From assembly GCA_019058445.1 (NCBI GenBank), contig JAHPZA010000005.1, positions 52,276 through 116,275 on the forward strand: a DNA stretch of 64,000 nt, read 5' to 3'. The notes under the pieces are model-generated. The model saw nothing but the letters and a program-made list of their open reading frames with translations, had not been told where the DNA came from and made no database searches. Of this stretch, positions 1 through 64,000 are shown in pieces (position 1 is the first letter of the stretch; the number at the start of each line of letters is the position of its first letter). The translations under genes were made by a program, and so were the position numbers. Source of the DNA: Promethearchaeota archaeon (GTDB lineage: Archaea; Asgardarchaeota; Lokiarchaeia; Sigyniarchaeales; SOKP01).

Positions 1-1165
1 ACCCACCAGTTTCATCGATCATTTCTGGACGATTCATATATTTCAAATTAATGGTCTTTGGTTTTCGAATCTCCAATGTGCCCAATTGCATAAATTCACT
101 TGCCCGAATTCTTACGTTATTTACCCATCTTTCATGATAGTAAGATAAATATACCAGCGTTACTAAAAAGGGTGCTGCGGCACACATACCGATTATAAGA
201 ACAAACCACAAAAGAGTTGTGGTATACAATTGAATCGCCAGTTCTGGTCTCGACATTAATTTTGAATAACTCATCTGTTCACCTCCGGTTAACAGAGCAG
301 TTGCCAACTCTTGAGCTAAATTAAATACCAAAACAATCCCAAAGAATCCCAGGATTTTACTGATTGGTCCAGTTCTTAAATAATAGCCCAGACGGACAGA
401 GTCCTGATTTTCATTGACTCGGTATGCTTGAGTATCTTCCGCTATCCATAATACAGGCATAATAAACGTCAGAATCAGTAAAGTAAATGGACCCATATAT
501 ATCGTTATATCAATCATCAATTCTTCGATATTCCAATACCATTCATATTTGGTAATATAAGGGTCATAAATTGCTGACCAAAGAAATGGTGCTGTAATTT
601 GAGCGATTATAACACTCATACCTATAGAAATAAATAATACTTCCATAACCCTCTTGATAAAAATCTTTAAATGAACAAAATCACTTCCTAGATCTAAATC
701 TACGGGATAAGCTTCAAGATAATAAATATCTTTGGTTCTCATCGGATATCCAAGAAAAATTTCAGTGAATTTTGGTCTCTTTTTCTCTACTGTTTTTCTT
801 AAATATTTCACAATGCTGTTTGAGGCAATTCGCGAACCAATCTGACCCCACGCTAATATGGGAACTATCGTAATCACAAGAAAAACGAGAGGTACAAAAT
901 AATATGGAAAAATGGGATATGTTTCAAGATCATAATACTCAGGATAAAAAGCCAGCATGTAGAATCCAGTGAAATAAAAGAATTGAATAGAGAATAGTAT
1001 CGCAAAAATTATAAAAAGAATGATGCGTCTCTTTTTCGGTACAATTACATCGAATTTGTCATCGGCACTTTCTATATTCAAATGCATGGGTTTTCTTTTA
1101 TAAAGATAAGCCTCTTTCTCTGAGCTATTTTCTTTTTCTATATAGTCTTTATTATTGTTTGACAT
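1..1165 (-). CDS. Multi-pass membrane protein of unknown function, 3'-truncated by the window edge (not in the ORF track)
   Basis: Hand translation from ATG at 1165 (MSNNNKDYIEKENSSEKEAY...RRIILFIIFAILFSIQFFYF...) stays open to base 1 and has several hydrophobic segments. Confidence 0.8.
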   Translation of the reverse strand, partial: MSNNNKDYIEKENSSEKEAYLYKRKPMHLNIESADDKFDVIVPKKRRIILFIIFAILFSIQFFYFTGFYMLAFYPEYYDLETYPIFPYYFVPLVFLVITIVPILAWGQIGSRIASNSIVKYLRKTVEKKRPKFTEIFLGYPMRTKDIYYLEAYPVDLDLGSDFVHLKIFIKRVMEVLFISIGMSVIIAQITAPFLWSAIYDPYITKYEWYWNIEELMIDITIYMGPFTLLILTFIMPVLWIAEDTQAYRVNENQDSVRLGYYLRTGPISKILGFFGIVLVFNLAQELATALLTGGEQMSYSKLMSRPELAIQLYTTTLLWFVLIIGMCAAAPFLVTLVYLSYYHERWVNNVRIRASEFMQLGTLEIRKPKTINLKYMNRPEMIDETGG

Positions 1166-1526
1166 AGGTATCAATTAAGATAATTGTCTTTAAAAATTTT
1201 TTAGATTCAAAAACCACATTATTAATGAAAATGAAAACAGATAAGCATTCATTCTTACTTCAGAAAATCAATACAAGAAAGTATATCTCATAAACATGGG
1301 TTGTCTAGTTCATATTAATGTAAATATTTTTAATGCAGTAATGGTTAGAAATAATTTATTTTATCCAATTAGTGTTAATTAAGATTTAATTAATAAATAA
1401 CTCCAATTGCCTCAATTTAAGGGAAAGTAAATATATTCATAATTGAAATATTAAAAGACGCTCTTGAATAAAAACATAAATTGGTAAGATTTTATTAAAA
1501 TCAAAAGCTTTTCAATCTCTAGTTTT

Positions 1527-3200
1527 TCATAATAAGGTCATCCAGTCAGGATTTATTTGATTCAAAGCTTTTTCAATTTCTTGACGCACGTCCCAATTGT
1601 CATCTCCGAGTGCATTTATAAGGGGATTTAAAGCTTTTGTATCTCTTATTTCTCCTAGAGCCCTAACAGCGGCAATTCGAATTTTAGGATCGCTATCGTT
1701 TAACAGGGAGGTTAGTGGAGTAAGATCTCTGAGATTTTCGAGTTTTCCAAGGGAATTTGTAGCCCTAGATTTAATATATACATCGTCATCATTAATACAA
1801 GAGATTAAGGGTTCCAATGATTCATCAGTTCCAATTTTCGTTAGTAAATTCACTGCCTCTCGCCTTACTTTCCAATCTGAGCTAGTTAAATAGCTTTTCG
1901 CACGCTCTATAATTAATTGTCTATTTTTTGGTTGTTCAAATTTAGAAAGAGCATTAATTGCTCCCTTCCTTACACTTGATTTTTCATCACTTATAAGGGC
2001 AAAAAGAGGTTCAATATAATTCTCATCTCTAATTGCTCCTATTATTTTGGCACAAAATTTACGAATTTGCCATTCTTTCGTATTTAATCCTTCAAGTACT
2101 AATTTATCCACTTTATTATCTGAAACTTTTATAATCGCATTATAGGCTAAATTTCTAATTCTTGAATCTTTACTATTAAGCAAGCGTATTAAAATCTGCA
2201 TCGCATCTGGATCATCTCCCGCACTTGACAGTAATTTTACCGCTTCCCTTCTCGCAACTAAATTTCTTTTTTGTAATACTTCATAAACTTGCTCGAATGA
2301 TTGTGAATGGACTAATATCTTATCAAGTGCTTTAACTGTCTTTGTTCGAATCGCTTCATCTTTATCTTTTAATAATTCCATGAGAGATTGTATACTTCTT
2401 TTGCTTCCTATATTGCCCAAAACACTTATTGCTGTCTTTCTGACGTCTTGATCTTCATCATTGAGCCTTTTTATAATATGGGATACTCTATTAGAAGGAA
2501 TAATTTTTTCCAATGCCTTAATTGAATTTTTTCTCACAATTGGATTTTTATCATTTAATAATTCGATAAGAGGATTAACTGCTTCTTTATCCCCAATTTT
2601 CCCTAGTATAACAGGTATGGCCTTTTTTATATTTAAATTATCGGAAGAAAGGAAGGGGATTATCTTCTGTATATCTGCCTTTTTTCCTGTCTTTATGATT
2701 ACCTTAATTAAGATATCTTGAAGTTCTTCATTACGATATTGCAGAACCTCAATCAACGCTTCTAAAGCATCTACTACACCTTCAAGTGAAATTACGGCTG
2801 ACTTTTTAACTTCAATATTCGAATCTCCTAAAGCGTATGTTAAAAATTCAATTGATCCTAATTTATCTGTTGTCCCAAGAGCTTCAATAAGTTTTTTCCT
2901 TACGTTCCAATCTTTTTCATTCATGTATTGAGTTTTTAAAAAATCAGTCCCTTCTTTTTGGTAACCTTCGGATAATAGCTTGATAAGCATAATTTTAGCA
3001 TCTGAATGAGACTCATTCAAATAGATACTTTTAATTTCTTGAAAATGAGAATTATCTTGAACGTGGATTAATTTTTCTATTGCTTTAGTTCTCCTCCCCG
3101 GTTCATTTGCGGTTACTATTATTGACAAAAGAACTTCAGATGCTTTTTCAGCATCCATATCCTTTACCTTGTCAATAATTAAATCGTCATTAAAACTCAA
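1527..3200 (-). CDS. HEAT-repeat (PBS lyase-like) solenoid protein
   Basis: Many ~31-aa repeats of the type L.D....VR..A...LG.IG....L.PL along 557 aa; TTG start. Confidence 0.9.
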   Translation of the reverse strand: MSFNDDLIIDKVKDMDAEKASEVLLSIIVTANEPGRRTKAIEKLIHVQDNSHFQEIKSIYLNESHSDAKIMLIKLLSEGYQKEGTDFLKTQYMNEKDWNVRKKLIEALGTTDKLGSIEFLTYALGDSNIEVKKSAVISLEGVVDALEALIEVLQYRNEELQDILIKVIIKTGKKADIQKIIPFLSSDNLNIKKAIPVILGKIGDKEAVNPLIELLNDKNPIVRKNSIKALEKIIPSNRVSHIIKRLNDEDQDVRKTAISVLGNIGSKRSIQSLMELLKDKDEAIRTKTVKALDKILVHSQSFEQVYEVLQKRNLVARREAVKLLSSAGDDPDAMQILIRLLNSKDSRIRNLAYNAIIKVSDNKVDKLVLEGLNTKEWQIRKFCAKIIGAIRDENYIEPLFALISDEKSSVRKGAINALSKFEQPKNRQLIIERAKSYLTSSDWKVRREAVNLLTKIGTDESLEPLISCINDDDVYIKSRATNSLGKLENLRDLTPLTSLLNDSDPKIRIAAVRALGEIRDTKALNPLINALGDDNWDVRQEIEKALNQINPDWMTLL

Positions 3201-3325
3201 TAGTAAAACCTATAAATGAAAATATTTAGTTAAACTCAATATATACTCAAGATATTTATGTATTTAGAAAAACATAATAAATTCTAAACTGCAAAAATTT
3301 TTGAAAAAACTGGGGTCGAATTGGT

Positions 3326-3955
3326 ATGCTGGGACTTTTTATCATAATTTTCATGATTCTTGTTTTAGATCATATTTTAATAATAATTTTAAGGCGTAAA
3401 GAATCTAAAAATAAAATTTTAATATATTTTTGCTCGATTTTGTACGCCAGCGCACTTTTTTTTATCCCCTTTTACGATCCTCTACAATTATCAGGATTTT
3501 GGGCTTCTGTAATCTTACAAAATTCAGAACCTACACTTCCTAGTTTCATTATCGGATTAATTGTAATAAACTGTGGGATATATGGGATACATATATTTTT
3601 AATTAGTGCGAATTTAATATGGGCAGAAAAGTATAGGGGAAGGTTAATTTCTACAAGTCAATTCTCAAAAAGACGTTTTCCTATCTATGTGTCATATCAT
3701 CTTATTGGTTTATCTTATCTTATTTTAATGGGATCCATTATTGGAGTAATATTTTTGAGTCTGATGATAATATTCTTGTATTTTGACACCATCAAGATTG
3801 AAAAAACAGTTTTAATTCCCCGATTCAAAGAAGAATATTACAAATATCAAAAACAAGTTCCTAAAAGGATGTATTCCTCCGAACTCCTGTTTATATTGAT
3901 ATTAGAATATATATTATTCGTGATTGGAATTGTTTTTTCTTTTATCTCAATATAA
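3326..3955 (+). CDS. ICMT/PEMT-like integral membrane methyltransferase family protein (divergent)
   Basis: About 5 TM segments; GRLISTSQFSKRRFPIY resembles L.T.GPY..VRHP.Y; EK..L..RF.EEY..Y.KQVP resembles the C-terminal family motif. Confidence 0.55.
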   Translation: MLGLFIIIFMILVLDHILIIILRRKESKNKILIYFCSILYASALFFIPFYDPLQLSGFWASVILQNSEPTLPSFIIGLIVINCGIYGIHIFLISANLIWAEKYRGRLISTSQFSKRRFPIYVSYHLIGLSYLILMGSIIGVIFLSLMIIFLYFDTIKIEKTVLIPRFKEEYYKYQKQVPKRMYSSELLFILILEYILFVIGIVFSFISI

Positions 3956-4010
3956 ATTTCTGTAATTATTATAATCTTAATATTTTCAATTATCTTATTA
4001 GTAATTTAAG

Positions 4011-4715
4011 ATGGGATTTGAAAGATATGAATCAAGGTTTCAAGCAGGAGAAATTTTAGCAGGGGAAATTAAACGCAAAAATGAAGATCTTTATGATTTT
4101 ATAATAAAAAATCCGAATCAGTTTTTTTGCTTTGCGATTCCCAATGGAGGTGTGCCTGTGGTAGAAGGGCTCTGTTCTCAGTTTAATACGGGGTATGATA
4201 TGCTGATTGTGCGAAAAATCAAAATACCCTTTAATACTGAAGCAGGATTTGGTTCAGTTACTACTGATGGAACCGTCTTAATCAATGAGGGATTGCTAAG
4301 CCATTTAAATTTGTCAGAAATGGAAGTGTCCGATTCCATAGAATTGACTAAATCAGAAATTAGGGACCGATTAAAATTTTATGAGAAGGAGGCTAACTTA
4401 GAGCAACATTATAAACAACACATTGAAGGTAAATGTATTTTTATGGTTGATGATGGATTAGCTTCTGGTTTTACCATGCTCGCAGCTATAAAGATGGTAA
4501 AAAAATATAGTCCTAAAAAGATTTTTATAGCCGTTCCAACAAGCCCTTTAAGCTCTGTTCAAAGAGTCTCACCTTATATTGATGAATTATTCTGCCCCAA
4601 TGTGAGGAATGTATGGAGATTTGCAGTAGCAGATGCATACAAACACTGGTATGATGTACCTGAATCTGAAGTATTAGAAATTATAAATACTTCGAAATAT
4701 TACTTAAAAAAATAG
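4011..4715 (+). CDS. Predicted type I phosphoribosyltransferase (COG1926-like)
   Basis: AIPNGGVPV, VRKI..P.N.E.GFG, PRPP-binding loop MVDDGLASGFTM. Confidence 0.9.
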   Translation: MGFERYESRFQAGEILAGEIKRKNEDLYDFIIKNPNQFFCFAIPNGGVPVVEGLCSQFNTGYDMLIVRKIKIPFNTEAGFGSVTTDGTVLINEGLLSHLNLSEMEVSDSIELTKSEIRDRLKFYEKEANLEQHYKQHIEGKCIFMVDDGLASGFTMLAAIKMVKKYSPKKIFIAVPTSPLSSVQRVSPYIDELFCPNVRNVWRFAVADAYKHWYDVPESEVLEIINTSKYYLKK

Positions 4716-4741
4716 AGTTAAGAAAATTTGTATAAACTAAG

Positions 4742-5911
4742 ATGAATAGAAGAGAACGGGTACAAAGAGCCTTCCATTTTAATCGCCCTGATAGAGTGCC
4801 TTTCCTTGGACTAACCGTACAATCTGATTTCTATCCTATAGAGCCAGTTTTGCCAATTGCATTTCAACCAGAAAAGTATCCTCCACATCCTAATGGCGGG
4901 GATACTACAATTAAGAATGCTGCATATCGAAGAGATGTTTATGATTGGAAACCAGAAATTAGAGAAAAATTAGGCTATTCTGAAAATTGGTGGGAAACTC
5001 CTCATGATAGTATTGATGAATTTGGTGTAATATGGCGGTCATCTGGAACTGAAAGTGGTGACAAAACAAAAGGGCATCCCTATAAAGGGCCCTTTCAAGA
5101 TGAGGGTACAGGTGAAGGATGGGATAATCTTGATAATTATGTATTTCCAGATGCAATGGATCCCAAACGTTATTCAAGGATACAGTCTGGAAGGTGGAAA
5201 GAAATCGCAGAAGATCGATACCTTTTAGGTGTTGTTAATATTAATGGAATGTTTAATAAGTGCAGTCAATTGCGAGGTTTTAGCGAACTTTTAATAGATT
5301 TGGTGCGAAATCGATATCCGAAAAGATTGGATTTTTTAATTAGTTCCGTTCTCTCATTTACTTTAACTACTATCGAGAAAATGAAAGAATCTTGTAAACC
5401 TTTAGATTCTATATTTATTGCAGATGATTTCGGAACTCAAAAATCAGCATTTGTAAGCCCAAGAATATTTAAAAAATTCTTTAAGGAACCATACAGAAAA
5501 ATAGTCAGTTTAACTCATGATTTGGGTATGGACTTTCTCCTTCATTCCTGCGGTGACGTTCTAGGCCTTATCCCAGAATTTATAGATATAGGTATTGATG
5601 CTTTACAATTTGACAGCCCTCACATGACTGGAGTTGAAAATTTTAAAAAATTTGCCCAAGAAAGAAAAATGGCATTTTGGCTGAGCTCAAACATACAAAG
5701 CACATTTATTAATGGAACGCCTCAGGATGTTGAAGAGGAAGTGAAATATTACATCAAGGATGTAGGGAATAATGAAGGAGGATTAGGAATCTGTGAATAC
5801 ACTGATTTTGAAGCAATAGAAGCCCCTAAAAAAAATGTCAGAGCCCAGAGAAAAGCCGTACAAAAATGGGGAAACTATAACGAAAATGGTATTATTGAGT
5901 GGTTAGTCTAA
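4742..5911 (+). CDS. Uroporphyrinogen decarboxylase/MtaA-family (corrinoid methyltransferase-like) protein
   Basis: MN.RERV..A......DRVP N-terminus, DEFGV.W, ADDFGTQ, SP..FKKFF, LHSCG. Confidence 0.85.
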   Translation: MNRRERVQRAFHFNRPDRVPFLGLTVQSDFYPIEPVLPIAFQPEKYPPHPNGGDTTIKNAAYRRDVYDWKPEIREKLGYSENWWETPHDSIDEFGVIWRSSGTESGDKTKGHPYKGPFQDEGTGEGWDNLDNYVFPDAMDPKRYSRIQSGRWKEIAEDRYLLGVVNINGMFNKCSQLRGFSELLIDLVRNRYPKRLDFLISSVLSFTLTTIEKMKESCKPLDSIFIADDFGTQKSAFVSPRIFKKFFKEPYRKIVSLTHDLGMDFLLHSCGDVLGLIPEFIDIGIDALQFDSPHMTGVENFKKFAQERKMAFWLSSNIQSTFINGTPQDVEEEVKYYIKDVGNNEGGLGICEYTDFEAIEAPKKNVRAQRKAVQKWGNYNENGIIEWLV

Positions 5912-6011
5912 CCTTATTTTAAAAATGGCTTAATTACAATATTTAAGATAGCATATAATTCATTGAAAATTATAAAATCAAAAAAAAGAAAAGTAAAAAA
6001 ATAGATAATGT

Positions 6012-6278
6012 TTAGGAGCTTACCAATCGAAATAATAAGGCGCCATGAGGAATGTAGAATTCGTCTTTTCTCTTTATCACGACGGTATGAAAATACTCCG
6101 CCAGTCCGAGAAACCCTCTTATCACACTCTCGTCTTCTTCAAATTTAAATGTTATATTTGATATTGCCGATCCTGTATTAAAGGCGACCTTCTCATAAAC
6201 ACGCTCATCGATTAAGGGAATTTTTAATTCATTGACGATTTCATAAACTCGCTTAATAAATAATTCTTTTTTAGCCAT
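6012..6278 (-). CDS. Small hypothetical protein (88 aa)
   Basis: Clean ATG ORF with GTGATG upstream in otherwise non-coding space; no recognisable motif. Confidence 0.7.
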   Translation of the reverse strand: MAKKELFIKRVYEIVNELKIPLIDERVYEKVAFNTGSAISNITFKFEEDESVIRGFLGLAEYFHTVVIKRKDEFYIPHGALLFRLVSS

Positions 6279-6553
6279 TCACATCACGATCATGTTGATT
6301 GATTTATTCAGAAATTAACAATATTTGGTTATTCTTATTTCAGAAAATTTTGTTAATTGTATTTTTTGAAAATATCAATTTCTGATATTGTTAATAATAG
6401 TATAATAAAATACTTATATTTATACTTTAATTATTCGAAGTCTTGACTTTCTGTTTAAATTTGGATAATAAAATCAAAAAAAAAATTTAAAAATAAAAAC
6501 TATTGAAGTAGAAAAAACCTTTAGGATTCTTCTTAAAATTAATATTTATAGGA

Positions 6554-7720
6554 TTAATTAATAGAAATGGGGTACTTTCCATGTTTTAAAATCACTTTAA
6601 AGATTGTTGGGATCGAAGCTAACATGTGCATAAAGGAGGGAAAACCTTCTGATATACCCATAAGAAAGTTATCTCCAGGAGCGGCATCCTTCAACATTTC
6701 CAATGTCTTTTTCTTTACTGCCTTTTGACCTTGAAGGCATACAGGTTCAGGGAAGTTAGCCCAAATTACTTTATCTTTCCATGACTCTTTAGCTTCATTA
6801 ATGGGAAGATTTCCTACAGGAGGTGCCGTGAAACTCTCAATGGCATCAATTCTTGTTTTCGCAATAAGCTCCTTTAAAGCTTTTAACTCGCCATCCATAT
6901 GTACAACATATAGTTTATCATGTTTATGGAAGATATCTGCTACTTCATTATAGAAAGGCAGACTATATTTCTCGAAAAATTTTGGACTAGTAACTAGAGA
7001 AGTAACGTTATCAGGACCCCAAATTACTTCACAAGGGGATTCTGCTGCAATTTTATAAACCTCCAGTTCTTTTTTATAAATAATTTTGTAAAGCTCATCA
7101 AATTCCTTTTGATGCATATAATAATCTAAAGCCAATCTTTTCGGTCCCATAAGCATAATTAATGATTGAAGAGGAGATTTTGGAACAAAGGAGGGGACAA
7201 TCCCAAAATCACCGATAAACATTTGAAATTCCTCAATTTCATCATAAAAAGGGCTATATTCAGTATCCTCTATAATATATTTTAATACTTCATAATCCTC
7301 AAGAGTTTTGAGGAAATATCCATCTTCTGGAAACCAAGGAAGGTTCGCAGAAAGGTCAAGACTTTCCATTTTTGCTTTTACTGAAAGTTTCCCTCTTGGA
7401 GTACTTAAACTTCCGGTTATATCGTGAGGGGTATTAAATGCTATCATAATATCTACCGGTGACCAAGAAGTTTTATTCCCATAATGATGGTTAATATCCA
7501 TCTTAGTATTTGGACAAGAAACTTTATGTGTCTGAACTGCCAAAGCAGCATGTAATCCAAGCCCTTTGTCTAATAGTTTTCTCCATGGTTGATAAAGAGC
7601 TAATCCAGCTAAATATTTTGTTTCCACATAGATAGTAAATGGTATCATATCGGGAGGTTCTCGTCGAAGAACTGCCATTATTCTTTCTTTTGCATTCAAC
7701 TTTTTACCCACCTCATACAA
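6554..7720 (-). CDS. URO-D/MtaA-family methyltransferase-like protein
   Basis: KERIMAVLRREPPD..P N-terminus, SPKFFEKY.LPFY, VHMDG, C-terminal TIM-barrel pattern; overlaps the corrinoid gene. Confidence 0.8.
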   Translation of the reverse strand: MYEVGKKLNAKERIMAVLRREPPDMIPFTIYVETKYLAGLALYQPWRKLLDKGLGLHAALAVQTHKVSCPNTKMDINHHYGNKTSWSPVDIMIAFNTPHDITGSLSTPRGKLSVKAKMESLDLSANLPWFPEDGYFLKTLEDYEVLKYIIEDTEYSPFYDEIEEFQMFIGDFGIVPSFVPKSPLQSLIMLMGPKRLALDYYMHQKEFDELYKIIYKKELEVYKIAAESPCEVIWGPDNVTSLVTSPKFFEKYSLPFYNEVADIFHKHDKLYVVHMDGELKALKELIAKTRIDAIESFTAPPVGNLPINEAKESWKDKVIWANFPEPVCLQGQKAVKKKTLEMLKDAAPGDNFLMGISEGFPSFMHMLASIPTIFKVILKHGKYPISIN

Positions 7721-8343
7721 ATATTAACACCATCCATCGCATTTTTCGCATAAGCATCTGCTCCGATATCCTTTATAAACTCTTCAGTGACAGGAGCGCC
7801 ACCAACAATAACTTTTACTTCTTTTCTTAGATTTGCCTCTACTAAAGCTTTCATTAAATTACCAACTTCAGGTAAAGTCATAGAGACTAAAGCGGATATG
7901 GCAACTATATCTGGATTTTCAGCGCGTATAGCTTCAATAAACCTTTCTGAAGACACATCAACACCTAAATCAATGACCTCAAAACCTTCTGCTTCTAAAA
8001 AAGTTATAACCACATTCTTTCCTATATCGTGTAGATCTCCTTTCCCTGTTCCGATTATAACTTTGGCAAGAGCATTTTTATCACCTTTTTCTTTAATTTG
8101 AGGTTCAAGTATTTTCATTGTCTCTTTTATAATTTCACCAGCCATGATAAGTTCAGGAATGAAGAATTCTTCAGCTTCAAATTTATCACTGATAATATTT
8201 GCTGCTTTTGCGATTCCTTCTTGAATTATCTTATATGGATGCATTCCTTTAGCAATCGCATCTTCACATACTTTCTTGGCCATTTCAATATCCATCTCGA
8301 TTACCGCTTTTATATACTGACTTATACTATTTTCTTCTGTCAT
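7696..8343 (-). CDS. Corrinoid (B12-binding) protein, MtaC/MtbC family
   Basis: EFFIPELIMAGE cap domain, GDLHDIGKN (DxHxxG), DLGVDV, GGAPV, ADAY..NA..G. Confidence 0.95.
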   Translation of the reverse strand: MTEENSISQYIKAVIEMDIEMAKKVCEDAIAKGMHPYKIIQEGIAKAANIISDKFEAEEFFIPELIMAGEIIKETMKILEPQIKEKGDKNALAKVIIGTGKGDLHDIGKNVVITFLEAEGFEVIDLGVDVSSERFIEAIRAENPDIVAISALVSMTLPEVGNLMKALVEANLRKEVKVIVGGAPVTEEFIKDIGADAYAKNAMDGVNICMRWVKS

Positions 8344-8458
8344 TTTAATACATTTCTTAATTTCAATTAAAATTGATTTATTTTTATTTGATATTAGTTT
8401 CTCATGCTAAAATTAAAATTTTAGATTAAATAAAAAATATAAATTTTTATATACATAC

Positions 8459-8512
8459 ACTATAATTTTAATATAGTCAGAAAATACTATAATTTTAATA
8501 TAGTCAGAAAAT
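8459..8512. repeat. Perfect 27-bp tandem duplication in the divergent promoter region
   Basis: ACTATAATTTTAATATAGTCAGAAAAT occurs twice head-to-tail (8459-8485, 8486-8512). Confidence 0.95.
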
Positions 8513-8574
8513 ATACTAGTAAATAAATTTAGGATTAATCTATTTTTAAAAATATTAGAGGAATTGATTAAATA

Positions 8575-9348
8575 GTGGTTTCAAAGGAACAGAAGAAGTT
8601 AAATCGTGTGATGAATTTTCTAAAAAAAGGTTTATCCGGTTTAGCAGATGAGTTAGAAGGTACAATTAAAGGAATAAATGAATTCTTAGACTCCCTTCAA
8701 AAAGCTCAAAAAGATTTAAAGGGAGTCGAATCTGAAGAAGAAGTTGTTACTGTAAGCACTTCCTCTACGAAAATTGCTACTCCCAGTCCTGAGACTGCAA
8801 AAACTGCAGCTGCAAGTACGTTATTTAGTTTATTGAGCGGAACTGGAGGTGAAGCAGCTCCAGGCTCCGCACCAGTAGCAGCTGCTGCTTCAGGTGGACT
8901 TCCTAAAACGCCTTCAGGCGGTGGACCTCCTAAAGCACCTTCAGGCGGTGGGCCTCCAAAGGCACCTCCAGGCGGTGGGCCTCCAAAGGCACCTTCAGGC
9001 GGTGGGCCTCCAAAGGCACCATCAGGCGGTGGGCCTCCAAAGGCACCATCAGGCGGTGGACCTCCAAAGGCACCATCAGGCGGTGGGCCTCCAAAGGCAC
9101 CATCAAGTGGGTTACCTCCGGCTCCAAAACTTCCTCCTGCCCCTGGAACAGGCGCCCCTCCTACAGCACCAGGTGGCGTGAAACCGCCAGCTTTTGCAAA
9201 AAGAGCAGGACCTCCTGGAGCTCCAGGAGCACCCCCCGGTGGAGCAGCCCCAGCAGTAGCAGCTCAACCTGGCGGAGGTTTGAGTTCACTTAGAGATGAA
9301 ATGTTGGATGAATTAAATCGTCTAAAGAAAATTATGCGTGGAGAATAA
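8575..9348 (+). CDS. Proline-rich protein: N-terminal coiled coil, SGGGPPKAP repeats, C-terminal WH2/VASP-like helix (candidate actin regulator)
   Basis: GTG start after GAGGA; heptad-like N-terminus; Pro/Gly tract; C-terminus GGGLSSLRDEMLDELNRLKKIMRGE; immediately upstream of an actin-family gene. Confidence 0.8.
   Translation: MVSKEQKKLNRVMNFLKKGLSGLADELEGTIKGINEFLDSLQKAQKDLKGVESEEEVVTVSTSSTKIATPSPETAKTAAASTLFSLLSGTGGEAAPGSAPVAAAASGGLPKTPSGGGPPKAPSGGGPPKAPPGGGPPKAPSGGGPPKAPSGGGPPKAPSGGGPPKAPSGGGPPKAPSSGLPPAPKLPPAPGTGAPPTAPGGVKPPAFAKRAGPPGAPGAPPGGAAPAVAAQPGGGLSSLRDEMLDELNRLKKIMRGE
8914..9102 (+). repeat. Coding minisatellite, 7 x 27 bp, encoding (S/P)GGGPPKAP
   Basis: Units of the form TCAGGCGGTGG(A/G)CCTCC(T/A)AA(A/G)GCACC(T/A), directly abutting with no spacers. 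Confidence 0.95.
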
Positions 9349-9515
9349 GAGTTTTAACAAAACATTACTTTCTTTTCCTATATCTGTTCAATTTTATTGT
9401 TACAATATATAAAGTATTTTAAATTCAATTTCTTTGTATAAAATTAAATAGAAAAATATGAATTATATAATCAAAGTACATTTTTATTTTAAATAGATTT
9501 AAGTGATTAAATTTT

Positions 9516-10634
9516 ATGGGTAATCTTACTGTTGTTTTAGATATTGGTCAATTTTCGTCTAAAGCGGGTTTCGCAGGTGAAGATTTCCCATCTCAGGTAT
9601 TTTTTACCATTGTTGGTAAACCTAAATATCATAATCTTGATGCGCAATATGGTGGAGGAGCCGAACAGGAAGTTTATGTAGGAGAGGAGATTCAATCTCT
9701 TGGACTTTATAAAATTACCTCACCAATTAATAAAGGAAAAATAATTGATTGGAGTTATTTCGAAAAGATTTTGGACTATATTTTTTATAATTTAAGAGTT
9801 GATCATACTTTAGTAAACGTATTATTTGCTATTCATCCATTGTTTCCTAAAAAAGATCTCCAAAAAATATTCGAATTGTTTTTAGAGCATTATCAATGTA
9901 TGGGATTTTATCCTGTTTTAGACTCTTTATGTACTCTTTATTCTGGTGGATTTCAAACAGGATTAATTATAGAAATTGGAGATAGTAGTACAAGAATCGT
10001 ACCTATTTATAATGGATATAAAATAGATCATGCAATTAAAATTTTAGAAATTGGTGGAAGAGCTCTTACCCGGTATATGGAAACTCTTTTAGGATCCATA
10101 GGGTTTGCTTCTGATTCATCAATAAGGAGAGAATTAGTTCGAGTTTTAAAAGAAAAAGCATGTTTTGTTTCTTTGGATTATAAGGAAGATCTGAAAAGAA
10201 GTGAAGAATATACCAAACAATATTCATTACCCGATGGGGCGACTATTTCTTTATCCAAAGAAAGATTCATTCTTCCGGAAGCTCTATTCAATCCCTCCTT
10301 AATAAATTTAGAACATTATTCATTACCAGAAGCAATAATGGATGTAATTGAATTATGTGATGTTGATATTAGGGCTGAATTGTTAAATAATATCTTTTTG
10401 TCAGGAGGTTCTTCTATGTTTCCAAATCTTAAAAATAGAATATATCAGGAGCTTGAACTCTTGATGGCAAGAAAAAAAATAGACAATCAAGGTATAAAAA
10501 TTATTGCCCCAAGAGAGAGAACTTTTTCGGTGTGGGTTGGAGGATCCATTTTATCGATGATCCCGGAATTTTCTGACAATTGGATCACTCGGGCGAAATA
10601 TTATAAGGACGGCATTCCAGAAGACTTTATATGA
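9516..10634 (+). CDS. Actin-related protein (divergent Asgard-type actin homologue)
   Basis: VVLDIGQFSSKAGFAGED.P, IGDSSTRIVPIY.GY, KEK.CFVSLDY, YSLPDG, ERF..PEALFNPS, CDVDIR..L..NI.LSGGSSMFP, IIAP.ER.FSVWVGGSILS. Confidence 0.97.
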   Translation: MGNLTVVLDIGQFSSKAGFAGEDFPSQVFFTIVGKPKYHNLDAQYGGGAEQEVYVGEEIQSLGLYKITSPINKGKIIDWSYFEKILDYIFYNLRVDHTLVNVLFAIHPLFPKKDLQKIFELFLEHYQCMGFYPVLDSLCTLYSGGFQTGLIIEIGDSSTRIVPIYNGYKIDHAIKILEIGGRALTRYMETLLGSIGFASDSSIRRELVRVLKEKACFVSLDYKEDLKRSEEYTKQYSLPDGATISLSKERFILPEALFNPSLINLEHYSLPEAIMDVIELCDVDIRAELLNNIFLSGGSSMFPNLKNRIYQELELLMARKKIDNQGIKIIAPRERTFSVWVGGSILSMIPEFSDNWITRAKYYKDGIPEDFI

Positions 10635-10757
10635 CTTAAACTCAGTAATATTGCACTTTATTTTGAAATCAGCTATTTTTAATGAGATGATATTGGGATA
10701 TCACATTTTATTAAATAAAAAATGTTGATCTTATTCTTCACTATTAATTAAATTTTT

Positions 10758-11126
10758 TTGGTGTGTTATTTGGAAGAACTTCCTGAAAAAAGTTTCAATA
10801 AACAAAGTATGATGAGTAAATACGATTTATTTAACAAAATCAAGGGAATTAATACTCCTGTAAAAAGCGATATTTTGATTGCTCTCTTGGATGGAGAATA
10901 TCATTCTGAGACAGAATTAATCAGATTAGCAAAAAAAAGGGGTACAAATTATCTTGGAGCAGTAACTTTAGGAACCATGGTCAATTCATTGAATCATTTA
11001 TTAAAAAGTAATTATGTAGAGAAACAATTTGTAAATGGTGAAATGAATTATAAAATCTCCGATAATTATGTAGGCCTTACGCGAGCAGCATATAATAACT
11101 GGCAGCATAAAGCATTTAAATATTAA
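10758..11126 (+). CDS. Winged helix-turn-helix-like protein (paralogue 1)
   Basis: ILIALLDGEYHSETEL resembles BirA/ArsR-type HTH helices, followed by a helix and a beta-wing (VEKQFVNGEMNYKI); true start may be a later codon. Confidence 0.65.
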   Translation: MVCYLEELPEKSFNKQSMMSKYDLFNKIKGINTPVKSDILIALLDGEYHSETELIRLAKKRGTNYLGAVTLGTMVNSLNHLLKSNYVEKQFVNGEMNYKISDNYVGLTRAAYNNWQHKAFKY

Positions 11127-11131
11127 GGGGA

Positions 11132-11500
11132 ATGATTTTGGATAAATTAGGAAAAGAATTTAATATTTCTACACTTATGAAAATCGTCTTTAAACCAGAA
11201 TATTCCAATATGTTCAATAAGATCACTAATATAAATGCTCCTGTAAAAAATGACATCCTAATAACTCTTTTAGATGGGAAATACCATTCTCAAACCGAAA
11301 TTATAAGACTCATTAAAAAAAAACATCAATATCTCGGTCCAATAACTCTTACGACCATGATAGAATCTTTGAATAGTCGCACAAAAAATAATTACTTAGT
11401 AAAAAAGATTGTAAATGGAAGAATTTACTATAAAATCTCTGATAATTATGTTGGCCTCACAAAGGCTGCTTTTACAAAATTCAGGTTTGCAAATATTTGA
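11132..11500 (+). CDS. Winged helix-turn-helix-like protein (paralogue 2)
   Basis: Clear paralogue of the upstream ORF (PVK.DILI.LLDG.YHS.TE, YLG..TL.TM, YKISDNYVGLT.AA); GGGG just upstream of the ATG. Confidence 0.65.
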   Translation: MILDKLGKEFNISTLMKIVFKPEYSNMFNKITNINAPVKNDILITLLDGKYHSQTEIIRLIKKKHQYLGPITLTTMIESLNSRTKNNYLVKKIVNGRIYYKISDNYVGLTKAAFTKFRFANI

Positions 11501-11502
11501 GA

Positions 11503-13674
11503 TTATCGCTTAACACATTTATTATTTACTATTTTATAATTCTCACAGCTAGAGCAAAAGCCTTTTGTAGTCTTACTGCTTAGTCCTTCAGCCCAACACT
11601 TCGGGCACATATAATATGAAAATTTGTTGTTCCCCTTTTTTGTGGAAACCATAAAAATATTAAAATTACAGATTGAACAAGTAGAATTCAATAATTTCAA
11701 CCGACCCCGTTTAGGTAATGGCAAATATTTTTTGCATGATTCATCTGAACATACAAGAAATCTCTTTCCCTTTAAATTAATATATTTCATAGGGACTTTT
11801 TTACAAAATGGACAATAAGATGAGGTTAATGGAAATTCCTTTTTCGGTTTTGGACTCAGTTCACTATTTTGAACCTTATAATCTTCGGCATTTTTAATCA
11901 ATTCTTGCTTATTGGCAAGAAATTTATCAAATAAAGTTAAGAAGTCTTTTTTAACATCCTCAATAACCGCAAGCATTTCCCGTTTTTCATCCTTTATCAA
12001 TTCAAGTTGAGATTCAACTTCGTGGGTAAAATTAGGTTTTAGAAAAGGTAGCCATACTTTTATCAAATTTTCGATTAGAAAAGAACCTAGATTTGAAATA
12101 ATGTATTTCGTTCCACTTTTATATATCACTTTTCTCTGTTTCATGATCTCTATAATTGCGGGTCTAGTAGATTTTGTTCCCAATCCATGCTTTTCCATTA
12201 GTTTAAGAAGGGTGGTATCTGTATAATGAGGAGGAGGCTTAGTCTCTTTTTCGTTATACTCAATACTTTTAACAGGAATTTTATCACCACCAATCTGTAT
12301 TTCTGTATCATACTTTGGTCTTAAAAAGGGTGCAATTGTAAAAAAGCCAGAATCTACTAATGAAACAATCTGGGCTTTAAAGGGTTCATCTTTTATTAAG
12401 AGATCCAAATCTTGTTTAGATTCGGTGGCGCTTTCTCCAAAAAGTGCTAGATAATGTCTTGCGAGTAGGTCATAAATTTGTTTTTGAAGATTATTTTTTA
12501 ATCGGGTGCTACTTAGTTCTAAACTAAATAGGGGTGAGATAGGAGGATGATCTCCAGCATCTTTTTTACCTTTAGTGGGTTTAAATCTTTTCTTTTTAAT
12601 CAAATCTTGTGTATAATTTCCATATTCAGAATGAGTTTTGAATAATTCAATTAGATCTCTATGGGGAAAGTCTGGTTTGTAAACATCACTGTCAGTTCTC
12701 GGATAGGTGATAATTTGATCTAAATATAACTGGTTCATAACGCTTAACGCTGTGTTCGCATTAATCTTTAAATTTTTTGTGAGTAAAATAAGTGCTTTAT
12801 TAGTGTTTAATGGTGCTGGAGGTTTTCTCTTTACTATATTTTTGTTGAAATTTTCTATAAACGCTATTTTTTCATTCTTAATCTTACCATAAATATCCTT
12901 AGCTTTTACCATATCCTCTTTTTTGAAAGGATTTTTCTTATGATACGCTTTGAAAGTTGATGTTTCAGAAATTAAATTAGCGTCTATTGTAACATATTTT
13001 TCTGGAACAAAATCTATAATTTCCTTTTCTCTTAGATATAATAAATATAGTGCTGAAGTCTGTACTCGTCCTATTGAAGTAAAGGTGACTTTAAATTTTA
13101 ATAATAATGGTTTCAATGTATTTGTTATTTCCCTTGTGGCAGAGAACCCAATAATTGCATCAAGTAATGCTCTTGCCTCACCAGCTTCAGCCCAGCTTAA
13201 TTTGGGTTTAATTAAATTTTGAAATTTTGTTTGTATCTCATTTTTCTGCAATGAACTTAGCCACAATTGAGATACCTTGATATTTGATTTCATTTTTCTT
13301 ACATAAGGAAGAGCATCAAAAAATCCTATATTGCATCCTTCAACATCGGCATCTGTGGCGATTATTACCTCATGGCATAATTTTCCAAATTCTTTAAGCG
13401 CTGTGATATAAGGCGATGCATAACTTTTTGGCACTTTTTTAATGGCATCTGAATCCGTTATAATATTTCGAGGATTGGTTCTGCTCCAGCTTTTATATTT
13501 ATCGGTATTTCGATGTTCAAGAATATGTCCTCTAAGAGGTAATACAAAAATATCTTTTGAATAAACGTGATAAATACTAATATTTTTATTTTTTTTTATG
13601 ATTTTAATAGGACCTAATGCTTCCGCAATTGCCTTTGCTGCTTTATTTTTCTCGGCAATTAACAATGTTGGCAT
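11503..13674 (-). CDS. topA: DNA topoisomerase type IA (archaeal Topo III-like) with C-terminal Zn ribbons
   Basis: TOPRIM LIAEK / ATDADVEG, SIGRVQT, catalytic ITYPRTDS, GDHPPI, GLGTKSTR; Cys-rich tail. Confidence 0.95.
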   Translation of the reverse strand: MPTLLIAEKNKAAKAIAEALGPIKIIKKNKNISIYHVYSKDIFVLPLRGHILEHRNTDKYKSWSRTNPRNIITDSDAIKKVPKSYASPYITALKEFGKLCHEVIIATDADVEGCNIGFFDALPYVRKMKSNIKVSQLWLSSLQKNEIQTKFQNLIKPKLSWAEAGEARALLDAIIGFSATREITNTLKPLLLKFKVTFTSIGRVQTSALYLLYLREKEIIDFVPEKYVTIDANLISETSTFKAYHKKNPFKKEDMVKAKDIYGKIKNEKIAFIENFNKNIVKRKPPAPLNTNKALILLTKNLKINANTALSVMNQLYLDQIITYPRTDSDVYKPDFPHRDLIELFKTHSEYGNYTQDLIKKKRFKPTKGKKDAGDHPPISPLFSLELSSTRLKNNLQKQIYDLLARHYLALFGESATESKQDLDLLIKDEPFKAQIVSLVDSGFFTIAPFLRPKYDTEIQIGGDKIPVKSIEYNEKETKPPPHYTDTTLLKLMEKHGLGTKSTRPAIIEIMKQRKVIYKSGTKYIISNLGSFLIENLIKVWLPFLKPNFTHEVESQLELIKDEKREMLAVIEDVKKDFLTLFDKFLANKQELIKNAEDYKVQNSELSPKPKKEFPLTSSYCPFCKKVPMKYINLKGKRFLVCSDESCKKYLPLPKRGRLKLLNSTCSICNFNIFMVSTKKGNNKFSYYMCPKCWAEGLSSKTTKGFCSSCENYKIVNNKCVKR

Positions 13675-13847
13675 ATTCTCATTAAATGTAACAAAAGCTT
13701 ACTTTATTATTTTAATAAATAATAGTTTAATATTTAAAGAAAAACAACTTAATACTCGAGAGTCAATCAATTTTTAAGGATATTTGATATAAAGCCTAAT
13801 TAAATTTTGAACAATTGGTTTCTTAAAATTGCTGATATATTATAATT

Positions 13848-16325
13848 TTAAACAGGAAGTGAAAAAGAAATAGTAGTTCCCTTATCAGGACCATCAGAAG
13901 TAGCCCATATTTTTCCACCATGGGCTTCAATAAATCCTTTAGAAATATATAGTCCCAGTCCCGTTCCCTTTTTATAACTTTCATCACTAATCTGTTTAAC
14001 CATCTCGAATTTTTTAAACAGTTTTTCAATTTCCACTTCATTTAAGCCAATTCCATTGTCTTTAACTTTAAACACATAAAAGTTGTCAGCATTTTCTTTT
14101 TTAGCTGAAATTTCAATTCTACCATTCTCAGGAGTGAACTTAATCGCATTTGATATAATATTCGAAAACACTTGAAAAATTCGGTCTGGATCAACTAATA
14201 GATTGATTTTTCCACTCATATCTAATAAAGTTTCATGGTGTTTTTCTTTAATTAAGTAGCTTAATTCTTTTAGGCAATTTTCAACAATGCTACTCATATT
14301 TACAACTTCTTTATTTAATTCCATTTTTTGGGATTCGATTTTCATGACTTCTAAAAGCTGGTTCATTAGTTTATGTAATCGTGCGATGTTTCTTTGAACT
14401 ATTTGCAAATCATTTTTTATTTCCAGTTCTAAATTCTCATATTTGTAAAGGATATAATCGGTATATCCTGCTATAGAGATTAGGGGAGTTTTTAACTCAT
14501 GGGCTGCATGGGTGATAAATTCATCCTTTATTTTGTCAAGTTTCTGTAGTTCAATGTTTTTTTCTTCTAACTCTTTCGTTCTCTCCCTCACTTTTTGCTC
14601 CAGCTCTTTATTTAGCCTTAACAATTCTTCTTCTGATTCTTGTATTTTTAAATCAGCTTGTTTCCTTTCTGTTATATCTTTAATAAACACTTGAAGTAAA
14701 GATTCATCTCCACCCTCTACAAATGAAGATTCTAACGATATCCAGAATTCTTTCCCATCTCCCCTATTTACTTTAAATTCCAGGGGTTCCAATTCATTTC
14801 CGGCTAATACTTGTTTAAATCGTTCATGAAATATTGGTTCTAAATCCTTAAATCGCGAATCTCCTTTCATTATGAATAATTTCATGACATCTCTGAAATT
14901 TTTTCCAATAATATCATCTTTAGTAAGTATTGACAAAAATTTATTCATAGTGATATTACAATCAATTATATCTCCCTTTAGGTTTACTAACCAAACAGCA
15001 TAAGGGGTGTTATTAAATAAATGACGATACTTTGCTTCTGATTCTTTTAGCTTTTGTTCTGCTAATTTACTTTCAGTAATATCATGAAGAATTCCCCTCA
15101 ATCCTACAACCCTATCATCTTTAAATTTTGGGATCGAATGAATTCTGCCGTAAAATTGGCTTCCATCTTTTTTTTGCATTAAATATTCATGTGCTTTTGG
15201 TTTTGTTCCTTGGAGAATTTCCTTTACTCTTTTAATTACTTGCTCTCTTTCTCTAGAATCAGGAATGAAAGTCAAAAAACTTAATCCCTTTTCTAGATCT
15301 TCTGGAGTATATCCAAATAATTCATATCCCATAGGGTTAGTGTAGGTTATATTTGATGATAAATCTGCCTCAAAAATAACATCTGGAAGCACTTCTGTTA
15401 AATCTCTAAATTTTTGCTCTGATTCTTTTAAATTCTCTTCTGCAAGTTTTCGATCGGTTATATCTTCATAGGTTAATAAGATGCCAACTACATTTCCTTT
15501 AGAATCATGAAGGGGAATTCTATTTATGTCAAACCAAATATTTTTATTAATATTATAGTTCCAAGATTCAATGATGTGATATTCAGCATTGCCGTTTTCT
15601 ATAACGCGCATGTCGTTAACCCTTGAAGAATAAGCAAATTCTTCACCCCATCCCAGATCAAAATCAGTTTTTCCTATCAGATCTTTTTCTTCGTTGAGAC
15701 CCATTAGCTTAAGAAAATTTGTATTACAGCCTAAATAGATTAATTCTTTATCTTTCCATGCGATATACTGGGGAATACTATCCATCACTAATCTTAGCAT
15801 TTCTTGTGATTCTTGATAAGCTGCAATAGCTTGTTTTGGCTGAAGAAATTTCCAAAAACGGATTTCAGTTAGATTATCAATCATTTCTTTAAATCTATCC
15901 TCACTTTTTCGAGTTATCCCTGCTTTGGACCTGTGGATTTCCTTTGCTATAAGCAGAACTTTAATTTTACCATCCTTTTCAAAATATCTCATTGCTTTCA
16001 TAGTGACCCAAATATAACTACCATCCTTACATTTGATTCGTGTTTCTCCTTCCATTTCACCAACTGTGTATACTTTCTTTAAGCTATTAAACGTCTTTTT
16101 TTGATCTTTTGGATGGATTAAATCTGTAGCTATGTGTCCAATTAAATCTTCTTCCGAATATGCTGTTAGGATCTTATGCGCCTTGGAATTTATATATTCA
16201 AACTTATATTCATCATTTAGAATTGCTATTAAATCAGTAGCATTTTCTGATACAATCTTAAATAAAAGCTGTGAATTTAAACTGTGAAAATTATTTAATA
16301 TATCAACCAATTTAATCCCCTTCAT
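13848..16325 (-). CDS. Soluble PAS-domain sensor histidine kinase (4 PAS)
   Basis: PAS/PAC repeats, H-box AAHELKTPL, N-box NIISNAIKF, DNGIG, GTGLGL; no TM segment. Confidence 0.95.
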   Translation of the reverse strand: MKGIKLVDILNNFHSLNSQLLFKIVSENATDLIAILNDEYKFEYINSKAHKILTAYSEEDLIGHIATDLIHPKDQKKTFNSLKKVYTVGEMEGETRIKCKDGSYIWVTMKAMRYFEKDGKIKVLLIAKEIHRSKAGITRKSEDRFKEMIDNLTEIRFWKFLQPKQAIAAYQESQEMLRLVMDSIPQYIAWKDKELIYLGCNTNFLKLMGLNEEKDLIGKTDFDLGWGEEFAYSSRVNDMRVIENGNAEYHIIESWNYNINKNIWFDINRIPLHDSKGNVVGILLTYEDITDRKLAEENLKESEQKFRDLTEVLPDVIFEADLSSNITYTNPMGYELFGYTPEDLEKGLSFLTFIPDSREREQVIKRVKEILQGTKPKAHEYLMQKKDGSQFYGRIHSIPKFKDDRVVGLRGILHDITESKLAEQKLKESEAKYRHLFNNTPYAVWLVNLKGDIIDCNITMNKFLSILTKDDIIGKNFRDVMKLFIMKGDSRFKDLEPIFHERFKQVLAGNELEPLEFKVNRGDGKEFWISLESSFVEGGDESLLQVFIKDITERKQADLKIQESEEELLRLNKELEQKVRERTKELEEKNIELQKLDKIKDEFITHAAHELKTPLISIAGYTDYILYKYENLELEIKNDLQIVQRNIARLHKLMNQLLEVMKIESQKMELNKEVVNMSSIVENCLKELSYLIKEKHHETLLDMSGKINLLVDPDRIFQVFSNIISNAIKFTPENGRIEISAKKENADNFYVFKVKDNGIGLNEVEIEKLFKKFEMVKQISDESYKKGTGLGLYISKGFIEAHGGKIWATSDGPDKGTTISFSLPV

Positions 16326-16642
16326 TAGACTTTTTTATTTTAGAATTATTATTCTTACAAAAAAGCTTTGTGATGTAAAATAATATTTTTACTAATATGT
16401 AAATATCATTTATCATAAAAATATTTTGAAGCACATAAAAATTTTAATAATTTTGTCTGTAAATAAAAAGATAATAACATTTATTTTATAAAAATCCTCT
16501 CTCAAACCTAACATGATTTCTAAGTTAGGTGAAAATAAACCTAATGCTTAAATGGATTTCATTCGCTAATAAAAAATATTCTTAACTCATCCAAGAAGAC
16601 AATTAAAAGACAAAAAAGCGACACTATATTTATTTTAAAACC

Positions 16643-19600
16643 TTACCATGGAACTGTGAAAAAAACTTCTGTACCTGTTCCTTTCCCTTCAGATCTCGCC
16701 CATATCTCACCATTATGGCCCTCAATAATTCCTTTTGTTATATAAAGACCTAACCCACTTCCCGATTCAAATGTTGAAGCACCCTCAGGACTTTTTTCTA
16801 ACATTACAAATTTTTCAAACAAGTGTCCAATTTCGTCTTTATTTATTCCAACACCAGAGTCTTTCACTTTAAATAAATATTTACTATCCTTCTCAAGTTT
16901 CTCTGCAGACACTTCTATTTTACCATTGCGAGCTGTAAACTTTATGGCATTTGATAATAGATTTGTAAATACTTGGGTTATTCTATCGGAGTCCACTTCT
17001 AAGGATATATTGCTATCTACAAATACCTCGACTTTTAATTCCTTTCTATTAATTTGAAAGTCCAATTCATTTATACATTTTTGAATAATTTCTCGTATAT
17101 TTGTATATTCTTTATTAAATTCCATTTTTTTAGCTTCAATTTTAAGAACATCCATAAGCTGTTCAATATATCTGCCAAGTCTTTCCACATTGTTTTGGAC
17201 TCTTATCAAATCATCTATTATTTCAGGATCTAAATTCTTGTATTTAGTTAGAATAAGGTCTGTATATCCTCCAATAGATATTAAAGGAGTTTTCAATTCG
17301 TGACTCACCATAGTTAAAAAATTAGTCTTTAACTGATCTAATTTCTGTAATTCAATATTTTGCTCTCTCAATTTGCGCCCAGATTCCTTTAATTTTTGTT
17401 CAAGTTCAAATTTTTCTGTAATATCGATAAATGTCCCTTCAATCTCTATTGGCTCTCCTTTTTCATTTCTAATTAAGTGAGAGTGCACTTGGAGAATTAT
17501 TGTCTTTCCATTTTTGTCTTTTACTTTAACGACATAATTTTGAATAACGCCATGCTCCATTAATTCCTCATAATATCTTTTTCTCTCTTCTGGGTCAATA
17601 AAGAAGTGATCAGATCTCACTCCAATAAAGTTTTCTTTTAAGTCAAATCCCAATATTTTATTAAATGTGGAATTATGAAGTAATAATTCACCCCCAATTT
17701 TTCCTCTATAAAAGCCAACATCTAAATTATTTATCATACTTCTATATTTTTCTTCCGACGTTTTTAATAATTCTTCCGCCTCCTTCTTCTCAGTAATATC
17801 AATCATAACATTTAAATCAGCTTTTTCACCTTGTAATTGAATACTTTTTGTATAGAGCTCAACCCACTTAATTTTCCCAGATTTCGTGACGTATCTAAAA
17901 CTAAAATTATTAGCACTATCATGACCCGCTTTTTGTTGGTTTAGAATCTGTTTAAATATATGAGGCCGATCCTCTGGATGAATTCTATAGGTAAAATGAT
18001 TTCGTTTCCATGCTAACATTTCTTCAAATGTATACTCACTAATCTCGGACATTGCTTTATTGGTATATACTATAAATCCATTTTTTACAATTCCTATTCC
18101 CAGCAAAGAATTTTCGGCCATAGATCGGAAATTTTCTTCTGATTCCTTTAATTCCTTAGTCCTTTCAAGAACTTTTCGTTCTAACTCTTTATTTAATTCT
18201 TTTAATTCTTCATCCGCTTCCCTAATCTTTTGCTCCGCTTTTTTGCGCTCGGTCACATCTCTAGAAATCAAAATCCCTTTCATTTTATTATCTTTGTCAT
18301 AAAAGACCTGTCCTTTTACTTCAATCCAAAGATAGTGCCCATCTTTATGCCTCACTCTAAATTCACCTCTCCCCTCAGTCTTTCCTCCTCTAAGTTGTTT
18401 AAGACCTACTTCAACGTCATCTGGATGGACAAGGTTTAAAATCGACGTGCCCAAAAGATCTTCTTTTGTATATCCTAATATTTTTAAGTGAGATTGTTCA
18501 TTAATATATTCATATCTGACTCGTTCATTAAGTAAACAGATCAAATCATTTACATTCTCAGTAATGAGACGATATTTTTCTTCCGATTCTTTAAGTTTTT
18601 GCTCAGCTTTCTTTTTTTCTGATATATCCATCGCAACACCTACTACTTTAACAGTGTCATCAATATCTACCAAATTTCCCCTCACAAATACAGGTATATA
18701 ATGGCCATTACGATGTCGTATTCTTAATTCCGCTGATAGAATTTGCTCACTCACTTCTGCCTTATCCATTATTCCTTTCAATTTTTTTATGTCTTCAGGG
18801 TAGACGAATTTATAAACATTTTGACCGATTAGATTTTCTGGCTTAAATCCGAATATATCATAACATTTAGGACTAATATAAGTAAAATTTAACTCTAAAT
18901 CTAATTCGACTATGATATCTGAGATATTATTTATAATATTGCGATATTTTTCTTCAGATTTCTTTAATTTCTGTTCTAACACATATTTTTCGGTAATATC
19001 TCTTATTAATCCATTAAAACCAACTTTTTCTCCATCTAAATTATATTTTAAGTATACTGAGATCTCAAGCATTATTACTTTTCCATCTTTTCTTGTGATT
19101 TTATGAATAAACTCGCTTAATCCAACTTCTGTTTCATAAACCTTATTAAAACTCTTATAAAGTTCGTTTTTAGTTTGCTCGTCAACAAAATGCTCGAAAT
19201 TTTTATCTAATAATTTATATTTTGGATAACCAATAATTTCACATAATGATTCATTTAGAAACTTAAAATCCCCCCTCAAATCGACTTCAAAATAACCTGC
19301 TTTTAATTTTTCATGAAGATCTCGGTATTTTTTTTCAGAATCTTTAAGCCTCTGTTCTAAAATAAACCTCTCAGTAATATCTTCATAAGTAGTAAGTATT
19401 CCTATAACATTACCCTCAGGATCATAAAGTGGTATTCTATTAATATTATACCATACTTTACTCCCATTCGGTAAAATCCAGTCTTCAACTACATTATATT
19501 CTGGAGTCCCACTGTTAATTACTTGCTGTTCAGCTTTTCTGGTCTTTTCTAATTTGTATTTAATCCAAATTAAGTCTTTATCCTTTTTACTTATAATATG

Positions 19601-20206
19601 GTTTGGATCATCTAATCCATTAATAAGGGCATAATTTGTGTTACAACCAATATAATTTAAGCTTGAGTCTTTCCAATAAATTAATAAGGGGATGTTATCA
19701 ATTACCGATTCTAGCGTTTCTCGTGATTTTTCCAGAACATTCATGAGTTTTTGAGGATAAAGAAATTTCCAAAATCGCAGTTCTGGTGCTGCGTTAAGGC
19801 GCTCCTCGATTTCTTGATATTGTTTTTCCTTTTCTTTATATTTTGTGATATTTCTTAGAATTAGCATGATCATTTTCTTATTCTCGTCAATAAATGTCTT
19901 TCCTTTAAGTTCATACCATACGTAATATCCTTTTTTATGTTTTATCCTTAATTCATGACTCCCTCCTTCTTTTTTAAGAATTTTTTTTAATTGCTTTTCT
20001 AATTCTAGCGACTCTGAAGGATGAGAAAATTGAACTAATTGATGCTTTAGAAAATCATCTTTTAAATACCCTAATCCTTTTAGAAGTGAATTTTCATTTA
20101 TAAATTCAATTTCAAAATTGAGATTAAGAATGAAAATTAAATCCTCTATATAATCAGAGAAATCTAAATTAGTGCTATTGCTTTCTTTTAACTCATCTAA
20201 TATCAT
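16643..20206 (-). CDS. Soluble PAS-domain sensor histidine kinase (~7 PAS)
   Basis: Repeated PAS/PAC ending in DITE, H-box VSHELKTPL, NLLSNAIKF, DSGVG, GSGLGL. Confidence 0.95.
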   Translation of the reverse strand: MILDELKESNSTNLDFSDYIEDLIFILNLNFEIEFINENSLLKGLGYLKDDFLKHQLVQFSHPSESLELEKQLKKILKKEGGSHELRIKHKKGYYVWYELKGKTFIDENKKMIMLILRNITKYKEKEKQYQEIEERLNAAPELRFWKFLYPQKLMNVLEKSRETLESVIDNIPLLIYWKDSSLNYIGCNTNYALINGLDDPNHIISKKDKDLIWIKYKLEKTRKAEQQVINSGTPEYNVVEDWILPNGSKVWYNINRIPLYDPEGNVIGILTTYEDITERFILEQRLKDSEKKYRDLHEKLKAGYFEVDLRGDFKFLNESLCEIIGYPKYKLLDKNFEHFVDEQTKNELYKSFNKVYETEVGLSEFIHKITRKDGKVIMLEISVYLKYNLDGEKVGFNGLIRDITEKYVLEQKLKKSEEKYRNIINNISDIIVELDLELNFTYISPKCYDIFGFKPENLIGQNVYKFVYPEDIKKLKGIMDKAEVSEQILSAELRIRHRNGHYIPVFVRGNLVDIDDTVKVVGVAMDISEKKKAEQKLKESEEKYRLITENVNDLICLLNERVRYEYINEQSHLKILGYTKEDLLGTSILNLVHPDDVEVGLKQLRGGKTEGRGEFRVRHKDGHYLWIEVKGQVFYDKDNKMKGILISRDVTERKKAEQKIREADEELKELNKELERKVLERTKELKESEENFRSMAENSLLGIGIVKNGFIVYTNKAMSEISEYTFEEMLAWKRNHFTYRIHPEDRPHIFKQILNQQKAGHDSANNFSFRYVTKSGKIKWVELYTKSIQLQGEKADLNVMIDITEKKEAEELLKTSEEKYRSMINNLDVGFYRGKIGGELLLHNSTFNKILGFDLKENFIGVRSDHFFIDPEERKRYYEELMEHGVIQNYVVKVKDKNGKTIILQVHSHLIRNEKGEPIEIEGTFIDITEKFELEQKLKESGRKLREQNIELQKLDQLKTNFLTMVSHELKTPLISIGGYTDLILTKYKNLDPEIIDDLIRVQNNVERLGRYIEQLMDVLKIEAKKMEFNKEYTNIREIIQKCINELDFQINRKELKVEVFVDSNISLEVDSDRITQVFTNLLSNAIKFTARNGKIEVSAEKLEKDSKYLFKVKDSGVGINKDEIGHLFEKFVMLEKSPEGASTFESGSGLGLYITKGIIEGHNGEIWARSEGKGTGTEVFFTVPW

Positions 20207-20462
20207 TGATTGTTTCAGCCTCTTGTAGGACTCTATACAAAAAAGTTATTTATTAAATTATATGTATTCAAGAAAAGTTTTAAATTATTCATTTTTCAAA
20301 TTAATTTTGTTATAATACAGAGTCTAAATAGGTTTATATTTACACAAACAGCATTGAATTATTATCTCAAAAAATCGAAATCTTAACTTTTGTATTCAAA
20401 CTAGAATAGAAACAGAACGCAGTATGCTTCTAGAAGGAATAAATAAAGCTGTTAAAAAAAAT

Positions 20463-21098
20463 TCACTTTTTTTTGGAATAAAACATCTTATAGGCATGTA
20501 GTAATCTCTGAAAGGCAGTTATGAAGATTAAAATCGCAAAAATCAATAGTAAGATGATCCTCCATGGAATAACAATGGTAATTATTATTAGAAATATAAA
20601 AGTTTCAGTTCTCTCCATGATCCCGTGAGAATAGTAAATAATTTTTTGTTGTTCTTTTAAGTTTTCCTCTTCAGCAACACAGCCTACCATTAAAAAAATA
20701 GTAATACATAGTATTATAGCACTGAGAGAAAATATACCTGGCCACATTAGTTGGATAGGATCTGTTGAAATAATCGCTAATAAAATCGCTATTTCAACAA
20801 TTCTATCACAAAAAATATCCAAAATCCCTCCAAAGGTAGTTGGTTCTTCCAACCTTGCCACTGTGCCATCCAAAATGTCTATAAAAAATGATAAACTCAT
20901 TAAAATTGATGAAATAATCATAATTTCAAAAACAAACTCTACAAGATTACTTAAGAAAATACATAATGCGCTTAATAAACCTAACATTAGACCAATAATC
21001 GTAAGTGAATTAGCCGATATTCTTCCTAAAAATACTTTGCTTACAACCTTATTTATTGTTTTCTTGAGTTTAGAATTTTGAAACCAGTTATCAATCAT
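20463..21098 (-). CDS. CDP-alcohol phosphatidyltransferase family protein
   Basis: DILDGTVAR...GGILDIFCD signature (DxxDGxxAR..GxxxDxxxD); hydrophobic. Confidence 0.93.
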   Translation of the reverse strand: MIDNWFQNSKLKKTINKVVSKVFLGRISANSLTIIGLMLGLLSALCIFLSNLVEFVFEIMIISSILMSLSFFIDILDGTVARLEEPTTFGGILDIFCDRIVEIAILLAIISTDPIQLMWPGIFSLSAIILCITIFLMVGCVAEEENLKEQQKIIYYSHGIMERTETFIFLIIITIVIPWRIILLLIFAILIFITAFQRLLHAYKMFYSKKK

Positions 21099-21107
21099 CT
21101 TATTATG

Positions 21108-21887
21108 TTATGGTTTTAAAAAATCCATTAAAATTGTATTAAATTCTTCCGGTTTCTCAACCGATACTGCATGTCTTGCATCTTCAATGACCACAAGCTT
21201 TGCATCTGGAATTAACGCGGTATACTCTTTCTTAGCTTCTAAAGGAGTGTAATCTTCATCAGCAGCTAATATTAAGGTGGGACATTTTATCTCATGTAGT
21301 CTATCCATTACAGTCCAATTTTTAAGAGTTTTTAATGAACTAATATATGCTTTTTTATCGTTTTCGGCCCATCTAGTAGCCATTCTTTCACGTAATTCTT
21401 CTTGCTCTGGTTTTATAAAAAGTCGTTTAGCAAGTACTTCTCCCATTTTTTTCATTCCCATCATTTTGACGATGAGAACTCTCATTAAAAACATCTGTTT
21501 CTCCTTAAATGTTTTTATAGGAACCGAAGCACTCATATTGACCACTGTTAAGGTTTTAACAATATTGGGATGCTCAATGGCTAAATTAAATCCAATTGCA
21601 CCTCCCAAAGAGATCCCTACAACATATACTTCACCAATCTTTAATGACTTTATTAGCTCGGCAATATCATCTGCGAACATTGCAATACTATACGGTCCTT
21701 TAGGTTTATCTGTTAGTCCATGACCTCGTAAATCAAGAGTAATAACTTTAAAGTTTTTAGAGAATACTGGTATTTGTTCCTCCCAATCCCTAAGACTTGA
21801 TCCCAAACCATGAATAAACAGTAGGGGTTGACCTTCACCTATGATTTCATAATTAATATTTATATCTCGAATCAGTTTTTTTGGCAT
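21108..21887 (-). CDS. Alpha/beta-fold hydrolase
   Basis: FIHGLG, DLRGHG, nucleophile GISLGG, acid D, ARHAV His. Confidence 0.93.
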   Translation of the reverse strand: MPKKLIRDININYEIIGEGQPLLFIHGLGSSLRDWEEQIPVFSKNFKVITLDLRGHGLTDKPKGPYSIAMFADDIAELIKSLKIGEVYVVGISLGGAIGFNLAIEHPNIVKTLTVVNMSASVPIKTFKEKQMFLMRVLIVKMMGMKKMGEVLAKRLFIKPEQEELRERMATRWAENDKKAYISSLKTLKNWTVMDRLHEIKCPTLILAADEDYTPLEAKKEYTALIPDAKLVVIEDARHAVSVEKPEEFNTILMDFLKP

Positions 21888-22014
21888 AAAAATTCCTTTT
21901 TTGACTTAAAATTTAAGATTATTAAGTAACCAAATAATAAAAATAAAGTATTATTTATTGAAAAAATAATATTAAAAATATTAATTAATTATAAAATTAG
22001 AATAGTAATAAATT

Positions 22015-24744
22015 ATGAATGATAAAATAATTTCTCCTCCATATAATTTACGATGTGAATATTTAAATAATCCCATTGAAATTGATACTTCTTTTCCTCG
22101 ATTTTCATGGCTCTTACGCCATGAAGAAAGAGCTCAAGCGCAAAAAGCTTATCAAATTATAATATCTTCACAAAAAGATTATGCTGAATCTGGAAATGGA
22201 GATTTATGGGATACTGGGAAAGTTAATACAGAAAATACTGTCAATATTGTATATAATGGAAAGAGTTTAGAAAATAATACTATATATTACTGGAGAGTAA
22301 AATGGTGGGATAAAAATGACAATAAAAGCGAATATAGTGAAATTGCTAAATTTGAAACTGCATTTTTAACCGAATCAGAGTGGAAAGCGAATTGGATAAC
22401 AAGAAGAGCCTTTATAGACAAAAAAGAAAGGAAAAAATTTCAATATAAGTCTGGGACTCATGTTTTTCTTGGAGTAGTGAGAGAATTTTACGGAGTGTAT
22501 TTGCGCAAAGAATTTAATATTTCCAAAAAAATTACTAATGCAAGAGTTTATGTCTGTGGATTAGGGAATTATGAACTTCGAATAAATGGAAAAAAGATTG
22601 GAGATAAAATCTTAGATCCAGGTTGTACCGACTTTAAAAAGCTCGCACTCTACTCAAAGTATGATGTTAATAAATCTTTAAAGGAAAAAAATGCCATTTG
22701 TGTTATCTTAGGAAATGGCAGGTACCTAAAAAACTTTGGCTTTACTTATCCAAAACTTAAATTGCAGCTTATTATTCAATATGAAGATGGTACTAAAGAT
22801 ATTATATGTTCAGATGATACTTGGAAGGTTTCTCAAGGACCTATTTTAGAAAATGGGCTTTATTATGGTGAAAAATATGATGCAAGATTAGAAATACCCG
22901 GATGGGATAAACCTAATTATAACGATTCTTCATGGGAAAACACAGCAATAGTTGATGGACCAAGGTTAACTTCCCAGATGATGCCCCCTATTAGAATTTC
23001 TAAAGTAATCAAACCTAAGAAATTATATAGTACAAAACCTGGAGTTTATATATTTGATTTTGGTCAGAATTTTACGGGATTTATTAGATTAAAAGTAAAC
23101 GGGCCAAGAGGATCTGAAATCAAGATTAGACATTCAGAAATAATTTTTGATGACGGTACCTTAAATACAGCCACGATTCGAACTGCAAGTGCCACAGATA
23201 CATATATATTAAAGGGTGGTGAGGAAGAAATATTTAAGCCCCATTTTACATATCATGGTTTTAGATATGCTGAAATAACAGGTTTTCCAGGAGTTCCATC
23301 ATTAGAAAATGTTGAGGGGTTATTTATTCATTCTGATGTTCCTAAAACAGGCAATTTTTCCTGCTCTAATGAAATAATCAATAAAACTCACGAAAATATA
23401 ATTTGGGGCCAACTAAGCAATTTTATGGGTATCCCAACAGATTGTCCTCAGCGTGATGAGCGTCATGGATGGATGGGAGATGCTCAATTAGTTGTTGAAG
23501 AAGCCATTTTTAATTTTGATACTGCAAGATTTTATACAAAGTATTTACGTGATATTAAATTATGCCAAAAGGAAAATGGCGCAATTTCAGATGTAGTTCC
23601 ACCTTATTGGCCACTATATCCAGCAGATCCAGCATGGGGTTCAGCATTAGTCACAATTGCATGGTACTTGTATTGGTATTATAATGATATCCGAATACTA
23701 GAAGAAAACTATGAATCTATGAAGAGTTATGTCGATTTTCTAAATAGACATACCGAAGATAATATTTTATATAAGTTTGGAAAGTATGGTGATTGGTGTC
23801 CCCCAAGTAATATCGAATCAAGAAAAACACCGATTGAACATATAAACACTTGGTATTGTTACCACGATACATTCATCCTTTCTAAAATAGCTAGAATACT
23901 GGGAAAAAATCAGGACTTCGATGAACTATTCAAAAAATCCGAAGAAATCAAAGTATCTTTTAATAATAAATTTCTAGGGAATAAAATTCCAATTGCATAT
24001 AATACACCAAAATTTTATATGGCTGATAGAACAATCTCTCAAACTTCTAATATCCTCCCTTTGTATTTGAATATGGTACCTGAGGATAAAAAAGAAAAAG
24101 TACTTTCCACATTACTAAATTGCATAATTGAAGACAAAGATTACCATGTTGATACGGGTATAGTAGGCACACGATATTTATGGGATGTACTTATTGATAA
24201 TAATTGTAATGATGTGGCCTATAAAATAGTAACACAAGAGAGCTACCCCGGATATGGATATATGATCAAGGAAGGCGCTACAACATTGTGGGAAAGATGG
24301 GAAAAACTTGAGGGGAGTGGAATGAATTCTCATAATCATATCATGCTGGGTAGTGTTGATACGTGGTTTTTTAAAGCATTAGGAGGGATTTCTTCACTTG
24401 AACCTTGTTGGAAGAGAATTAGAATTAAACCATTTATTCACACAGATTTAAAATATGCTATTGCTTCTCTTAATACTTTTAAAGGCTTCTTATACAGCTC
24501 TTGGGAAATAAAAGAGGGATTCTTAAAAATGACTATTCACGTACCTGTAGGATGCACCGCTGAAAGTTGGATTCCTATTAAAAATACTGAGTGTGAAATT
24601 AAGGATGGAGATGATACTTTATGGCAGAATGGAGTTACTATTGAAAAAGAAAATGGTCCAGTACACAAAGAAGTGAAAGATAGCTATGTTGTATTTACAA
24701 TTGGCTCAGGTTATTATCAATTTACCATAACACCTTATGAATAA
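22015..24744 (+). CDS. Alpha-L-rhamnosidase, glycoside hydrolase family 78
   Basis: LRCEYL.NP N-terminus, DFGQNF.G, FTYHGFRY, IPTDCPQRDER.GW.GD, GATTLWERW, S.NH.MLG. Confidence 0.95.
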   Translation: MNDKIISPPYNLRCEYLNNPIEIDTSFPRFSWLLRHEERAQAQKAYQIIISSQKDYAESGNGDLWDTGKVNTENTVNIVYNGKSLENNTIYYWRVKWWDKNDNKSEYSEIAKFETAFLTESEWKANWITRRAFIDKKERKKFQYKSGTHVFLGVVREFYGVYLRKEFNISKKITNARVYVCGLGNYELRINGKKIGDKILDPGCTDFKKLALYSKYDVNKSLKEKNAICVILGNGRYLKNFGFTYPKLKLQLIIQYEDGTKDIICSDDTWKVSQGPILENGLYYGEKYDARLEIPGWDKPNYNDSSWENTAIVDGPRLTSQMMPPIRISKVIKPKKLYSTKPGVYIFDFGQNFTGFIRLKVNGPRGSEIKIRHSEIIFDDGTLNTATIRTASATDTYILKGGEEEIFKPHFTYHGFRYAEITGFPGVPSLENVEGLFIHSDVPKTGNFSCSNEIINKTHENIIWGQLSNFMGIPTDCPQRDERHGWMGDAQLVVEEAIFNFDTARFYTKYLRDIKLCQKENGAISDVVPPYWPLYPADPAWGSALVTIAWYLYWYYNDIRILEENYESMKSYVDFLNRHTEDNILYKFGKYGDWCPPSNIESRKTPIEHINTWYCYHDTFILSKIARILGKNQDFDELFKKSEEIKVSFNNKFLGNKIPIAYNTPKFYMADRTISQTSNILPLYLNMVPEDKKEKVLSTLLNCIIEDKDYHVDTGIVGTRYLWDVLIDNNCNDVAYKIVTQESYPGYGYMIKEGATTLWERWEKLEGSGMNSHNHIMLGSVDTWFFKALGGISSLEPCWKRIRIKPFIHTDLKYAIASLNTFKGFLYSSWEIKEGFLKMTIHVPVGCTAESWIPIKNTECEIKDGDDTLWQNGVTIEKENGPVHKEVKDSYVVFTIGSGYYQFTITPYE

Positions 24745-24838
24745 ACAATATTAGATATTGAGGTTTTTTTTTAAATATCTCATTTATAAAATACTAGAAA
24801 TTAGAATTAACATAATAAAACTTTATTTAGATGAAAGA

Positions 24839-27800
24839 ATGCCATTTAATTTAAAAGAAATTAATCAAGAGGAATTTAAAAACCCTCCAAAGCATGCCCG
24901 CCCCATGGTTCGTTGGTGGTGGACGGGTTTAGATGTAGAAAAAGAAGAATTAGTTACAGAAGTCCGTGAATTAGATGAAGTTGGATTCTTGGGCGCGGAA
25001 ATACAAGTATTTATGATTGGGTCGCCCATGGATCTTGAAACAAAAGATAAGGAACGTGCTGTTCGTGCTCATAGATTTATGCAACCATATTATTATGAAA
25101 TGATAAAAGCAGTTTTAGATGAGGCATCTAAAAGGGGAATGATTATGGATTTAACTATTGGTTCTTCTTGGCCTGCTGGGGGAGTACATATTTCAATACA
25201 AGATTCAATGAAAGTTTTATTGGTTGGTCAAAAAACTATAAATGGACCCTTAGCATATTCTGACAAAATACCAAATTATATTAGACCGCCAAAACAAGGC
25301 CTTGCATACATAGAGGATCTTAAAGAAGGGTTCAAATTAGAAGCTGTCATAGCATTTAAACCTATTGGGAAACCAGGACAAATAAAATTTAAAAAAATTA
25401 AAACAACTTACATTGACCAAGAATCGATTATTGATTTAACTGAAAATGTTGATGATGATTATATTTTAAGCTGGAATTTTCCTGAAGGAGTTTGGCAAAT
25501 TCTCTCATTTTATAGTGGGCCTTCTGGAGTTCATCCATTAGCAGATAGCCGTTCTGAACTAGATAAAGGAAGTTTAGTATTAGATCATCTCTCATCTAAA
25601 TCTATTAAAAAACATTTAGATTTACATCTTGGAGAGGGGAAAAAATATTTTAAAAATCATTTTGGTACGACTCTTCGAGCATTTTTCACGGATAGTTTAG
25701 AATTATCATCTAGTTGGTTATGGACTGAAGATTTATTAGAGCAATTTAATAAAAGGCGTGGTTATAGTCTTAAACCATTTTTACCAGTTTGTTTTGTTCC
25801 AAATAGAGATAATAAATATCTTCAAGCTTTTTTTGGTGGAGATACTCCGCTGTTTGATTTTAAAGACGATATTGGAGAAAAAATTAGATATGACTATGAA
25901 AAAACGATTTCAGATTTATTTTCTGAAGAATTTGTAAAAACAATGACAATTTGGGCTGAAAAGAACGAACTCAAGAATCGTATTCAAGCATATGGAATTA
26001 GAGTGGATAATTTAAAGACTTATGGTATTGCTCATATCCCTGAGACTGAACAATTATATGCGGGAGGTATTATTGATTTTTTGAAGTTTGCTGGTTCAGC
26101 TGCTATACTTTACGAGAAACCGATAGTAACAGCTGAATCTATTGTTTGGAATCAGAGAGATTATATGACAACGCCTCTTAAATGGAAAGTCGCTGCAGAC
26201 AGATTATTTATATCAGGAGTTAATCAAATGATATATCATGGTTTTCCATATCAGAATATAAAATTCCCCTATCCGGGCTTTTGTGGTTTTTCTACACCAT
26301 ATTTACCACAGATTGCGAATTTTTCTTCAAATTTTGGCAGAATGAATCCTTTTTGGGAATTTTTTCCAATAATGAATAAGTATGTATCAAGATGTCAATA
26401 TATTTTACAACACGGAAAAACAGTTTCAAATATTGCGATTTATTATTCTATTTTTAATTATTGCGATACAGTTTTTAATTATTCCGATTCAGAGGAATTA
26501 GTAGGTGGTTATTTAGACCAATATGATGCTCCCTTAACAAAAGGGGGTCTTGTTTCACGAATGAAGAAAAAATTAGATACTAATGAAAAATGGGCTTCAA
26601 AATTATTAAATTTAACCGACAAGCTAAGTAATAATGGATTTTTTTATACACATATTAACGAAGAAAGTATCCTAAATAGCAGAATAATTAATAACAAACT
26701 TATAATAGGAATGGGAGAATTTGAAGTTTTAATATTTCCAAATATAGAAAAAATTTCTTTAAATATGGCACGTAAATTAAAAGAAATAAGTAATTCAGGT
26801 ATTTCAATAATTTTTATATCTACATTGCCTGATAAGCAACTAGGATTCTTAAACTTCGAGCAGAATGACAAAGTAATCAAAAGTATTATAAATGAACTTA
26901 TTGAAAATAAGAAAGCATCTTTAATTGATGAAAGTCAAGATATTTCACAATATTTAATCCAAAAGCTAAATATAAATCCAGGGATAAGATATAAAAAAGA
27001 ACAACCATCTATTAATTATATTCACAAAAGAACTGAAAGTGCAGACTATTGTTTCTTAAGGCACTCTCTTAATCAGCCAAAAAAGTTAAACATAAGATTC
27101 CCTTTCTCAGATAAAGTACCATTCATTTTAGATCCTTGGAGTGGTAAAATATCTCAAGCCGCTCAATATAAAAAAGAACATAATTCCATCGAAATGGATT
27201 TGTCGTTTAATGCATATGGATCAATAATCTTAGAATTCAAAAAAACGGAAGAAAAACTGCATATTACTGAAAGCAAGTTAAAAACTGAGAGGATTAATGG
27301 TGGGCTAGTATGCTATGGTGATACACCTGGAAAATTTTTATTAAGATTAAGTAATGGCGACGAAAAGGTAATAATAATTAATGAGGAGGATTTAGTATCC
27401 ATTCCATTAAACAAATGGCATTTAAATACTAATATTAGAGACCACTTAGGAAATATCTCACCAATTGAAATGGATTTAGAAGAATTGGAAGATTGGCGTA
27501 ATATTCCAGAATTAAAATATTGTTCTAGTAAGGGTGTTTATACTACAAAATTCAATATAGAGGAAAAATACATCCAAAATGACCTAAAATTTATTCTTTC
27601 ACTTGGAAGAGTTCATGATGTCGCAGTTGTAAAAATCAATGGTTCCCTCACAGATCCTTTATTGGTATATCCCTATGAAATTGATATAGCACCCTATATA
27701 AAAAGTGGTGAAAACGATATTAAGGTAGAGATAACTCCAACGCTTAGAAATCGGTTAAATGGCTACGGTGAAAAAGGAGGTGAAAACTGGATAAATCATA

Positions 27801-27877
27801 AAAACAGAAAGGAATTCATGCCATCAGGCTTAGTTGGTCCAGTGGTAATTAACACAATAAAATTAATTAGTTTCTAA
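24839..27877 (+). CDS. Glycoside hydrolase family 106-like (alpha-L-rhamnosidase); start placed at ATG 24839 rather than TTG 24758
   Basis: F.NPP..ARP..RWWW.G, G.SWPAGG, AFFTDSLE, F..RRGY.L.P.LP, C-terminal PSGL.GPV. Confidence 0.85.
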   Translation: MPFNLKEINQEEFKNPPKHARPMVRWWWTGLDVEKEELVTEVRELDEVGFLGAEIQVFMIGSPMDLETKDKERAVRAHRFMQPYYYEMIKAVLDEASKRGMIMDLTIGSSWPAGGVHISIQDSMKVLLVGQKTINGPLAYSDKIPNYIRPPKQGLAYIEDLKEGFKLEAVIAFKPIGKPGQIKFKKIKTTYIDQESIIDLTENVDDDYILSWNFPEGVWQILSFYSGPSGVHPLADSRSELDKGSLVLDHLSSKSIKKHLDLHLGEGKKYFKNHFGTTLRAFFTDSLELSSSWLWTEDLLEQFNKRRGYSLKPFLPVCFVPNRDNKYLQAFFGGDTPLFDFKDDIGEKIRYDYEKTISDLFSEEFVKTMTIWAEKNELKNRIQAYGIRVDNLKTYGIAHIPETEQLYAGGIIDFLKFAGSAAILYEKPIVTAESIVWNQRDYMTTPLKWKVAADRLFISGVNQMIYHGFPYQNIKFPYPGFCGFSTPYLPQIANFSSNFGRMNPFWEFFPIMNKYVSRCQYILQHGKTVSNIAIYYSIFNYCDTVFNYSDSEELVGGYLDQYDAPLTKGGLVSRMKKKLDTNEKWASKLLNLTDKLSNNGFFYTHINEESILNSRIINNKLIIGMGEFEVLIFPNIEKISLNMARKLKEISNSGISIIFISTLPDKQLGFLNFEQNDKVIKSIINELIENKKASLIDESQDISQYLIQKLNINPGIRYKKEQPSINYIHKRTESADYCFLRHSLNQPKKLNIRFPFSDKVPFILDPWSGKISQAAQYKKEHNSIEMDLSFNAYGSIILEFKKTEEKLHITESKLKTERINGGLVCYGDTPGKFLLRLSNGDEKVIIINEEDLVSIPLNKWHLNTNIRDHLGNISPIEMDLEELEDWRNIPELKYCSSKGVYTTKFNIEEKYIQNDLKFILSLGRVHDVAVVKINGSLTDPLLVYPYEIDIAPYIKSGENDIKVEITPTLRNRLNGYGEKGGENWINHKNRKEFMPSGLVGPVVINTIKLISF

Positions 27878-30800
27878 TAGCTTCAGGAATCAAAATGACA
27901 AAATTGCTTCCTTTAGTGTAATCCCCTTTAATTTTATCTTCAACCCAGATTTTCCCATTATATTTTTTTATTATTTTTTTTATTAGCGACAATCCAACTC
28001 CCATTCCTTTACCGCCCTTATGTGCTCTTTCATACCTTTTAAAGATTAGATCTTTACGTTCATCTGCTACACCTATTCCATTGTCCAGAAATTCCATCTT
28101 GATATAACCTATTTCTTCAATTAATTTTTTAGATATCTTTATTGAAATCTCTACGTTTTCATTGCTGTTATATTTTACAGCATTATTAAGGAGATTATCA
28201 AATACATCTTGAACAAGATAATTAGCTTTAACTGTGATACTCTCTTTAAAAGAGTCGACTTGAGTATCAAATTTTTTATTTGTATAAACATTTTTTATAA
28301 ATTCAATTGAGTTTTTTAATAGATTATTTATCTCAATCGGTTCAATAGGTATATCTTCCTCTTCTAAATTTGAAAGTGTGTGAATATTGGTTATTAGTTT
28401 AGCTCCTCTCATAACTTGCTTTTTAATAATACTTGTTATTGCATTTACATCCCTTATTTTTTCAGATTCTGAAAGATGATATTTAATAAGTTCTGCAGAG
28501 GAATTTATCGTTTGAAGTATATTATTTATATCATGTGCGAAAAGATCCTTATAATAATTCGCGCGCTTATAGGCTTTTCGAAATTTTTTTTCAGACTCTT
28601 TTAGTTTTTTTTCAGCTTCTTTCTTTTCTGTGACATCGCGTGTTACACCTAAAACGCCGATTGCTTTTTGATTCTCATCGCGTAAAAAAGTTACTACTAT
28701 CTCCTTATTGATAATCGAACCATTTTTATGTATTTGTTCAACTTCAAAAACTCGTATTCGATTTAAATCCTTATCTTTTCGTCTTTCGATTTTTAATTCT
28801 TCTTTAAACTGCTCTACTAAAAATTTACATGAGGTGGGCGTATGATATTGATCAATTTTCATATTTAACATTTCTTCCACTGTATAACCTGATGCATTTT
28901 GAGTTGAGGGGCTAACATAAGTTAAATTTAGATTCATGTCAGTAGTCCAAATAACGTCATTAGCATTTTCAGAAAGTAATCGATATCTTTCTTCAGATTC
29001 TTTTAATTTTCTTTCAGCTTCCTTTCTTTCGCTAACATCCCGTGTTATGCCAATGATTCCAATCGCTTTTTCATTTTCATCCCGTAACCACGTAAGAATT
29101 AGTTCTACATCAACAATAGTACCATTTTTATGTATTTGTTGAATTTCAATCTTACGAACTCGGTCTTGATTTTCTGTTCCTCGTTTTTCTAACTCCAGCT
29201 CTTCCTTAAAGGCCTCAATTAAAATTTTTATTGAATTTGGGGTAGTAAATTTCTGAAATCCCAAATCTAATGTTTCTTTATCAGTATAACCAAGAACTTT
29301 TAAACAAGTCGGGCTAATATAAGTAAAACTTAAATTCATATCAACTGTCCAAATAACATCATTAGCATTTTCAGTAATTAAACGTAATCGTTCCTCTGAA
29401 GCACTTAATTTTTGCTCTGCTTCAATTCTACTAGTGCAATCTTCAATTAATGTTTGGATATATATTGTTCCAGCTATATTGATTAGTGATGAATTTATAG
29501 ATCCCCAAAATTTGCTTCCATCTTTTTTGATTAACTCAACATCTATCGGGGGTAATGGTTCTCCTTCCAATATTCTTCTTAATCTCTCAAGCAAGATTGG
29601 AATGAATTTTTGATCAATTATATTCTGTATAAAATACTTTCTACCAATTAATTCTTCTCTTACATAACCAAAGTCTTCCACTTTAGAATTACAATCTACA
29701 ATTATTCCTTTCGAATTGAGTAATATTATTATAAATGGAGATTTTTCAAATAAAAACCGATATCTCTCTTCAGATTCCTGTAATTTTCTTTCAGCTTTTT
29801 TTCGTGCTGAAATATCACGTGAGAGTCCTATTATGCCAATAGCAGTATTGTCATCATCACGTAAAAATGTCGCTGATACTTCAACATCAATTATTTTTCC
29901 ATTTTTATGTATTTGTTGTATCTCAAACCTTCGAGACCTCGTTAAATCCTTATCAGCTTGTTTTTCAATTGCCAATTCTTCTTTAAATATTTCTGCGATA
30001 ATTTTTATAGACTCTGGAGTTGTAGTTTTTTGTATCGACAAACCTTTCAATTCTTCGGGGCTGTAACCAAGCATATCATATGATGCAGGAGAAGCAAATG
30101 TTTGTTTTAGATTCATATCCATTATAAAAACAGATTCCTTTGAATTATCCGTAATTAATCGATATCGTTTTTCAGATTCTTTTAATTTTATCTCTGCTAA
30201 TTTCCTTTCAGATATATCTCGAACTACACCATAAAACCTCCCATTCTCCATATATGCTCCTCTAGCTGAACAATAAACATAATGACCGTCTTTGTGTAGT
30301 GTTCTATATTCTACTGTTAAATTCTTTTTAGTATCATAACTTTCTTTTAATACTTTTGCAACTCTAGGAAGATCTTTTGGATGGATAAACTTATGAATTC
30401 TTTTACCTCTAATTTCTTCGAACGTAAATCCAAAGATATCATATAATTGAGGGCTAGCATAGGTAAATTTTCCTTTTAAGTCGACTTCAAGCAATAAATC
30501 CGAAATGCTATTAACTAAATCTTTATATTTTTCTTCTGCTAATTTTTGCTCTGTAATATCGGAAATCACATGGACAGCTCCAATGATACAATTCTTATCA
30601 TTTAAAATAGGATTAGCAGAAAATCGTAGCCATTTATCTCCTATCTGAGCGATTGAGGATTCAGTTTGGCCCGATTTTTTCATAAACATGACTGGACACC
30701 AATCTACAGGTGTGGAAGTGCCATAAACAACGTCCCAACATGTACGTCCAATAATTTGTTGATAATTGGATTTTCCCAATATCTCTAATGTAGCTCGATT

Positions 30801-33188
30801 ACATTGTATTATTCGATTATCTTGATCAAGGAGAATAACAGAATCACTCATTGCATTGAAAGTTGTAGACCAATGATTAACTGCTTGCTGCAAGGCAATT
30901 TCCGCCCTCTTTCGCTCTGTAATATTTTGAATAATAAATTGAAGCACTTTTTTATTATTGAGTTCGATTAAAGTGCCTTCAATATGAAGCCATAGATTTT
31001 CATCTCTGGATCTGAAAAGTTCGAATTCGTAAGGATCTACTTTATTTCCCTTGATTGCCTCTTTAAATAATTTTGAAAAAATTGGGATAAGGTATCTGTT
31101 TTTTTCATTTAAAGAGAGAATTTCTCTAAAACTTTTCCCTACCACATTTTCCCTGCTGTGAAATGACATAAACTCATTAATAGTCATATTACAATCTATT
31201 AAATTTCCGTTCATATCAACTAATCCTATAAAGAACGGGGAATTATTGAATAAATGGCGATATTTTTTCTCTGATTCTTTTAGTTTTTGTTCATTTACAA
31301 TCCTGTCAGTTATATCATTCACTACATTCAACAGATAAGGTTTGCCATTAAGATTAATTATATTAACAGAAAATAGACCGCATTTAACTTTTCCTTCTTT
31401 TGTTCTATATTCAATCAGCTTATTAGTTACCTTTCCCTCCTCTTTAATAGTTTGTAGCATTAAATCTCTTTGGCTTCTGTCAACCCATAAATCTAATTCT
31501 TTAGTTGTCTTGTCGATGACTTCCTCCCTTTCAAAGCCAAGATCGTTTAAACAAACATTATTAGCTTCGATAATCCGTCCTTCTTCAATTGTAGTGATAG
31601 ACATTGATATTACACTACTGTTAAATGCAGTTCTAAATTTAGCCTCGGATTCTTTTAATTTTTGTTCAACAGACTTACGCTCATTAATATCTCTGGCTAT
31701 TGATAAGATTTTTTTGGAGCCTTTACTATCATAAAAAATTTTGCCTCCAAATTCAAACCATTTATATTGACCATTTTTTTCTTTAAATCTTGCTTGATAT
31801 GAACCATAACCTCTTTTTAGGTTCTTCAGAGTCGAACGGATAGCATGTCTTCGATCTTCAGGATGGAGAAATGGCAAATGAGTTTGACCAATTAAATCCT
31901 CCTTATCATATCCTAATAAGCGTTTGTGTACGTTTTCATTAATATATTCAAATTCGAAGTTATCATTCAATACCCTAATTAAGTCATTAGCACTTTCAGT
32001 GATTAATCGATATCTTTCTTCAGATTCTCTTAATCTCTCTTCCGCGATTTTCTTATCAGTAATGTCTATAAACGTATTTAAAAAGGCACGTCTACCTTTA
32101 TATTCTATAGCTTTAAACCAAACTTCCACCCATAAAACTTGACCATTTTTATGAATACCACGGACAATATAATTTCTTATACCTGAGGGAAATTCATCAT
32201 CTCTCAATTCTGCTTGTTCTATAACCATTTGTCTATCCTCAGGATGTATAGTTTTAAAAAATTCACCAGGCTGCCAACTTAAAATCTCTTCTGTAGTATA
32301 TCCTAATGAATCTGCAAGTTGTTGGTTAAGGTATTTTATACGATTATCTTGGATTATGCATATACCCATTAACCATTGCTCTGCAATAGTTCTAAACATC
32401 TCTTCAGATTCTTTTAATCTTTGCTCAGTATTCTTCCGATCAGTTATCTCCCTTGCGATTCCTAATCCTTTCCAATTTCCCTTGCTATCCTTAAACCTCT
32501 TGGCTCTAATATCAAACCAGACATAATGACCATCTTTATGTCTTAATCTACCCTCTCGAAAAGCTTCTCCTTTATCAGCAATTTGTCTTACAAATTTTAT
32601 CCCTTCTGTTTTTTCATCTGGATGTCGTAATTTTGAAGTGAAACTTCCAAATAAGTCCTCAGAAGTATATCCTAATGTTTTTAAATGTGCTGATTCGTTT
32701 AAATATTCAATTTTACTTCTATCATTCAAGATCCGAATGAGATCATTCGTATTTTCAGTTATCCATTGAAATTTTTCTTCAGCCCCATTTAACTTTTCCT
32801 TTAAATCCTCCTGCTTATTGACATTTTTTGTAATTATTAGGAATTTTAGGTCTCCATTCTGATCTAGAAAGATTTTCCTTTTGAATTCATACAGAAAATA
32901 TTTATTCCTTTGATCTTTAATTCTTAATTTCACAATATCATTATTCTCTTCATGGTTACTATTAAAAATAGTATTAGCTCTTTCTTGATCTTTCCAATGA
33001 ATAAGCTCTAATGGATTATTTCCTATCAAATCCGCTGATAAATAGCCCAATAATTCCTTAAAAACATTTTCATTAATATATTCTATGTCTAAGTTCTTAT
33101 TTAAAATAAAAATTAAATCATTGGTATTATTTAAAATGAATTGAAACTTATCTTCAAAATTATTTAACTTTTGGTATGTTTCCGTAAT
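27867..33188 (-). CDS. Giant soluble sensor histidine kinase with ~12 PAS domains; N-terminus extended beyond the ORF-track start (33050)
   Basis: H-box FAHDINN, NLLNNAVKY, DNGIG, GMGVGL; the frame stays open upstream of 33050 and completes the first PAS domain (FILNNTNDLIFILNKNLDIEYINE). Confidence 0.9.
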   Translation of the reverse strand: MTETYQKLNNFEDKFQFILNNTNDLIFILNKNLDIEYINENVFKELLGYLSADLIGNNPLELIHWKDQERANTIFNSNHEENNDIVKLRIKDQRNKYFLYEFKRKIFLDQNGDLKFLIITKNVNKQEDLKEKLNGAEEKFQWITENTNDLIRILNDRSKIEYLNESAHLKTLGYTSEDLFGSFTSKLRHPDEKTEGIKFVRQIADKGEAFREGRLRHKDGHYVWFDIRAKRFKDSKGNWKGLGIAREITDRKNTEQRLKESEEMFRTIAEQWLMGICIIQDNRIKYLNQQLADSLGYTTEEILSWQPGEFFKTIHPEDRQMVIEQAELRDDEFPSGIRNYIVRGIHKNGQVLWVEVWFKAIEYKGRRAFLNTFIDITDKKIAEERLRESEERYRLITESANDLIRVLNDNFEFEYINENVHKRLLGYDKEDLIGQTHLPFLHPEDRRHAIRSTLKNLKRGYGSYQARFKEKNGQYKWFEFGGKIFYDSKGSKKILSIARDINERKSVEQKLKESEAKFRTAFNSSVISMSITTIEEGRIIEANNVCLNDLGFEREEVIDKTTKELDLWVDRSQRDLMLQTIKEEGKVTNKLIEYRTKEGKVKCGLFSVNIINLNGKPYLLNVVNDITDRIVNEQKLKESEKKYRHLFNNSPFFIGLVDMNGNLIDCNMTINEFMSFHSRENVVGKSFREILSLNEKNRYLIPIFSKLFKEAIKGNKVDPYEFELFRSRDENLWLHIEGTLIELNNKKVLQFIIQNITERKRAEIALQQAVNHWSTTFNAMSDSVILLDQDNRIIQCNRATLEILGKSNYQQIIGRTCWDVVYGTSTPVDWCPVMFMKKSGQTESSIAQIGDKWLRFSANPILNDKNCIIGAVHVISDITEQKLAEEKYKDLVNSISDLLLEVDLKGKFTYASPQLYDIFGFTFEEIRGKRIHKFIHPKDLPRVAKVLKESYDTKKNLTVEYRTLHKDGHYVYCSARGAYMENGRFYGVVRDISERKLAEIKLKESEKRYRLITDNSKESVFIMDMNLKQTFASPASYDMLGYSPEELKGLSIQKTTTPESIKIIAEIFKEELAIEKQADKDLTRSRRFEIQQIHKNGKIIDVEVSATFLRDDDNTAIGIIGLSRDISARKKAERKLQESEERYRFLFEKSPFIIILLNSKGIIVDCNSKVEDFGYVREELIGRKYFIQNIIDQKFIPILLERLRRILEGEPLPPIDVELIKKDGSKFWGSINSSLINIAGTIYIQTLIEDCTSRIEAEQKLSASEERLRLITENANDVIWTVDMNLSFTYISPTCLKVLGYTDKETLDLGFQKFTTPNSIKILIEAFKEELELEKRGTENQDRVRKIEIQQIHKNGTIVDVELILTWLRDENEKAIGIIGITRDVSERKEAERKLKESEERYRLLSENANDVIWTTDMNLNLTYVSPSTQNASGYTVEEMLNMKIDQYHTPTSCKFLVEQFKEELKIERRKDKDLNRIRVFEVEQIHKNGSIINKEIVVTFLRDENQKAIGVLGVTRDVTEKKEAEKKLKESEKKFRKAYKRANYYKDLFAHDINNILQTINSSAELIKYHLSESEKIRDVNAITSIIKKQVMRGAKLITNIHTLSNLEEEDIPIEPIEINNLLKNSIEFIKNVYTNKKFDTQVDSFKESITVKANYLVQDVFDNLLNNAVKYNSNENVEISIKISKKLIEEIGYIKMEFLDNGIGVADERKDLIFKRYERAHKGGKGMGVGLSLIKKIIKKYNGKIWVEDKIKGDYTKGSNFVILIPEAIRN

Positions 33189-33318
33189 ATTTATCCCCTT
33201 GGGTATCTATAAGTAAAAGAAAGTGAAATTCTCTTAAGTATACAAACTTGGATAAATATTTAAGTCCTTAGTTATTTTAGGTTTTTAATGTTGGTAGAAC
33301 GTTCAAATGCTAAGAACT

Positions 33319-33939
33319 TCACCATTCAGAGAAATGTTTCTCTTCAGAATAATCTCGCTTTAGGGGTTTTCCCGTAAGCATCGTATAATACCTAAACATA
33401 GCAGATTGTTCTGCTCCCGTAACATTTTGGAGCGCATCATATAAAGTATTTCCTTTAGCAAACACCCCATGGGCTCTGACAACTGCTATAGGGTAATTCT
33501 TAAGAACTTTTGGCACTTCTCTCGCTGCATCTGTGGGACCAGCTGGATTATCTACCTCGATAATAGGTATTTTACGATACATATAAATTCCCTCCGCATC
33601 TAAACAGGTTATTTCATCTTCGATAAGTGAGAGGATGACACAAAAAGGATTATGAGCATGAATTACTGCCATAGCATCTGTATTCAAATAGATTTGCCTG
33701 TGTACGTCAGTTTCCGTGCTCGATAACATTATACCAGAATCTGCCTGATATAAATCCGTTTCAATAATATCTTCTGGTTCTAAAAAGCCTAACATAGCGC
33801 CTCTACGTTTAATAAGAATCTTGCCCCCCGCTCTCATCGAAATATTACCCGAATGACTGGTGTTATATCTATGATCCGTTAACACTTTCCCTACAATTTT
33901 AAATTGTTTATAGGTTTCTTGATCAATCACATATATCAC
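33319..33939 (-). CDS. Class II aldolase/adducin family (fuculose-1-phosphate aldolase-like)
   Basis: SGNISMR, SSTE..VH..IY, AVIHAH, AHGV metal ligands. Confidence 0.9.
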   Translation of the reverse strand: MIYVIDQETYKQFKIVGKVLTDHRYNTSHSGNISMRAGGKILIKRRGAMLGFLEPEDIIETDLYQADSGIMLSSTETDVHRQIYLNTDAMAVIHAHNPFCVILSLIEDEITCLDAEGIYMYRKIPIIEVDNPAGPTDAAREVPKVLKNYPIAVVRAHGVFAKGNTLYDALQNVTGAEQSAMFRYYTMLTGKPLKRDYSEEKHFSEW

Positions 33940-33982
33940 AGTTTTTTTTCTTTCTGATTATTCTAATTGTAATTAAAAAATA

Positions 33983-34900
33983 TTATAAAAACTTATTTAT
34001 AATTTGAGTTTTAGTTTCAAGACTGATATGGTGTACTAGAGCACCTAATTCAGGTACGACAACCAATTTACCATGATTTAGAGTCCTAAGTCCATTTAAA
34101 CAGTTCCATAGTCCATATTTATCATCATCCTCAGTTCCTAATGCTTCCGTATATTTACCTCCAGCTAAAAGATACCCTCCAAGACCTCCCAAAGCGGGCC
34201 ATCTTTTCAATGCTTTTTCAAAATCCTTTTCTAATAACGCATTCATGATCTCAACTTTTTTCATGTCACAAGCTCCCAAAGCGGCTCCTAAGCTATGCTC
34301 AGCATGAGACGCGTGCCCTGCAGATAATAATAATTTGGTATAAAAATCTGCTAAATCCTCAGCATTGTTATATCCTAATTGAGACTTTTTTTTCTCAATT
34401 GTTTCATTTGCGAGTATTTTCACTTCTTCTAAAACTCGAACCGCATTTTTTCTTGAGACATGTGCAGTTATGCCAACGAATTTTTTTAAATCTAATTCTT
34501 TTTGGATTTCTTTTTGACATTTACGTTCTAAAAGATTCCCATTTCCTCCGTGACCGGTGATTAACATAACTAATTCTGCTTCTTCTCCTCTGTTTCGAAT
34601 AATATCAATAAAATAACGCATGAAATCAACTGATTTTGTATATAATTCTTCCCAGGGGATGTAATAGGGAGCCCAATCTCTTGCTACATCTCCACAGCGA
34701 TCAGTAGTATAAGGAATATGAGCAACATAACGCTGTCCCGTATGAATCTCTAGCTCAGAGGCGGCATGTTTAGCATGGAGATCATCGATATTTTTCGTTA
34801 ATGCAAATCCGTGTCTTTCATAAGGATTGCCAATAGAAAAAAGCAACCATTTTGATTCCTTTGCTTCAAATGGTCCTAAATTATCCATTTTTTCTGACAT
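33983..34900 (-). CDS. Creatininase/ArfB-family amidohydrolase
   Basis: G..ERHG.AL....D, ITGHGGN, GHA...E.S motifs. Confidence 0.75.
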   Translation of the reverse strand: MSEKMDNLGPFEAKESKWLLFSIGNPYERHGFALTKNIDDLHAKHAASELEIHTGQRYVAHIPYTTDRCGDVARDWAPYYIPWEELYTKSVDFMRYFIDIIRNRGEEAELVMLITGHGGNGNLLERKCQKEIQKELDLKKFVGITAHVSRKNAVRVLEEVKILANETIEKKKSQLGYNNAEDLADFYTKLLLSAGHASHAEHSLGAALGACDMKKVEIMNALLEKDFEKALKRWPALGGLGGYLLAGGKYTEALGTEDDDKYGLWNCLNGLRTLNHGKLVVVPELGALVHHISLETKTQIINKFL

Positions 34901-35011
34901 TTTTCTTACCCCATAGTGTTATATTTAGGTTTATCTCTTTTAAAAGTTAATTTTTTCCTTTAAGATTTAAATTTTTTCTGTACAACTCATACACTCTTCA
35001 TAATAATGATC

Positions 35012-36820
35012 TCAATCCAGCCTTTTAAGAGATAATCTTTCTAATAGCTCATCAGTAGGTATTCCATTCTCATTCCAATTTCTAACTTTATAATATTCTT
35101 GCAATAAATCTTTAAGTGGCACAACCCTGTTTTTAGATGCCCCTTCTTGTAAGGGATTTTCTAAAAATCTCTTTGGAAGTGAATCCTTCTTGCTTGAAAA
35201 ACCTTCTCTTATATTAAAAAGCCTTTCTAAAGTAAAAATTCTTTCACCAATGGTTATTAGATCCGTTATAGAGATTTTTTTATCTAAAATAATGCTTAAA
35301 AATCTAGCTTGAAATTCAAAGCCTAATGCATATCCCACAAACTTACAAACTACTAATGAATCTTCTACGGCACTTTGATTTTGTTTTAAATATAATAAAT
35401 CTGATTTGCCTCGAACAGAAAACCTATCGATTTTTTTAGGGGCTCCTAAAACCTCTAATGCAACTAAAAATCCCGTTAAATGACAAGCTCCGCGTGAACT
35501 AACAGCGTAATTTAATGCATGACCAAATGCTCCTCGGGGATCATATGCTGGAATTTCCATCCCCTTTACTTGCATAGCATAAGATTCTCCATTATACTTT
35601 TTGGATAATCTTAGTGAGCCCTCTGCTAAATCTGAGCCAATCTCTTGTTTTAATGCGATTTTTTCTATTAAATCACATAATACTTCATTATTTCCAAATT
35701 TTAAAGAAGATTCATTCAATAAACCACATTGCGAAAGTTCCATACCACATGCAATAGTAGAACCAGTTGATATAGTGTCCAAACCATAATCATTACATAA
35801 ATAATTTGCGTGGGTAATCGTTTTTAAATCAAATATTCCTGTTGAGGGTCCTAGAGCCCATAAAGATTCATATTCAGGTCCTTTCCCTTTTTTTTCACCC
35901 GTATTTGTCATTCTCCCGCATCGAATAATACAATTATAACAACCCTCGTTACCTTCTAAATACTTTTCTCTTAATGCCTCTCCACTAACTAAATCGATCT
36001 TATTTGACTCAGTATATGCAGCCTGGAAATTCTTAACGGGAAACATACCGAATTGATTAATAACCTTGACTAACGCGGCAGTTCCAAACAACGCTAAGCC
36101 CTGTGAAGTTATAGGTACTACTTTTATCTTGTCAATCGCATTAATTCTTAATTTTTTGAGGTGTTCCTTATTTTTTACTTCAAATTCTTTATTTCCACTC
36201 TTCACAACAATTGCCTTCAGATTTTTTGAACCCATTACAGCACCTACTCCTCCCCGTCCAAATGCTCTGTTCGCTTGATTCATAATAGAGGAAATTCTCA
36301 CTAAATTCTCACCAGCGGGACCAATACACAGTATTTGACAGTTTTTACCCTCAATTTTCTGAATTTCGGTTAAGGCATCAGATGTCTTCAGACCCCATAA
36401 ATTCTTAGCATCTTTAATTTCTATTTTATCATAACCATCAATTAAAAGATAACCTTCATTATCAGATGATAACTTTCCTGTAATATTTAAACAATCATAA
36501 CCACATTTTTTAAAGAAGGGTCCCCAAAATCCACCAGAATTAGAATGAAAGATAGTATTAGTCAATGGAGATTTGGTAACTAAAGAAAACCTCCCGCTAG
36601 TAGGTGCTACACTCCCTGTCAGTGGACCAATCGAAAATATTAACACATTTTCACCTGATAATGGATCAATATTTTTAGGTACAGAATCCGTAAATAATTT
36701 TATCCCTAATCCTCTGCCCCCAAGATAGTTCTCTAAAATTTCCTCGTCTATATCTTCTTCAACGATTTTTTCTGAACTTAAGTTGATTTTGAGAACTTTA
36801 CTGTTCATTCCATATGGCAT
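35012..36820 (-). CDS. aor: Tungsten-dependent aldehyde:ferredoxin oxidoreductase family
   Basis: YLGGRGLG, KSPLT, IGPAGENL, GRGG.GAVMGSKNLKA, C..C...C, GPEYE, GLDTIS, YDPRG, RGACH. Confidence 0.95.
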   Translation of the reverse strand: MPYGMNSKVLKINLSSEKIVEEDIDEEILENYLGGRGLGIKLFTDSVPKNIDPLSGENVLIFSIGPLTGSVAPTSGRFSLVTKSPLTNTIFHSNSGGFWGPFFKKCGYDCLNITGKLSSDNEGYLLIDGYDKIEIKDAKNLWGLKTSDALTEIQKIEGKNCQILCIGPAGENLVRISSIMNQANRAFGRGGVGAVMGSKNLKAIVVKSGNKEFEVKNKEHLKKLRINAIDKIKVVPITSQGLALFGTAALVKVINQFGMFPVKNFQAAYTESNKIDLVSGEALREKYLEGNEGCYNCIIRCGRMTNTGEKKGKGPEYESLWALGPSTGIFDLKTITHANYLCNDYGLDTISTGSTIACGMELSQCGLLNESSLKFGNNEVLCDLIEKIALKQEIGSDLAEGSLRLSKKYNGESYAMQVKGMEIPAYDPRGAFGHALNYAVSSRGACHLTGFLVALEVLGAPKKIDRFSVRGKSDLLYLKQNQSAVEDSLVVCKFVGYALGFEFQARFLSIILDKKISITDLITIGERIFTLERLFNIREGFSSKKDSLPKRFLENPLQEGASKNRVVPLKDLLQEYYKVRNWNENGIPTDELLERLSLKRLD

Positions 36821-36951
36821 TTTTCAGCTATTTTCTAATTATATTATTAAAAAGAATAAATAAAATAAGCTAAAAAAAAATAAAAGATTTCACAAAACAA
36901 TGTAAATAAAAAAAAATGGAATAAATTTGTTTATTACTTTTATTAAGAGGC

Positions 36952-37380
36952 TTAACCTTCGTCCATTTCTTGTAAGGTTTCTGCGGCGAATGCTAAATAT
37001 TCTCCATAAGCCATAGTGTCCTGTAAGTTGCCTTCGATCTTCAAGTCGCCAGACATGTAGGCGCTTGTACCGTCAACTTCCCCGGACATTAAGCCACCCA
37101 TGGTCTCCCAGTTTGCGGACATGGTGAATGATGGATCTTCAGCGTCGCCTTCGCCGTAGTCAAAGGCACCATCGCCAATTTTTACCCACCATTTAAATCC
37201 TTTATCCTCAACAACCATCTGACCTATAAATTGATCAATATCTTCTAATTCTTCCTTTAAATCATCAACCTCGGCAGATGCTTGTTTCATAAGTTCGAAA
37301 ATTTTCAAGACGTCTTTAGGATCGCTCATTCCTTCATCTCGTAATTTTCTAACTTCATTTGCTAATGCTTCGTCAACCAT
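36952..37380 (-). CDS. SCP2 sterol/lipid-binding domain protein
   Basis: WWVKI.DG....GEG....P.FT....GEVDGTSAYMSGDLKIEGNL (SCP2 signature). Confidence 0.9.
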   Translation of the reverse strand: MVDEALANEVRKLRDEGMSDPKDVLKIFELMKQASAEVDDLKEELEDIDQFIGQMVVEDKGFKWWVKIGDGAFDYGEGDAEDPSFTMSANWETMGGLMSGEVDGTSAYMSGDLKIEGNLQDTMAYGEYLAFAAETLQEMDEG

Positions 37381-37721
37381 TTTTAATTTCGACCTATTTT
37401 TCTGTTATTTTATTATTAATGTTAAATATTAATCAATATCGATTAATGCATAATTTAAGGTTTTTAATATTTTAAAAACTTTCATTTTTGCATTTTTAAA
37501 ATTAAGACTCATCTTAATTATCAATATTAATTAAATAAATAAATGATTAAGTCACATAAAAAGCTTTTATTTCTCCATCTTACAAAAAAGAAAATTGCGC
37601 ACAAAAATAGAGAGTTTTTAAAATTTAATTATACTTTTTTGAGAAACTGAGAGTTTTTTTTTGTATTATTAGAATAGATTTAACGAAAAAGTTATATTTA
37701 TTTTCATTTTAAGTATTTAAC

Positions 37722-39509
37722 ATGGATGATATCTTAATTAAAAACACGAAAATTATTGATGGAACGGGAAGACCGGCATTTATTGGTAATATTGCTATTA
37801 AGGACTCAAAAATAATGTCTACTGACAGTTCAAGTGGGTCTGCAGATATAGTAATTGATGGAGCAGGGTTTATTACATGCCCGGGATTTATTGATCCACA
37901 TAGCCATCCCGATTTAACGTTTTCCATTTTACCATTATGTCATAATTATATCATGCAAGGAATAACTACTGTAGTAGGCGGGAACTGCGGATTAGCTCAA
38001 GCACCAACAGTAAAGAGAGAAGCTACTTCAGAAGAAAAGAAAATTGGAATTGAAAGTTTTCAAGGATCAAATAAAGATTTGAGTTTTAGTCGCTGGTTGA
38101 CAAAGCTCGAAAGAAGGGGGATTTCTGTAAATTATATTCCATTAGTTGGGCACAATACCATTCGAAGCGCAGTTATGGGAGAAGATTTTAAGAGGCATTC
38201 AAAAATAGATGAAATAGAGGCTATGAAAGAACTAGTAGAAAAAGGTATGCGTGCGGGTGCATTTGGATTCTCTACAGGATTGGATTATGATCCGTCTGAA
38301 TATTCAAATACAGAAGAAGTAATTGAATTAGCCAAAGTGGCAAAAAAGTATGGTGGCATCTATGCATCCCATCTTCGGCATTGCCAAAGCCAATGGGCTA
38401 CTAGTGATCCCAATCTATATGGATATGGCGTGTTTCATGGAGAAATTGAAGAAGCGTGGGTTGGAAAATATCAAGGATTAATGGAAATTCTTGAAATTGG
38501 AAAAAAAGCTAATATTGCAGTGCATTTTTCCCATATTTACACGGTATATCTTACACCTCAACCGCATCCTGATTTCTTAGATGAAGCGACAGCAAAAGCA
38601 ACATTATGGCTGATTGATAAAGCAAAAGAGGATGGAATAGATATTACTTTCGATGTAATTGTGTCAGATACGAGTATAGCTCCTTCAAATATGATAATCA
38701 ATGAATTTGTCTTATCCCGTCTACACAAACTCCAATGGCTAAGAAATATAGAAAAAGATGTATTCGTAAAACTAATTAAAAATCGGGATTTTCGTGAAAA
38801 GATTAAAGATCTTTCTCGTGAAGGGTATCTTAAGTTGGGAATGGTTAATACAAAATCAGATCCGTATTGGATGAATAAGTTTAAAATTACAGCTTGTAAG
38901 AACGAAGATTATTTAGATAAAACCATTGGTGAAATTGCTGCGAGTTTATACAAGGATTCACTTGATTTGGTTTTCGATTTAATAATCGAAGATCCTGAAA
39001 CTGAATGGATTCAGTTTACCGATGATAGAGCAATAACTTATCTAACTTTACCTGTTTATCTCTCACATCCTTTATGTATACCCTGTACTGATATGGTATC
39101 CTTGCCACCAGTGGATCTTTCAATGGACAAATTAAAATCCGTTGGAACTGGAGTTCCTGAAGAATTTCTCAATTCAATAAATGTTCCCCATTTTTATGGA
39201 ATGTATGCAAGTTATATTGGTAGATTTGTCAGAGATAAGGGAGTATTGACCCTTGAAGAAGCGATTAGAAAAGCTACGTCTTTTGTCGCCCAGCGCTTTG
39301 GCTTGAAAGATCGGGGATTAATTAAACCTAATTATTATGCTGATATCTTGATTTTCAATTATGAAACGATTAAAATGAATGGAACGTTACGCAACCCCCG
39401 TCAAGCACCTGAAGGAATAGAATATGTTCTGGTTAATGGGAACATCACCTATAAAGACAATGAACATACAGGCATAAAAGCAGGCAAGATCCTTAGACAT
39501 CAATTCTAA
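37722..39509 (+). CDS. N-acyl-D-amino-acid deacylase (amidohydrolase 3 family)
   Basis: IIDGTG, PGFIDPHSH, GITTVVGGNCG, GAFGFSTGL.Y.P, YASHLR, LEEAIRKATS. Confidence 0.92.
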   Translation: MDDILIKNTKIIDGTGRPAFIGNIAIKDSKIMSTDSSSGSADIVIDGAGFITCPGFIDPHSHPDLTFSILPLCHNYIMQGITTVVGGNCGLAQAPTVKREATSEEKKIGIESFQGSNKDLSFSRWLTKLERRGISVNYIPLVGHNTIRSAVMGEDFKRHSKIDEIEAMKELVEKGMRAGAFGFSTGLDYDPSEYSNTEEVIELAKVAKKYGGIYASHLRHCQSQWATSDPNLYGYGVFHGEIEEAWVGKYQGLMEILEIGKKANIAVHFSHIYTVYLTPQPHPDFLDEATAKATLWLIDKAKEDGIDITFDVIVSDTSIAPSNMIINEFVLSRLHKLQWLRNIEKDVFVKLIKNRDFREKIKDLSREGYLKLGMVNTKSDPYWMNKFKITACKNEDYLDKTIGEIAASLYKDSLDLVFDLIIEDPETEWIQFTDDRAITYLTLPVYLSHPLCIPCTDMVSLPPVDLSMDKLKSVGTGVPEEFLNSINVPHFYGMYASYIGRFVRDKGVLTLEEAIRKATSFVAQRFGLKDRGLIKPNYYADILIFNYETIKMNGTLRNPRQAPEGIEYVLVNGNITYKDNEHTGIKAGKILRHQF

Positions 39510-39536
39510 TTCAGAACTTACTGAATCCAATCTTAT

Positions 39537-40940
39537 TTAGAGACCATGTTTCTGTAATAAGATTTTGTTTTCTCTCACTTTATTGGGAGTTAAGTCGTAT
39601 ACCAACCACATAACTAAAAATCCTACAATAGAGAAGAACATTGGAATCAAAACCATGATAACTCTGATGCCCCATAATGCTAAGGGAGTTTGAGTTGCAG
39701 CCCCAGCTCTATAACCTGTTAATTGATGGACTATGGTAAAAACTAAGGCTTGAATTATAATAGCAGAACGTCCAAAAAACGTTCTAATTCCAGAGTATAT
39801 ACCTTCTTTGCGTTCTCCTGATTTCAAAACCAGTTCATCAATCGCATCAGAGAGGCAAGGATACATTAAAGTATTAACGGCACCACCTGCAATACTGGTT
39901 GCAAGTATGATAATGAGAATAAGCATAACATCGGAAATAAATAACAAAGGTATTGATAAAATTATAGAGGGAACAGCTCCTATCATAAAACATTTACGGT
40001 TTCCATACTTTCTGCCTAATTTAAACCAAAGAGGGATTGACAATACCGAACCGAATATATAAGTTGCTGCTATCATCATTTCAACGTTAGGATCTCGTGT
40101 TCCTATTATATATATTGTCCAAAATGGAAGAGAAGAAAGCACTAATACTAAGGAAACTTGAGATCCTATGTAAAAGATATTGTATGCCATGAAGTTTTTT
40201 TGCTTGATAGCAAATTTCAAGGCTCTCCAAAATGATTCTTTTTGGGTTTGTTGTTCAATAATTCGAATTTCTCTGGCAATTAATTCTTCATTTTCGCGCA
40301 TCCCGGGAATTACTAAAAAAGTGAATAATAAATTGATAATCATTAGGATAAAAGCTGCCAAAATGTAAGAATCAATATCTCCGTATTTAATGAAAAGAGG
40401 GGGGAGGATTATACCTACCGCGACACCTAATAGCCCAGCAAGAGCGCCCAGCGATGATACTTTGGTACGTTCTTTTTGGGAACGAAATTTATCCGGATAA
40501 ATTGACAGCCAATTGATTTGCCAAAGCGAATAAAACAATTCAAAAATGATTAAAGTAATTAATAGCCAAAAAAACATCCCCAATTGATCTCTAAAAGGAA
40601 TAATAAAAATCAGGAGATATGTTAAGGAATATATAAAAGCACCAATTATAAACCATGGAAATCGTCTCCCCCATCGCTCTGTTAATCTGGTCTTTCGATC
40701 GCATAAATATCCTAAGAGAGGATCATTAATCATGTTCCACGCTCCAAAAATAAAGAATGCAATGCCTATTAATGTAATAGATAAATACAACTCATTTTCA
40801 TAAAAAAAAATTGTACGAACAATAAAGGCAATCATAATAAAATTTACTATAAATCCTCCCATTCCATAAGACAAATGAATTTTAGAGGAATATTGCATCT
40901 CATCAATCTCAGTATTATTACTATTTGGTTGAGAATTCAT
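39537..40940 (-). CDS. MFS transporter, glycoside-pentoside-hexuronide (GPH/MelB) family
   Basis: WNMINDPLLGY..DR...RWGRRFPW, D.IDE.....GERKEG.Y; about 12 TM. Confidence 0.92.
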   Translation of the reverse strand: MNSQPNSNNTEIDEMQYSSKIHLSYGMGGFIVNFIMIAFIVRTIFFYENELYLSITLIGIAFFIFGAWNMINDPLLGYLCDRKTRLTERWGRRFPWFIIGAFIYSLTYLLIFIIPFRDQLGMFFWLLITLIIFELFYSLWQINWLSIYPDKFRSQKERTKVSSLGALAGLLGVAVGIILPPLFIKYGDIDSYILAAFILMIINLLFTFLVIPGMRENEELIAREIRIIEQQTQKESFWRALKFAIKQKNFMAYNIFYIGSQVSLVLVLSSLPFWTIYIIGTRDPNVEMMIAATYIFGSVLSIPLWFKLGRKYGNRKCFMIGAVPSIILSIPLLFISDVMLILIIILATSIAGGAVNTLMYPCLSDAIDELVLKSGERKEGIYSGIRTFFGRSAIIIQALVFTIVHQLTGYRAGAATQTPLALWGIRVIMVLIPMFFSIVGFLVMWLVYDLTPNKVRENKILLQKHGL

Positions 40941-41095
40941 TTGGAACTTCTAAAATTAGTATTAAAATATTTAAAATTTTGTCGATGTTTCTTATAAATC
41001 TTATCAAATATGAAAGAATTTTATGATGGGATTATTAATTTTCAAATGATTTCCCATATAGTTTAAATTTGTATTTCTGATTAGTAACTCCAAGG

Positions 41096-41710
41096 ATGGT
41101 ATTAATAGAACCAGAATTTGAAATTGATGAAAAAAATAGAGTTATTTGCAAATCCCATACTGATTATCTTAAATTCATAAATCCTTCTAAAGATTATTTC
41201 GAGGATATCTATTTGGATAAAATAATGACTTGTTTAACCTGTTCTCATTATACATATAATGAATGTTATTTTACTAAACCAAGAATCGAAGAAATTGAAG
41301 TTAACCGTCAAAAAAGAACAGAATTTAGATGTCAGTTATGTATTCATAAAATCGAAAGAATATTCACGATTATTTATAAGCTCTATAATAAAGAAAGGTA
41401 TGGAGTTGAAATTCCTTTAATATGCTGTAATTGTTATGATAAAATTAACACAAATCAATTCTTATCCGAATCAAAAAATTTAAGAATCCTTTACCTTTTT
41501 GTTATACTCACTTCAATCTTTACTCTTTTATACTTTAACTTTTTATTATTTCTATTAAAACTAAACTCAGTTACAAAGATTTTTTTATTTGCTCCTTTTT
41601 GTATTTTTATATTATTGATCATACTTAAATTATTAATTATATTAAAGAGAAACATTTATGGGGCTAAATATTTTAAAAAAAATTTTATGCGACAGGAAGC
41701 GACTGAATGA
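41096..41710 (+). CDS. Cys-rich (putative Zn-binding) protein with two C-terminal TM helices
   Basis: C..H, CLTCSH, C, CQLC, CCNC followed by two hydrophobic segments. Confidence 0.7.
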   Translation: MVLIEPEFEIDEKNRVICKSHTDYLKFINPSKDYFEDIYLDKIMTCLTCSHYTYNECYFTKPRIEEIEVNRQKRTEFRCQLCIHKIERIFTIIYKLYNKERYGVEIPLICCNCYDKINTNQFLSESKNLRILYLFVILTSIFTLLYFNFLLFLLKLNSVTKIFLFAPFCIFILLIILKLLIILKRNIYGAKYFKKNFMRQEATE

Positions 41711-41718
41711 AATAAATT

Positions 41719-42828
41719 CTAACCTAGCTTTCCAGCCCAACCTCTAACCAATTTTCTCATCTTCTCTTGCTGCGATATAACCCCATCTAATTCATTTTTA
41801 GTTTTATTCTTTAAATTGATAAGCTCAGGCACAAAGTTATAATTTATGAAATAATCTTTGCAACGTTTCGAAATAATTCCATCTTTGATATTCTTTGGAT
41901 TATTTTGAAACGTAGGATATTCTGCCTCCCAGATTTTTAAGAACTCTTCAAGATTATTTTTTGCTTCAAAAACCGGCAACACTCCTAAATTATTTGGAGT
42001 GGTCACGGCGATATTAGCTCGTTCAATTGTGAACCGATTTCCATTAAATGATACTGAAATAGCATTTTCATCCTTTAGTCTCTGTAACATGTTAATATCA
42101 GTTATAGAGTCTCCTAATGCTGTCATAGAAGATATGTCGACTCCAGTTCTTTTTGAGATTTCTTCTACTGCAAGCTCTTTTCTTTTCCCTCCTCGAACTT
42201 GGACGTGGTTCATGATTTTAATATAATCAGATTCTTTTCCTTTCCAAAAGAAGGTATCTAAATCTGCAATAACAGATTCGAGTTGCTTATCATTATCAAG
42301 ATACTTCTGGAAAATATCTCTTACTAATATATTAACTGATTCCTCAATATCTGAAACTTCGCTTTTTAATTCTTTTACATGAAGATCAGTGCAATACACA
42401 TGATCCTTAGGGATGTTTAAAGCGGCAGTTACATTATGAGCAAATTGCGTATAACTTGTAGAAATAACATATATATCCCATTCTTCATGGAGGGTTTTCA
42501 TTAATTCTCTACAACCCGGTAATAGTCCAAGGTTTTTCTTGGCAAGATTGTTTAGTTCTTCATCTGAAAAACAAGCTACATATAACGGTGCCATAATTCT
42601 TAAGGTATCTCCTGGTTGGTATTCGGGGATTCCTAATTTTTCTTTCACTCCTGGAATATCAATAATATAGTCGTCATAATTTGAAATCATGAAAAAAAAT
42701 TCGCCCATATCATACTTTTGCAGGTTTAATTCAGGCTTTTTGCTTAATAATCTGCCGATTTCAGCTGCAAAATCTATTACTGATATCGGACCTTCCAGAT
42801 CAAATAAACAAATGTTTTCTTTTTTCAT
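41719..42828 (-). CDS. HAD-superfamily protein, COG4030/EhaR-like
   Basis: FDLEGPIS, IS.YDDY, YQPGDTL, ISTSY, GDSITD, SFNGN, C-terminal RK.VRG.AG.LG. Confidence 0.8.
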   Translation of the reverse strand: MKKENICLFDLEGPISVIDFAAEIGRLLSKKPELNLQKYDMGEFFFMISNYDDYIIDIPGVKEKLGIPEYQPGDTLRIMAPLYVACFSDEELNNLAKKNLGLLPGCRELMKTLHEEWDIYVISTSYTQFAHNVTAALNIPKDHVYCTDLHVKELKSEVSDIEESVNILVRDIFQKYLDNDKQLESVIADLDTFFWKGKESDYIKIMNHVQVRGGKRKELAVEEISKRTGVDISSMTALGDSITDINMLQRLKDENAISVSFNGNRFTIERANIAVTTPNNLGVLPVFEAKNNLEEFLKIWEAEYPTFQNNPKNIKDGIISKRCKDYFINYNFVPELINLKNKTKNELDGVISQQEKMRKLVRGWAGKLG

Positions 42829-43099
42829 ATAACTGTAAAAGTATCTTTTTTAGTAGAATGATGCAAAAAATTTTAAAAAAGATTTCTATTAAAGTAGAAA
42901 TAAAACTCAAGTTAAAACACATTCTGAGAAATAGGTCTTATTTTATTTAGAAAGTTTATTAAATTTTATTTCAGAGAAGGTTTTAAATTCTATATTATGA
43001 GCTTATTTATTAATTGTGTATTTATATTGTATCACATTTTTAATAATTATTAATAGAAAAGAAAAAAAATTTAATCAAAAATAAAAAAGAGAATTTATT

Positions 43100-44554
43100 A
43101 TGAGTGAATCATTCGGAGATAAAGCGGGTGAACGCTTAGAAGTTCCTTCAAGAAGCTCAAAAAAAATGGTGCTTTTTCAGTTACACATCATCATCGGAGG
43201 TATCCTTTATGCAATGTGGAATCGTATTCAATTTTTTGCGGTCTCATTACTTCTTATCCCCCAATTCACGATCGTGTTAATTTATTTAGTCTATTCGATT
43301 GTTGATGGTTCAAATGATCCAATAATAGGATATCTCAATGATCGTTCAAAGAGATTTACGAAACAATACGGTAAACGATTTCCATGGATCATGTTCGGGA
43401 CGGTTGCCGCTCCGATTTTTTTAGTATTATGCTTTATACCTGTTATTGCAATACACGTTGATTCTAGAGGGAATGTGACGAATCCAGAAGCAGTGACTTT
43501 TGCCGCTCTTTGGTTAATTCTTTTAATGTGTGTATACGAATCATTTCGAACTCTTGCAGAAGTGAACACCAATGCTTTAATTCCTGATATGTATCGAGGG
43601 GATGAGCAGAGAAGAAAGTTGGGTTATATAGGACAAATTATTGGTATAGTAAGCAGTCTGTTATCAGCCATTCTGATTCCTTTATTATTAGTGAGTTATG
43701 GCGGGGTAACCTCAATACAAGCCTATATTCTTACAGCTATAACCATTATAATTATATCTTACATGTTAATGATTCCGTTTGGTTTTGGTGCACGCGAACC
43801 TGCCGACATGAAGATTTTTCGGGCAGAATTAGACGAAGCTGGGAAAAGTACTTCACCAGTGAGAGAAGTGGTAATTCGAGTACTGAAAGATAGAAATTGG
43901 ATGGCATTTACCATGGCAGTTTTCTTTTGGGCTATTGCTGGTATGTGTTTGGTTGCTGGATTAGATTTTTTTGTAGTTCATTATCTTGGCTTGGATTATA
44001 GTGCGATTATTTTACCCTCATTAATGGCAATTGCGGGGGGAGTTGTCTCAATTCCAATTTTTGTCAAATTAATTAGAAAATTTGGAGCGAAAAAGGCGTA
44101 TCTTACCAGCTTACTTATGTTTGCCATATTTTACTTTGCATTCTTTTTTGTAGAAGATATCATAGGATTAACTATTATCTTTTTCTTTGTTGGAATAGCA
44201 AGTGGTGGACAAGGAATTACATATATAGTCGTATCAAGCGAAGCTATTGATAACAGCGTTTTGCTTTCGGGTAAAAGAGAAGAAGGAACGTATAACGGAA
44301 TATTACGAATATTTACAGGATTTAGTTATGTTTTCCAAGCTCTAATTTTTGCGATTGTCAGTGCTAATTCAGGATATATTCCCGCAAGAGGAAAAAATCA
44401 AACTGAACTGGCAAGATTCGGACTGAAGCTACAAATGTCTCTAATTCCATTAATAATAATTATGATTGGAATAATTATCTTTATGTATTTCTACAAAATT
44501 ACCAAAGATATTGCGCTGGTAAATCGGAGAAAATTGTTAGAAAGAGGGCTTTAA
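43100..44554 (+). CDS. MFS transporter, GPH/MelB family
   Basis: DGSNDPIIGYLNDR...GKRFPW, ID......GKREEG.Y; about 12 TM. Confidence 0.92.
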   Translation: MSESFGDKAGERLEVPSRSSKKMVLFQLHIIIGGILYAMWNRIQFFAVSLLLIPQFTIVLIYLVYSIVDGSNDPIIGYLNDRSKRFTKQYGKRFPWIMFGTVAAPIFLVLCFIPVIAIHVDSRGNVTNPEAVTFAALWLILLMCVYESFRTLAEVNTNALIPDMYRGDEQRRKLGYIGQIIGIVSSLLSAILIPLLLVSYGGVTSIQAYILTAITIIIISYMLMIPFGFGAREPADMKIFRAELDEAGKSTSPVREVVIRVLKDRNWMAFTMAVFFWAIAGMCLVAGLDFFVVHYLGLDYSAIILPSLMAIAGGVVSIPIFVKLIRKFGAKKAYLTSLLMFAIFYFAFFFVEDIIGLTIIFFFVGIASGGQGITYIVVSSEAIDNSVLLSGKREEGTYNGILRIFTGFSYVFQALIFAIVSANSGYIPARGKNQTELARFGLKLQMSLIPLIIIMIGIIIFMYFYKITKDIALVNRRKLLERGL

Positions 44555-44572
44555 AGATTTTTAAAAACAAAA

Positions 44573-44595
44573 TTTTTTTTTTTTTTTTTTTTTTT
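44573..44595 (+). terminator. 23-nt poly(T) tract between convergent genes; probable archaeal-type terminator
   Basis: Uninterrupted T run starting 19 nt after the MFS gene stop. Confidence 0.55.
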
Positions 44596-44633
44596 AGGAA
44601 TGAAGACTTATAACTGAGCTTAAGACGCAAGTC

Positions 44634-45119
44634 CTAAAATTTAATTTTAAAGATTTCTTCAACAGATTTTCTTTTTAATTCTCTTTCCATAATAAGACGC
44701 CAATCTGGTTCTATTGTATCAAAAGCATTCTCTGCGAGTGTTTTTAATTCTTCATCCGGGGAGTTTAAAAAAGGGGCGATATATACTAAAGCCCTTTTAT
44801 CCTTTAAATTAGACAAGGCTTCAATGATGAAAATTATGCGGAATTTATCACTCAAGTGTTTATCAGCTTCTTCTTCTAATATTTCGATGATCCTCATTGT
44901 AGCTCTAGAATCTCCTATCCTCCCCAGAGCTTCAATTATTCGATTTTGCACCATGAATTCTTCTTCACTTCTAAGTGCCCTACATAAAAGATTTACGGAT
45001 CTCGCATCTTTCATAATTCCAAGTTCTCGGGCCGCATCTGCCCTCTTATGCCAATCGGCATTATGAAACAATTGTTTTATTAATTGGTTATATTTTTCGT
45101 TTGCTTTTTGCCACGCCAT
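44634..45119 (-). CDS. Small HEAT-repeat protein
   Basis: R..AA..LG..KD.R.V..L, IIEALGRIGD.RA, ALSNLKDKRAL repeats. Confidence 0.88.
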   Translation of the reverse strand: MAWQKANEKYNQLIKQLFHNADWHKRADAARELGIMKDARSVNLLCRALRSEEEFMVQNRIIEALGRIGDSRATMRIIEILEEEADKHLSDKFRIIFIIEALSNLKDKRALVYIAPFLNSPDEELKTLAENAFDTIEPDWRLIMERELKRKSVEEIFKIKF

Positions 45120-45205
45120 AATTCATGTAAAGAATAATCAGAATATTATTATAATTTGATTATTATAAAATATAAAATTAAAAAAAAGCAATTTTTAAGA
45201 ATATC

Positions 45206-46525
45206 CTATTTATTTAGAATAGAATTCATATGATCAATACGTTTTTGTAATAATTTTAAGGTACCGACATCTTTTCTATGAAATAATTTGCCCTCAACAC
45301 ATCCAACTCCATTTTCTGCTATTTTTTCAGCTTCCTCAAGATTACTCGCGATTCCAAGTATACCCATTGCCCGTGAGGTTGTAGTGAATATACTTTCACC
45401 TTCTCGATAGACTGATGCGTAATAATATTTTGCACCAATATTCTCTAATTTTTGCTTATTAATTATCACCTGTTCATCTTTTTTAGGAGAAACAGGATAT
45501 CCATCCGGTGCTAAGTATTTACATACCGTAGCTTTTTTTTCATAATCAACATTACTAGATAAATTTCCATGAATAATTCCCCAACATACATCTACGAAAT
45601 TTGTTTTTAGCAAGGGTAACACATTCATCGCTTCAGGGTCCCCGAACCTAGCATTAAATTCGATAAGCTTTAACCCTTTCGCAGTTTTCATGAATTGACC
45701 ATATAAGAAACCTTTATATTCTATTCCGGTTTCGGTCTTAACTGCTGCGACAGTCTTTTTCATATCATCTAAAGCCTCTTCAACATCGCTTTGAGTGATA
45801 AATGGCATCAGATGATCTTCTATGGAATATGATCCCATACCTCCTGTATTTGGACCTTTATCATCCTCATAGGCTCTTTTATGATCTTGAACCAAGGGCG
45901 AACCAATAACATTTTTACCATCCACAAACGTTTGTAGTGTGAACTCTTCTCCATCACACTTTTCTTCAAAGAGGAAAGCTCCTCCATGTTTTATGAGATC
46001 TTCACAATAATCTATAATATCTTGCTTTGAGAAAAGATGATCGCCATAAACTTTTACTCCTTTTCCTCCAGTTAAACCATCGGGTTTCACAACTATATTT
46101 TCTTCCCCCATATCTTTAATAGCTTTTTCAATTCCATCCATAGAGGTAAATTTTATACTTTGAACATTTGAGAGTATTTTATATTTTTCAAGTAAATTTC
46201 TTGTAAACACTTTGGAACCTTCTAATTGAGCGGCCTCTATTTTGGGACCCACACAGGGGATATCGCTTTTCTCTAATGCATCTACAATCCCAACAACGAG
46301 AGGCGATTCAGGACCAATAACCGCGAAATCTATATTTTTAATCTTCGCAAACTTTATTATTTCTTTAAAATCTGTTTCAGAATGAACTTTAACATCTTGG
46401 CTAAGATCTTCTAATCCCGCATTTTTAAAACTCATAAATGAATATAATTGGGCACCTCCTCGAACGAGAGCCTCTCCAATAACATGTTCCCTCGCTCCAT
46501 GACCTACAATTAAACACTTTACCAT
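45206..46525 (-). CDS. purD: Phosphoribosylamine-glycine ligase
   Basis: GHGAREH, VIGPE.PL, LEGSK, VVKPDGL.GGKGV, QDHKRAYE.D.GPNTGGMG, EFNARFGDPE. Confidence 0.97.
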   Translation of the reverse strand: MVKCLIVGHGAREHVIGEALVRGGAQLYSFMSFKNAGLEDLSQDVKVHSETDFKEIIKFAKIKNIDFAVIGPESPLVVGIVDALEKSDIPCVGPKIEAAQLEGSKVFTRNLLEKYKILSNVQSIKFTSMDGIEKAIKDMGEENIVVKPDGLTGGKGVKVYGDHLFSKQDIIDYCEDLIKHGGAFLFEEKCDGEEFTLQTFVDGKNVIGSPLVQDHKRAYEDDKGPNTGGMGSYSIEDHLMPFITQSDVEEALDDMKKTVAAVKTETGIEYKGFLYGQFMKTAKGLKLIEFNARFGDPEAMNVLPLLKTNFVDVCWGIIHGNLSSNVDYEKKATVCKYLAPDGYPVSPKKDEQVIINKQKLENIGAKYYYASVYREGESIFTTTSRAMGILGIASNLEEAEKIAENGVGCVEGKLFHRKDVGTLKLLQKRIDHMNSILNK

Positions 46526-46685
46526 AAATTCTCCACCTTTAAAAATTCTTAATCATAAATCCTCTAATTCTATTATCTTATTGAATAATTAAAACCTTAA
46601 TTATTAACTAATAATTAAAAAAAGGGTAAGATTTTAGCTTATAGTATTTTCATTTTCTTATAAATTTAAAATGATCCTACCTTAT

Positions 46686-47384
46686 TTATTCGGTAAAACA
46701 ATAATTCTTTTTTAACCAATAAGGAAATAAATAAAGAATTAGAATATCGGGAAATCTGGTATCTCTATCATGAAAATGGTTGTCTAAATACAAAACTACA
46801 GAATGGGGATCTATACAATTCTCACTTTTATGAACATACGTTATGGGAGTTTTGGGTAAGGGTGATTCCTCTATGATTTTTCTTGGCACTGGCACATGAA
46901 TATTTTCATTGCACAGATCACATTTAATAATTACATGCTGTATTGCCGAATTTTTCTTTATGTCATCATTATTTTTTTTGGCAGAAGATATTGTGGAAAT
47001 AATAACATCAACGGTTTTAGGTAATAATATATTAAAATCATGATCAACTTCAAATATTAGGCAATGTTTATCATTATTTTTATTATTTTTATGAACATAG
47101 TTAACGAGAACTTCTCTTTTTTCTGATTCTAAAACTGGCTGAATTGGAATCGGAATTAAAACGTATTTATCACATCTTTCACATTTGATAATAACTGGTT
47201 TAACTTCTTCAGTATCAAGTTTTTCAATCTTCTTTAATAGATCTGGAGTTAATTCTGGTGAATCTAAGGGAATTGTAGGCGTTTTCCTTGGGGGAGGAAC
47301 TACTGGCGCAGCATATAAATCCTCATCTTCTTCTTTATGAACCATATTTTTAAAATTAACTACTCTTTCATTTAGTCTTTTCAA
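46686..47384 (-). CDS. Hypothetical protein with two copies of a CxxC...YVH...H putative Zn-binding domain
   Basis: VIIKCERC..V.IPIP...YVHK...HC....D..F and VIIKCDLC..I.VPVP...YVHK...HS....D..F. Confidence 0.75.
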   Translation of the reverse strand: MKRLNERVVNFKNMVHKEEDEDLYAAPVVPPPRKTPTIPLDSPELTPDLLKKIEKLDTEEVKPVIIKCERCDKYVLIPIPIQPVLESEKREVLVNYVHKNNKNNDKHCLIFEVDHDFNILLPKTVDVIISTISSAKKNNDDIKKNSAIQHVIIKCDLCNENIHVPVPRKIIEESPLPKTPITYVHKSENCIDPHSVVLYLDNHFHDRDTRFPDILILYLFPYWLKKNYCFTE

Positions 47385-47551
47385 TCGTTACTATTAATTA
47401 TAAATTAATAGTTTTAAAGGATTTATTTAAAACTATTTAATTCACAATTATTAATTAAAAATTAAGACATTAAAATTAAAGAAAAATTGCATTTCAAACT
47501 TATCTAGTAATACTCTATTTTTATTTATTTTCTTTAGTGAGGAGTTAAATT

Positions 47552-49069
47552 ATGTATGATGCCATTATAATAGGAGCTGGAGTAGGAGGATTATCGTGTG
47601 CCGCGAAATTAGCGAAAAACAGAAAAAAAGTGCTAATTCTTGAAAAAATACATCATATTGGGGGAACCAGTCATGTATTTAAAAGGAATGACTATATATT
47701 TCCAATGGGGCCCCTTTCATTTAGTTTTCCTGAATTGATAAATAACCTATTGAAAGAAATGAATGTGAAAGAGGAGATTGAATTTGAAAGAAATCATTTC
47801 CAGTTAATCTCTCCAAATATTGATATTATTTATTCCCAGCAATGGGATAAATTTAGAGAATCTCTAAAAACATATTTTAAAGGAGAGGAAGAAGGTATTG
47901 ACTTATTTTTTGATGAATTTAATGACGTTATTGAGGCAATAAAAAGTGTTCATGAATGGCATCCGGATTTCTTGATAGGAAAAAAAAAAGCTATTGCAGC
48001 TGAGAGATTGAAAGAGATGCATAATGCTGAATATGAGATTATTAAAAAATATAATAAAATCAGTTCAGAAGATCTTCTAAACAAATTTATAAAAGAAGAT
48101 AATCTCAAAAGACTTTTAGGTTCCCAAGGAACTTTCCAGCCAGTTATGAATATGGTCCATCTAGCATTCATGTGGAATATTATGTCAAAAGAAGGGATCT
48201 GGTTTCCTTCGTGCGGTATTCATGGGATAAATCAATTATTATACTCATCCATCATCGAAAATGGTGGAGAAGTAAAGCTAAATACTCCAGTAAAAGAAGT
48301 TTTAATCAAAAATTATAAAGCTATTGGAGTGAAAACTTTTGAGGATAAAATCTTTAACTCAAAATGGGTGGTGGCAAATGCAGATTATAAAAGAGTATTC
48401 TTAGAATTAATTAATCCTAAAAATTTACCTAAGGACCATTTGAACGTTGTTAAAAACACGGCTTATACTGGAAGTGAGTTATGCGTCTATTTAGGAATAA
48501 ATCCAAATAAAGTTGATCTTGGCAAATTGCGTGCTAACCATTTATTTTATCGGTCAAAGATTGATAATTCTCCTTCTAAAATTCCTGAAAATTTTGAAAA
48601 TAAGGAAATAGAAATATGTTTATGGTCAAATAAATCAGAGAATTTTGCTCCCAATGGCAAAAAAAGTTTGGTGTTAAGGGTTAATATGCCTTATTCTCAT
48701 TTTAAACCTTGGAGACTTGGTGAAAAAAGAAGAAAAGAAGGTTATTTAGAATTTAAAAGAAGATTAGCGTTTAAATTAATTAAAACAGTTGAAAATATTT
48801 TACCTGGATTAGAAAGCGCTATTGAAATTATGGAAATTGCGACACCTCTTACCTATTCAGATTGGGGTCAGAGATATAGGGGTTCAGTTGCCGGATGGAC
48901 TCGAGATATTAAAAAAATAAGATTAAATACGAAGTTATTAACTGAAAATCCAATAAAAAGACTTTTAATGGTTGGAATTTATTCTGTTTTAGAACCTTTT
49001 TTAGGAGGTTATCCAGTTTCAATGTTTACAGGGAATCTAGCAGCAGAATTAATTCTTGAAAGATCATAA
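47552..49069 (+). CDS. FAD-dependent oxidoreductase, phytoene desaturase/CrtISO-like family
   Basis: DAIIIGAGVGGL Rossmann motif, LEK....GG, ANAD, ATPLTY. Confidence 0.85.
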   Translation: MYDAIIIGAGVGGLSCAAKLAKNRKKVLILEKIHHIGGTSHVFKRNDYIFPMGPLSFSFPELINNLLKEMNVKEEIEFERNHFQLISPNIDIIYSQQWDKFRESLKTYFKGEEEGIDLFFDEFNDVIEAIKSVHEWHPDFLIGKKKAIAAERLKEMHNAEYEIIKKYNKISSEDLLNKFIKEDNLKRLLGSQGTFQPVMNMVHLAFMWNIMSKEGIWFPSCGIHGINQLLYSSIIENGGEVKLNTPVKEVLIKNYKAIGVKTFEDKIFNSKWVVANADYKRVFLELINPKNLPKDHLNVVKNTAYTGSELCVYLGINPNKVDLGKLRANHLFYRSKIDNSPSKIPENFENKEIEICLWSNKSENFAPNGKKSLVLRVNMPYSHFKPWRLGEKRRKEGYLEFKRRLAFKLIKTVENILPGLESAIEIMEIATPLTYSDWGQRYRGSVAGWTRDIKKIRLNTKLLTENPIKRLLMVGIYSVLEPFLGGYPVSMFTGNLAAELILERS

Positions 49070-49175
49070 GGTTGAAAGTTTGTTTAAAAATAGGATTATA
49101 AGGATTTTCACAAGATTAATTTGATTTGCAACTCACTACCTTCATAAAATAAAATTAAAAAAATCAGAAAAGAGA

Positions 49176-50321
49176 ATGTCATCAGAAGAAAAATATAAAA
49201 AAGCCGCCCAAGTTATAATAAGGGCTGGTATATTACCGTTTCCATTAACTGATACTCTATTGGAAATAATGCGCTATATAATTAGAGAAGAAGACCTTGA
49301 TTTTATAATGGCTTTTAAACGAAAATTTTCTCAAACAATGGAACAATTGAAAAAGAGCAGTAAAATGTCGGAAGAAAAAATCTTAGGGCATGTGAATTAT
49401 CTTGCTAAGAAAGGTGTTATTTTTAACCAGCCAAATAGTCAGGGTGTTATGGTTTATAGGCTCCTCCCGCTTATGATGGTTGGACCGTTCGAGTATCTCC
49501 TCATGGAAAAGATTAAATATACGGATGAAGAAAAGAGATTAGCAATATTGTTTAAAAATTTATTCGATGAGGCAAAAGAATTAATACATGATAAATATGA
49601 GATGTTCATCCCGATTTTTAAGAAATTACCCCCAATAGATCGAACTGTTCCTGTAATTGGACCAGGAGCTTCGGGTGAAGAAGTACAGATTTCAGTGAAT
49701 AAAGAAGTAGAGGTTCCTGAAGAACAAATTATTCCTGCTCAAAAGATTGAGGAATTAATCAATAAATTTGACGAAATTGCTGTTGGACATTGTTTTTGCA
49801 GGCAACATAAAGATCTTTTAGGGGATCCTTGTCATGTGACTGATCTCAGAGAAAATTGTTTTACATTTGGCAAAAGTGCTCGATTTTGTACTGAACAAGG
49901 TTTTCAGAGAATGATTTCGAAAGAAGAAGCTCTAAAGTTATTAAAGGCATCTGAGGAGGATGGATTAGTTCATAAAGCTTTTCACCCGCATTCCGATATT
50001 ACTAAAGAAGAAACTTCAATCTGTAATTGCTGTGTAGATTGTTGTGCAACTTTTGAATTATGGCGTGATGGAGTTTTGCCGTTAATTAATTCTACCTACC
50101 ATTTAGCAAGCGTTAATGAGGAAAAATGTATAGGGTGTGGCACATGTGTAGAAAGATGTACAGTAGGAGCAATAAACTTAAATGATAATGAAAAAGCCGA
50201 AGTTAATAAAGTTCGCTGTATAGGATGTGGACTTTGTGCTCATTCTTGTCCCCAATCAGCAATAACATTATTAGAAGGAATGAGAAAAGTGTATGTTCCC
50301 CCTTTAAGAGAAAACACATAA
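49176..50321 (+). CDS. Polyferredoxin-like 4Fe-4S binding protein with N-terminal HTH-like region
   Basis: CFCR, C, ICNCC.DCC, two CxxCxxCxxxC motifs (CIGCGTCVERC, CIGCGLCAHSC). Confidence 0.9.
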   Translation: MSSEEKYKKAAQVIIRAGILPFPLTDTLLEIMRYIIREEDLDFIMAFKRKFSQTMEQLKKSSKMSEEKILGHVNYLAKKGVIFNQPNSQGVMVYRLLPLMMVGPFEYLLMEKIKYTDEEKRLAILFKNLFDEAKELIHDKYEMFIPIFKKLPPIDRTVPVIGPGASGEEVQISVNKEVEVPEEQIIPAQKIEELINKFDEIAVGHCFCRQHKDLLGDPCHVTDLRENCFTFGKSARFCTEQGFQRMISKEEALKLLKASEEDGLVHKAFHPHSDITKEETSICNCCVDCCATFELWRDGVLPLINSTYHLASVNEEKCIGCGTCVERCTVGAINLNDNEKAEVNKVRCIGCGLCAHSCPQSAITLLEGMRKVYVPPLRENT

Positions 50322-50347
50322 TTCCTTATTTTTTTAATTTAATATAG

Positions 50348-51031
50348 TTATTTTACAATTTTTTGCTTAAATACTTCAATCGTATCTACAATTTCATTCA
50401 TCTTTAAATTAAACTCTCGTGGATGCATTTTCTTTAGTTTTTCAAAATCATGAATTAAGTCTTTTAACTCTTTTATCCAAATATTCATAAGAATTTCCCT
50501 TTCTTTATCACTACATGCATTTCGGACTTCACCAGTTATCATAGCTTTAATTTTTTCTATTAATTGTTTTTCATTTACGGTATATGATATTTTTAGTACG
50601 TCTTGTTGTCCTTTCAGTAATTCTAATTCTTCATTTAGCTGCCTTTTATCTTTTGTAAATTGCTCATCGAATTTCTTAATCATATCAGTTAAGACTTCGT
50701 CTTTGACATCAATTTGAGATTGAATTTTTTCTTGAGTTAGGTCAAATTGATCTTGTAGCTTTAGAATATCTTCGTTAAGAGACTTAGCATTATCATGAAT
50801 ATCTTTAGTTAGGGTTTTTAAGTTTTGATCAAATTCACCGAATCGATCATCAACCATTTGAATTACTTCACTTATCTGATTAGTAAATTTTTGATCAAGG
50901 TTTTTAATGTGTTCCTCTATTTTATTCTCTATTTTATTCGTTTGATCTTTTAGTTTTTGGTCAATGTTATTAAGTCTTTCCTTTAAATTCTGAATTTCTT
51001 TCATTTGAGTTTCTATTTCTTTTTTTACCAT
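50348..51031 (-). CDS. All-helical coiled-coil protein
   Basis: Heptad-rich K/E/Q/L composition; starts 19 bp after the GTPase stop. Confidence 0.75.
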   Translation of the reverse strand: MVKKEIETQMKEIQNLKERLNNIDQKLKDQTNKIENKIEEHIKNLDQKFTNQISEVIQMVDDRFGEFDQNLKTLTKDIHDNAKSLNEDILKLQDQFDLTQEKIQSQIDVKDEVLTDMIKKFDEQFTKDKRQLNEELELLKGQQDVLKISYTVNEKQLIEKIKAMITGEVRNACSDKEREILMNIWIKELKDLIHDFEKLKKMHPREFNLKMNEIVDTIEVFKQKIVK

Positions 51032-51049
51032 TTTTGCTCACATTTGATA

Positions 51050-52045
51050 TCATTCTAACTTTTTATTTTCTTTTTCTGAATTCAATATAGATTGCACATT
51101 TAATGCAAAATTCTCTTTAATTCCTTTTAATTGTTCTTTAGCATTATCTATTGAGTCTATTAAGGAATCAATAGGTGTCTTTTTGAGATCTACAATTAAT
51201 TTTTCGACTTTAGTCAAATTGTTATTGAATTCTATAATAATCTCATTTTGAATTACATCTCTTTGATTTAAATCATGTATTATAGGAATATTTTTATCGA
51301 TAATATGTTTTTCTGATTCTGCGCTAACTATCGCTTCAGCCTTTATATCCTCCTCCTCTTTAACTTCTATCGGGGCTCTAAATTCTTTTGGCTTCTCATT
51401 CTGAAGTTTTATAGAATCGATTTTTCCTATATTTAAGAGCTTATTCATTAAATCATTTTCATCTTTATCTAAGACATTAAGAAATTTGCTTGCCACTCCT
51501 AAATATTCGGGGTAACTTCTCTCATAATCCTGTAAAAAACTATAAATTAATAATTCAAATGTTTCGGGGACGTTAATTCCGCTTCTGGCAGAAGTAACTA
51601 TTAAAGGTACATCTGCTATAAAATGCTTCTTAATAATTTTTTCTAAATCCTTTTCAAGGTTAATTAAATCTAATTTATTTCCAATGATTATAGTTTGACA
51701 TTCTGTTGCGTATTTTTCCAAGTTTTTTAAATATTCTTTTTTGATATCCGAAAGCGTTTCTTTTGGTTTGCTCAAATCAAAAACTAAATACGCAGCATCA
51801 ACATTAGTGTAAAATGCCGGATTCAGAGGATTAAATGATTTTTGTCCTCCAATATCCCATATATTAACTTTTAATTGAATATTATCTACCTTATAATCCT
51901 TTTTCAGGATGATTGAGCCAATTGTTGGAATATACTTTTTAAGAAACTTTTTCTTTAAGAAATAGTTAATTAAACTTGTTTTTCCCACATTTGCATCTCC
52001 AAGGAGAACCAACTTGATATTAATTTGGTTACTAATTCTTTCCAA
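51050..52045 (-). CDS. Rab-like small GTPase with long C-terminal helical extension
   Basis: G1 GDANVGKTS, G2 YIPTIG, G3 WDIGGQ, G4 NKLD, G5 TSAR. Confidence 0.93.
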   Translation of the reverse strand: MERISNQINIKLVLLGDANVGKTSLINYFLKKKFLKKYIPTIGSIILKKDYKVDNIQLKVNIWDIGGQKSFNPLNPAFYTNVDAAYLVFDLSKPKETLSDIKKEYLKNLEKYATECQTIIIGNKLDLINLEKDLEKIIKKHFIADVPLIVTSARSGINVPETFELLIYSFLQDYERSYPEYLGVASKFLNVLDKDENDLMNKLLNIGKIDSIKLQNEKPKEFRAPIEVKEEEDIKAEAIVSAESEKHIIDKNIPIIHDLNQRDVIQNEIIIEFNNNLTKVEKLIVDLKKTPIDSLIDSIDNAKEQLKGIKENFALNVQSILNSEKENKKLE

Positions 52046-52271
52046 TTTTCACAGCTCCAATAACACATTATAATTTGAATTATTGTAGTCAATTCAAGAG
52101 AAATTTTCAATTGAAATTGTATTTTATTCAAACACATTAAGAAAAAAGTTGTATATAAATCTATATGCTAATTCTTGCCAACTAAATTTAAGAATAGAAA
52201 TCTTTTTTGTTAATCTTATATTTCATACTATATTACATAATTTCTAAAATAAAACTTAAGGGGATAGAATT

Positions 52272-53471
52272 TTGGAAGAAAAGGAAGTTGTAATTGCCTA
52301 TGCTAAAAGAACTGCGATTGGTAAATTTGGAGGATCGCTTTTACCTTACAATGCGAGTAAACTGCTTTCATTTGTAATAAAAGATTGCATAGAATCAACT
52401 GGCATTGACCCTGGCATCATTTCAGATGTCAAAGCGGGTTGCTGCATGGAACCTCAAGAAGAAATGAATGTTGCAAGAACCGCAGCCTTAATTGCGGGAA
52501 TACCATATGAAATACCCGCAATGACAATCAATCGGGTTTGCACATCTGCAATGGAAGCGATAAGATCTGCGTGGGTTGATATTTTGGTTGGTCAGGGTGA
52601 AGTTGTTTTAGCTGGGGGGACTGAAGCGATGAGTAATGTGGCATACTACTTACCTTCTGCCCGTTTTGGAGCCAGATTAGGAAATACCGAATTAAAATGC
52701 GGCTTAATGGAGGGACTTCATGCAGGAAGTAAAGCATTCGCACCTCCCGGATATATTATGGGCATGACGGCAGAGTTTATTGCAGAAAAATATAATATAA
52801 CACGAGAAATGCAAGATGAGGCTGCATTACGATCACAAAATAATGCCGAAAAAGCTACTGTTTCTGGACGATTTAAGGATGAAATATTACCTGTGGAAGT
52901 TGTTGCTGGAAGAGGAAAAACTTATATTTATGAGAAGGATGAGCATTTTAGACCTGGATTGACTCTGGAAGCGCTTCAGAAATTACGTCCCGCTTTCAAG
53001 AAGGATGGAACTGTAACTGCTGGGAATGCATCTGGTATAAATGATGGCGCTTGTATCACTCTTGTCACCACAAGGGGCAAGGCTCAAGAATTAGGATTAA
53101 CTCCACTTGCGAAAATTGTAACAATTTCAAAAATAGGCAACGATCCTAAATACATGGGACTTGGACCAATGTATTCAGCACCTTTAGCTTTAAAACAAGC
53201 TAATATGGAATATAAAGATATTGGTTTAGTCGAATGTAATGAAGCATTTGCAGCCCAATATGTTGCTGTTGCCCAACAATTGAACTGGGACATTGAGAAA
53301 ACTAATGTTAATGGTTCTGGAATTGGTTTGGGACATCCCGTTGGTTGTACAGGAGCGAGAATTGTGGTAACTTTAATTCATGAAATGAAGAAACGAGGGG
53401 TATCTTACGGGCTCGCAACACTCTGTGGCGGTGGAGGTGTCTCAGAAGCTATTATTATAGAAAATATCTAA
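52272..53471 (+). CDS. Acetyl-CoA C-acetyltransferase (thiolase)
   Basis: TINRVCTSA, TAGNASGINDGA, NEAFAAQ, GHPVGCTG, LCGGGG. Confidence 0.97.
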   Translation: MEEKEVVIAYAKRTAIGKFGGSLLPYNASKLLSFVIKDCIESTGIDPGIISDVKAGCCMEPQEEMNVARTAALIAGIPYEIPAMTINRVCTSAMEAIRSAWVDILVGQGEVVLAGGTEAMSNVAYYLPSARFGARLGNTELKCGLMEGLHAGSKAFAPPGYIMGMTAEFIAEKYNITREMQDEAALRSQNNAEKATVSGRFKDEILPVEVVAGRGKTYIYEKDEHFRPGLTLEALQKLRPAFKKDGTVTAGNASGINDGACITLVTTRGKAQELGLTPLAKIVTISKIGNDPKYMGLGPMYSAPLALKQANMEYKDIGLVECNEAFAAQYVAVAQQLNWDIEKTNVNGSGIGLGHPVGCTGARIVVTLIHEMKKRGVSYGLATLCGGGGVSEAIIIENI

Positions 53472-53495
53472 TTTTTTTTTTATTTTTTATTTTTT

Positions 53496-54101
53496 TCAGA
53501 TATTAACATTCAATTTTCGTAACTCTGCTCGTAAATCTGTGTTTTTAGTAATTAATAAAGTGTGTATACCTAATTTTTCTGCTGAAATTAAAAAACTTGA
53601 ATGATCGTCTAAAAAAATACATTCTTGCGAGTTAAGTTTATATCTCCTTAATAAAATTTTATAGATTTCAAATTCTGGTTTGATATATTTTTCTTTCCAC
53701 GATATTACTTGTCCATCGAATAGAGAAAAAAAATCAAACTTTTGGATTACAAACTGGTATGATTCTTTAATAAAATTGGATAGCGCAAAAACCTTGTAGC
53801 CATTTTGTTTTAAATCTTTCAAAATTTCAATATTTTTTGGAATCGGTTCGAAGATCTTAAACCAATTCTCGAAAAACAATTTAATTAATTCTGTTTGCTT
53901 AGGATATTTCAACAGAAACAGGTTTTTAGCATTCTCAACTGAAAGTTCTCCACGATCCAATTTAAGCCAAGCCTTACTGCCAGTTACTTTAGACATAAAC
54001 TTTTCAATCTGAGATATATCGTTTGTGAATTGTAATAAGAACTGTCGTGGTTCAAAAGTTAATAACACGTTTCCAATATCAAAAATGAAATTTCTTATCA
54101 A
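53496..54101 (-). CDS. HAD-family phosphatase
   Basis: FDIGNVL, LSN, KP..EIY, FLDD. Confidence 0.9.
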   Translation of the reverse strand: MIRNFIFDIGNVLLTFEPRQFLLQFTNDISQIEKFMSKVTGSKAWLKLDRGELSVENAKNLFLLKYPKQTELIKLFFENWFKIFEPIPKNIEILKDLKQNGYKVFALSNFIKESYQFVIQKFDFFSLFDGQVISWKEKYIKPEFEIYKILLRRYKLNSQECIFLDDHSSFLISAEKLGIHTLLITKNTDLRAELRKLNVNI

Positions 54102-54143
54102 AACTTTTACCTTGAATAGTTCACTGAAAATTAAAAGTTTAAC

Positions 54144-55652
54144 TTAGAGATTATATATTGGATAAAACTTATTTTCTAAATATTTTATGAAGTAATCTGG
54201 ATTTAGATCTTCTCCAGTTACTTTTTTCAATAAATCAAGGGGCCTATAAATTCTGCCATGCTGATGGATGTTTTCTCTGAGATAAGTGAGCAAATTGAGG
54301 TAATTCCCGTTCTTTATCTCTTCGGGGAGATTAGGTTGTTTTGTTAATAGATCTTCATATATTTGTGATGCATACAGATTTCCTAAAGAGTAAGTTGAGA
54401 AATAACCGAATGCTCCAGTAGACCAATGAACATCTTGTAAAACTCCTTTAGCATCATCTGGAGGAATAATACCTAATAATTCTTCCATTTTAGAGTTCCA
54501 AATATTTGGCAGTTCAGAAATGCTTAAATTATCACTATTATTGATAAGTTCCTTCTCTAATTCAAATCGTAATATGATGTGTAGACCATAGGTCACCTCA
54601 TCAGCTTCAACTCTGATAAAGGAAGGTTGTACGACATTGATGGAACGATAAAACTCATCCTCAGGATAATTATTTAAGTTTCCTGGGAAATATTTTCGCA
54701 TAATGGGATACCAATAGCTCCAAAATTCCTTACTGCGCCCTATAATATTCTCCCACAGCCTAGATTGAGATTCATGAAACCCTAAACTACAACCATCTGC
54801 GAGAAATGTATCATGAAGTTCTTCCCTAAATCCCATTTCATATAAAGCATGACCGCATTCGTGAATTGTTCCAAATAAGCATGCAGGAAGGAAATTATCC
54901 CAAATTCGAGTTGTTATCCTAGTATCCATAGATGATACTGATGCTGTAAAAGGATGAACAGATTTATCTTGGCGTCCTTTATTAAAATCAAAATTCAATT
55001 TTTTAATAATCTCCATACTTAAGTTCCATTGTTTATCTGGATCATAATACTTTTTTAATATCTCTTGAGTCGGTTTATCTGCGCCAGAAGATTCTATTTT
55101 GTGTAAAATTTTCATTAGTTTTGGTTTTAATTCTTTGAATATGCTTGTAATCCAAGCCGATTTTGCCTCTGGTTCATAGATATCTACCAATGAATCGTAG
55201 AGTGTTGGACCTAAATCAATTTTTTCAGCATATTCTCGTTCCAATCTTATCATCTTTTCGAGATATGGTTTAAACGTAGAAAAATCACTTTTAGCCCTCG
55301 CCTTCTCCCAAGCTTGTTGTCCTAATGAAGCAGTTTTAGCTATTTCAGTGACTAATTCGATAGGTATTTTAATGGCTTTTTCATATCTTCTTTTCGCTTC
55401 TCTCAAGAGTGCTGAATCAATTACATTAAGGTTTTTCTCAGTTTCAGCTTTCTTAATCAATTCTCCCGTTTTATTCGAAATTAATTTCTTATGGCTTATT
55501 GCTTCGATTAATGCGATTTGTTCAGACCTCCCTTTTGCTGCACCTTCTGATTTTGGCATGTATACTTGAAGATCCCAGCCCAATAATGTATTTATATAAT
55601 TGAGTCTCATCAATTCAGTAAATCTTTCCCTGAGTTCCTTAATAGCGCTCAT
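54144..55652 (-). CDS. Carboxypeptidase M32 (Taq/Pfu type)
   Basis: HPF, D.RITT, HECGHALYE (HEXXH), HESQS, IRVEADE, LQDVHW. Confidence 0.97.
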   Translation of the reverse strand: MSAIKELRERFTELMRLNYINTLLGWDLQVYMPKSEGAAKGRSEQIALIEAISHKKLISNKTGELIKKAETEKNLNVIDSALLREAKRRYEKAIKIPIELVTEIAKTASLGQQAWEKARAKSDFSTFKPYLEKMIRLEREYAEKIDLGPTLYDSLVDIYEPEAKSAWITSIFKELKPKLMKILHKIESSGADKPTQEILKKYYDPDKQWNLSMEIIKKLNFDFNKGRQDKSVHPFTASVSSMDTRITTRIWDNFLPACLFGTIHECGHALYEMGFREELHDTFLADGCSLGFHESQSRLWENIIGRSKEFWSYWYPIMRKYFPGNLNNYPEDEFYRSINVVQPSFIRVEADEVTYGLHIILRFELEKELINNSDNLSISELPNIWNSKMEELLGIIPPDDAKGVLQDVHWSTGAFGYFSTYSLGNLYASQIYEDLLTKQPNLPEEIKNGNYLNLLTYLRENIHQHGRIYRPLDLLKKVTGEDLNPDYFIKYLENKFYPIYNL

Positions 55653-55663
55653 AATCTGGTCTT

Positions 55664-55750
55664 ATAAAAAATTATGTTAAATTATATCTCAAATTTCATA
55701 AAAATTATATTAAATTATGTCTCAAATTTTATAAAAAATTACATTTAATT
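55664..55750. repeat. Imperfect ~33-bp tandem repeat (~2.5 copies) upstream of the carboxypeptidase
   Basis: ATAAAAA(A)TTAT(G/A)TTAAATTAT(A/G)TCTCAAATTT(C/T) twice plus a partial third copy. Confidence 0.8.
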
Positions 55751-55854
55751 CTAAATGTGTATTTCAGTAAAATCAAATGTTTTTGATAAAAAAATTTGGA
55801 TTTACTCTAATATTGCTTAATATGCTATATGAAAATAGTATTAAAAATAAAAAA

Positions 55855-57486
55855 TTACCAAATCATGCTTTCTTTTTTAAAGAAAAATTCTGCTGCAAGT
55901 TTAAGATCATCAGAAGTCAGAGGTACTCCTAACACTTCAATCATCTCTTTTATAAAAAATTCACATAAGTCAATACTTAAATCAGTACTTCTGTCTTTTA
56001 TAAACATTTGTAGTTGATTAGCAAGATTTAATTCTATTTTGGCAATAATTTCGGTTGTAGGTTGTGATTTTTCTTTAGAGCGTATTTTTTGAATAAATTC
56101 TTTTGGTTGTATCTTTTGAATTATCTCTTTTGGTTTTTGGACAATATCTGACTGTTTAACTTTTTTAATCACTTTTTTAGGTTCAGAGGATGCAATCTGT
56201 TGTATTTTATCAATTTTAGCTTTTAAGCTAATCTTAATATCTTCTGGCTTTAAAGTTAGCTTTTTAGATCTTGAGGGTTGACTTGGAATTTGCCTAGACG
56301 GACTGCTTTTTTCCATTGGTTTTGGTGTAACTTTCATAGGTTTCTTTTGAGGGAGTGGTTTAATCCCTGAGCTTGTTTTAGGAAGGGATTTTACGGCAAC
56401 TTTTTGTGTGAATTTAATTTTTTCTGGAGGAGTAAAAAGACTTCCTCGTGACGCTACTTTAGGTTGTTCTGTTTTTTTTTCTATTTTTGCTCTTATTTCA
56501 TTAAGTTGTTCTTGAAACATTTCTTTATAAGAGTAATTTTGAGTTTCATTACACATATCTATTAATTCTTCATATTTTATGATTGCAGCTTGAAAATTAC
56601 CTTTTGCGGTTAATCCTTCAACTTCATTTATTAGCATCTGAAAATCTGGAGGAAATTCTCTTTTTAATTTCAAAGCTTCTCTAATTAACGAATTAACTTT
56701 TTCTAATGCATTATTCGGATCAATTAAACAGATCTCCCTTATATCTGGATTATTAATGACTGTTTTGATTTCATCGATTTGCTCGCTACTTACTAAATCT
56801 GATTTATTTGCTAAAATTAAGAAATTGGAAAATTTTGCGTTGCTTTCTTTTAAATTGATGAAATACTCAATTAATTTAGGACCATAATCTTTAGAATCGA
56901 AAACTAGAATAATCAGGTCAGATCCTCCTAAAAATTTAGCCCATAAAAGAGAAAAATTATCCTTTAAAATAAAGTCCCAAACATCAAAAGTCAAATGATC
57001 AATTTCATAAGTGGCAGCATTAGCAAAATCCATTATTTTTTTTTCTTGTCCGCTTTTCAATAAATTATATAAAGTAGTTTTCCCAGAATTAATAGGCCCT
57101 ATAATTGCGATTTTGGAATGTAAATTTTTTTGAACCTCATAAAGAGAATTAATAAATTCACTTTTTTCTGAACTAGACTCTTTTAGACTCTCTGGATTTG
57201 GAAAATATTCTTTAAACTTATTAATAATTTCTAATAAAATATCATTAACATAATCAAACGAGTCCGTTAAATCAACTATAATTAAAAAATATGTATCCCC
57301 GTAGGATCGGTGAAATATCTGAAATTTGGAAATCCCTCGGTGGAGCGTTTGACCTGGAGTTGGAAGTATTATGAATGGTTCCACTATTTCCATAACATTT
57401 TTCAGTTCTTTAGGTCCTAGAGCTAAAGCAAGTGTGTGTCTAAAGACTTCTTTTTGATTATAAAAAATAAAAATTTGTCTAAGCAT
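55855..57486 (-). CDS. Longin-like domain fused to a degenerate small GTPase, a helical bundle and a K/P/S-rich linker
   Basis: N-terminal MLRQIFIF...YFLIIVDLTD..D.V...L..I..KF pattern; P-loop GPINSGKTT; NKSD; G3 reads WDFILKD. Confidence 0.75.
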   Translation of the reverse strand: MLRQIFIFYNQKEVFRHTLALALGPKELKNVMEIVEPFIILPTPGQTLHRGISKFQIFHRSYGDTYFLIIVDLTDSFDYVNDILLEIINKFKEYFPNPESLKESSSEKSEFINSLYEVQKNLHSKIAIIGPINSGKTTLYNLLKSGQEKKIMDFANAATYEIDHLTFDVWDFILKDNFSLLWAKFLGGSDLIILVFDSKDYGPKLIEYFINLKESNAKFSNFLILANKSDLVSSEQIDEIKTVINNPDIREICLIDPNNALEKVNSLIREALKLKREFPPDFQMLINEVEGLTAKGNFQAAIIKYEELIDMCNETQNYSYKEMFQEQLNEIRAKIEKKTEQPKVASRGSLFTPPEKIKFTQKVAVKSLPKTSSGIKPLPQKKPMKVTPKPMEKSSPSRQIPSQPSRSKKLTLKPEDIKISLKAKIDKIQQIASSEPKKVIKKVKQSDIVQKPKEIIQKIQPKEFIQKIRSKEKSQPTTEIIAKIELNLANQLQMFIKDRSTDLSIDLCEFFIKEMIEVLGVPLTSDDLKLAAEFFFKKESMIW

Positions 57487-57713
57487 TTTTTCTCAATACT
57501 AAATATTTGGTTGCGATTGTTCAGCAAATATTGCTCAATCGGGACCTATATGGTCTTTTATAAAATTGTATGTTATCTTTGAAAAACATAAACAAATCTT
57601 CCTTAATAACTTTTTATAATTAAACAATTAGAAATAAAGTGGTGAAAAAATAATAAAAAATATTAGATCTCACTTGTTTAGTATCATTAACAAACTCAAA
57701 ATGAAAATTTGAA

Positions 57714-58670
57714 ATGCCTCTAGAACCCAATCACCTCGCAAATTTTCTTGGAAACACAGTAAACGACAAATTTAATTCAGAACTTCTTGATCTAATCATT
57801 AAAAGGATTAATAAATTATGCTTTGAAGAGTGTCAAATAGATCGTATTCAATGTACTCTCACTCCTTTATGTACTAGAAGATTTCTGTTAAAATTAAGAA
57901 TTAAAAACGGACTTCCTCTAGAAGACTTGCCAAAATTTTGCTATAGTGTTCAAAAAAATATCGTCTTACGTGATTTTAGAGGCAAAACGGTGGTTTATAA
58001 ACCGTTTGATGCTTATTTATATTTAGTTGATTTTTTGGATATTTTCTTCCACGGAGATTATCGGAAATTAAATAAATTCATTTCTTTTCAAAACTGGAGC
58101 GAAGCTTTAGAAATTTTTGATGATAGGATTAAAAATCGTGATGAAAATTTCCGCTATCACCTAAAAGGAAATTATCTGATATTTAAATATGATGATCGCC
58201 TTCATATTATCTTCGTGGATGAAAAATATGTGTTATGTAATGCTAATAGAGAAAATATCGCAAGCCTCGAATTATTGGGGGCGATCTGTGAATTTTATGC
58301 AAAATTATATTTTCCGGAAATAAAAGTAAAATTAATAAAATCTGAATATATAGAAGTCACTTCGATTTTACCCAAAGACGTTTTAAATACTATTTCTAAA
58401 ACCCCTACAGTAGCAGAAAATCCATCAAAAAAAGATCATTATTTTTGGAATGTATTTTATGAGGATCTTGAAGCAATGGTACAATTTTGCAAAGAAATTC
58501 ATTTAGATTACGATTGGATGGGGAATTTATTAATTAAATTAGGTATAAATTTAGAAACAAACAATTTTAATGAAAAAAATAATAAAATTCAATTAAGATA
58601 TAGAGATCTAAGATTTTTACTGAATTTTATTCAAAGATTGTATAATGAATTTTATGTTATATGGCTATAA
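57714..58670 (+). CDS. Hypothetical protein with N-terminal Cys cluster
   Basis: 318-aa ORF; C-x3-C-x6-C-x5-C plus a later KFCYS. Confidence 0.75.
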   Translation: MPLEPNHLANFLGNTVNDKFNSELLDLIIKRINKLCFEECQIDRIQCTLTPLCTRRFLLKLRIKNGLPLEDLPKFCYSVQKNIVLRDFRGKTVVYKPFDAYLYLVDFLDIFFHGDYRKLNKFISFQNWSEALEIFDDRIKNRDENFRYHLKGNYLIFKYDDRLHIIFVDEKYVLCNANRENIASLELLGAICEFYAKLYFPEIKVKLIKSEYIEVTSILPKDVLNTISKTPTVAENPSKKDHYFWNVFYEDLEAMVQFCKEIHLDYDWMGNLLIKLGINLETNNFNEKNNKIQLRYRDLRFLLNFIQRLYNEFYVIWL

Positions 58671-58691
58671 ATAAAAATTATTCTCATAGGT

Positions 58692-59927
58692 GTGATATAT
58701 AATATGGCAAGTATAGAAGCTAATGGAGAATTAATGGAAAAAATTAGAATTATGACAACCGAAGGGAAAATAGATGATGTTGTTAACGAAATCGCTACAT
58801 ATTTAAATCTTTCAAATGAAGAGAATTATATTGAAAGATTAGAAAATATCTTAGAAACTATTTCATCTGCGCAGGGGGGAAGTACTGTTATAAGATTTCT
58901 TATTGAAAATCAGATCATTGATATCCCTACGTTATTACAAAATCTTTCAAAGAGGGATTCGTTATTACGATATTCATTTCTTTTACTTTTGAAAGATATC
59001 TGTGAAAATGAAGAGGATTTACTCCTTCCATATAGTGAAGAACTCTTAAAATCAGATGATCCTAATGTACGCGAAGCATTCCTGCAACTGTTAATTTTTA
59101 TGGCTGGTGGAGAAAAAGAAATTGATGAGGAGCAATTAATCGAAGTAATTGTAGCTAAATTAGATGATGACAAGGAATTTGTTGTAGAAAAAGCGGGTCA
59201 AGCACTTAAAGCGATTGGAAAAAAACATCCGTCTCTTGTAACCCGTATCCTAAGAGACTTTTCAAAAAAATGTATAGAAAACGAAGAATTAATCAAAATA
59301 ATTGATAACATATTAAAAGCGATAGTCACAGTGGAAAAAATAGAAGAAATTGTAGAAGAAGAAACTATAAAAGAAGAACCTGAAAAGCACTTGGAAGCGC
59401 AAGAAGATCTCATTAAAAAAGAGAGAAATGAAGAGCTAGAAAAAGAAGAAGAGAAAATATTGGACAAACAAATTGAATTAAAAAAGAAAGAAATTGAATT
59501 AAAAAAAAAGGAATTAGAATTAGAAGAAAAAGAAAAAGAATTAGAAATAAAAGAAATCATTACAAAAGAGAAAGAGTTAATAGATAAAGAGATTGAAACG
59601 GAATTGAGTGGAAAAGATTTATCGATCCCCCATGATATAAAGAAAGAAGAGGATGAAATTTTAGATAAACAAATCGAGATAAAAAAGAAAGAGCTTGAAA
59701 TAAAGAAAAAGAAATTAGAAGTGGAAGAGAAAGAAAAAGAGCTAGAAAAGAAAGCGATAGAAGATAAAGAAAAAGCATTAAAAATTAAAGAACAATTGAT
59801 AGAAAAAGAAAAAGAATTGGAGAAAGTGGAAATAGAATTAAAGAAGAAAACCATAGAAAAAAAAGAACGCAAAATCTTAGATGAGGAAACTAAAAGGATC
59901 AAAGAAAAATTAGAAGAGGATAAATAA
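58692..59927 (+). CDS. HEAT/ARM-repeat domain fused to a long E/K-rich coiled coil with internal repeats
   Basis: LLKSDDPNVREA, KLDDDKEFVVEKA..AL..IG; duplicated EE..ILDKQIE.KKKE.E.KKK.LE.EEKEKELE. Confidence 0.85.
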   Translation: MIYNMASIEANGELMEKIRIMTTEGKIDDVVNEIATYLNLSNEENYIERLENILETISSAQGGSTVIRFLIENQIIDIPTLLQNLSKRDSLLRYSFLLLLKDICENEEDLLLPYSEELLKSDDPNVREAFLQLLIFMAGGEKEIDEEQLIEVIVAKLDDDKEFVVEKAGQALKAIGKKHPSLVTRILRDFSKKCIENEELIKIIDNILKAIVTVEKIEEIVEEETIKEEPEKHLEAQEDLIKKERNEELEKEEEKILDKQIELKKKEIELKKKELELEEKEKELEIKEIITKEKELIDKEIETELSGKDLSIPHDIKKEEDEILDKQIEIKKKELEIKKKKLEVEEKEKELEKKAIEDKEKALKIKEQLIEKEKELEKVEIELKKKTIEKKERKILDEETKRIKEKLEEDK

Positions 59928-59934
59928 AATATAA

Positions 59935-60426
59935 TTAAATCAAATCTTTTTGCTCTATAATGGGCGCCGTGTGTAATCGTCTTACTAGTTTTCTTACTTC
60001 TTCAATTTTCATACTTTCGGGAGGAAGACTTAATTGCACCTTTTTAGCCATATTATATGCTATCTCAATATAATTCAGATCTTCCAACATTTCGATAATT
60101 TGAAGTTTATAGTCGATATCACCAGCGCCTTCGCCGTATTCCAACAGTTTTTCCTTAATTACTTCAATTTCATTATTTACTCCATAAATTTTATCATTGG
60201 GAATATCCTTATACCTTATGCGGTGATCAATTCTTTTATTTGCCAATTTTCCACTCCATTTAGATACTTCAAAAGCTATAATCAGTCTTTTCAATTGCCA
60301 AGCAATAGCGATTTCAGTTAGCTTTCCAGCACCTCCTCCGATTGCTATAACTGCTTCTGCATTACTAAAAATAATGTTATTATGAAGATTTGACCAAGAA
60401 TTTTTTCAATAACTGGTATTGGCCAT
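59935..60426 (-). pseudogene. Chimeric remnant: C-terminal part of a LOG/TIGR00725-family gene fused in frame to a duplicate of the last 73 codons of 62254-63258
   Basis: The frame upstream of the TTG reads NNIIFSNAEAVIAIGGGAGKLTEIAIAWQLKRLIIA (LOG-like GGGxGTLxE motif), with an in-frame TGA at 60406-60408; the 3' part is 69/73 aa identical to the downstream gene's C-terminus. Confidence 0.75.
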
Positions 60427-60481
60427 TTAGATTTATGAGATCAAGACCGATAGATCTCATGAAATTATTGAAATTTTTGAA

Positions 60482-61054
60482 TTAATCCAAAAGGTGAAAT
60501 TCTAAATGTATTAAATTCGGAGTTGTATCTTCTATCTTAGTTTTAAATTCTAATTCGAAGTGATTAGATAGAAGGTTTTTATAAAAAAGTGTAAAATAAT
60601 TTGAGAAATCTTGATTTAAATCGTGCAAACCTCTAAAAACAAGCGTTCTATTTTCAATTGAAATATCTATCGTATTAAACCATTTAAGACCGTTCTTCCC
60701 AAAAAAATTCACCGAGAATTTTGCATAACTTTTTAGAGTCTCATCATTCATTGGTTTTGCAACTAAAAATTTCATAATATCAGAGAATAAATCCGAGTTT
60801 TCTTCGGCTAATGCAATTAAATTTTCTTCTCCTATTAATGATAACAACTTAATAAAAACCGTTTTTGATATTGTTATCATTTCATTATTTTGATTTAATA
60901 CCTCTAAGTTTAACCATTGTTTAATGGCATCTTTGGCGGTTATCCCCCGAGTTTTATTCTGTTGACTCGCTATTAAATCTAATTTAGCTAATATTTGTTC
61001 GGAGAGTCTGAAACCTAAGAAATTACTAACTTTCTTTTTTGTTTTCTTAGCCAT
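60482..61054 (-). CDS. Ribbon-helix-helix-type transcriptional regulator with C-terminal effector-like domain
   Basis: FLGFRLSEQILAKLDLIA...TRG..AKDAIKQWL RHH pattern; divergent from a membrane-protein gene. Confidence 0.7.
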   Translation of the reverse strand: MAKKTKKKVSNFLGFRLSEQILAKLDLIASQQNKTRGITAKDAIKQWLNLEVLNQNNEMITISKTVFIKLLSLIGEENLIALAEENSDLFSDIMKFLVAKPMNDETLKSYAKFSVNFFGKNGLKWFNTIDISIENRTLVFRGLHDLNQDFSNYFTLFYKNLLSNHFELEFKTKIEDTTPNLIHLEFHLLD

Positions 61055-61216
61055 AATTACAATTAAACTTCATAAAAATGTTTTTTTATTAATAAAGTGT
61101 TTTTAAAGTTTTTAAAGTTATCGATTGATTAATAGTTATCAAATGAAAACATTTATATATTATGTTCTTCATATATTTATGACTCCTAAATTAAAATAAA
61201 AAAAGGTGAGAAAGAA

Positions 61217-62056
61217 ATGGGAAATAATTGGTCAATTAAAAATGATCTTAAATCTTCGTTTGTCCTTGCTAAACGAAATCTGCTGAGCTTTTTTCTTGCT
61301 ATGATTGGATTAGTAATTTTACTCTTAATCGCAATCGTTGCGGTCTCTATTCCTTTAGCTATGGCTATTGGCTTTACCATTGGATCTACATCTCGAGCAA
61401 AAGTGAATGTATCAAATCCAGCTGTGTGGGTTATTGTGGGTCTTGGGATTCTATTGAATATTCTTATTTTTACTTTTGCTATGATGGTATTAGGTGGAAT
61501 ATTTGGTATGTCTAAAGAAATCGTTGAAAATGGAAAATCTCAAGCGGAAAAACCTTTCAGAACGTTAAAAGAATATTTTCTCTCTCTCTTCCTAGCAAGC
61601 TTAATAATAGTCTTGATCATAGAAGGATTACCTTTAGTTATGGGTGGAATTAATGCGTGGGCTTATGGGGGAGATGCTCCACTCATAGTTGATTGGATTG
61701 AGGGAATTGCTTTTTTAGCTTGGGTGGTTTTTACGATAGGTTTTACTATAATGATCCTTCCAGGCATAGTAGATGGAAAGAGTGTCAAAGAAGCTCTTCT
61801 TGAATCTATTAATAAGGCAAAAAACAATCCAGCAAGGATTTATAGTATGGTTGGAATTTATATAGGTATTTATGTGGGGGCTTTTTTACCAATTATTCTC
61901 TGGGCTATACTCTCTGGCTCGGGTAATGCGATATGGATTGCCATCTATGCTCCTATAATGATAATAATTCTAGTGTTTATAGTCACACCTGCAATGATTC
62001 TTACGTTTTCCAGAATCTACAACGATCTCGAAGGTGGAACTTTAGCAGAACTATAA
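61217..62056 (+). CDS. Multi-pass membrane protein (DUF975-like layout)
   Basis: About 6 TM helices, IVDGKSVKEALLES loop; GGTGA ribosome-binding site upstream. Confidence 0.75.
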   Translation: MGNNWSIKNDLKSSFVLAKRNLLSFFLAMIGLVILLLIAIVAVSIPLAMAIGFTIGSTSRAKVNVSNPAVWVIVGLGILLNILIFTFAMMVLGGIFGMSKEIVENGKSQAEKPFRTLKEYFLSLFLASLIIVLIIEGLPLVMGGINAWAYGGDAPLIVDWIEGIAFLAWVVFTIGFTIMILPGIVDGKSVKEALLESINKAKNNPARIYSMVGIYIGIYVGAFLPIILWAILSGSGNAIWIAIYAPIMIIILVFIVTPAMILTFSRIYNDLEGGTLAEL

Positions 62057-62253
62057 ATAAAATATAATTATTTCTTTTCTTTCTTTTTTTAGCTTTAAAT
62101 TCAAAGCACTCTAAAGCTTTTAATTTACTGCAATTATTTTAGTAATAACATAGAATTAAAAAAGAAACCTATAGAAGATAATGAAAGCCAATTATTAGGT
62201 GATGAAGTTAAAAGGATTAAAGTGTTGATATATGATGAGGAATGAGAAAGATC

Positions 62254-63258
62254 TTAAATCAAATCTTTTTGTTCTGTAATTGGAGCAGTATGTAACCTTC
62301 TCACAAGTTTCCTAACTTCTTCGATTTTCATACTTTCGGGGGGAAGGCTTAATTGGACTTTTTTAGCCATATTATATGCCATCTCAATATAATTCAAATC
62401 TTCCAACATTTCGATAATTTGAATTTTATAATCGATATCTCTCGCGCCTTCGCCGTACTCTAAAAGTTTTTCCTTAAGCAAGACATCAATTTTTTGGGAT
62501 CTTTCAACATGGCGCACTTTTTTGACGAGTTGTTTGAAACTGTTCATTATATTATACATTTCTGATTTCGGATAATCATCAATGTTTTTCAGCACATAAA
62601 AAATATAGACTTCCGCTTTCTCAAATCTTCGTATCCTAAGACTGATATCAACAAGTTCTAAAAGCGCCAATTCATAGAGGAATTTACTCTCGATATTCGG
62701 AATAATTTTTTCAAAAATCCAATCGAGGATATTCGGCTGATCAAATTTTTCGATAATATCAATCAAAAACTTGACAATAGAGAAGTATAATTTTGCATTT
62801 TCCGTCTTAGTGGAACTTAAAAAGGAAACTAATGCATATTTCACGCGCCCCATCGCATCCTCTAAATTCATTGGTTTCTCAGTAAATTTATTAAATGCAG
62901 ATTCTAATATAGGCATAATTTTTTCTCTGGCATCAAAATCATACACGAAATATTCACTCCAGTTGGGCGCTAATTTAGCTGGTTTCTTTTGGGAACTTGT
63001 TTTGTCTTTTTGAGTTGAGGCTGACATTTTAGGTTTTCTTTCCTTTATTTTTTCAGCAAGTTCCTTAGCCTCTTCATCAGAGAGAATTTCAAGGATAATC
63101 TTATTTTTCTCTTTAGGGACTATCATTCTAAAGAAAACATCTCTATCGTCCTCAAATAATTCTTCTCTTAAAATCTTAGGGAATGTTACGCCTGTTTTGG
63201 TTTTTTTTATTATCTCTTCAAAATATACGTCGTTATTAGAATCCTTTTCATTCTCCAT
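62254..63258 (-). CDS. AbrB/MazE-like N-terminal domain fused to an alpha-helical domain
   Basis: KTKTGVTFPKILREEL...F.MIV....KIILE resembles the AbrB swapped-hairpin pattern; C-terminus all-helical. Confidence 0.65.
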   Translation of the reverse strand: MENEKDSNNDVYFEEIIKKTKTGVTFPKILREELFEDDRDVFFRMIVPKEKNKIILEILSDEEAKELAEKIKERKPKMSASTQKDKTSSQKKPAKLAPNWSEYFVYDFDAREKIMPILESAFNKFTEKPMNLEDAMGRVKYALVSFLSSTKTENAKLYFSIVKFLIDIIEKFDQPNILDWIFEKIIPNIESKFLYELALLELVDISLRIRRFEKAEVYIFYVLKNIDDYPKSEMYNIMNSFKQLVKKVRHVERSQKIDVLLKEKLLEYGEGARDIDYKIQIIEMLEDLNYIEMAYNMAKKVQLSLPPESMKIEEVRKLVRRLHTAPITEQKDLI

Positions 63259-63349
63259 AATAACTTAGAATTATCTAACTATTTTAATTATTACCTAAAA
63301 ATAGATTGATTAATGAAAACGGAAAAATAAAAAGAAAATGTGATTTGAG

Positions 63350-63988
63350 TTATAAAGTTAAAGATTTTGATTGCTTATAGAATCCGTAAGCTAGAAAGAA
63401 TCTAATTACGGAAAAGATAATATACCAAAATGCTACACCTACTGCAAATAAACTCATTATAAACACTTGTATAAAGATATTTGCTAAGATAACTAACCAT
63501 AGGCACCCGTATTTTTTTGGAAGTGATTTATTATGTAACCCGGCGATACTATATAAGATTATATACATAAGCATAGCTAAATTCGCAATCCCGCTTAAAG
63601 CCGCATTTTCATAGATATCAGGAGGTCTAAACGCTATAACTATAATTAAAATTCCACCAACACTCAAGCAGAAAGAACCAATATAGCTGAGCCATTTATC
63701 AAACTTTGTATCTTTGAAATAATAAGGTAGTATTATCGCAGCAGGAATAAAGAGTAAACCCAATATGATTTGACTGATGCTATACAATAGAGATGAAGTA
63801 ATATTGCTCCTTCCTGAAAATGATTTATTTCGACCTAAATCAGTAATAAAATTAGCCCATAACGAAAAACCAGGAGCCCCTGGATTGGTTGATGTAGCCC
63901 CGGCATAGAATATCATTGCTATGAGTACAAAGAGTGTGGTTATGATATAGCTAAGAATAATTGATAAAATGATAAAATATGGATTCAT
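63350..63988 (-). CDS. DUF998-like membrane protein
   Basis: PGFSLWANFITDLGR motif; 5-6 TM. Confidence 0.7.
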   Translation of the reverse strand: MNPYFIILSIILSYIITTLFVLIAMIFYAGATSTNPGAPGFSLWANFITDLGRNKSFSGRSNITSSLLYSISQIILGLLFIPAAIILPYYFKDTKFDKWLSYIGSFCLSVGGILIIVIAFRPPDIYENAALSGIANLAMLMYIILYSIAGLHNKSLPKKYGCLWLVILANIFIQVFIMSLFAVGVAFWYIIFSVIRFFLAYGFYKQSKSLTL

Positions 63989-64000
63989 TTGATATTATCA

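Follow-up and report, generated by a model that had tools for sequence, protein, structure and literature searches.

A widespread family of proline-rich Asgard proteins with a portable terminal helix and a conserved small neighbour gene

The protein prp, encoded in a 64,000-nucleotide stretch of DNA from an Asgard archaeon (the window), is a member of a large, unnamed and undescribed Asgard-wide family whose terminal helix is portable across protein architectures. We favor, at a probability of about one half, a reading in which prp is a multivalent tether or adaptor, its end helix docks a conserved partner and its soluble form works with w88, a small protein encoded nearby. The initial annotation had described the architecture of prp and assigned the protein to the actin gene that follows it; the observation was confirmed and the interpretation was partly supported, as detailed below.

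Organization of the prp gene and its product

More than 235 homologues of prp were found, every one of them named 'hypothetical', and the gene was present in 35 of 41 relatives. The GTG start is backed by homologues beginning MVSKEQKK, and the 257-residue product matched no Pfam family. AlphaFold2 returned three helices separated by a disordered middle (pTM 0.22), which together with the open reading frame bears out the N-terminal helix, LFSLL helix, Pro/Gly tract and terminal helix of the initial annotation (Table 1). Its N-terminal coiled coil stands as one long predicted helix and not as a demonstrated coiled coil. This helix probably acts as an oligomerization or partner-binding element. 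Sequence searches of the PDB returned only generic designed coiled coils for the family profile and zero matches for the tail of prp. Within the second helix, A79, A80, L83 and L87 were invariant in alignments across the order, and distant soluble forms of prp carry an equivalent PhixxLL(S/T)G motif.

The tract that follows is 32% Pro, 25% Gly, 20% Ala and 8% Lys with a net charge of +12, and has a G+C content of 0.63 versus 0.31 for the window. Its tandem DNA repeat encodes six units of SGGGPPKAP and one of PGGGPPKAP, so that the count of seven given earlier was correct and one unit begins with P instead of S. Repeat copy number differs between relatives, and homologues are 204 to 278 residues long. 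Conserved islands inside the tract are LPPAPKLPPAP (9112–9144; residues 180–190), which contains the two LPPAP motifs noted previously, and PAFAKR (9187–9204). The protein ends with residues 233–257, GGGLSSLRDEMLDELNRLKKIMRGE. Upstream of the gene, an exact repeat in an AT-rich region may be regulatory or a scar left by an insertion.

Table 1. Features of the prp region, in positions of the window
Feature	Coordinates	Strand	Basis or remark
w88, 88-residue alpha/beta protein	6012..6278	-	conserved neighbour of prp across the phylum
Exact direct repeat, 27 bp x2, AT-rich region upstream of prp	8459..8513	.	repeat search
prp (257 aa, coil/tether/docking-helix protein)	8575..9348	+	GTG start, TAA stop
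Long N-terminal helix, residues 4–49	8584..8721	+	AlphaFold2 pLDDT >90; conserved block in 120 homologues
Second short helix, residues 72–87, with conserved AKTAAASTLFSLLSG	8788..8835	+	AlphaFold2 pLDDT ~60
Disordered basic Pro/Gly/Ala tract, residues 95–232	8857..9270	+	AlphaFold2, alignments, composition
27-bp tandem DNA repeat, 7.1 copies, 95% matches	8914..9105	+	Tandem Repeats Finder
Putative C-terminal docking helix, residues 236–254, LSSLRDEMLDELNRLKKIM	9280..9336	+	alignments, AlphaFold2 pLDDT ~90
actinP, divergent actin paralogue	9516..10634	+	Pfam Actin 4.3e-85

Genomic neighbours of prp

The most constant neighbour of prp is w88, which is conserved across at least six families. In the family of the window, f1, it lay within 1.5 kb of prp in 37 of 46 loci and was divergent in 36, although such counts overstate independence because kin inherit gene order by descent. 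The informative adjacencies are those across families: w88 adjoins prp, in an orientation different from that of f1, in f3, f19, f21, f26 and f27. Adjacent locus tags in public records are consistent with the pairing; in the genome of the window two inserted genes part w88 from prp, and in g14 of f2 the two genes are on separate contigs. By genome, w88 was present in 12/13 of f1, 2/2 of f2, 12/15 of f19, 6/6 of f21, 3/3 of f26 and 4/4 of f27, and was found in no genome of f9, f11, f13, f16, f24, f25, f28 or f31. This family-level distribution matches that of the soluble form of prp with the exception of f20, where prp is soluble yet w88 was found in 0 of 5 genomes. Additional w88 paralogues do not adjoin helix-bearing genes.

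The fold of w88 was predicted with confidence (pLDDT 92), and a roadblock-like alpha-beta-beta-alpha-beta-beta-beta topology was considered as a possibility. Fold searches gave weak partial matches only (best Foldseek E 0.3; VIA Z 4.4; Atlas sub-domain matches), with no recognizable fold relative hinting at a role.

The actin paralogue actinP is co-oriented with prp and starts 167 bp downstream, as first described, and shares 40% identity with the Lokiactin of the same genome. It lay downstream of prp in 40 of the 46 f1 genomes, and in 31 of the 46 a PIG-L gene intervened. Candidate actinP orthologues of f2, the sister family (47–55% identity), were 44–70 kb away or on another contig; f4–f7 keep prp with no actinP orthologue, and linkage of the two genes was not seen in f2–f7 or in other classes. 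The synteny reported for the window thus extends through f1 and is confined to it, and actinP is a family-level syntenic neighbour of prp and not the dedicated partner that had been proposed. Around prp in f2 and f4 there were no cytoskeletal or ESCRT genes, the neighbours being purA, an Eco57I-like methylase, an ECF transporter, MoaA/MoaE, EamA and one Ras GTPase. The neighbourhoods of three other helix-bearing proteins likewise contained no cytoskeletal and no ESCRT genes.

The terminal helix and its candidate partners

The terminal helix follows the nearly invariant consensus LRxEMLxELxRLK. Thirteen positions were invariant in alignments across the order, and L, M, E and R were invariant in 24 phylum-wide sequences, so that the conservation expected in the initial annotation holds within the order and, for the core, across the phylum. 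The variable positions (241, 245, 248, 252 and 255) share one face of the helix; over half of the helix surface is therefore constrained. A variant, LRNEMMAEIKRIKEIF, is found in f19. Proteins combining TM, coiled-coil and Pro-rich segments with the terminal helix occur in f9, f11, f13, f16, f18, f28 and f31, and membrane-anchored proline-rich proteins of other Asgard classes end in the same helix. A search of 1.84 billion proteins with the helix profile gave 76 matches, including tandem arrays and fusions, and an ESM Atlas feature search with the prp tail gave no usable match.

A domain scan of 74 of the 76 matches, taken as representatives, found Ras/Roc in 6, more than any other known domain, and TIR in 1. 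Ras-like GTPases and proteins with a Cys-rich domain carry the helix singly or in tandem; it lies 20–30 residues ahead of a Cys-rich (CPxCG...GIPCCxCF) domain in P0122, P0124, P0126, P0156, P0173, P0174 and P0184, a second ORF in the genome of the window pairs helix and Cys-rich domain, and the gene divergent from prp in genus g17 encodes a Ras-family GTPase. In Asgard Ras-like GTPase systems the helix could accordingly serve in docking or regulation by binding the Cys-rich domain, the GTPase or an associated domain, with prp as a scaffold or competitor. This is improbable, as Ras and Cys-rich domains are found in a minority of helix-bearing proteins only, the neighbourhood link to a GTPase is missing in most lineages and the Cys-rich domain has no Pfam family.

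The position of the helix, C-terminal and amphipathic behind a flexible Pro-containing linker, is also that of MIM1 elements, whose tails (PMC7240154) share with prp hydrophobic residues at i, i+4 and i+7 and a basic residue at i+8. If the prp tail were MIM1-like and read by the MIT domain of Vps4 or another MIT protein, prp as a scaffold would be tied to ESCRT-type membrane remodelling. The Vps20/32/60-like ESCRT-III protein of the same genome ends in ...KLQEEIEKLKKELSE, conserved in ~100 homologues, and this tail and the prp helix have in common Phi-x-x-E-Phi-x-[KR]-L-[KR]-K-x-Phi, a pattern defined after seeing both sequences that matched 4 times among the genome's 4,855 open frames, at a C-terminus in 3 cases. 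Against the helix profile, however, the ESCRT-III tail scored 1.1 bit, which was equalled by 389 of 5000 shuffles (8%), and fell outside the top 20 matches in the genome; similarity at the profile level was not significant, and the consensus Arg of MIM1 is Glu in prp. No Snf7 core was matched in prp, and Snf7-domain proteins numbered 0 among the 74 helix-bearing representatives. The neighbours of prp in two Odin-type genomes were purine-biosynthesis genes and w88, with no ESCRT genes. Searches for MIT and Vps4_C gave no match over the curated cut-off in a genome that is 92.6% complete, so absence of these domains is not implied. Recognition by a MIT domain is in our judgement very unlikely.

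Self-association of the terminal helix, as a coiled-coil bundle or by folding back onto the N-terminal helix, would account for the heptad-like hydrophobic residues L239, M243, L247, L250 and M254, which with the conserved e/g-type flanks seen in alignments suit a multi-helix bundle; tandem copies in one protein could bundle intramolecularly, and VASP has a C-terminal tetramerization helix (PMC10340426). The chance of this is slighter still: prp has no Pfam VASP_tetra match, the AlphaFold2 monomer showed no confident packing, and charged residues that are invariant phylum-wide, together with reuse of the helix on unrelated proteins, fit a common external receptor better.

Such a receptor might be Lokiactin or actinP, bound for example in the groove between subdomains 1 and 3, in which case an oligomeric, Pro-rich prp would cluster, nucleate, elongate or sequester actin and anchored relatives would couple actin to the membrane. 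We regard both the binding and the activity as doubtful. The architecture of prp fits the logic of actin assembly factors, and nucleation and elongation machinery is stated as not yet known in Asgard archaea (PMC9433394; PMC13716822). Actin was detected in 380 of 400 Asgard genomes and in 90 of the 90 high-quality ones, which makes it eligible as a universal partner; being universal across the phylum, its presence cannot discriminate between readings.

The closest archaeal parallel considered was arcadin-2 of Pyrobaculum, whose conserved C-terminal helix binds the crenactin groove and whose gene lies beside that of crenactin (PMC5173319). Like prp, arcadin-2 has a structured or coiled N-terminal core and an unstructured linker that is not conserved, followed by a small C-terminal helix that is; the location of its gene beside an archaeal actin gene is also shared, which for prp holds in one family only. 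The two proteins have no detected sequence similarity, and no arcadin chain was retrieved in the PDB sequence searches. The key tryptophan of arcadin-2 is absent from the Asgard helix, which unlike that of arcadin-2 is reused on many other proteins.

The EVH2 region of Ena/VASP shares with prp an oligomerizing helix (presumed in prp), a GGGPPxAP-like tract and a short basic amphipathic helix, and the VASP FAB motif (PMC10340426) resembles the prp helix by eye. The parts come in the opposite order, the long helix of prp being N-terminal, and unlike Ena/VASP prp has no EVH1, WH2-like GAB motif or VASP_tetra (PF08776) at Pfam E ≤ 1. When scored against the helix profile the FAB motif reached 0.9 bit, and 877 of 5000 shuffles (18%) did equally well; the likeness to VASP drawn in the initial annotation did not hold up.

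WH2 motifs consist of a short amphipathic helix, a linker of ~4–6 residues and an extended LKK[T/V], and bind the actin cleft (subdomains 1/3); in WASP, WAVE and WASH, connector (C) and acidic, Trp-containing (A) regions after WH2 activate Arp2/3. As in WASP, WAVE and WIP, a proline-rich region in prp is followed by an amphipathic helix and LKK near the C-terminus, and tandem helix arrays among the relatives (P0132, P0124, P0126 and P0156) recall tandem WH2 nucleators. Pfam searches at E ≤ 1 with the whole protein and with its last 54 residues nevertheless gave no match to WH2 (PF02205) or VASP. The spacing was already described as unlike a textbook WH2, and N-R alone separates L247 from L250-K-K-I; unlike in WH2, the prp segment is modelled as a helix that would run continuously through LKKI. 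In contrast to WASP, WAVE and WASH, prp has no C/A region and, again as described, no acidic Trp tail, and ends ...KKIMRGE three residues past the helix.

Other observations also argue against actin. prp persists where actinP is distant or absent, and its neighbours elsewhere are housekeeping genes. An actin-binding domain was fused to the helix in 0 of the 74 representatives scanned, and profilins of Loki and Odin reportedly failed to bind the polyproline of VASP (PMC8410842). Published Lokiactin co-IP and proteome tables (doi 10.1038/s41586-026-11063-9) were examined for the L. ossiferum homologue (UYP44328.1, NEF87_000613), which lies between UYP44327.1 and UYP44329.1 and for which the identifiers GNAMCCOK_00618–00623 were interpolated only. 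These candidate identifiers were missing from the co-IP list down to a log2 ratio of -1.06, which is weak evidence because profilin Pro1 itself reached only 0.31; 00621 and 00622 were the only two of the six found in the top ~2,000 rows of the proteome sheet. The actin link of prp comes down to gene order within one family and is weak. A version in which the invariant helix would be an archaeal actin-binding element unrelated to WH2 in sequence, and the family would nucleate, elongate or tether Lokiactin at membranes with w88 as a co-factor, is likewise unlikely.

A multivalent tether and its implications

In the tether or adaptor reading that we favor, the N-terminal helix would oligomerize prp, and Pro-rich arms of variable length (~140 residues) would display several docking helices, through which a single conserved partner in the cytosol could be captured or clustered; the versions anchored in the membrane would bring this partner there. 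Where prp is soluble, w88, encoded next to it, would act with it. The N-terminal part of prp is the most likely point of contact, since w88 was not found in lineages that carry the helix on membrane-anchored proteins.

The comparison of gene order corrects the inference drawn from the window: adjacency to actin is local to one family and adjacency to w88 is not. Asgard archaea have actin, profilins and gelsolins, and nothing is yet known in them that nucleates or elongates filaments or tethers them to the membrane (PMC9433394; PMC13716822). The prp family combines eukaryote-like modular logic with membrane-anchored versions, GTPase-fused versions and a constant small partner gene, w88, and is a testable candidate hub for organizing the Asgard cytoplasm or cortex, whichever partner binds. 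Should the helix receptor be actin, the family would be the actin-assembly factor so far missing from the closest relatives of eukaryotes among prokaryotes, and in function a pre-eukaryotic counterpart to WASP, VASP or formin-type factors; otherwise the helix would represent a new Asgard-specific recruitment code common to dozens of proteins.

Anatomy and distribution of the prp family

The 257-aa protein prp represents a real but undescribed family that spans the phylum, carries a portable docking helix and is accompanied by a small, constant partner gene, w88, which encodes an 88-aa alpha/beta protein. The Pro/Gly tract of prp is partly encoded by a 27-bp tandem repeat specifying six copies of SGGGPPKAP and one of PGGGPPKAP; residues 95–232 are 32% Pro, 25% Gly and 20% Ala with a net charge of +12, and their coding DNA is 63% G+C versus 31% for the window. 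In an AlphaFold2 model built with a 23-sequence alignment, residues 4–49 formed a single long helix (pLDDT >90), residues 72–87 a weaker helix covering the STLFSLLSG motif and residues 236–254 a confident helix, and the middle of the protein was disordered. ORF coordinates, repeat, composition and modeled helices agree with the anatomy described in the initial annotation (N-terminal coiled coil, linker with short helix, Pro/Gly tract, terminal amphipathic helix). Separately, a second, exact 27-bp direct repeat lies in very AT-rich DNA ~60 bp upstream of the prp start.

Features of the prp neighborhood and of related loci
Feature	Position	Strand	Remarks
w88, 88-aa ORF	window 6012-6278	-	single-copy in this genome
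Two methyltransferase-system genes between w88 and prp	window 6554-8343	-	
URO-D-like gene	window 6554-7720	-	identified from sequence reading
B12-binding-domain gene	window 7696-8343	-	identified from sequence reading
Exact 27-bp direct repeat, two copies	window 8459-8513		
prp ORF	window 8575-9348	+	GTG start, 257 aa
27-bp tandem repeat inside prp	window 8914-9105		7.1 copies, 95% identity
Actin-family ORF (actin paralogue)	window 9516-10634	+	starts 167 bp downstream of prp; Pfam Actin, 4.3e-85
Tandem paralogous 122-aa ORFs	window 10758-11126 and 11132-11500		no Pfam family
PIG-L/LmbE-family deacetylase gene, 249 aa	locus L047:2298-3041 and equivalents (31/46 f1 loci)		Pfam PF02585, 3.9e-22
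Second docking-helix ORF, 163 aa	G000:C9:173184-173672 (this genome, outside the window)	-	helix LRDQMLDELNNLREII, then Cys-rich domain CPICQ...GIPCCKCF

Homologues of prp (>235 in a word-indexed search) were all annotated as hypothetical and all came from Promethearchaeota/Lokiarchaeia assemblies; prp matched no Pfam family. The gene was present in 35 of 41 related genomes, and a profile search of Asgard genomes matched 226 of 400. Full-length soluble forms occurred throughout the class (numbered families f1–f7, f1 being that of the window) and in f19, f20, f26 and f27, the last consisting of small genomes of Odin type. Conservation was blocky, comprising the N-terminal helix, TVSTSS, AKTAAASTLFSLLSG, LPPAPKLPPAP, PAFAKR and, most strongly, the tail. 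The expected conservation of the C-terminal helix was confirmed, with 13 positions invariant across the order (L239, R240, E242, M243, L244, E246, L247, R249, L250, K251, I253, M254 and G256).

The neighboring actin paralogue

This genome carries six actin-family loci, of which the actin paralogue is one, and the paralogue shares 40% identity with the Lokiactin encoded there. Phosphate-loop and catalytic-site residues are replaced relative to Lokiactin (DNGTG to DIGQF, the Q of AMQAV to D, and DIGDGVSH to EIGDSSTR), which may point to an Arp-like protein whose ATP hydrolysis is altered or lost. The two 122-aa ORFs that follow hold the same position in other genera of f1 and may, for that reason, be candidate partners of the paralogue.

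In 40 of 46 f1 genomes, prp was followed downstream by the paralogue (orthologues 62%–95% identical). Because a PIG-L-family gene was interposed in 31/46, as in most genera of f1, the immediate succession of the two genes in the window, where this gene is missing, is the minority state. Synteny of the pair held in f1 and failed beyond it: candidate orthologues in f2 (47%–55% identity) were 44–70 kb from prp or on other contigs, and in f4–f7 the best match was ordinary Lokiactin (41%), though prp was present. Given this distribution, prp must predate the paralogue and has the wider range of the two, so the proposal that it is a dedicated partner of the paralogue cannot hold. Because actin was found in 90 of 90 high-quality genomes of the phylum, its distribution offers no test of Lokiactin as the partner.

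The terminal helix and its candidate receptors

The initial annotation regarded prp as a candidate proto-WASP/VASP factor dedicated to the paralogue, a proposal that drew no support from synteny beyond f1 or from any membership test. At a cut-off of E ≤ 1, neither WH2, VASP_tetra nor any other Pfam family matched the entire protein or its C-terminal 54 residues, and PDB sequence searches with the tail gave no match. Unlike WH2, the terminal helix was modeled as continuous through LKKI, with two residues between hydrophobic core and LKK; this spacing, and the lack of an acidic Trp tail at the C terminus, had been correctly anticipated. The VASP F-actin-binding motif (sequence as printed in PMC10340426) scored 0.9 bit against the terminal-helix profile and 18% of shuffles scored as well, so the resemblance noted by eye counts for nothing statistically. 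Loki and Odin profilins are reported not to bind VASP polyproline, and those of Heimdall and Thor to bind weakly (PMC8410842), which makes delivery by profilin less likely for a Loki-type protein. In Ca. Lokiarchaeum ossiferum B-35 (G171), a relative in the same order, the prp homologue lies between UYP44327.1 and UYP44329.1, corresponding to approximately GNAMCCOK_00619-00621 by interpolation from the paper's identifier table. None of GNAMCCOK_00618-00623 was present in the enrichment-sorted Lokiactin co-IP rows down to a log2 ratio of -1.06 (bioRxiv 10.1101/2025.11.30.690169, Suppl. Table 2). This argues weakly against a stable prp-Lokiactin complex, as the identifier is interpolated and a bona fide profilin reaches just 0.31 in the same sheet. 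Actin is an unlikely receptor of the docking helix.

The helix consensus LRxEMLxELxRLKxxM was also C-terminal in proteins of f9, f11, f13, f16, f18, f28 and f31, following one or more N-terminal transmembrane segments, a coiled coil and a Pro-rich linker. A 39-position tail profile searched against 1.84 billion representatives (E ≤ 1e-3) retrieved 76 proteins. Among them were multi-pass membrane proteins that have both the helix and a Pro-rich tail, proteins carrying two to three helices in tandem, and Ras-like GTPases to which PPPP, one or more helices and a Cys-rich domain (CPxCG...GIPCCxCF) are appended in that order. A further member, the metagenomic representative P0169, fuses a transmembrane segment to an entire prp-like protein, helix included, and carries a TIR domain (Pfam TIR_2, 6.3e-18) at its C terminus. 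The Cys-rich domain, which has no Pfam family, was fused to Ras-like GTPases or followed two to three tandem helices in other Asgard genomes; the window's genome encodes a second ORF with helix and Cys-rich domain, and a third, weaker candidate. Among 74 of the 76 proteins scanned for domains, Ras/Roc was found in 6, TIR in 1, and Snf7 or actin-binding domains in none. That the helix belongs to a small-GTPase module is quite improbable.

A MIM1-like, MIT/ESCRT-linked tail was also considered, since the genome's Vps20/32/60-like ESCRT-III protein ends in a conserved helix (...KLQEEIEKLKKELSE) sharing with the prp helix a rare pattern that turns up 4 times in 4,855 frames, 3 times at a C terminus. 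However, both sequences had been seen before the pattern was drawn up, the ESCRT-III tail scored 1.1 bit against the helix profile (equaled by 8% of shuffles) and was unranked in the genome-wide profile search, and the tail profile retrieved no ESCRT-III proteins from the 1.84 billion. In the two Odin-type genomes examined, prp was flanked by purine-biosynthesis genes and w88, with no ESCRT genes. We consider this link very unlikely. Since the variable positions (241, 245, 248, 252 and 255) share one face of a helical wheel, constraint appears to extend over more than half of the surface, which is what burial in the groove of a partner or in a bundle would produce; self-association has slightly less chance still than the ESCRT link.

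w88 as a constant companion of soluble prp

Among 46 f1 loci, w88 lay ≤1.5 kb upstream of prp in 37 and was divergent in 36, typically ~300 bp head-to-head. It also adjoined prp in f3 (same direction), tail-to-tail in f19, f26 and f27, and in f21, and the two locus tags were consecutive in at least two public assemblies. The persistence of this adjacency through orientation changes in distantly related families argues for a functional link beyond inherited gene order. The methyltransferase-system pair separates the genes in this genome and its closest relative, and looks like a recent insertion into a shared w88/prp promoter region, given the ~300-bp head-to-head arrangement in 36 other f1 genomes.

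The presence of w88 followed soluble prp (f1, 12/13; f2, 2/2; f19, 12/15; f21, 6/6; f26, 3/3; f27, 4/4), though it was not found in f20, where the soluble form is present; in genus g14 of f2 the genes were unlinked, and extra w88 paralogues sat elsewhere, away from prp. No w88 was found in sampled genomes of f9, f11, f13, f16, f28 and f31, where the helix is on membrane-anchored proteins, and because of this we infer that w88 would work with the N-terminal part of soluble prp and not as the helix receptor. The 390 w88 homologues were all annotated as hypothetical, with no Pfam family; the model, though confident (pLDDT 92; helix, strands, helix, three strands), had no convincing counterpart in either the PDB or the ESM Atlas. 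In f20 and f21, the soluble prp-like gene was flanked by a conserved membrane protein (loci L117:4947-6002, L118:779-1777 and L105:8538-9485), which in f21 has an N-terminal zinc ribbon (CPRC...CRYCG).

With a probability of about 0.5, prp would be a general tether or adaptor, with w88 as its co-factor and its helix docking on some receptor.

Follow-up and report, generated by a model that had tools for sequence, protein, structure and literature searches.

A divergent, lineage-specific actin-related protein of Asgard archaea with a substituted nucleotide site

No prokaryotes other than Asgard archaea are known to us to have an actin cytoskeleton that is both regulated and eukaryote-like. The actin regulators we know of in these organisms are profilins and gelsolins, and we know of no actin-related protein that has yet been demonstrated there as a nucleator or as an end-capping factor. 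Arp2 and Arp3 template the pointed end of the filament, for which they use their barbed-end faces. BAF53 has a P1 phosphate loop of the DIGSY type, and HSA-domain remodelers are absent from archaea as far as we know. In ParM, MreB, and Hsp70, the position equivalent to residue 137 of actin is occupied by an acidic residue that serves as the catalytic base. In actin, Gln137 positions the attacking water and His161 activates it, and Arp2 and Arp3 have kept both residues and depend on them (PMC3587832). The flipping of His161 is controlled by Ala108 (PMC10062479). Nuclear actin-related proteins of the Arp4/BAF53 type are monomers held by a helix on the barbed-end side, the HSA domain (PMC6167448).

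Three 'ARPs' of Ca. L. ossiferum were reported by Rodrigues-Oliveira et al. (Nature 2022/23; PMC9834061). One of them, UYP44126.1, was placed in their tree and has a low transcript level, Lokiactin transcripts being several-fold above it (PMC9834061); no further mention of UYP44126.1 was found in the papers searched. As a category, Asgard actin-related proteins are known already, and the clade described here is represented in the published tree by its L. ossiferum member. New in the present analysis is a definition of the family by its signature, its occurrence in only part of one order, its zinc-ribbon sister, and a constraint relaxed by about 8-fold. Also new is a pattern of conservation from which a non-polymerising protein acting through its barbed-end face is predicted.

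Gene, predicted fold, and family

The window is the whole stretch of DNA analysed, 64,000 nucleotides of contig JAHPZA010000005.1 from a Promethearchaeota archaeon. The host genome (4.6 Mb in 10 contigs, ~31% GC, 92.6% complete) has six actin-family loci. Two of them encode Lokiactins with a mutual identity of 83%, which keep every canonical motif, including DNGTG, EHG, Q137, DIGDGVSH, and HRCF. The other four encode diverged paralogues, among them the protein under study, which is referred to as ARP (Table 1). ARP has an intact open reading frame without internal stops in the window translation. Its identity to the Lokiactins is 41%, and it has 89 invariant positions in common with them. The Pfam actin profile PF00022 matches residues 5–366 with 286.2 bits (cut-off 27, E=4.3e-85). 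Solved actins in the PDB are matched at E values of ~1e-82 to 1e-85 by phmmer, the top match being an entry named 'HC1 actin' and the next yeast actin. The actin numbering was fixed by HMMER alignment with yeast actin, and the substitutions were also read from alignments with the Lokiactins of the same genome.

Table 1. Positions of ARP, its nucleotide-site and D-loop features, and the upstream gene in the window
Feature	Position	Strand	Remarks
ARP coding sequence	9516..10634	+	372 aa; ATG start; coordinates include the stop
P1 phosphate loop, residues 9-16, DIGQFSSK (actin D11-K18)	9540..9563	+	D11, G13, K18 kept; N12I, S14Q, G15F
D-loop equivalent, residues 38-53	9627..9674	+	3 residues longer than in actin; least conserved segment of the family
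K73 replacing actin H73	9732..9734	+	from alignment
Pro-rich-loop equivalent IHPLFP (actin E107-P112)	9831..9848	+	E107I, A108H, N111F
D136 replacing catalytic Q137	9921..9923	+	from alignment
P2 phosphate loop, residues 153-160, EIGDSSTR (actin D154-H161)	9972..9995	+	G156, D157 kept; D154E, G158S, H161R
I176 replacing actin R177, phosphate 'back door' residue	10041..10043	+	from alignment
Pro-rich protein, context only	8575..9348	+	257 aa; upstream of ARP; neighbour in f1, not in f2
AT-rich spacer	9349..9515	.	167 bp; T-tracts after the upstream stop; TATA-like boxes ~20-35 nt before the ATG

The AlphaFold2 model of ARP, calculated from a diverse 75-row alignment, has a pLDDT of 92.8 and a pTM of 0.90, and falls below a pLDDT of 50 only at residues 44–48 in the D-loop. 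An earlier model with a pLDDT of 68 and a disordered pocket was dropped, as it came from a shallow alignment in which all rows were at least 71% identical. A Foldseek search of the PDB with the retained model gave canonical G- or F-actin chains for all of the top 50 matches, with TM scores of 0.88–0.93 and ~367–371 aligned columns. The fold match to actin chains is given by TM scores of 0.90–0.93 and rmsd values of 1.5–2.9 Å. The model thus presents the four-subdomain actin fold. No Arp-type insertion was found in the alignments with these 50 chains. As all the chains are canonical and ~367–371 columns align, ARP is predicted to be a compact actin without such insertions.

The distribution of ARP was followed in 201 genomes of the phylum, chosen by GTDB kinship. 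Four GTDB families of one order are concerned, the window's own family (f1) and f2, f28, and f29. Orthologues with 62–77% identity occur only in f1 (36/40 genomes), and homologues with 47–55% identity occur in the sister family f2 (8/9 genomes). One partial match with 50% identity comes from f28. ARP was not found in f29 (0/4 genomes, 63–88% complete), where the ~500-aa paralogue type does occur. Outside the order, the sampled genomes gave matches only at the level of Lokiactin (41–46% identity). Source names with 'Thor-', 'Odin-', 'Heimdall-', and 'Hodarchaeota' had hinted at an Asgard-wide family, which was rejected on the basis of the GTDB-kinship search and the identical gene order in the contigs concerned. 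Two f1 genomes, G057 and G077 (91–92% complete), were not counted as having lost ARP; an assembly gap is likelier, because neither of them has the adjacent Pro-rich gene, which is ubiquitous otherwise. When 1.84 billion cluster representatives were searched exhaustively, the family formed one cluster at 50% identity with a score of 619 bits, and the next cluster scored 335 bits. The 145 representatives that scored next best all lack the combined ARP signature, and 8 of them, divergent eukaryotic actin-like proteins, are aromatic at position 15. The only longer fused form found is a tandem actin of Symbiodinium, and no fusion of the paralogue with a partner turned up.

The RT-qPCR primers designed for the actin homologues of Ca. 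L. ossiferum (PMC9834061) match exactly one genome of the order, G206 of f2, which consists of a single contig of 6.0 Mb. This genome has four actin homologues, in agreement with PMC9834061, and the homologue 50% identical to ARP contains the UYP44126.1 primer as an exact match. Judged by this primer link to the accession, ARP is of the same family as UYP44126.1.

We then placed ARP in a tree of 166 sequences (FastTree, LG+gamma), which took in family members, f2 homologues, all paralogues of the host and of L. ossiferum, and domain-trimmed representatives. The family of f1 and f2 is monophyletic with a support of 1.0 and includes the L. ossiferum member, which has H161R, S14Q, and G15F in common with ARP. 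The sister of the family is the zinc-ribbon paralogue type (L005 of the host and L023 of L. ossiferum) with a support of 0.84. Together they lie outside the clade (0.90 and 0.999) of Lokiactins, L003-type paralogues, and eukaryote-type actins, a position that agrees with the original prediction of an Arp-like protein, in a tree whose root was placed arbitrarily on the most divergent paralogue of the host and in which one Arp2 is nameable while Arp3 and Arp4–11 are not identifiably sampled. The Arp2, a vertebrate representative named so by its source (P0193), is found inside the eukaryote-type clade, far from the ARP family. IQ-TREE -fast with SH-aLRT on 70 sequences gave the same groupings. 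On these trees, it is safe to state that ARP is neither a Lokiactin nor an Arp2 orthologue and belongs to an Asgard-internal lineage of actin-related proteins. As its occurrence in the sampled genomes indicates, the family is too narrowly distributed to be the ancestor of eukaryotic Arps, and for this reason it carries limited weight for eukaryogenesis.

Substitutions in the nucleotide site

Several departures from canonical actin had been read by eye in the original prediction, and every one of them was confirmed against both yeast actin and the host's Lokiactins, the catalytic residues included. The change of DNGSG to DIGQF corresponds to N12I, S14Q, and G15F at residues 10, 12, and 13 of ARP, and that of IEHG to INKG corresponds to E72N and H73K at residues 72 and 73. 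Q137D is at residue 136. The stretch DSGDGVTH reads EIGDSSTR, which includes D154E and H161R at residues 153 and 160 and G158S at residue 157. The HR(K)CF tail is missing, the C-terminus being ...GIPEDFI. The glycine-rich D-loop that had been noted as well is present in the window sequence as YGGGAEQ, but it is not a trait of the family, in which this loop is the most variable part. Among 120 orthologues, Gly46 is found in 70, Gly47 in 48, and Gly48 in 17.

The pocket residues are far more constant. Of the same 120 orthologues, Gln12 is present in 116, Phe13 in 118, Asp136 in 119, Glu153 in 118, and Ser157 and Arg160 in all; Lys73 is present in 91 and replaced by Asn in 22. Since they are near-fixed, the substitutions are, as far as sequences can tell, due neither to chance nor to decay. 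Further changes had escaped the original prediction. Ala108 is replaced by His in 120/121 f1 sequences, and Asn111 is replaced by Phe in 17/22 sequences of a set from 22 genomes of f1 and f2. In this set, Glu107 is replaced by Val, Ile, or Thr in 22/22, Arg177 by a hydrophobic residue (Ile in 16, Phe in 3, Met in 1, Tyr in 1), and Arg116 and Asp184 are likewise replaced. His73, Glu107, Ala108, Asn111, Arg116, Gln137, His161, Arg177, and Asp184 are invariant across the 22 Lokiactins from the same genomes. Of these, we take His73, Asn111, and Arg177 to be the phosphate-release residues of actin.

H161R occurs in 22/22 sequences across f1 and f2 and is the sole universal change of the Gln137/His161 pair in the clade. 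In 3/4 f2 sequences, position 137 is Gly and position 157 is Ala or Ser. With Asp in f1 and mostly Gly in f2 at position 137, and with Asp157 replaced by Ala or Ser in f2, there is therefore no single catalytic arrangement throughout the clade. The clade-invariant residues of ARP include Asp11, Gly13, Lys18, Gly156, Gly182, Arg210, Lys213, Glu214, Gly301, Gly302, and Phe306, which we take to be the residues that anchor phosphate, ribose, and adenine in actin. This nucleotide-anchoring set has a conservation score of 0.99, higher than all random position sets.

The near-invariant pocket of f1 (Gln12, Phe13, His107, Asp136, Glu153, Ser157, and Arg160) points to a specific, possibly catalytic role and not to a dead site. 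A working but different ATPase is possible, because the new pocket residues are near-invariant and the acidic residue at position 137 could be a base. Slow hydrolysis, as originally predicted, is plausible on the same residues. A rival explanation goes further and takes ARP as a divergent yet active polymerising ATPase that builds a second filament system, with Asp137 as the base and Arg161 on the γ-phosphate. The constancy of the f1 pocket suits this explanation, as do the retention of Asp11, Lys18, Gly156, and Asp157 in f1, the compact actin-like fold free of blocking insertions, and the usual presence of an acidic catalytic residue in ParM, MreB, and Hsp70. The f2 sequences with Gly at 137 and Ala or Ser at 157 speak against it.

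Surface conservation and neighbouring genes

Further evidence on polymerisation comes from the comparison of ARP with Lokiactin from the same 22 genomes. Within f1, the mean identity is 96.6% for Lokiactin and 73.0% for ARP, an 8.0-fold ratio of divergence. Between f1 and f2, the identity is 91.8% for Lokiactin and 49.3% for ARP. The filament contacts were mapped onto ARP with residue lists that we presume to hold from F-actin structures, and the P values of surface patches were obtained by comparison with random position sets. The D-loop of ARP has a conservation of 0.45 (0.000 of random sets as low or lower), compared with 0.96 in Lokiactin. The hydrophobic plug (H-plug) scores 0.67 (0.042 of random sets as low or lower) and the lateral contacts score 0.66 (0.016). 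The D-loop, H-plug, and lateral contacts of Lokiactin from these genomes score 0.96–0.98. The longitudinal contacts between subdomains 4 and 3 (SD4-SD3) of ARP score 0.78, which is average and not relaxed. The barbed-end groove scores 0.89 (P = 0.014, high) and is, together with the nucleotide contacts, the most conserved part of ARP. Its clade-specific invariant residues include S145G, R147F, S350P, and T351E.

For a second filament system, the average SD4-SD3 patch is favorable, as is the invariance of Pro243, Asp244, Asp286, Asp288, and Arg290. The D-loop, H-plug, and lateral contacts, however, are the least conserved in ARP while they are 96–98% conserved in Lokiactin, ARP diverges 8-fold faster, and L. 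ossiferum has few transcripts of its homologue (PMC9834061). We regard a second filament system as rather unlikely. The groove is conserved and the D-loop evolves freely, which suggests that the barbed face of ARP is engaged and its pointed face is free. A role as template, seed, or cap, which the original prediction had proposed, would fit this combination of a conserved groove and a free D-loop.

The gene upstream of ARP encodes a Pro-rich protein. It is composed of N-terminal helices, an AASTLFSLLS motif, eight GGGPPKAPS-type repeats, LPPAPKLPP, and a C-terminal helix, which ends with RLKKIMRGE in the window. Throughout its family, the architecture consists of AASxLFxxLS, a variable array of GPPK/S repeats, LPPxPK[LM]PP, and an invariant helix ending with RLKKIMRG, with 17 of the last 22 positions invariant. 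The Pro-rich gene adjoins ARP on the same strand at all f1 loci inspected (the window, L007–L010, L014, and L015), sometimes with a PIG-L gene intervening, and the coordinates of the two genes from the genome searches agree with this. In f2, the two genes are separated by 43–272 kb or lie on different contigs, and all f2 genomes tested for both genes have both. In G206, the Pro-rich protein is encoded at C1:729373-730167. The spacer upstream of ARP, read by eye, plausibly carries the gene's own promoter. Full-length homologues of the Pro-rich protein with the same architecture are present in f12 (7/7), f19 (3/6), and f3 (4/4). ARP is absent from f12, f19, and f3, and no actin gene was found near the Pro-rich homologues there. 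The Pro-rich family is therefore older and more widespread, and its ancestral partner was not ARP; an obvious alternative is Lokiactin. These results weaken the pairing with a nucleation-factor-like neighbour that was part of the original prediction, as the adjacency is confined to f1 and the neighbour's family also lives in the ARP-less f12, f19, and f3. Adjacency in f1 may reflect a secondary functional coupling of the two proteins and is not strong evidence for it.

These observations bear on a second rival explanation, by which the two genes form a nucleation module. The ...LRDEMLDELNRLKKIMRGE helix of the Pro-rich protein would bind in the ARP groove like a WH2 motif, and the pair would be the archaeal counterpart of WH2 nucleators or of Arp2/3 and WASP. 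Same-strand adjacency in f1, co-occurrence in the tested f2 genomes, the invariant C-terminal helix, and the groove being the most conserved surface of ARP are all consistent with such a module. Yet the genes are far apart in f2, the Pro-rich family occurs without ARP or a nearby actin gene in f12, f19, and f3, the spacing from helix to LKK is shorter than that we take to be canonical for WH2, T-tracts resembling terminators occur in the 167-bp spacer along with TATA-like boxes, and no fused paralogue-plus-partner protein was found. The predicted complex of ARP with the last 48 residues of the Pro-rich protein has an ipSAE of 0.00 in both runs, which were made without controls, a value that weighs on neither side. 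We consider the module unlikely. A narrower version, in which an Asgard-specific nucleator has ARP as its template subunit or as the one that caps the pointed end, and in which ARP became genetically coupled in f1 to an older Pro-rich protein with an LKKI helix, appears quite improbable to us. If true, it would be an independent archaeal nucleation machine made of an actin-related protein plus a proline-rich activator, analogous to Arp2/3 with WASP.

Downstream of ARP, f1 has a conserved gene order with a protein of 112–122 aa containing the motif YKISDNYVGLTRAAY, followed by TopoIA. The 88-aa and 122-aa neighbours have no match in Pfam at E up to 1 or in ESM-Atlas. From this gene order, ARP could be linked to DNA or chromatin like nuclear Arps, with the winged-helix-like proteins encoded downstream and the neighbouring topoisomerase IA as its partners. 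Such a link would agree with the aromatic residue that divergent eukaryotic actin-like proteins (8/145 representatives) also have at position 15. However, the small downstream proteins lack a Pfam match, f2 does not have the same gene order, insertions of the nuclear-Arp type are absent, and nothing links the protein to DNA. We judge this explanation highly improbable.

Interpretation and comparison with known systems

With a confidence slightly better than even, we favour the explanation that ARP is a lineage-specific, nucleotide-binding actin-related protein that acts via its barbed-end face as an accessory factor of non-F-actin type. That ARP is Arp-like and not a filament actin, as originally predicted, is supported by the tree placement, the ~8-fold faster divergence, the replaced catalytic and phosphate-release set, and the relaxed contacts. 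In this view, ARP retains the fold of an actin free of insertions and, most likely, the binding of an adenine nucleotide. It probably stands outside the polymerisation-coupled ATPase cycle of actin with its gated phosphate release, and is presumably not a subunit in the interior of an F-actin-like filament, and it would not polymerise by itself. It is probably an accessory factor of low abundance that works through the groove between subdomains 1 and 3 on its barbed-end face. Two ligands come into question for this groove, a regulator's amphipathic helix and the D-loop of the Lokiactin subunit at a filament end. If a Lokiactin D-loop binds there, ARP would sit at the pointed end of the filament as a cap or seed. 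Alternatively, ARP may be a monomer held by the amphipathic helix of a partner, much as HSA helices hold nuclear Arps (PMC6167448). In the text of a report on co-immunoprecipitation of Lokiactin in L. ossiferum, actin paralogues are not named among the enriched proteins (PMC13716822). This result does not favour stable binding of ARP to Lokiactin, and low abundance could explain it.

ARP is relevant to actin nucleation or capping in Asgard archaea, and the homologue in the cultured L. ossiferum makes the family open to bench study. The preferred explanation predicts that ARP has nucleotide bound, forms no polymer of F-actin type, and uses its barbed-end face. If it is true, actin would have specialised into actin-related proteins repeatedly within Asgard lineages, in addition to the eukaryotic stem. 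Should the pocket with Asp137 and Arg161 instead turn out to be catalytic, nature would have in it a second solution next to the ATPase of actin.

Compared with conventional actin, which has Gln137, His161, DNG[ST]G, and Gly158, ARP has Asp136, Arg160, DIGQF, and Ser157; in place of His73, Asn111, Arg177, and HR(K)CF it has Lys73, Phe110, Ile176, and GIPEDFI. Lokiactin has the same fold, length class, and nucleotide-anchoring residues as ARP at 41% identity, whereas ARP evolves 8-fold faster and is confined to one order. The zinc-ribbon paralogue (L005, 512 aa; L023, probably UYP44711.1) resembles ARP in its DIG P1 loop and in D154E. It differs in keeping Gln137, in having Trp at 161 and a ~140-aa insert with a double zinc ribbon, and in being present also in f29, where ARP was not found in the four genomes sampled. 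The insertions of nuclear Arp4/BAF53-type proteins are absent from ARP. Arp2 and Arp3 have the actin fold in common with ARP and may be functionally analogous to it as pointed-end templates. They differ in that they retain Gln137 and His161 and hydrolyse ATP (PMC3587832), ARP having Q137D and H161R, and in having insertions and a seven-subunit complex, ARP being insertion-free. UYP44126.1 of L. ossiferum differs from ARP by Gly at 137, Ser at 157, and a Pro-rich gene 272 kb away, and is like ARP in its 50% identity, its place in the same clade (1.0), its length, H161R, S14Q, and G15F, and its C-terminus devoid of HRCF.

Genes upstream of the ARP gene

The proline-rich gene upstream of the ARP gene belongs to a Pro-rich family with an LKKI helix whose architecture is constant across several Asgard families. 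Its members differ greatly in how many GPPK/S repeats they have, and the protein of the window genome has eight nearly identical GGGPPKAPS units. Strict conservation is found only at the C-terminal helix, L[RK]xEM[LM]xE[LI]xR[LI]K[KE][IL]. In loci of f1, the window's own GTDB family, the proline-rich gene adjoins in divergent orientation a gene for an 88-aa protein, which has no match in Pfam or Atlas. In f3, a distant family with small genomes, 1.7 kb lies between the homologues of the two genes. The 88-aa and proline-rich genes look like the older conserved pair. Genes for two URO-D-like methyltransferases and for a B12-binding corrinoid protein are inserted into the pair in the window genome; in relatives the pair is directly adjacent.

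Coordinates of the features (G000, window genome; L, loci; P, protein matches)
Feature	Location	Strand	Remark
Zinc-ribbon actin paralogue, 512 aa	G000:C10:46366-47307 (L005:937-2472:-)	-	
Zinc-ribbon actin paralogue	L023:961-2457:-	-	Ca. L. ossiferum
L003-type actin paralogue	G000:C10:653495-654577		
Lokiactin gene L001	G000:C2:106654-107766		
Lokiactin gene L002	G000:C6:647119-648228		
URO-D-like methyltransferase genes (two) and B12-binding corrinoid protein gene	window 4742-8343		
88-aa protein gene	window 6012-6278	-	strongly conserved
107-aa homologue of 88-aa protein	L067:891-1214		f3
Pro-rich family members	window 8575-9348; L016-L018, L025-L028, L065-L068	+ (window)	
Tandem 122-aa paralogues (two)	window 10758-11126 and 11132-11500	+	
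Ras/Rab-like small GTPase, 197 aa	L012:4276-4869	-	P-loop GDPAIGKTS
ARP orthologues in MAGs with doubtful source names	P0031, P0038, P0077, P0096, P0102; L007, L009, L010		

Flanking genes and source names of ARP carriers

The tandem 122-aa paralogues share the motif YKISDNYVGLTRAAY and have no match in Pfam. Since only one copy occupies the corresponding position in related f1 genomes, the pair arose by a recent local duplication. In one genome of the sister family f2 (G089), the GTPase gene is directly upstream of the ARP homologue. ARP orthologues with 73-77% identity occur in MAGs named Thor-, Hod-, Heimdall-, and Odinarchaeota at NCBI, where the surrounding gene order is that of the window's Loki-type family. 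Since the search by GTDB kinship confines the ARP family to one order, these source names look unreliable.

Other actin genes of the window genome

In the 512-aa paralogue, whose clade is sister to the ARP family, subdomain 4/3 is enlarged by an insert of about 140 aa that contains a double zinc ribbon (Pfam DZR, Zn_ribbon_3). Q137 is retained in this protein, alongside D154E and H161W. A zinc-ribbon paralogue is also present in f29, a family of the same order. The two Lokiactins share 83% identity, and one of them is 99-100% identical to Lokiactins from other f1 genera, whereas the copy retrieved from genome G135 has only 81% identity, so a second Lokiactin subtype seems to be in circulation in f1. 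The L003-type paralogue clusters with Lokiactins and likewise retains Q137, with the substitutions G15L, H73R, D154N, D157E, and H161N. With it, the ATP site has been rewired a second time, and independently, within the window genome.
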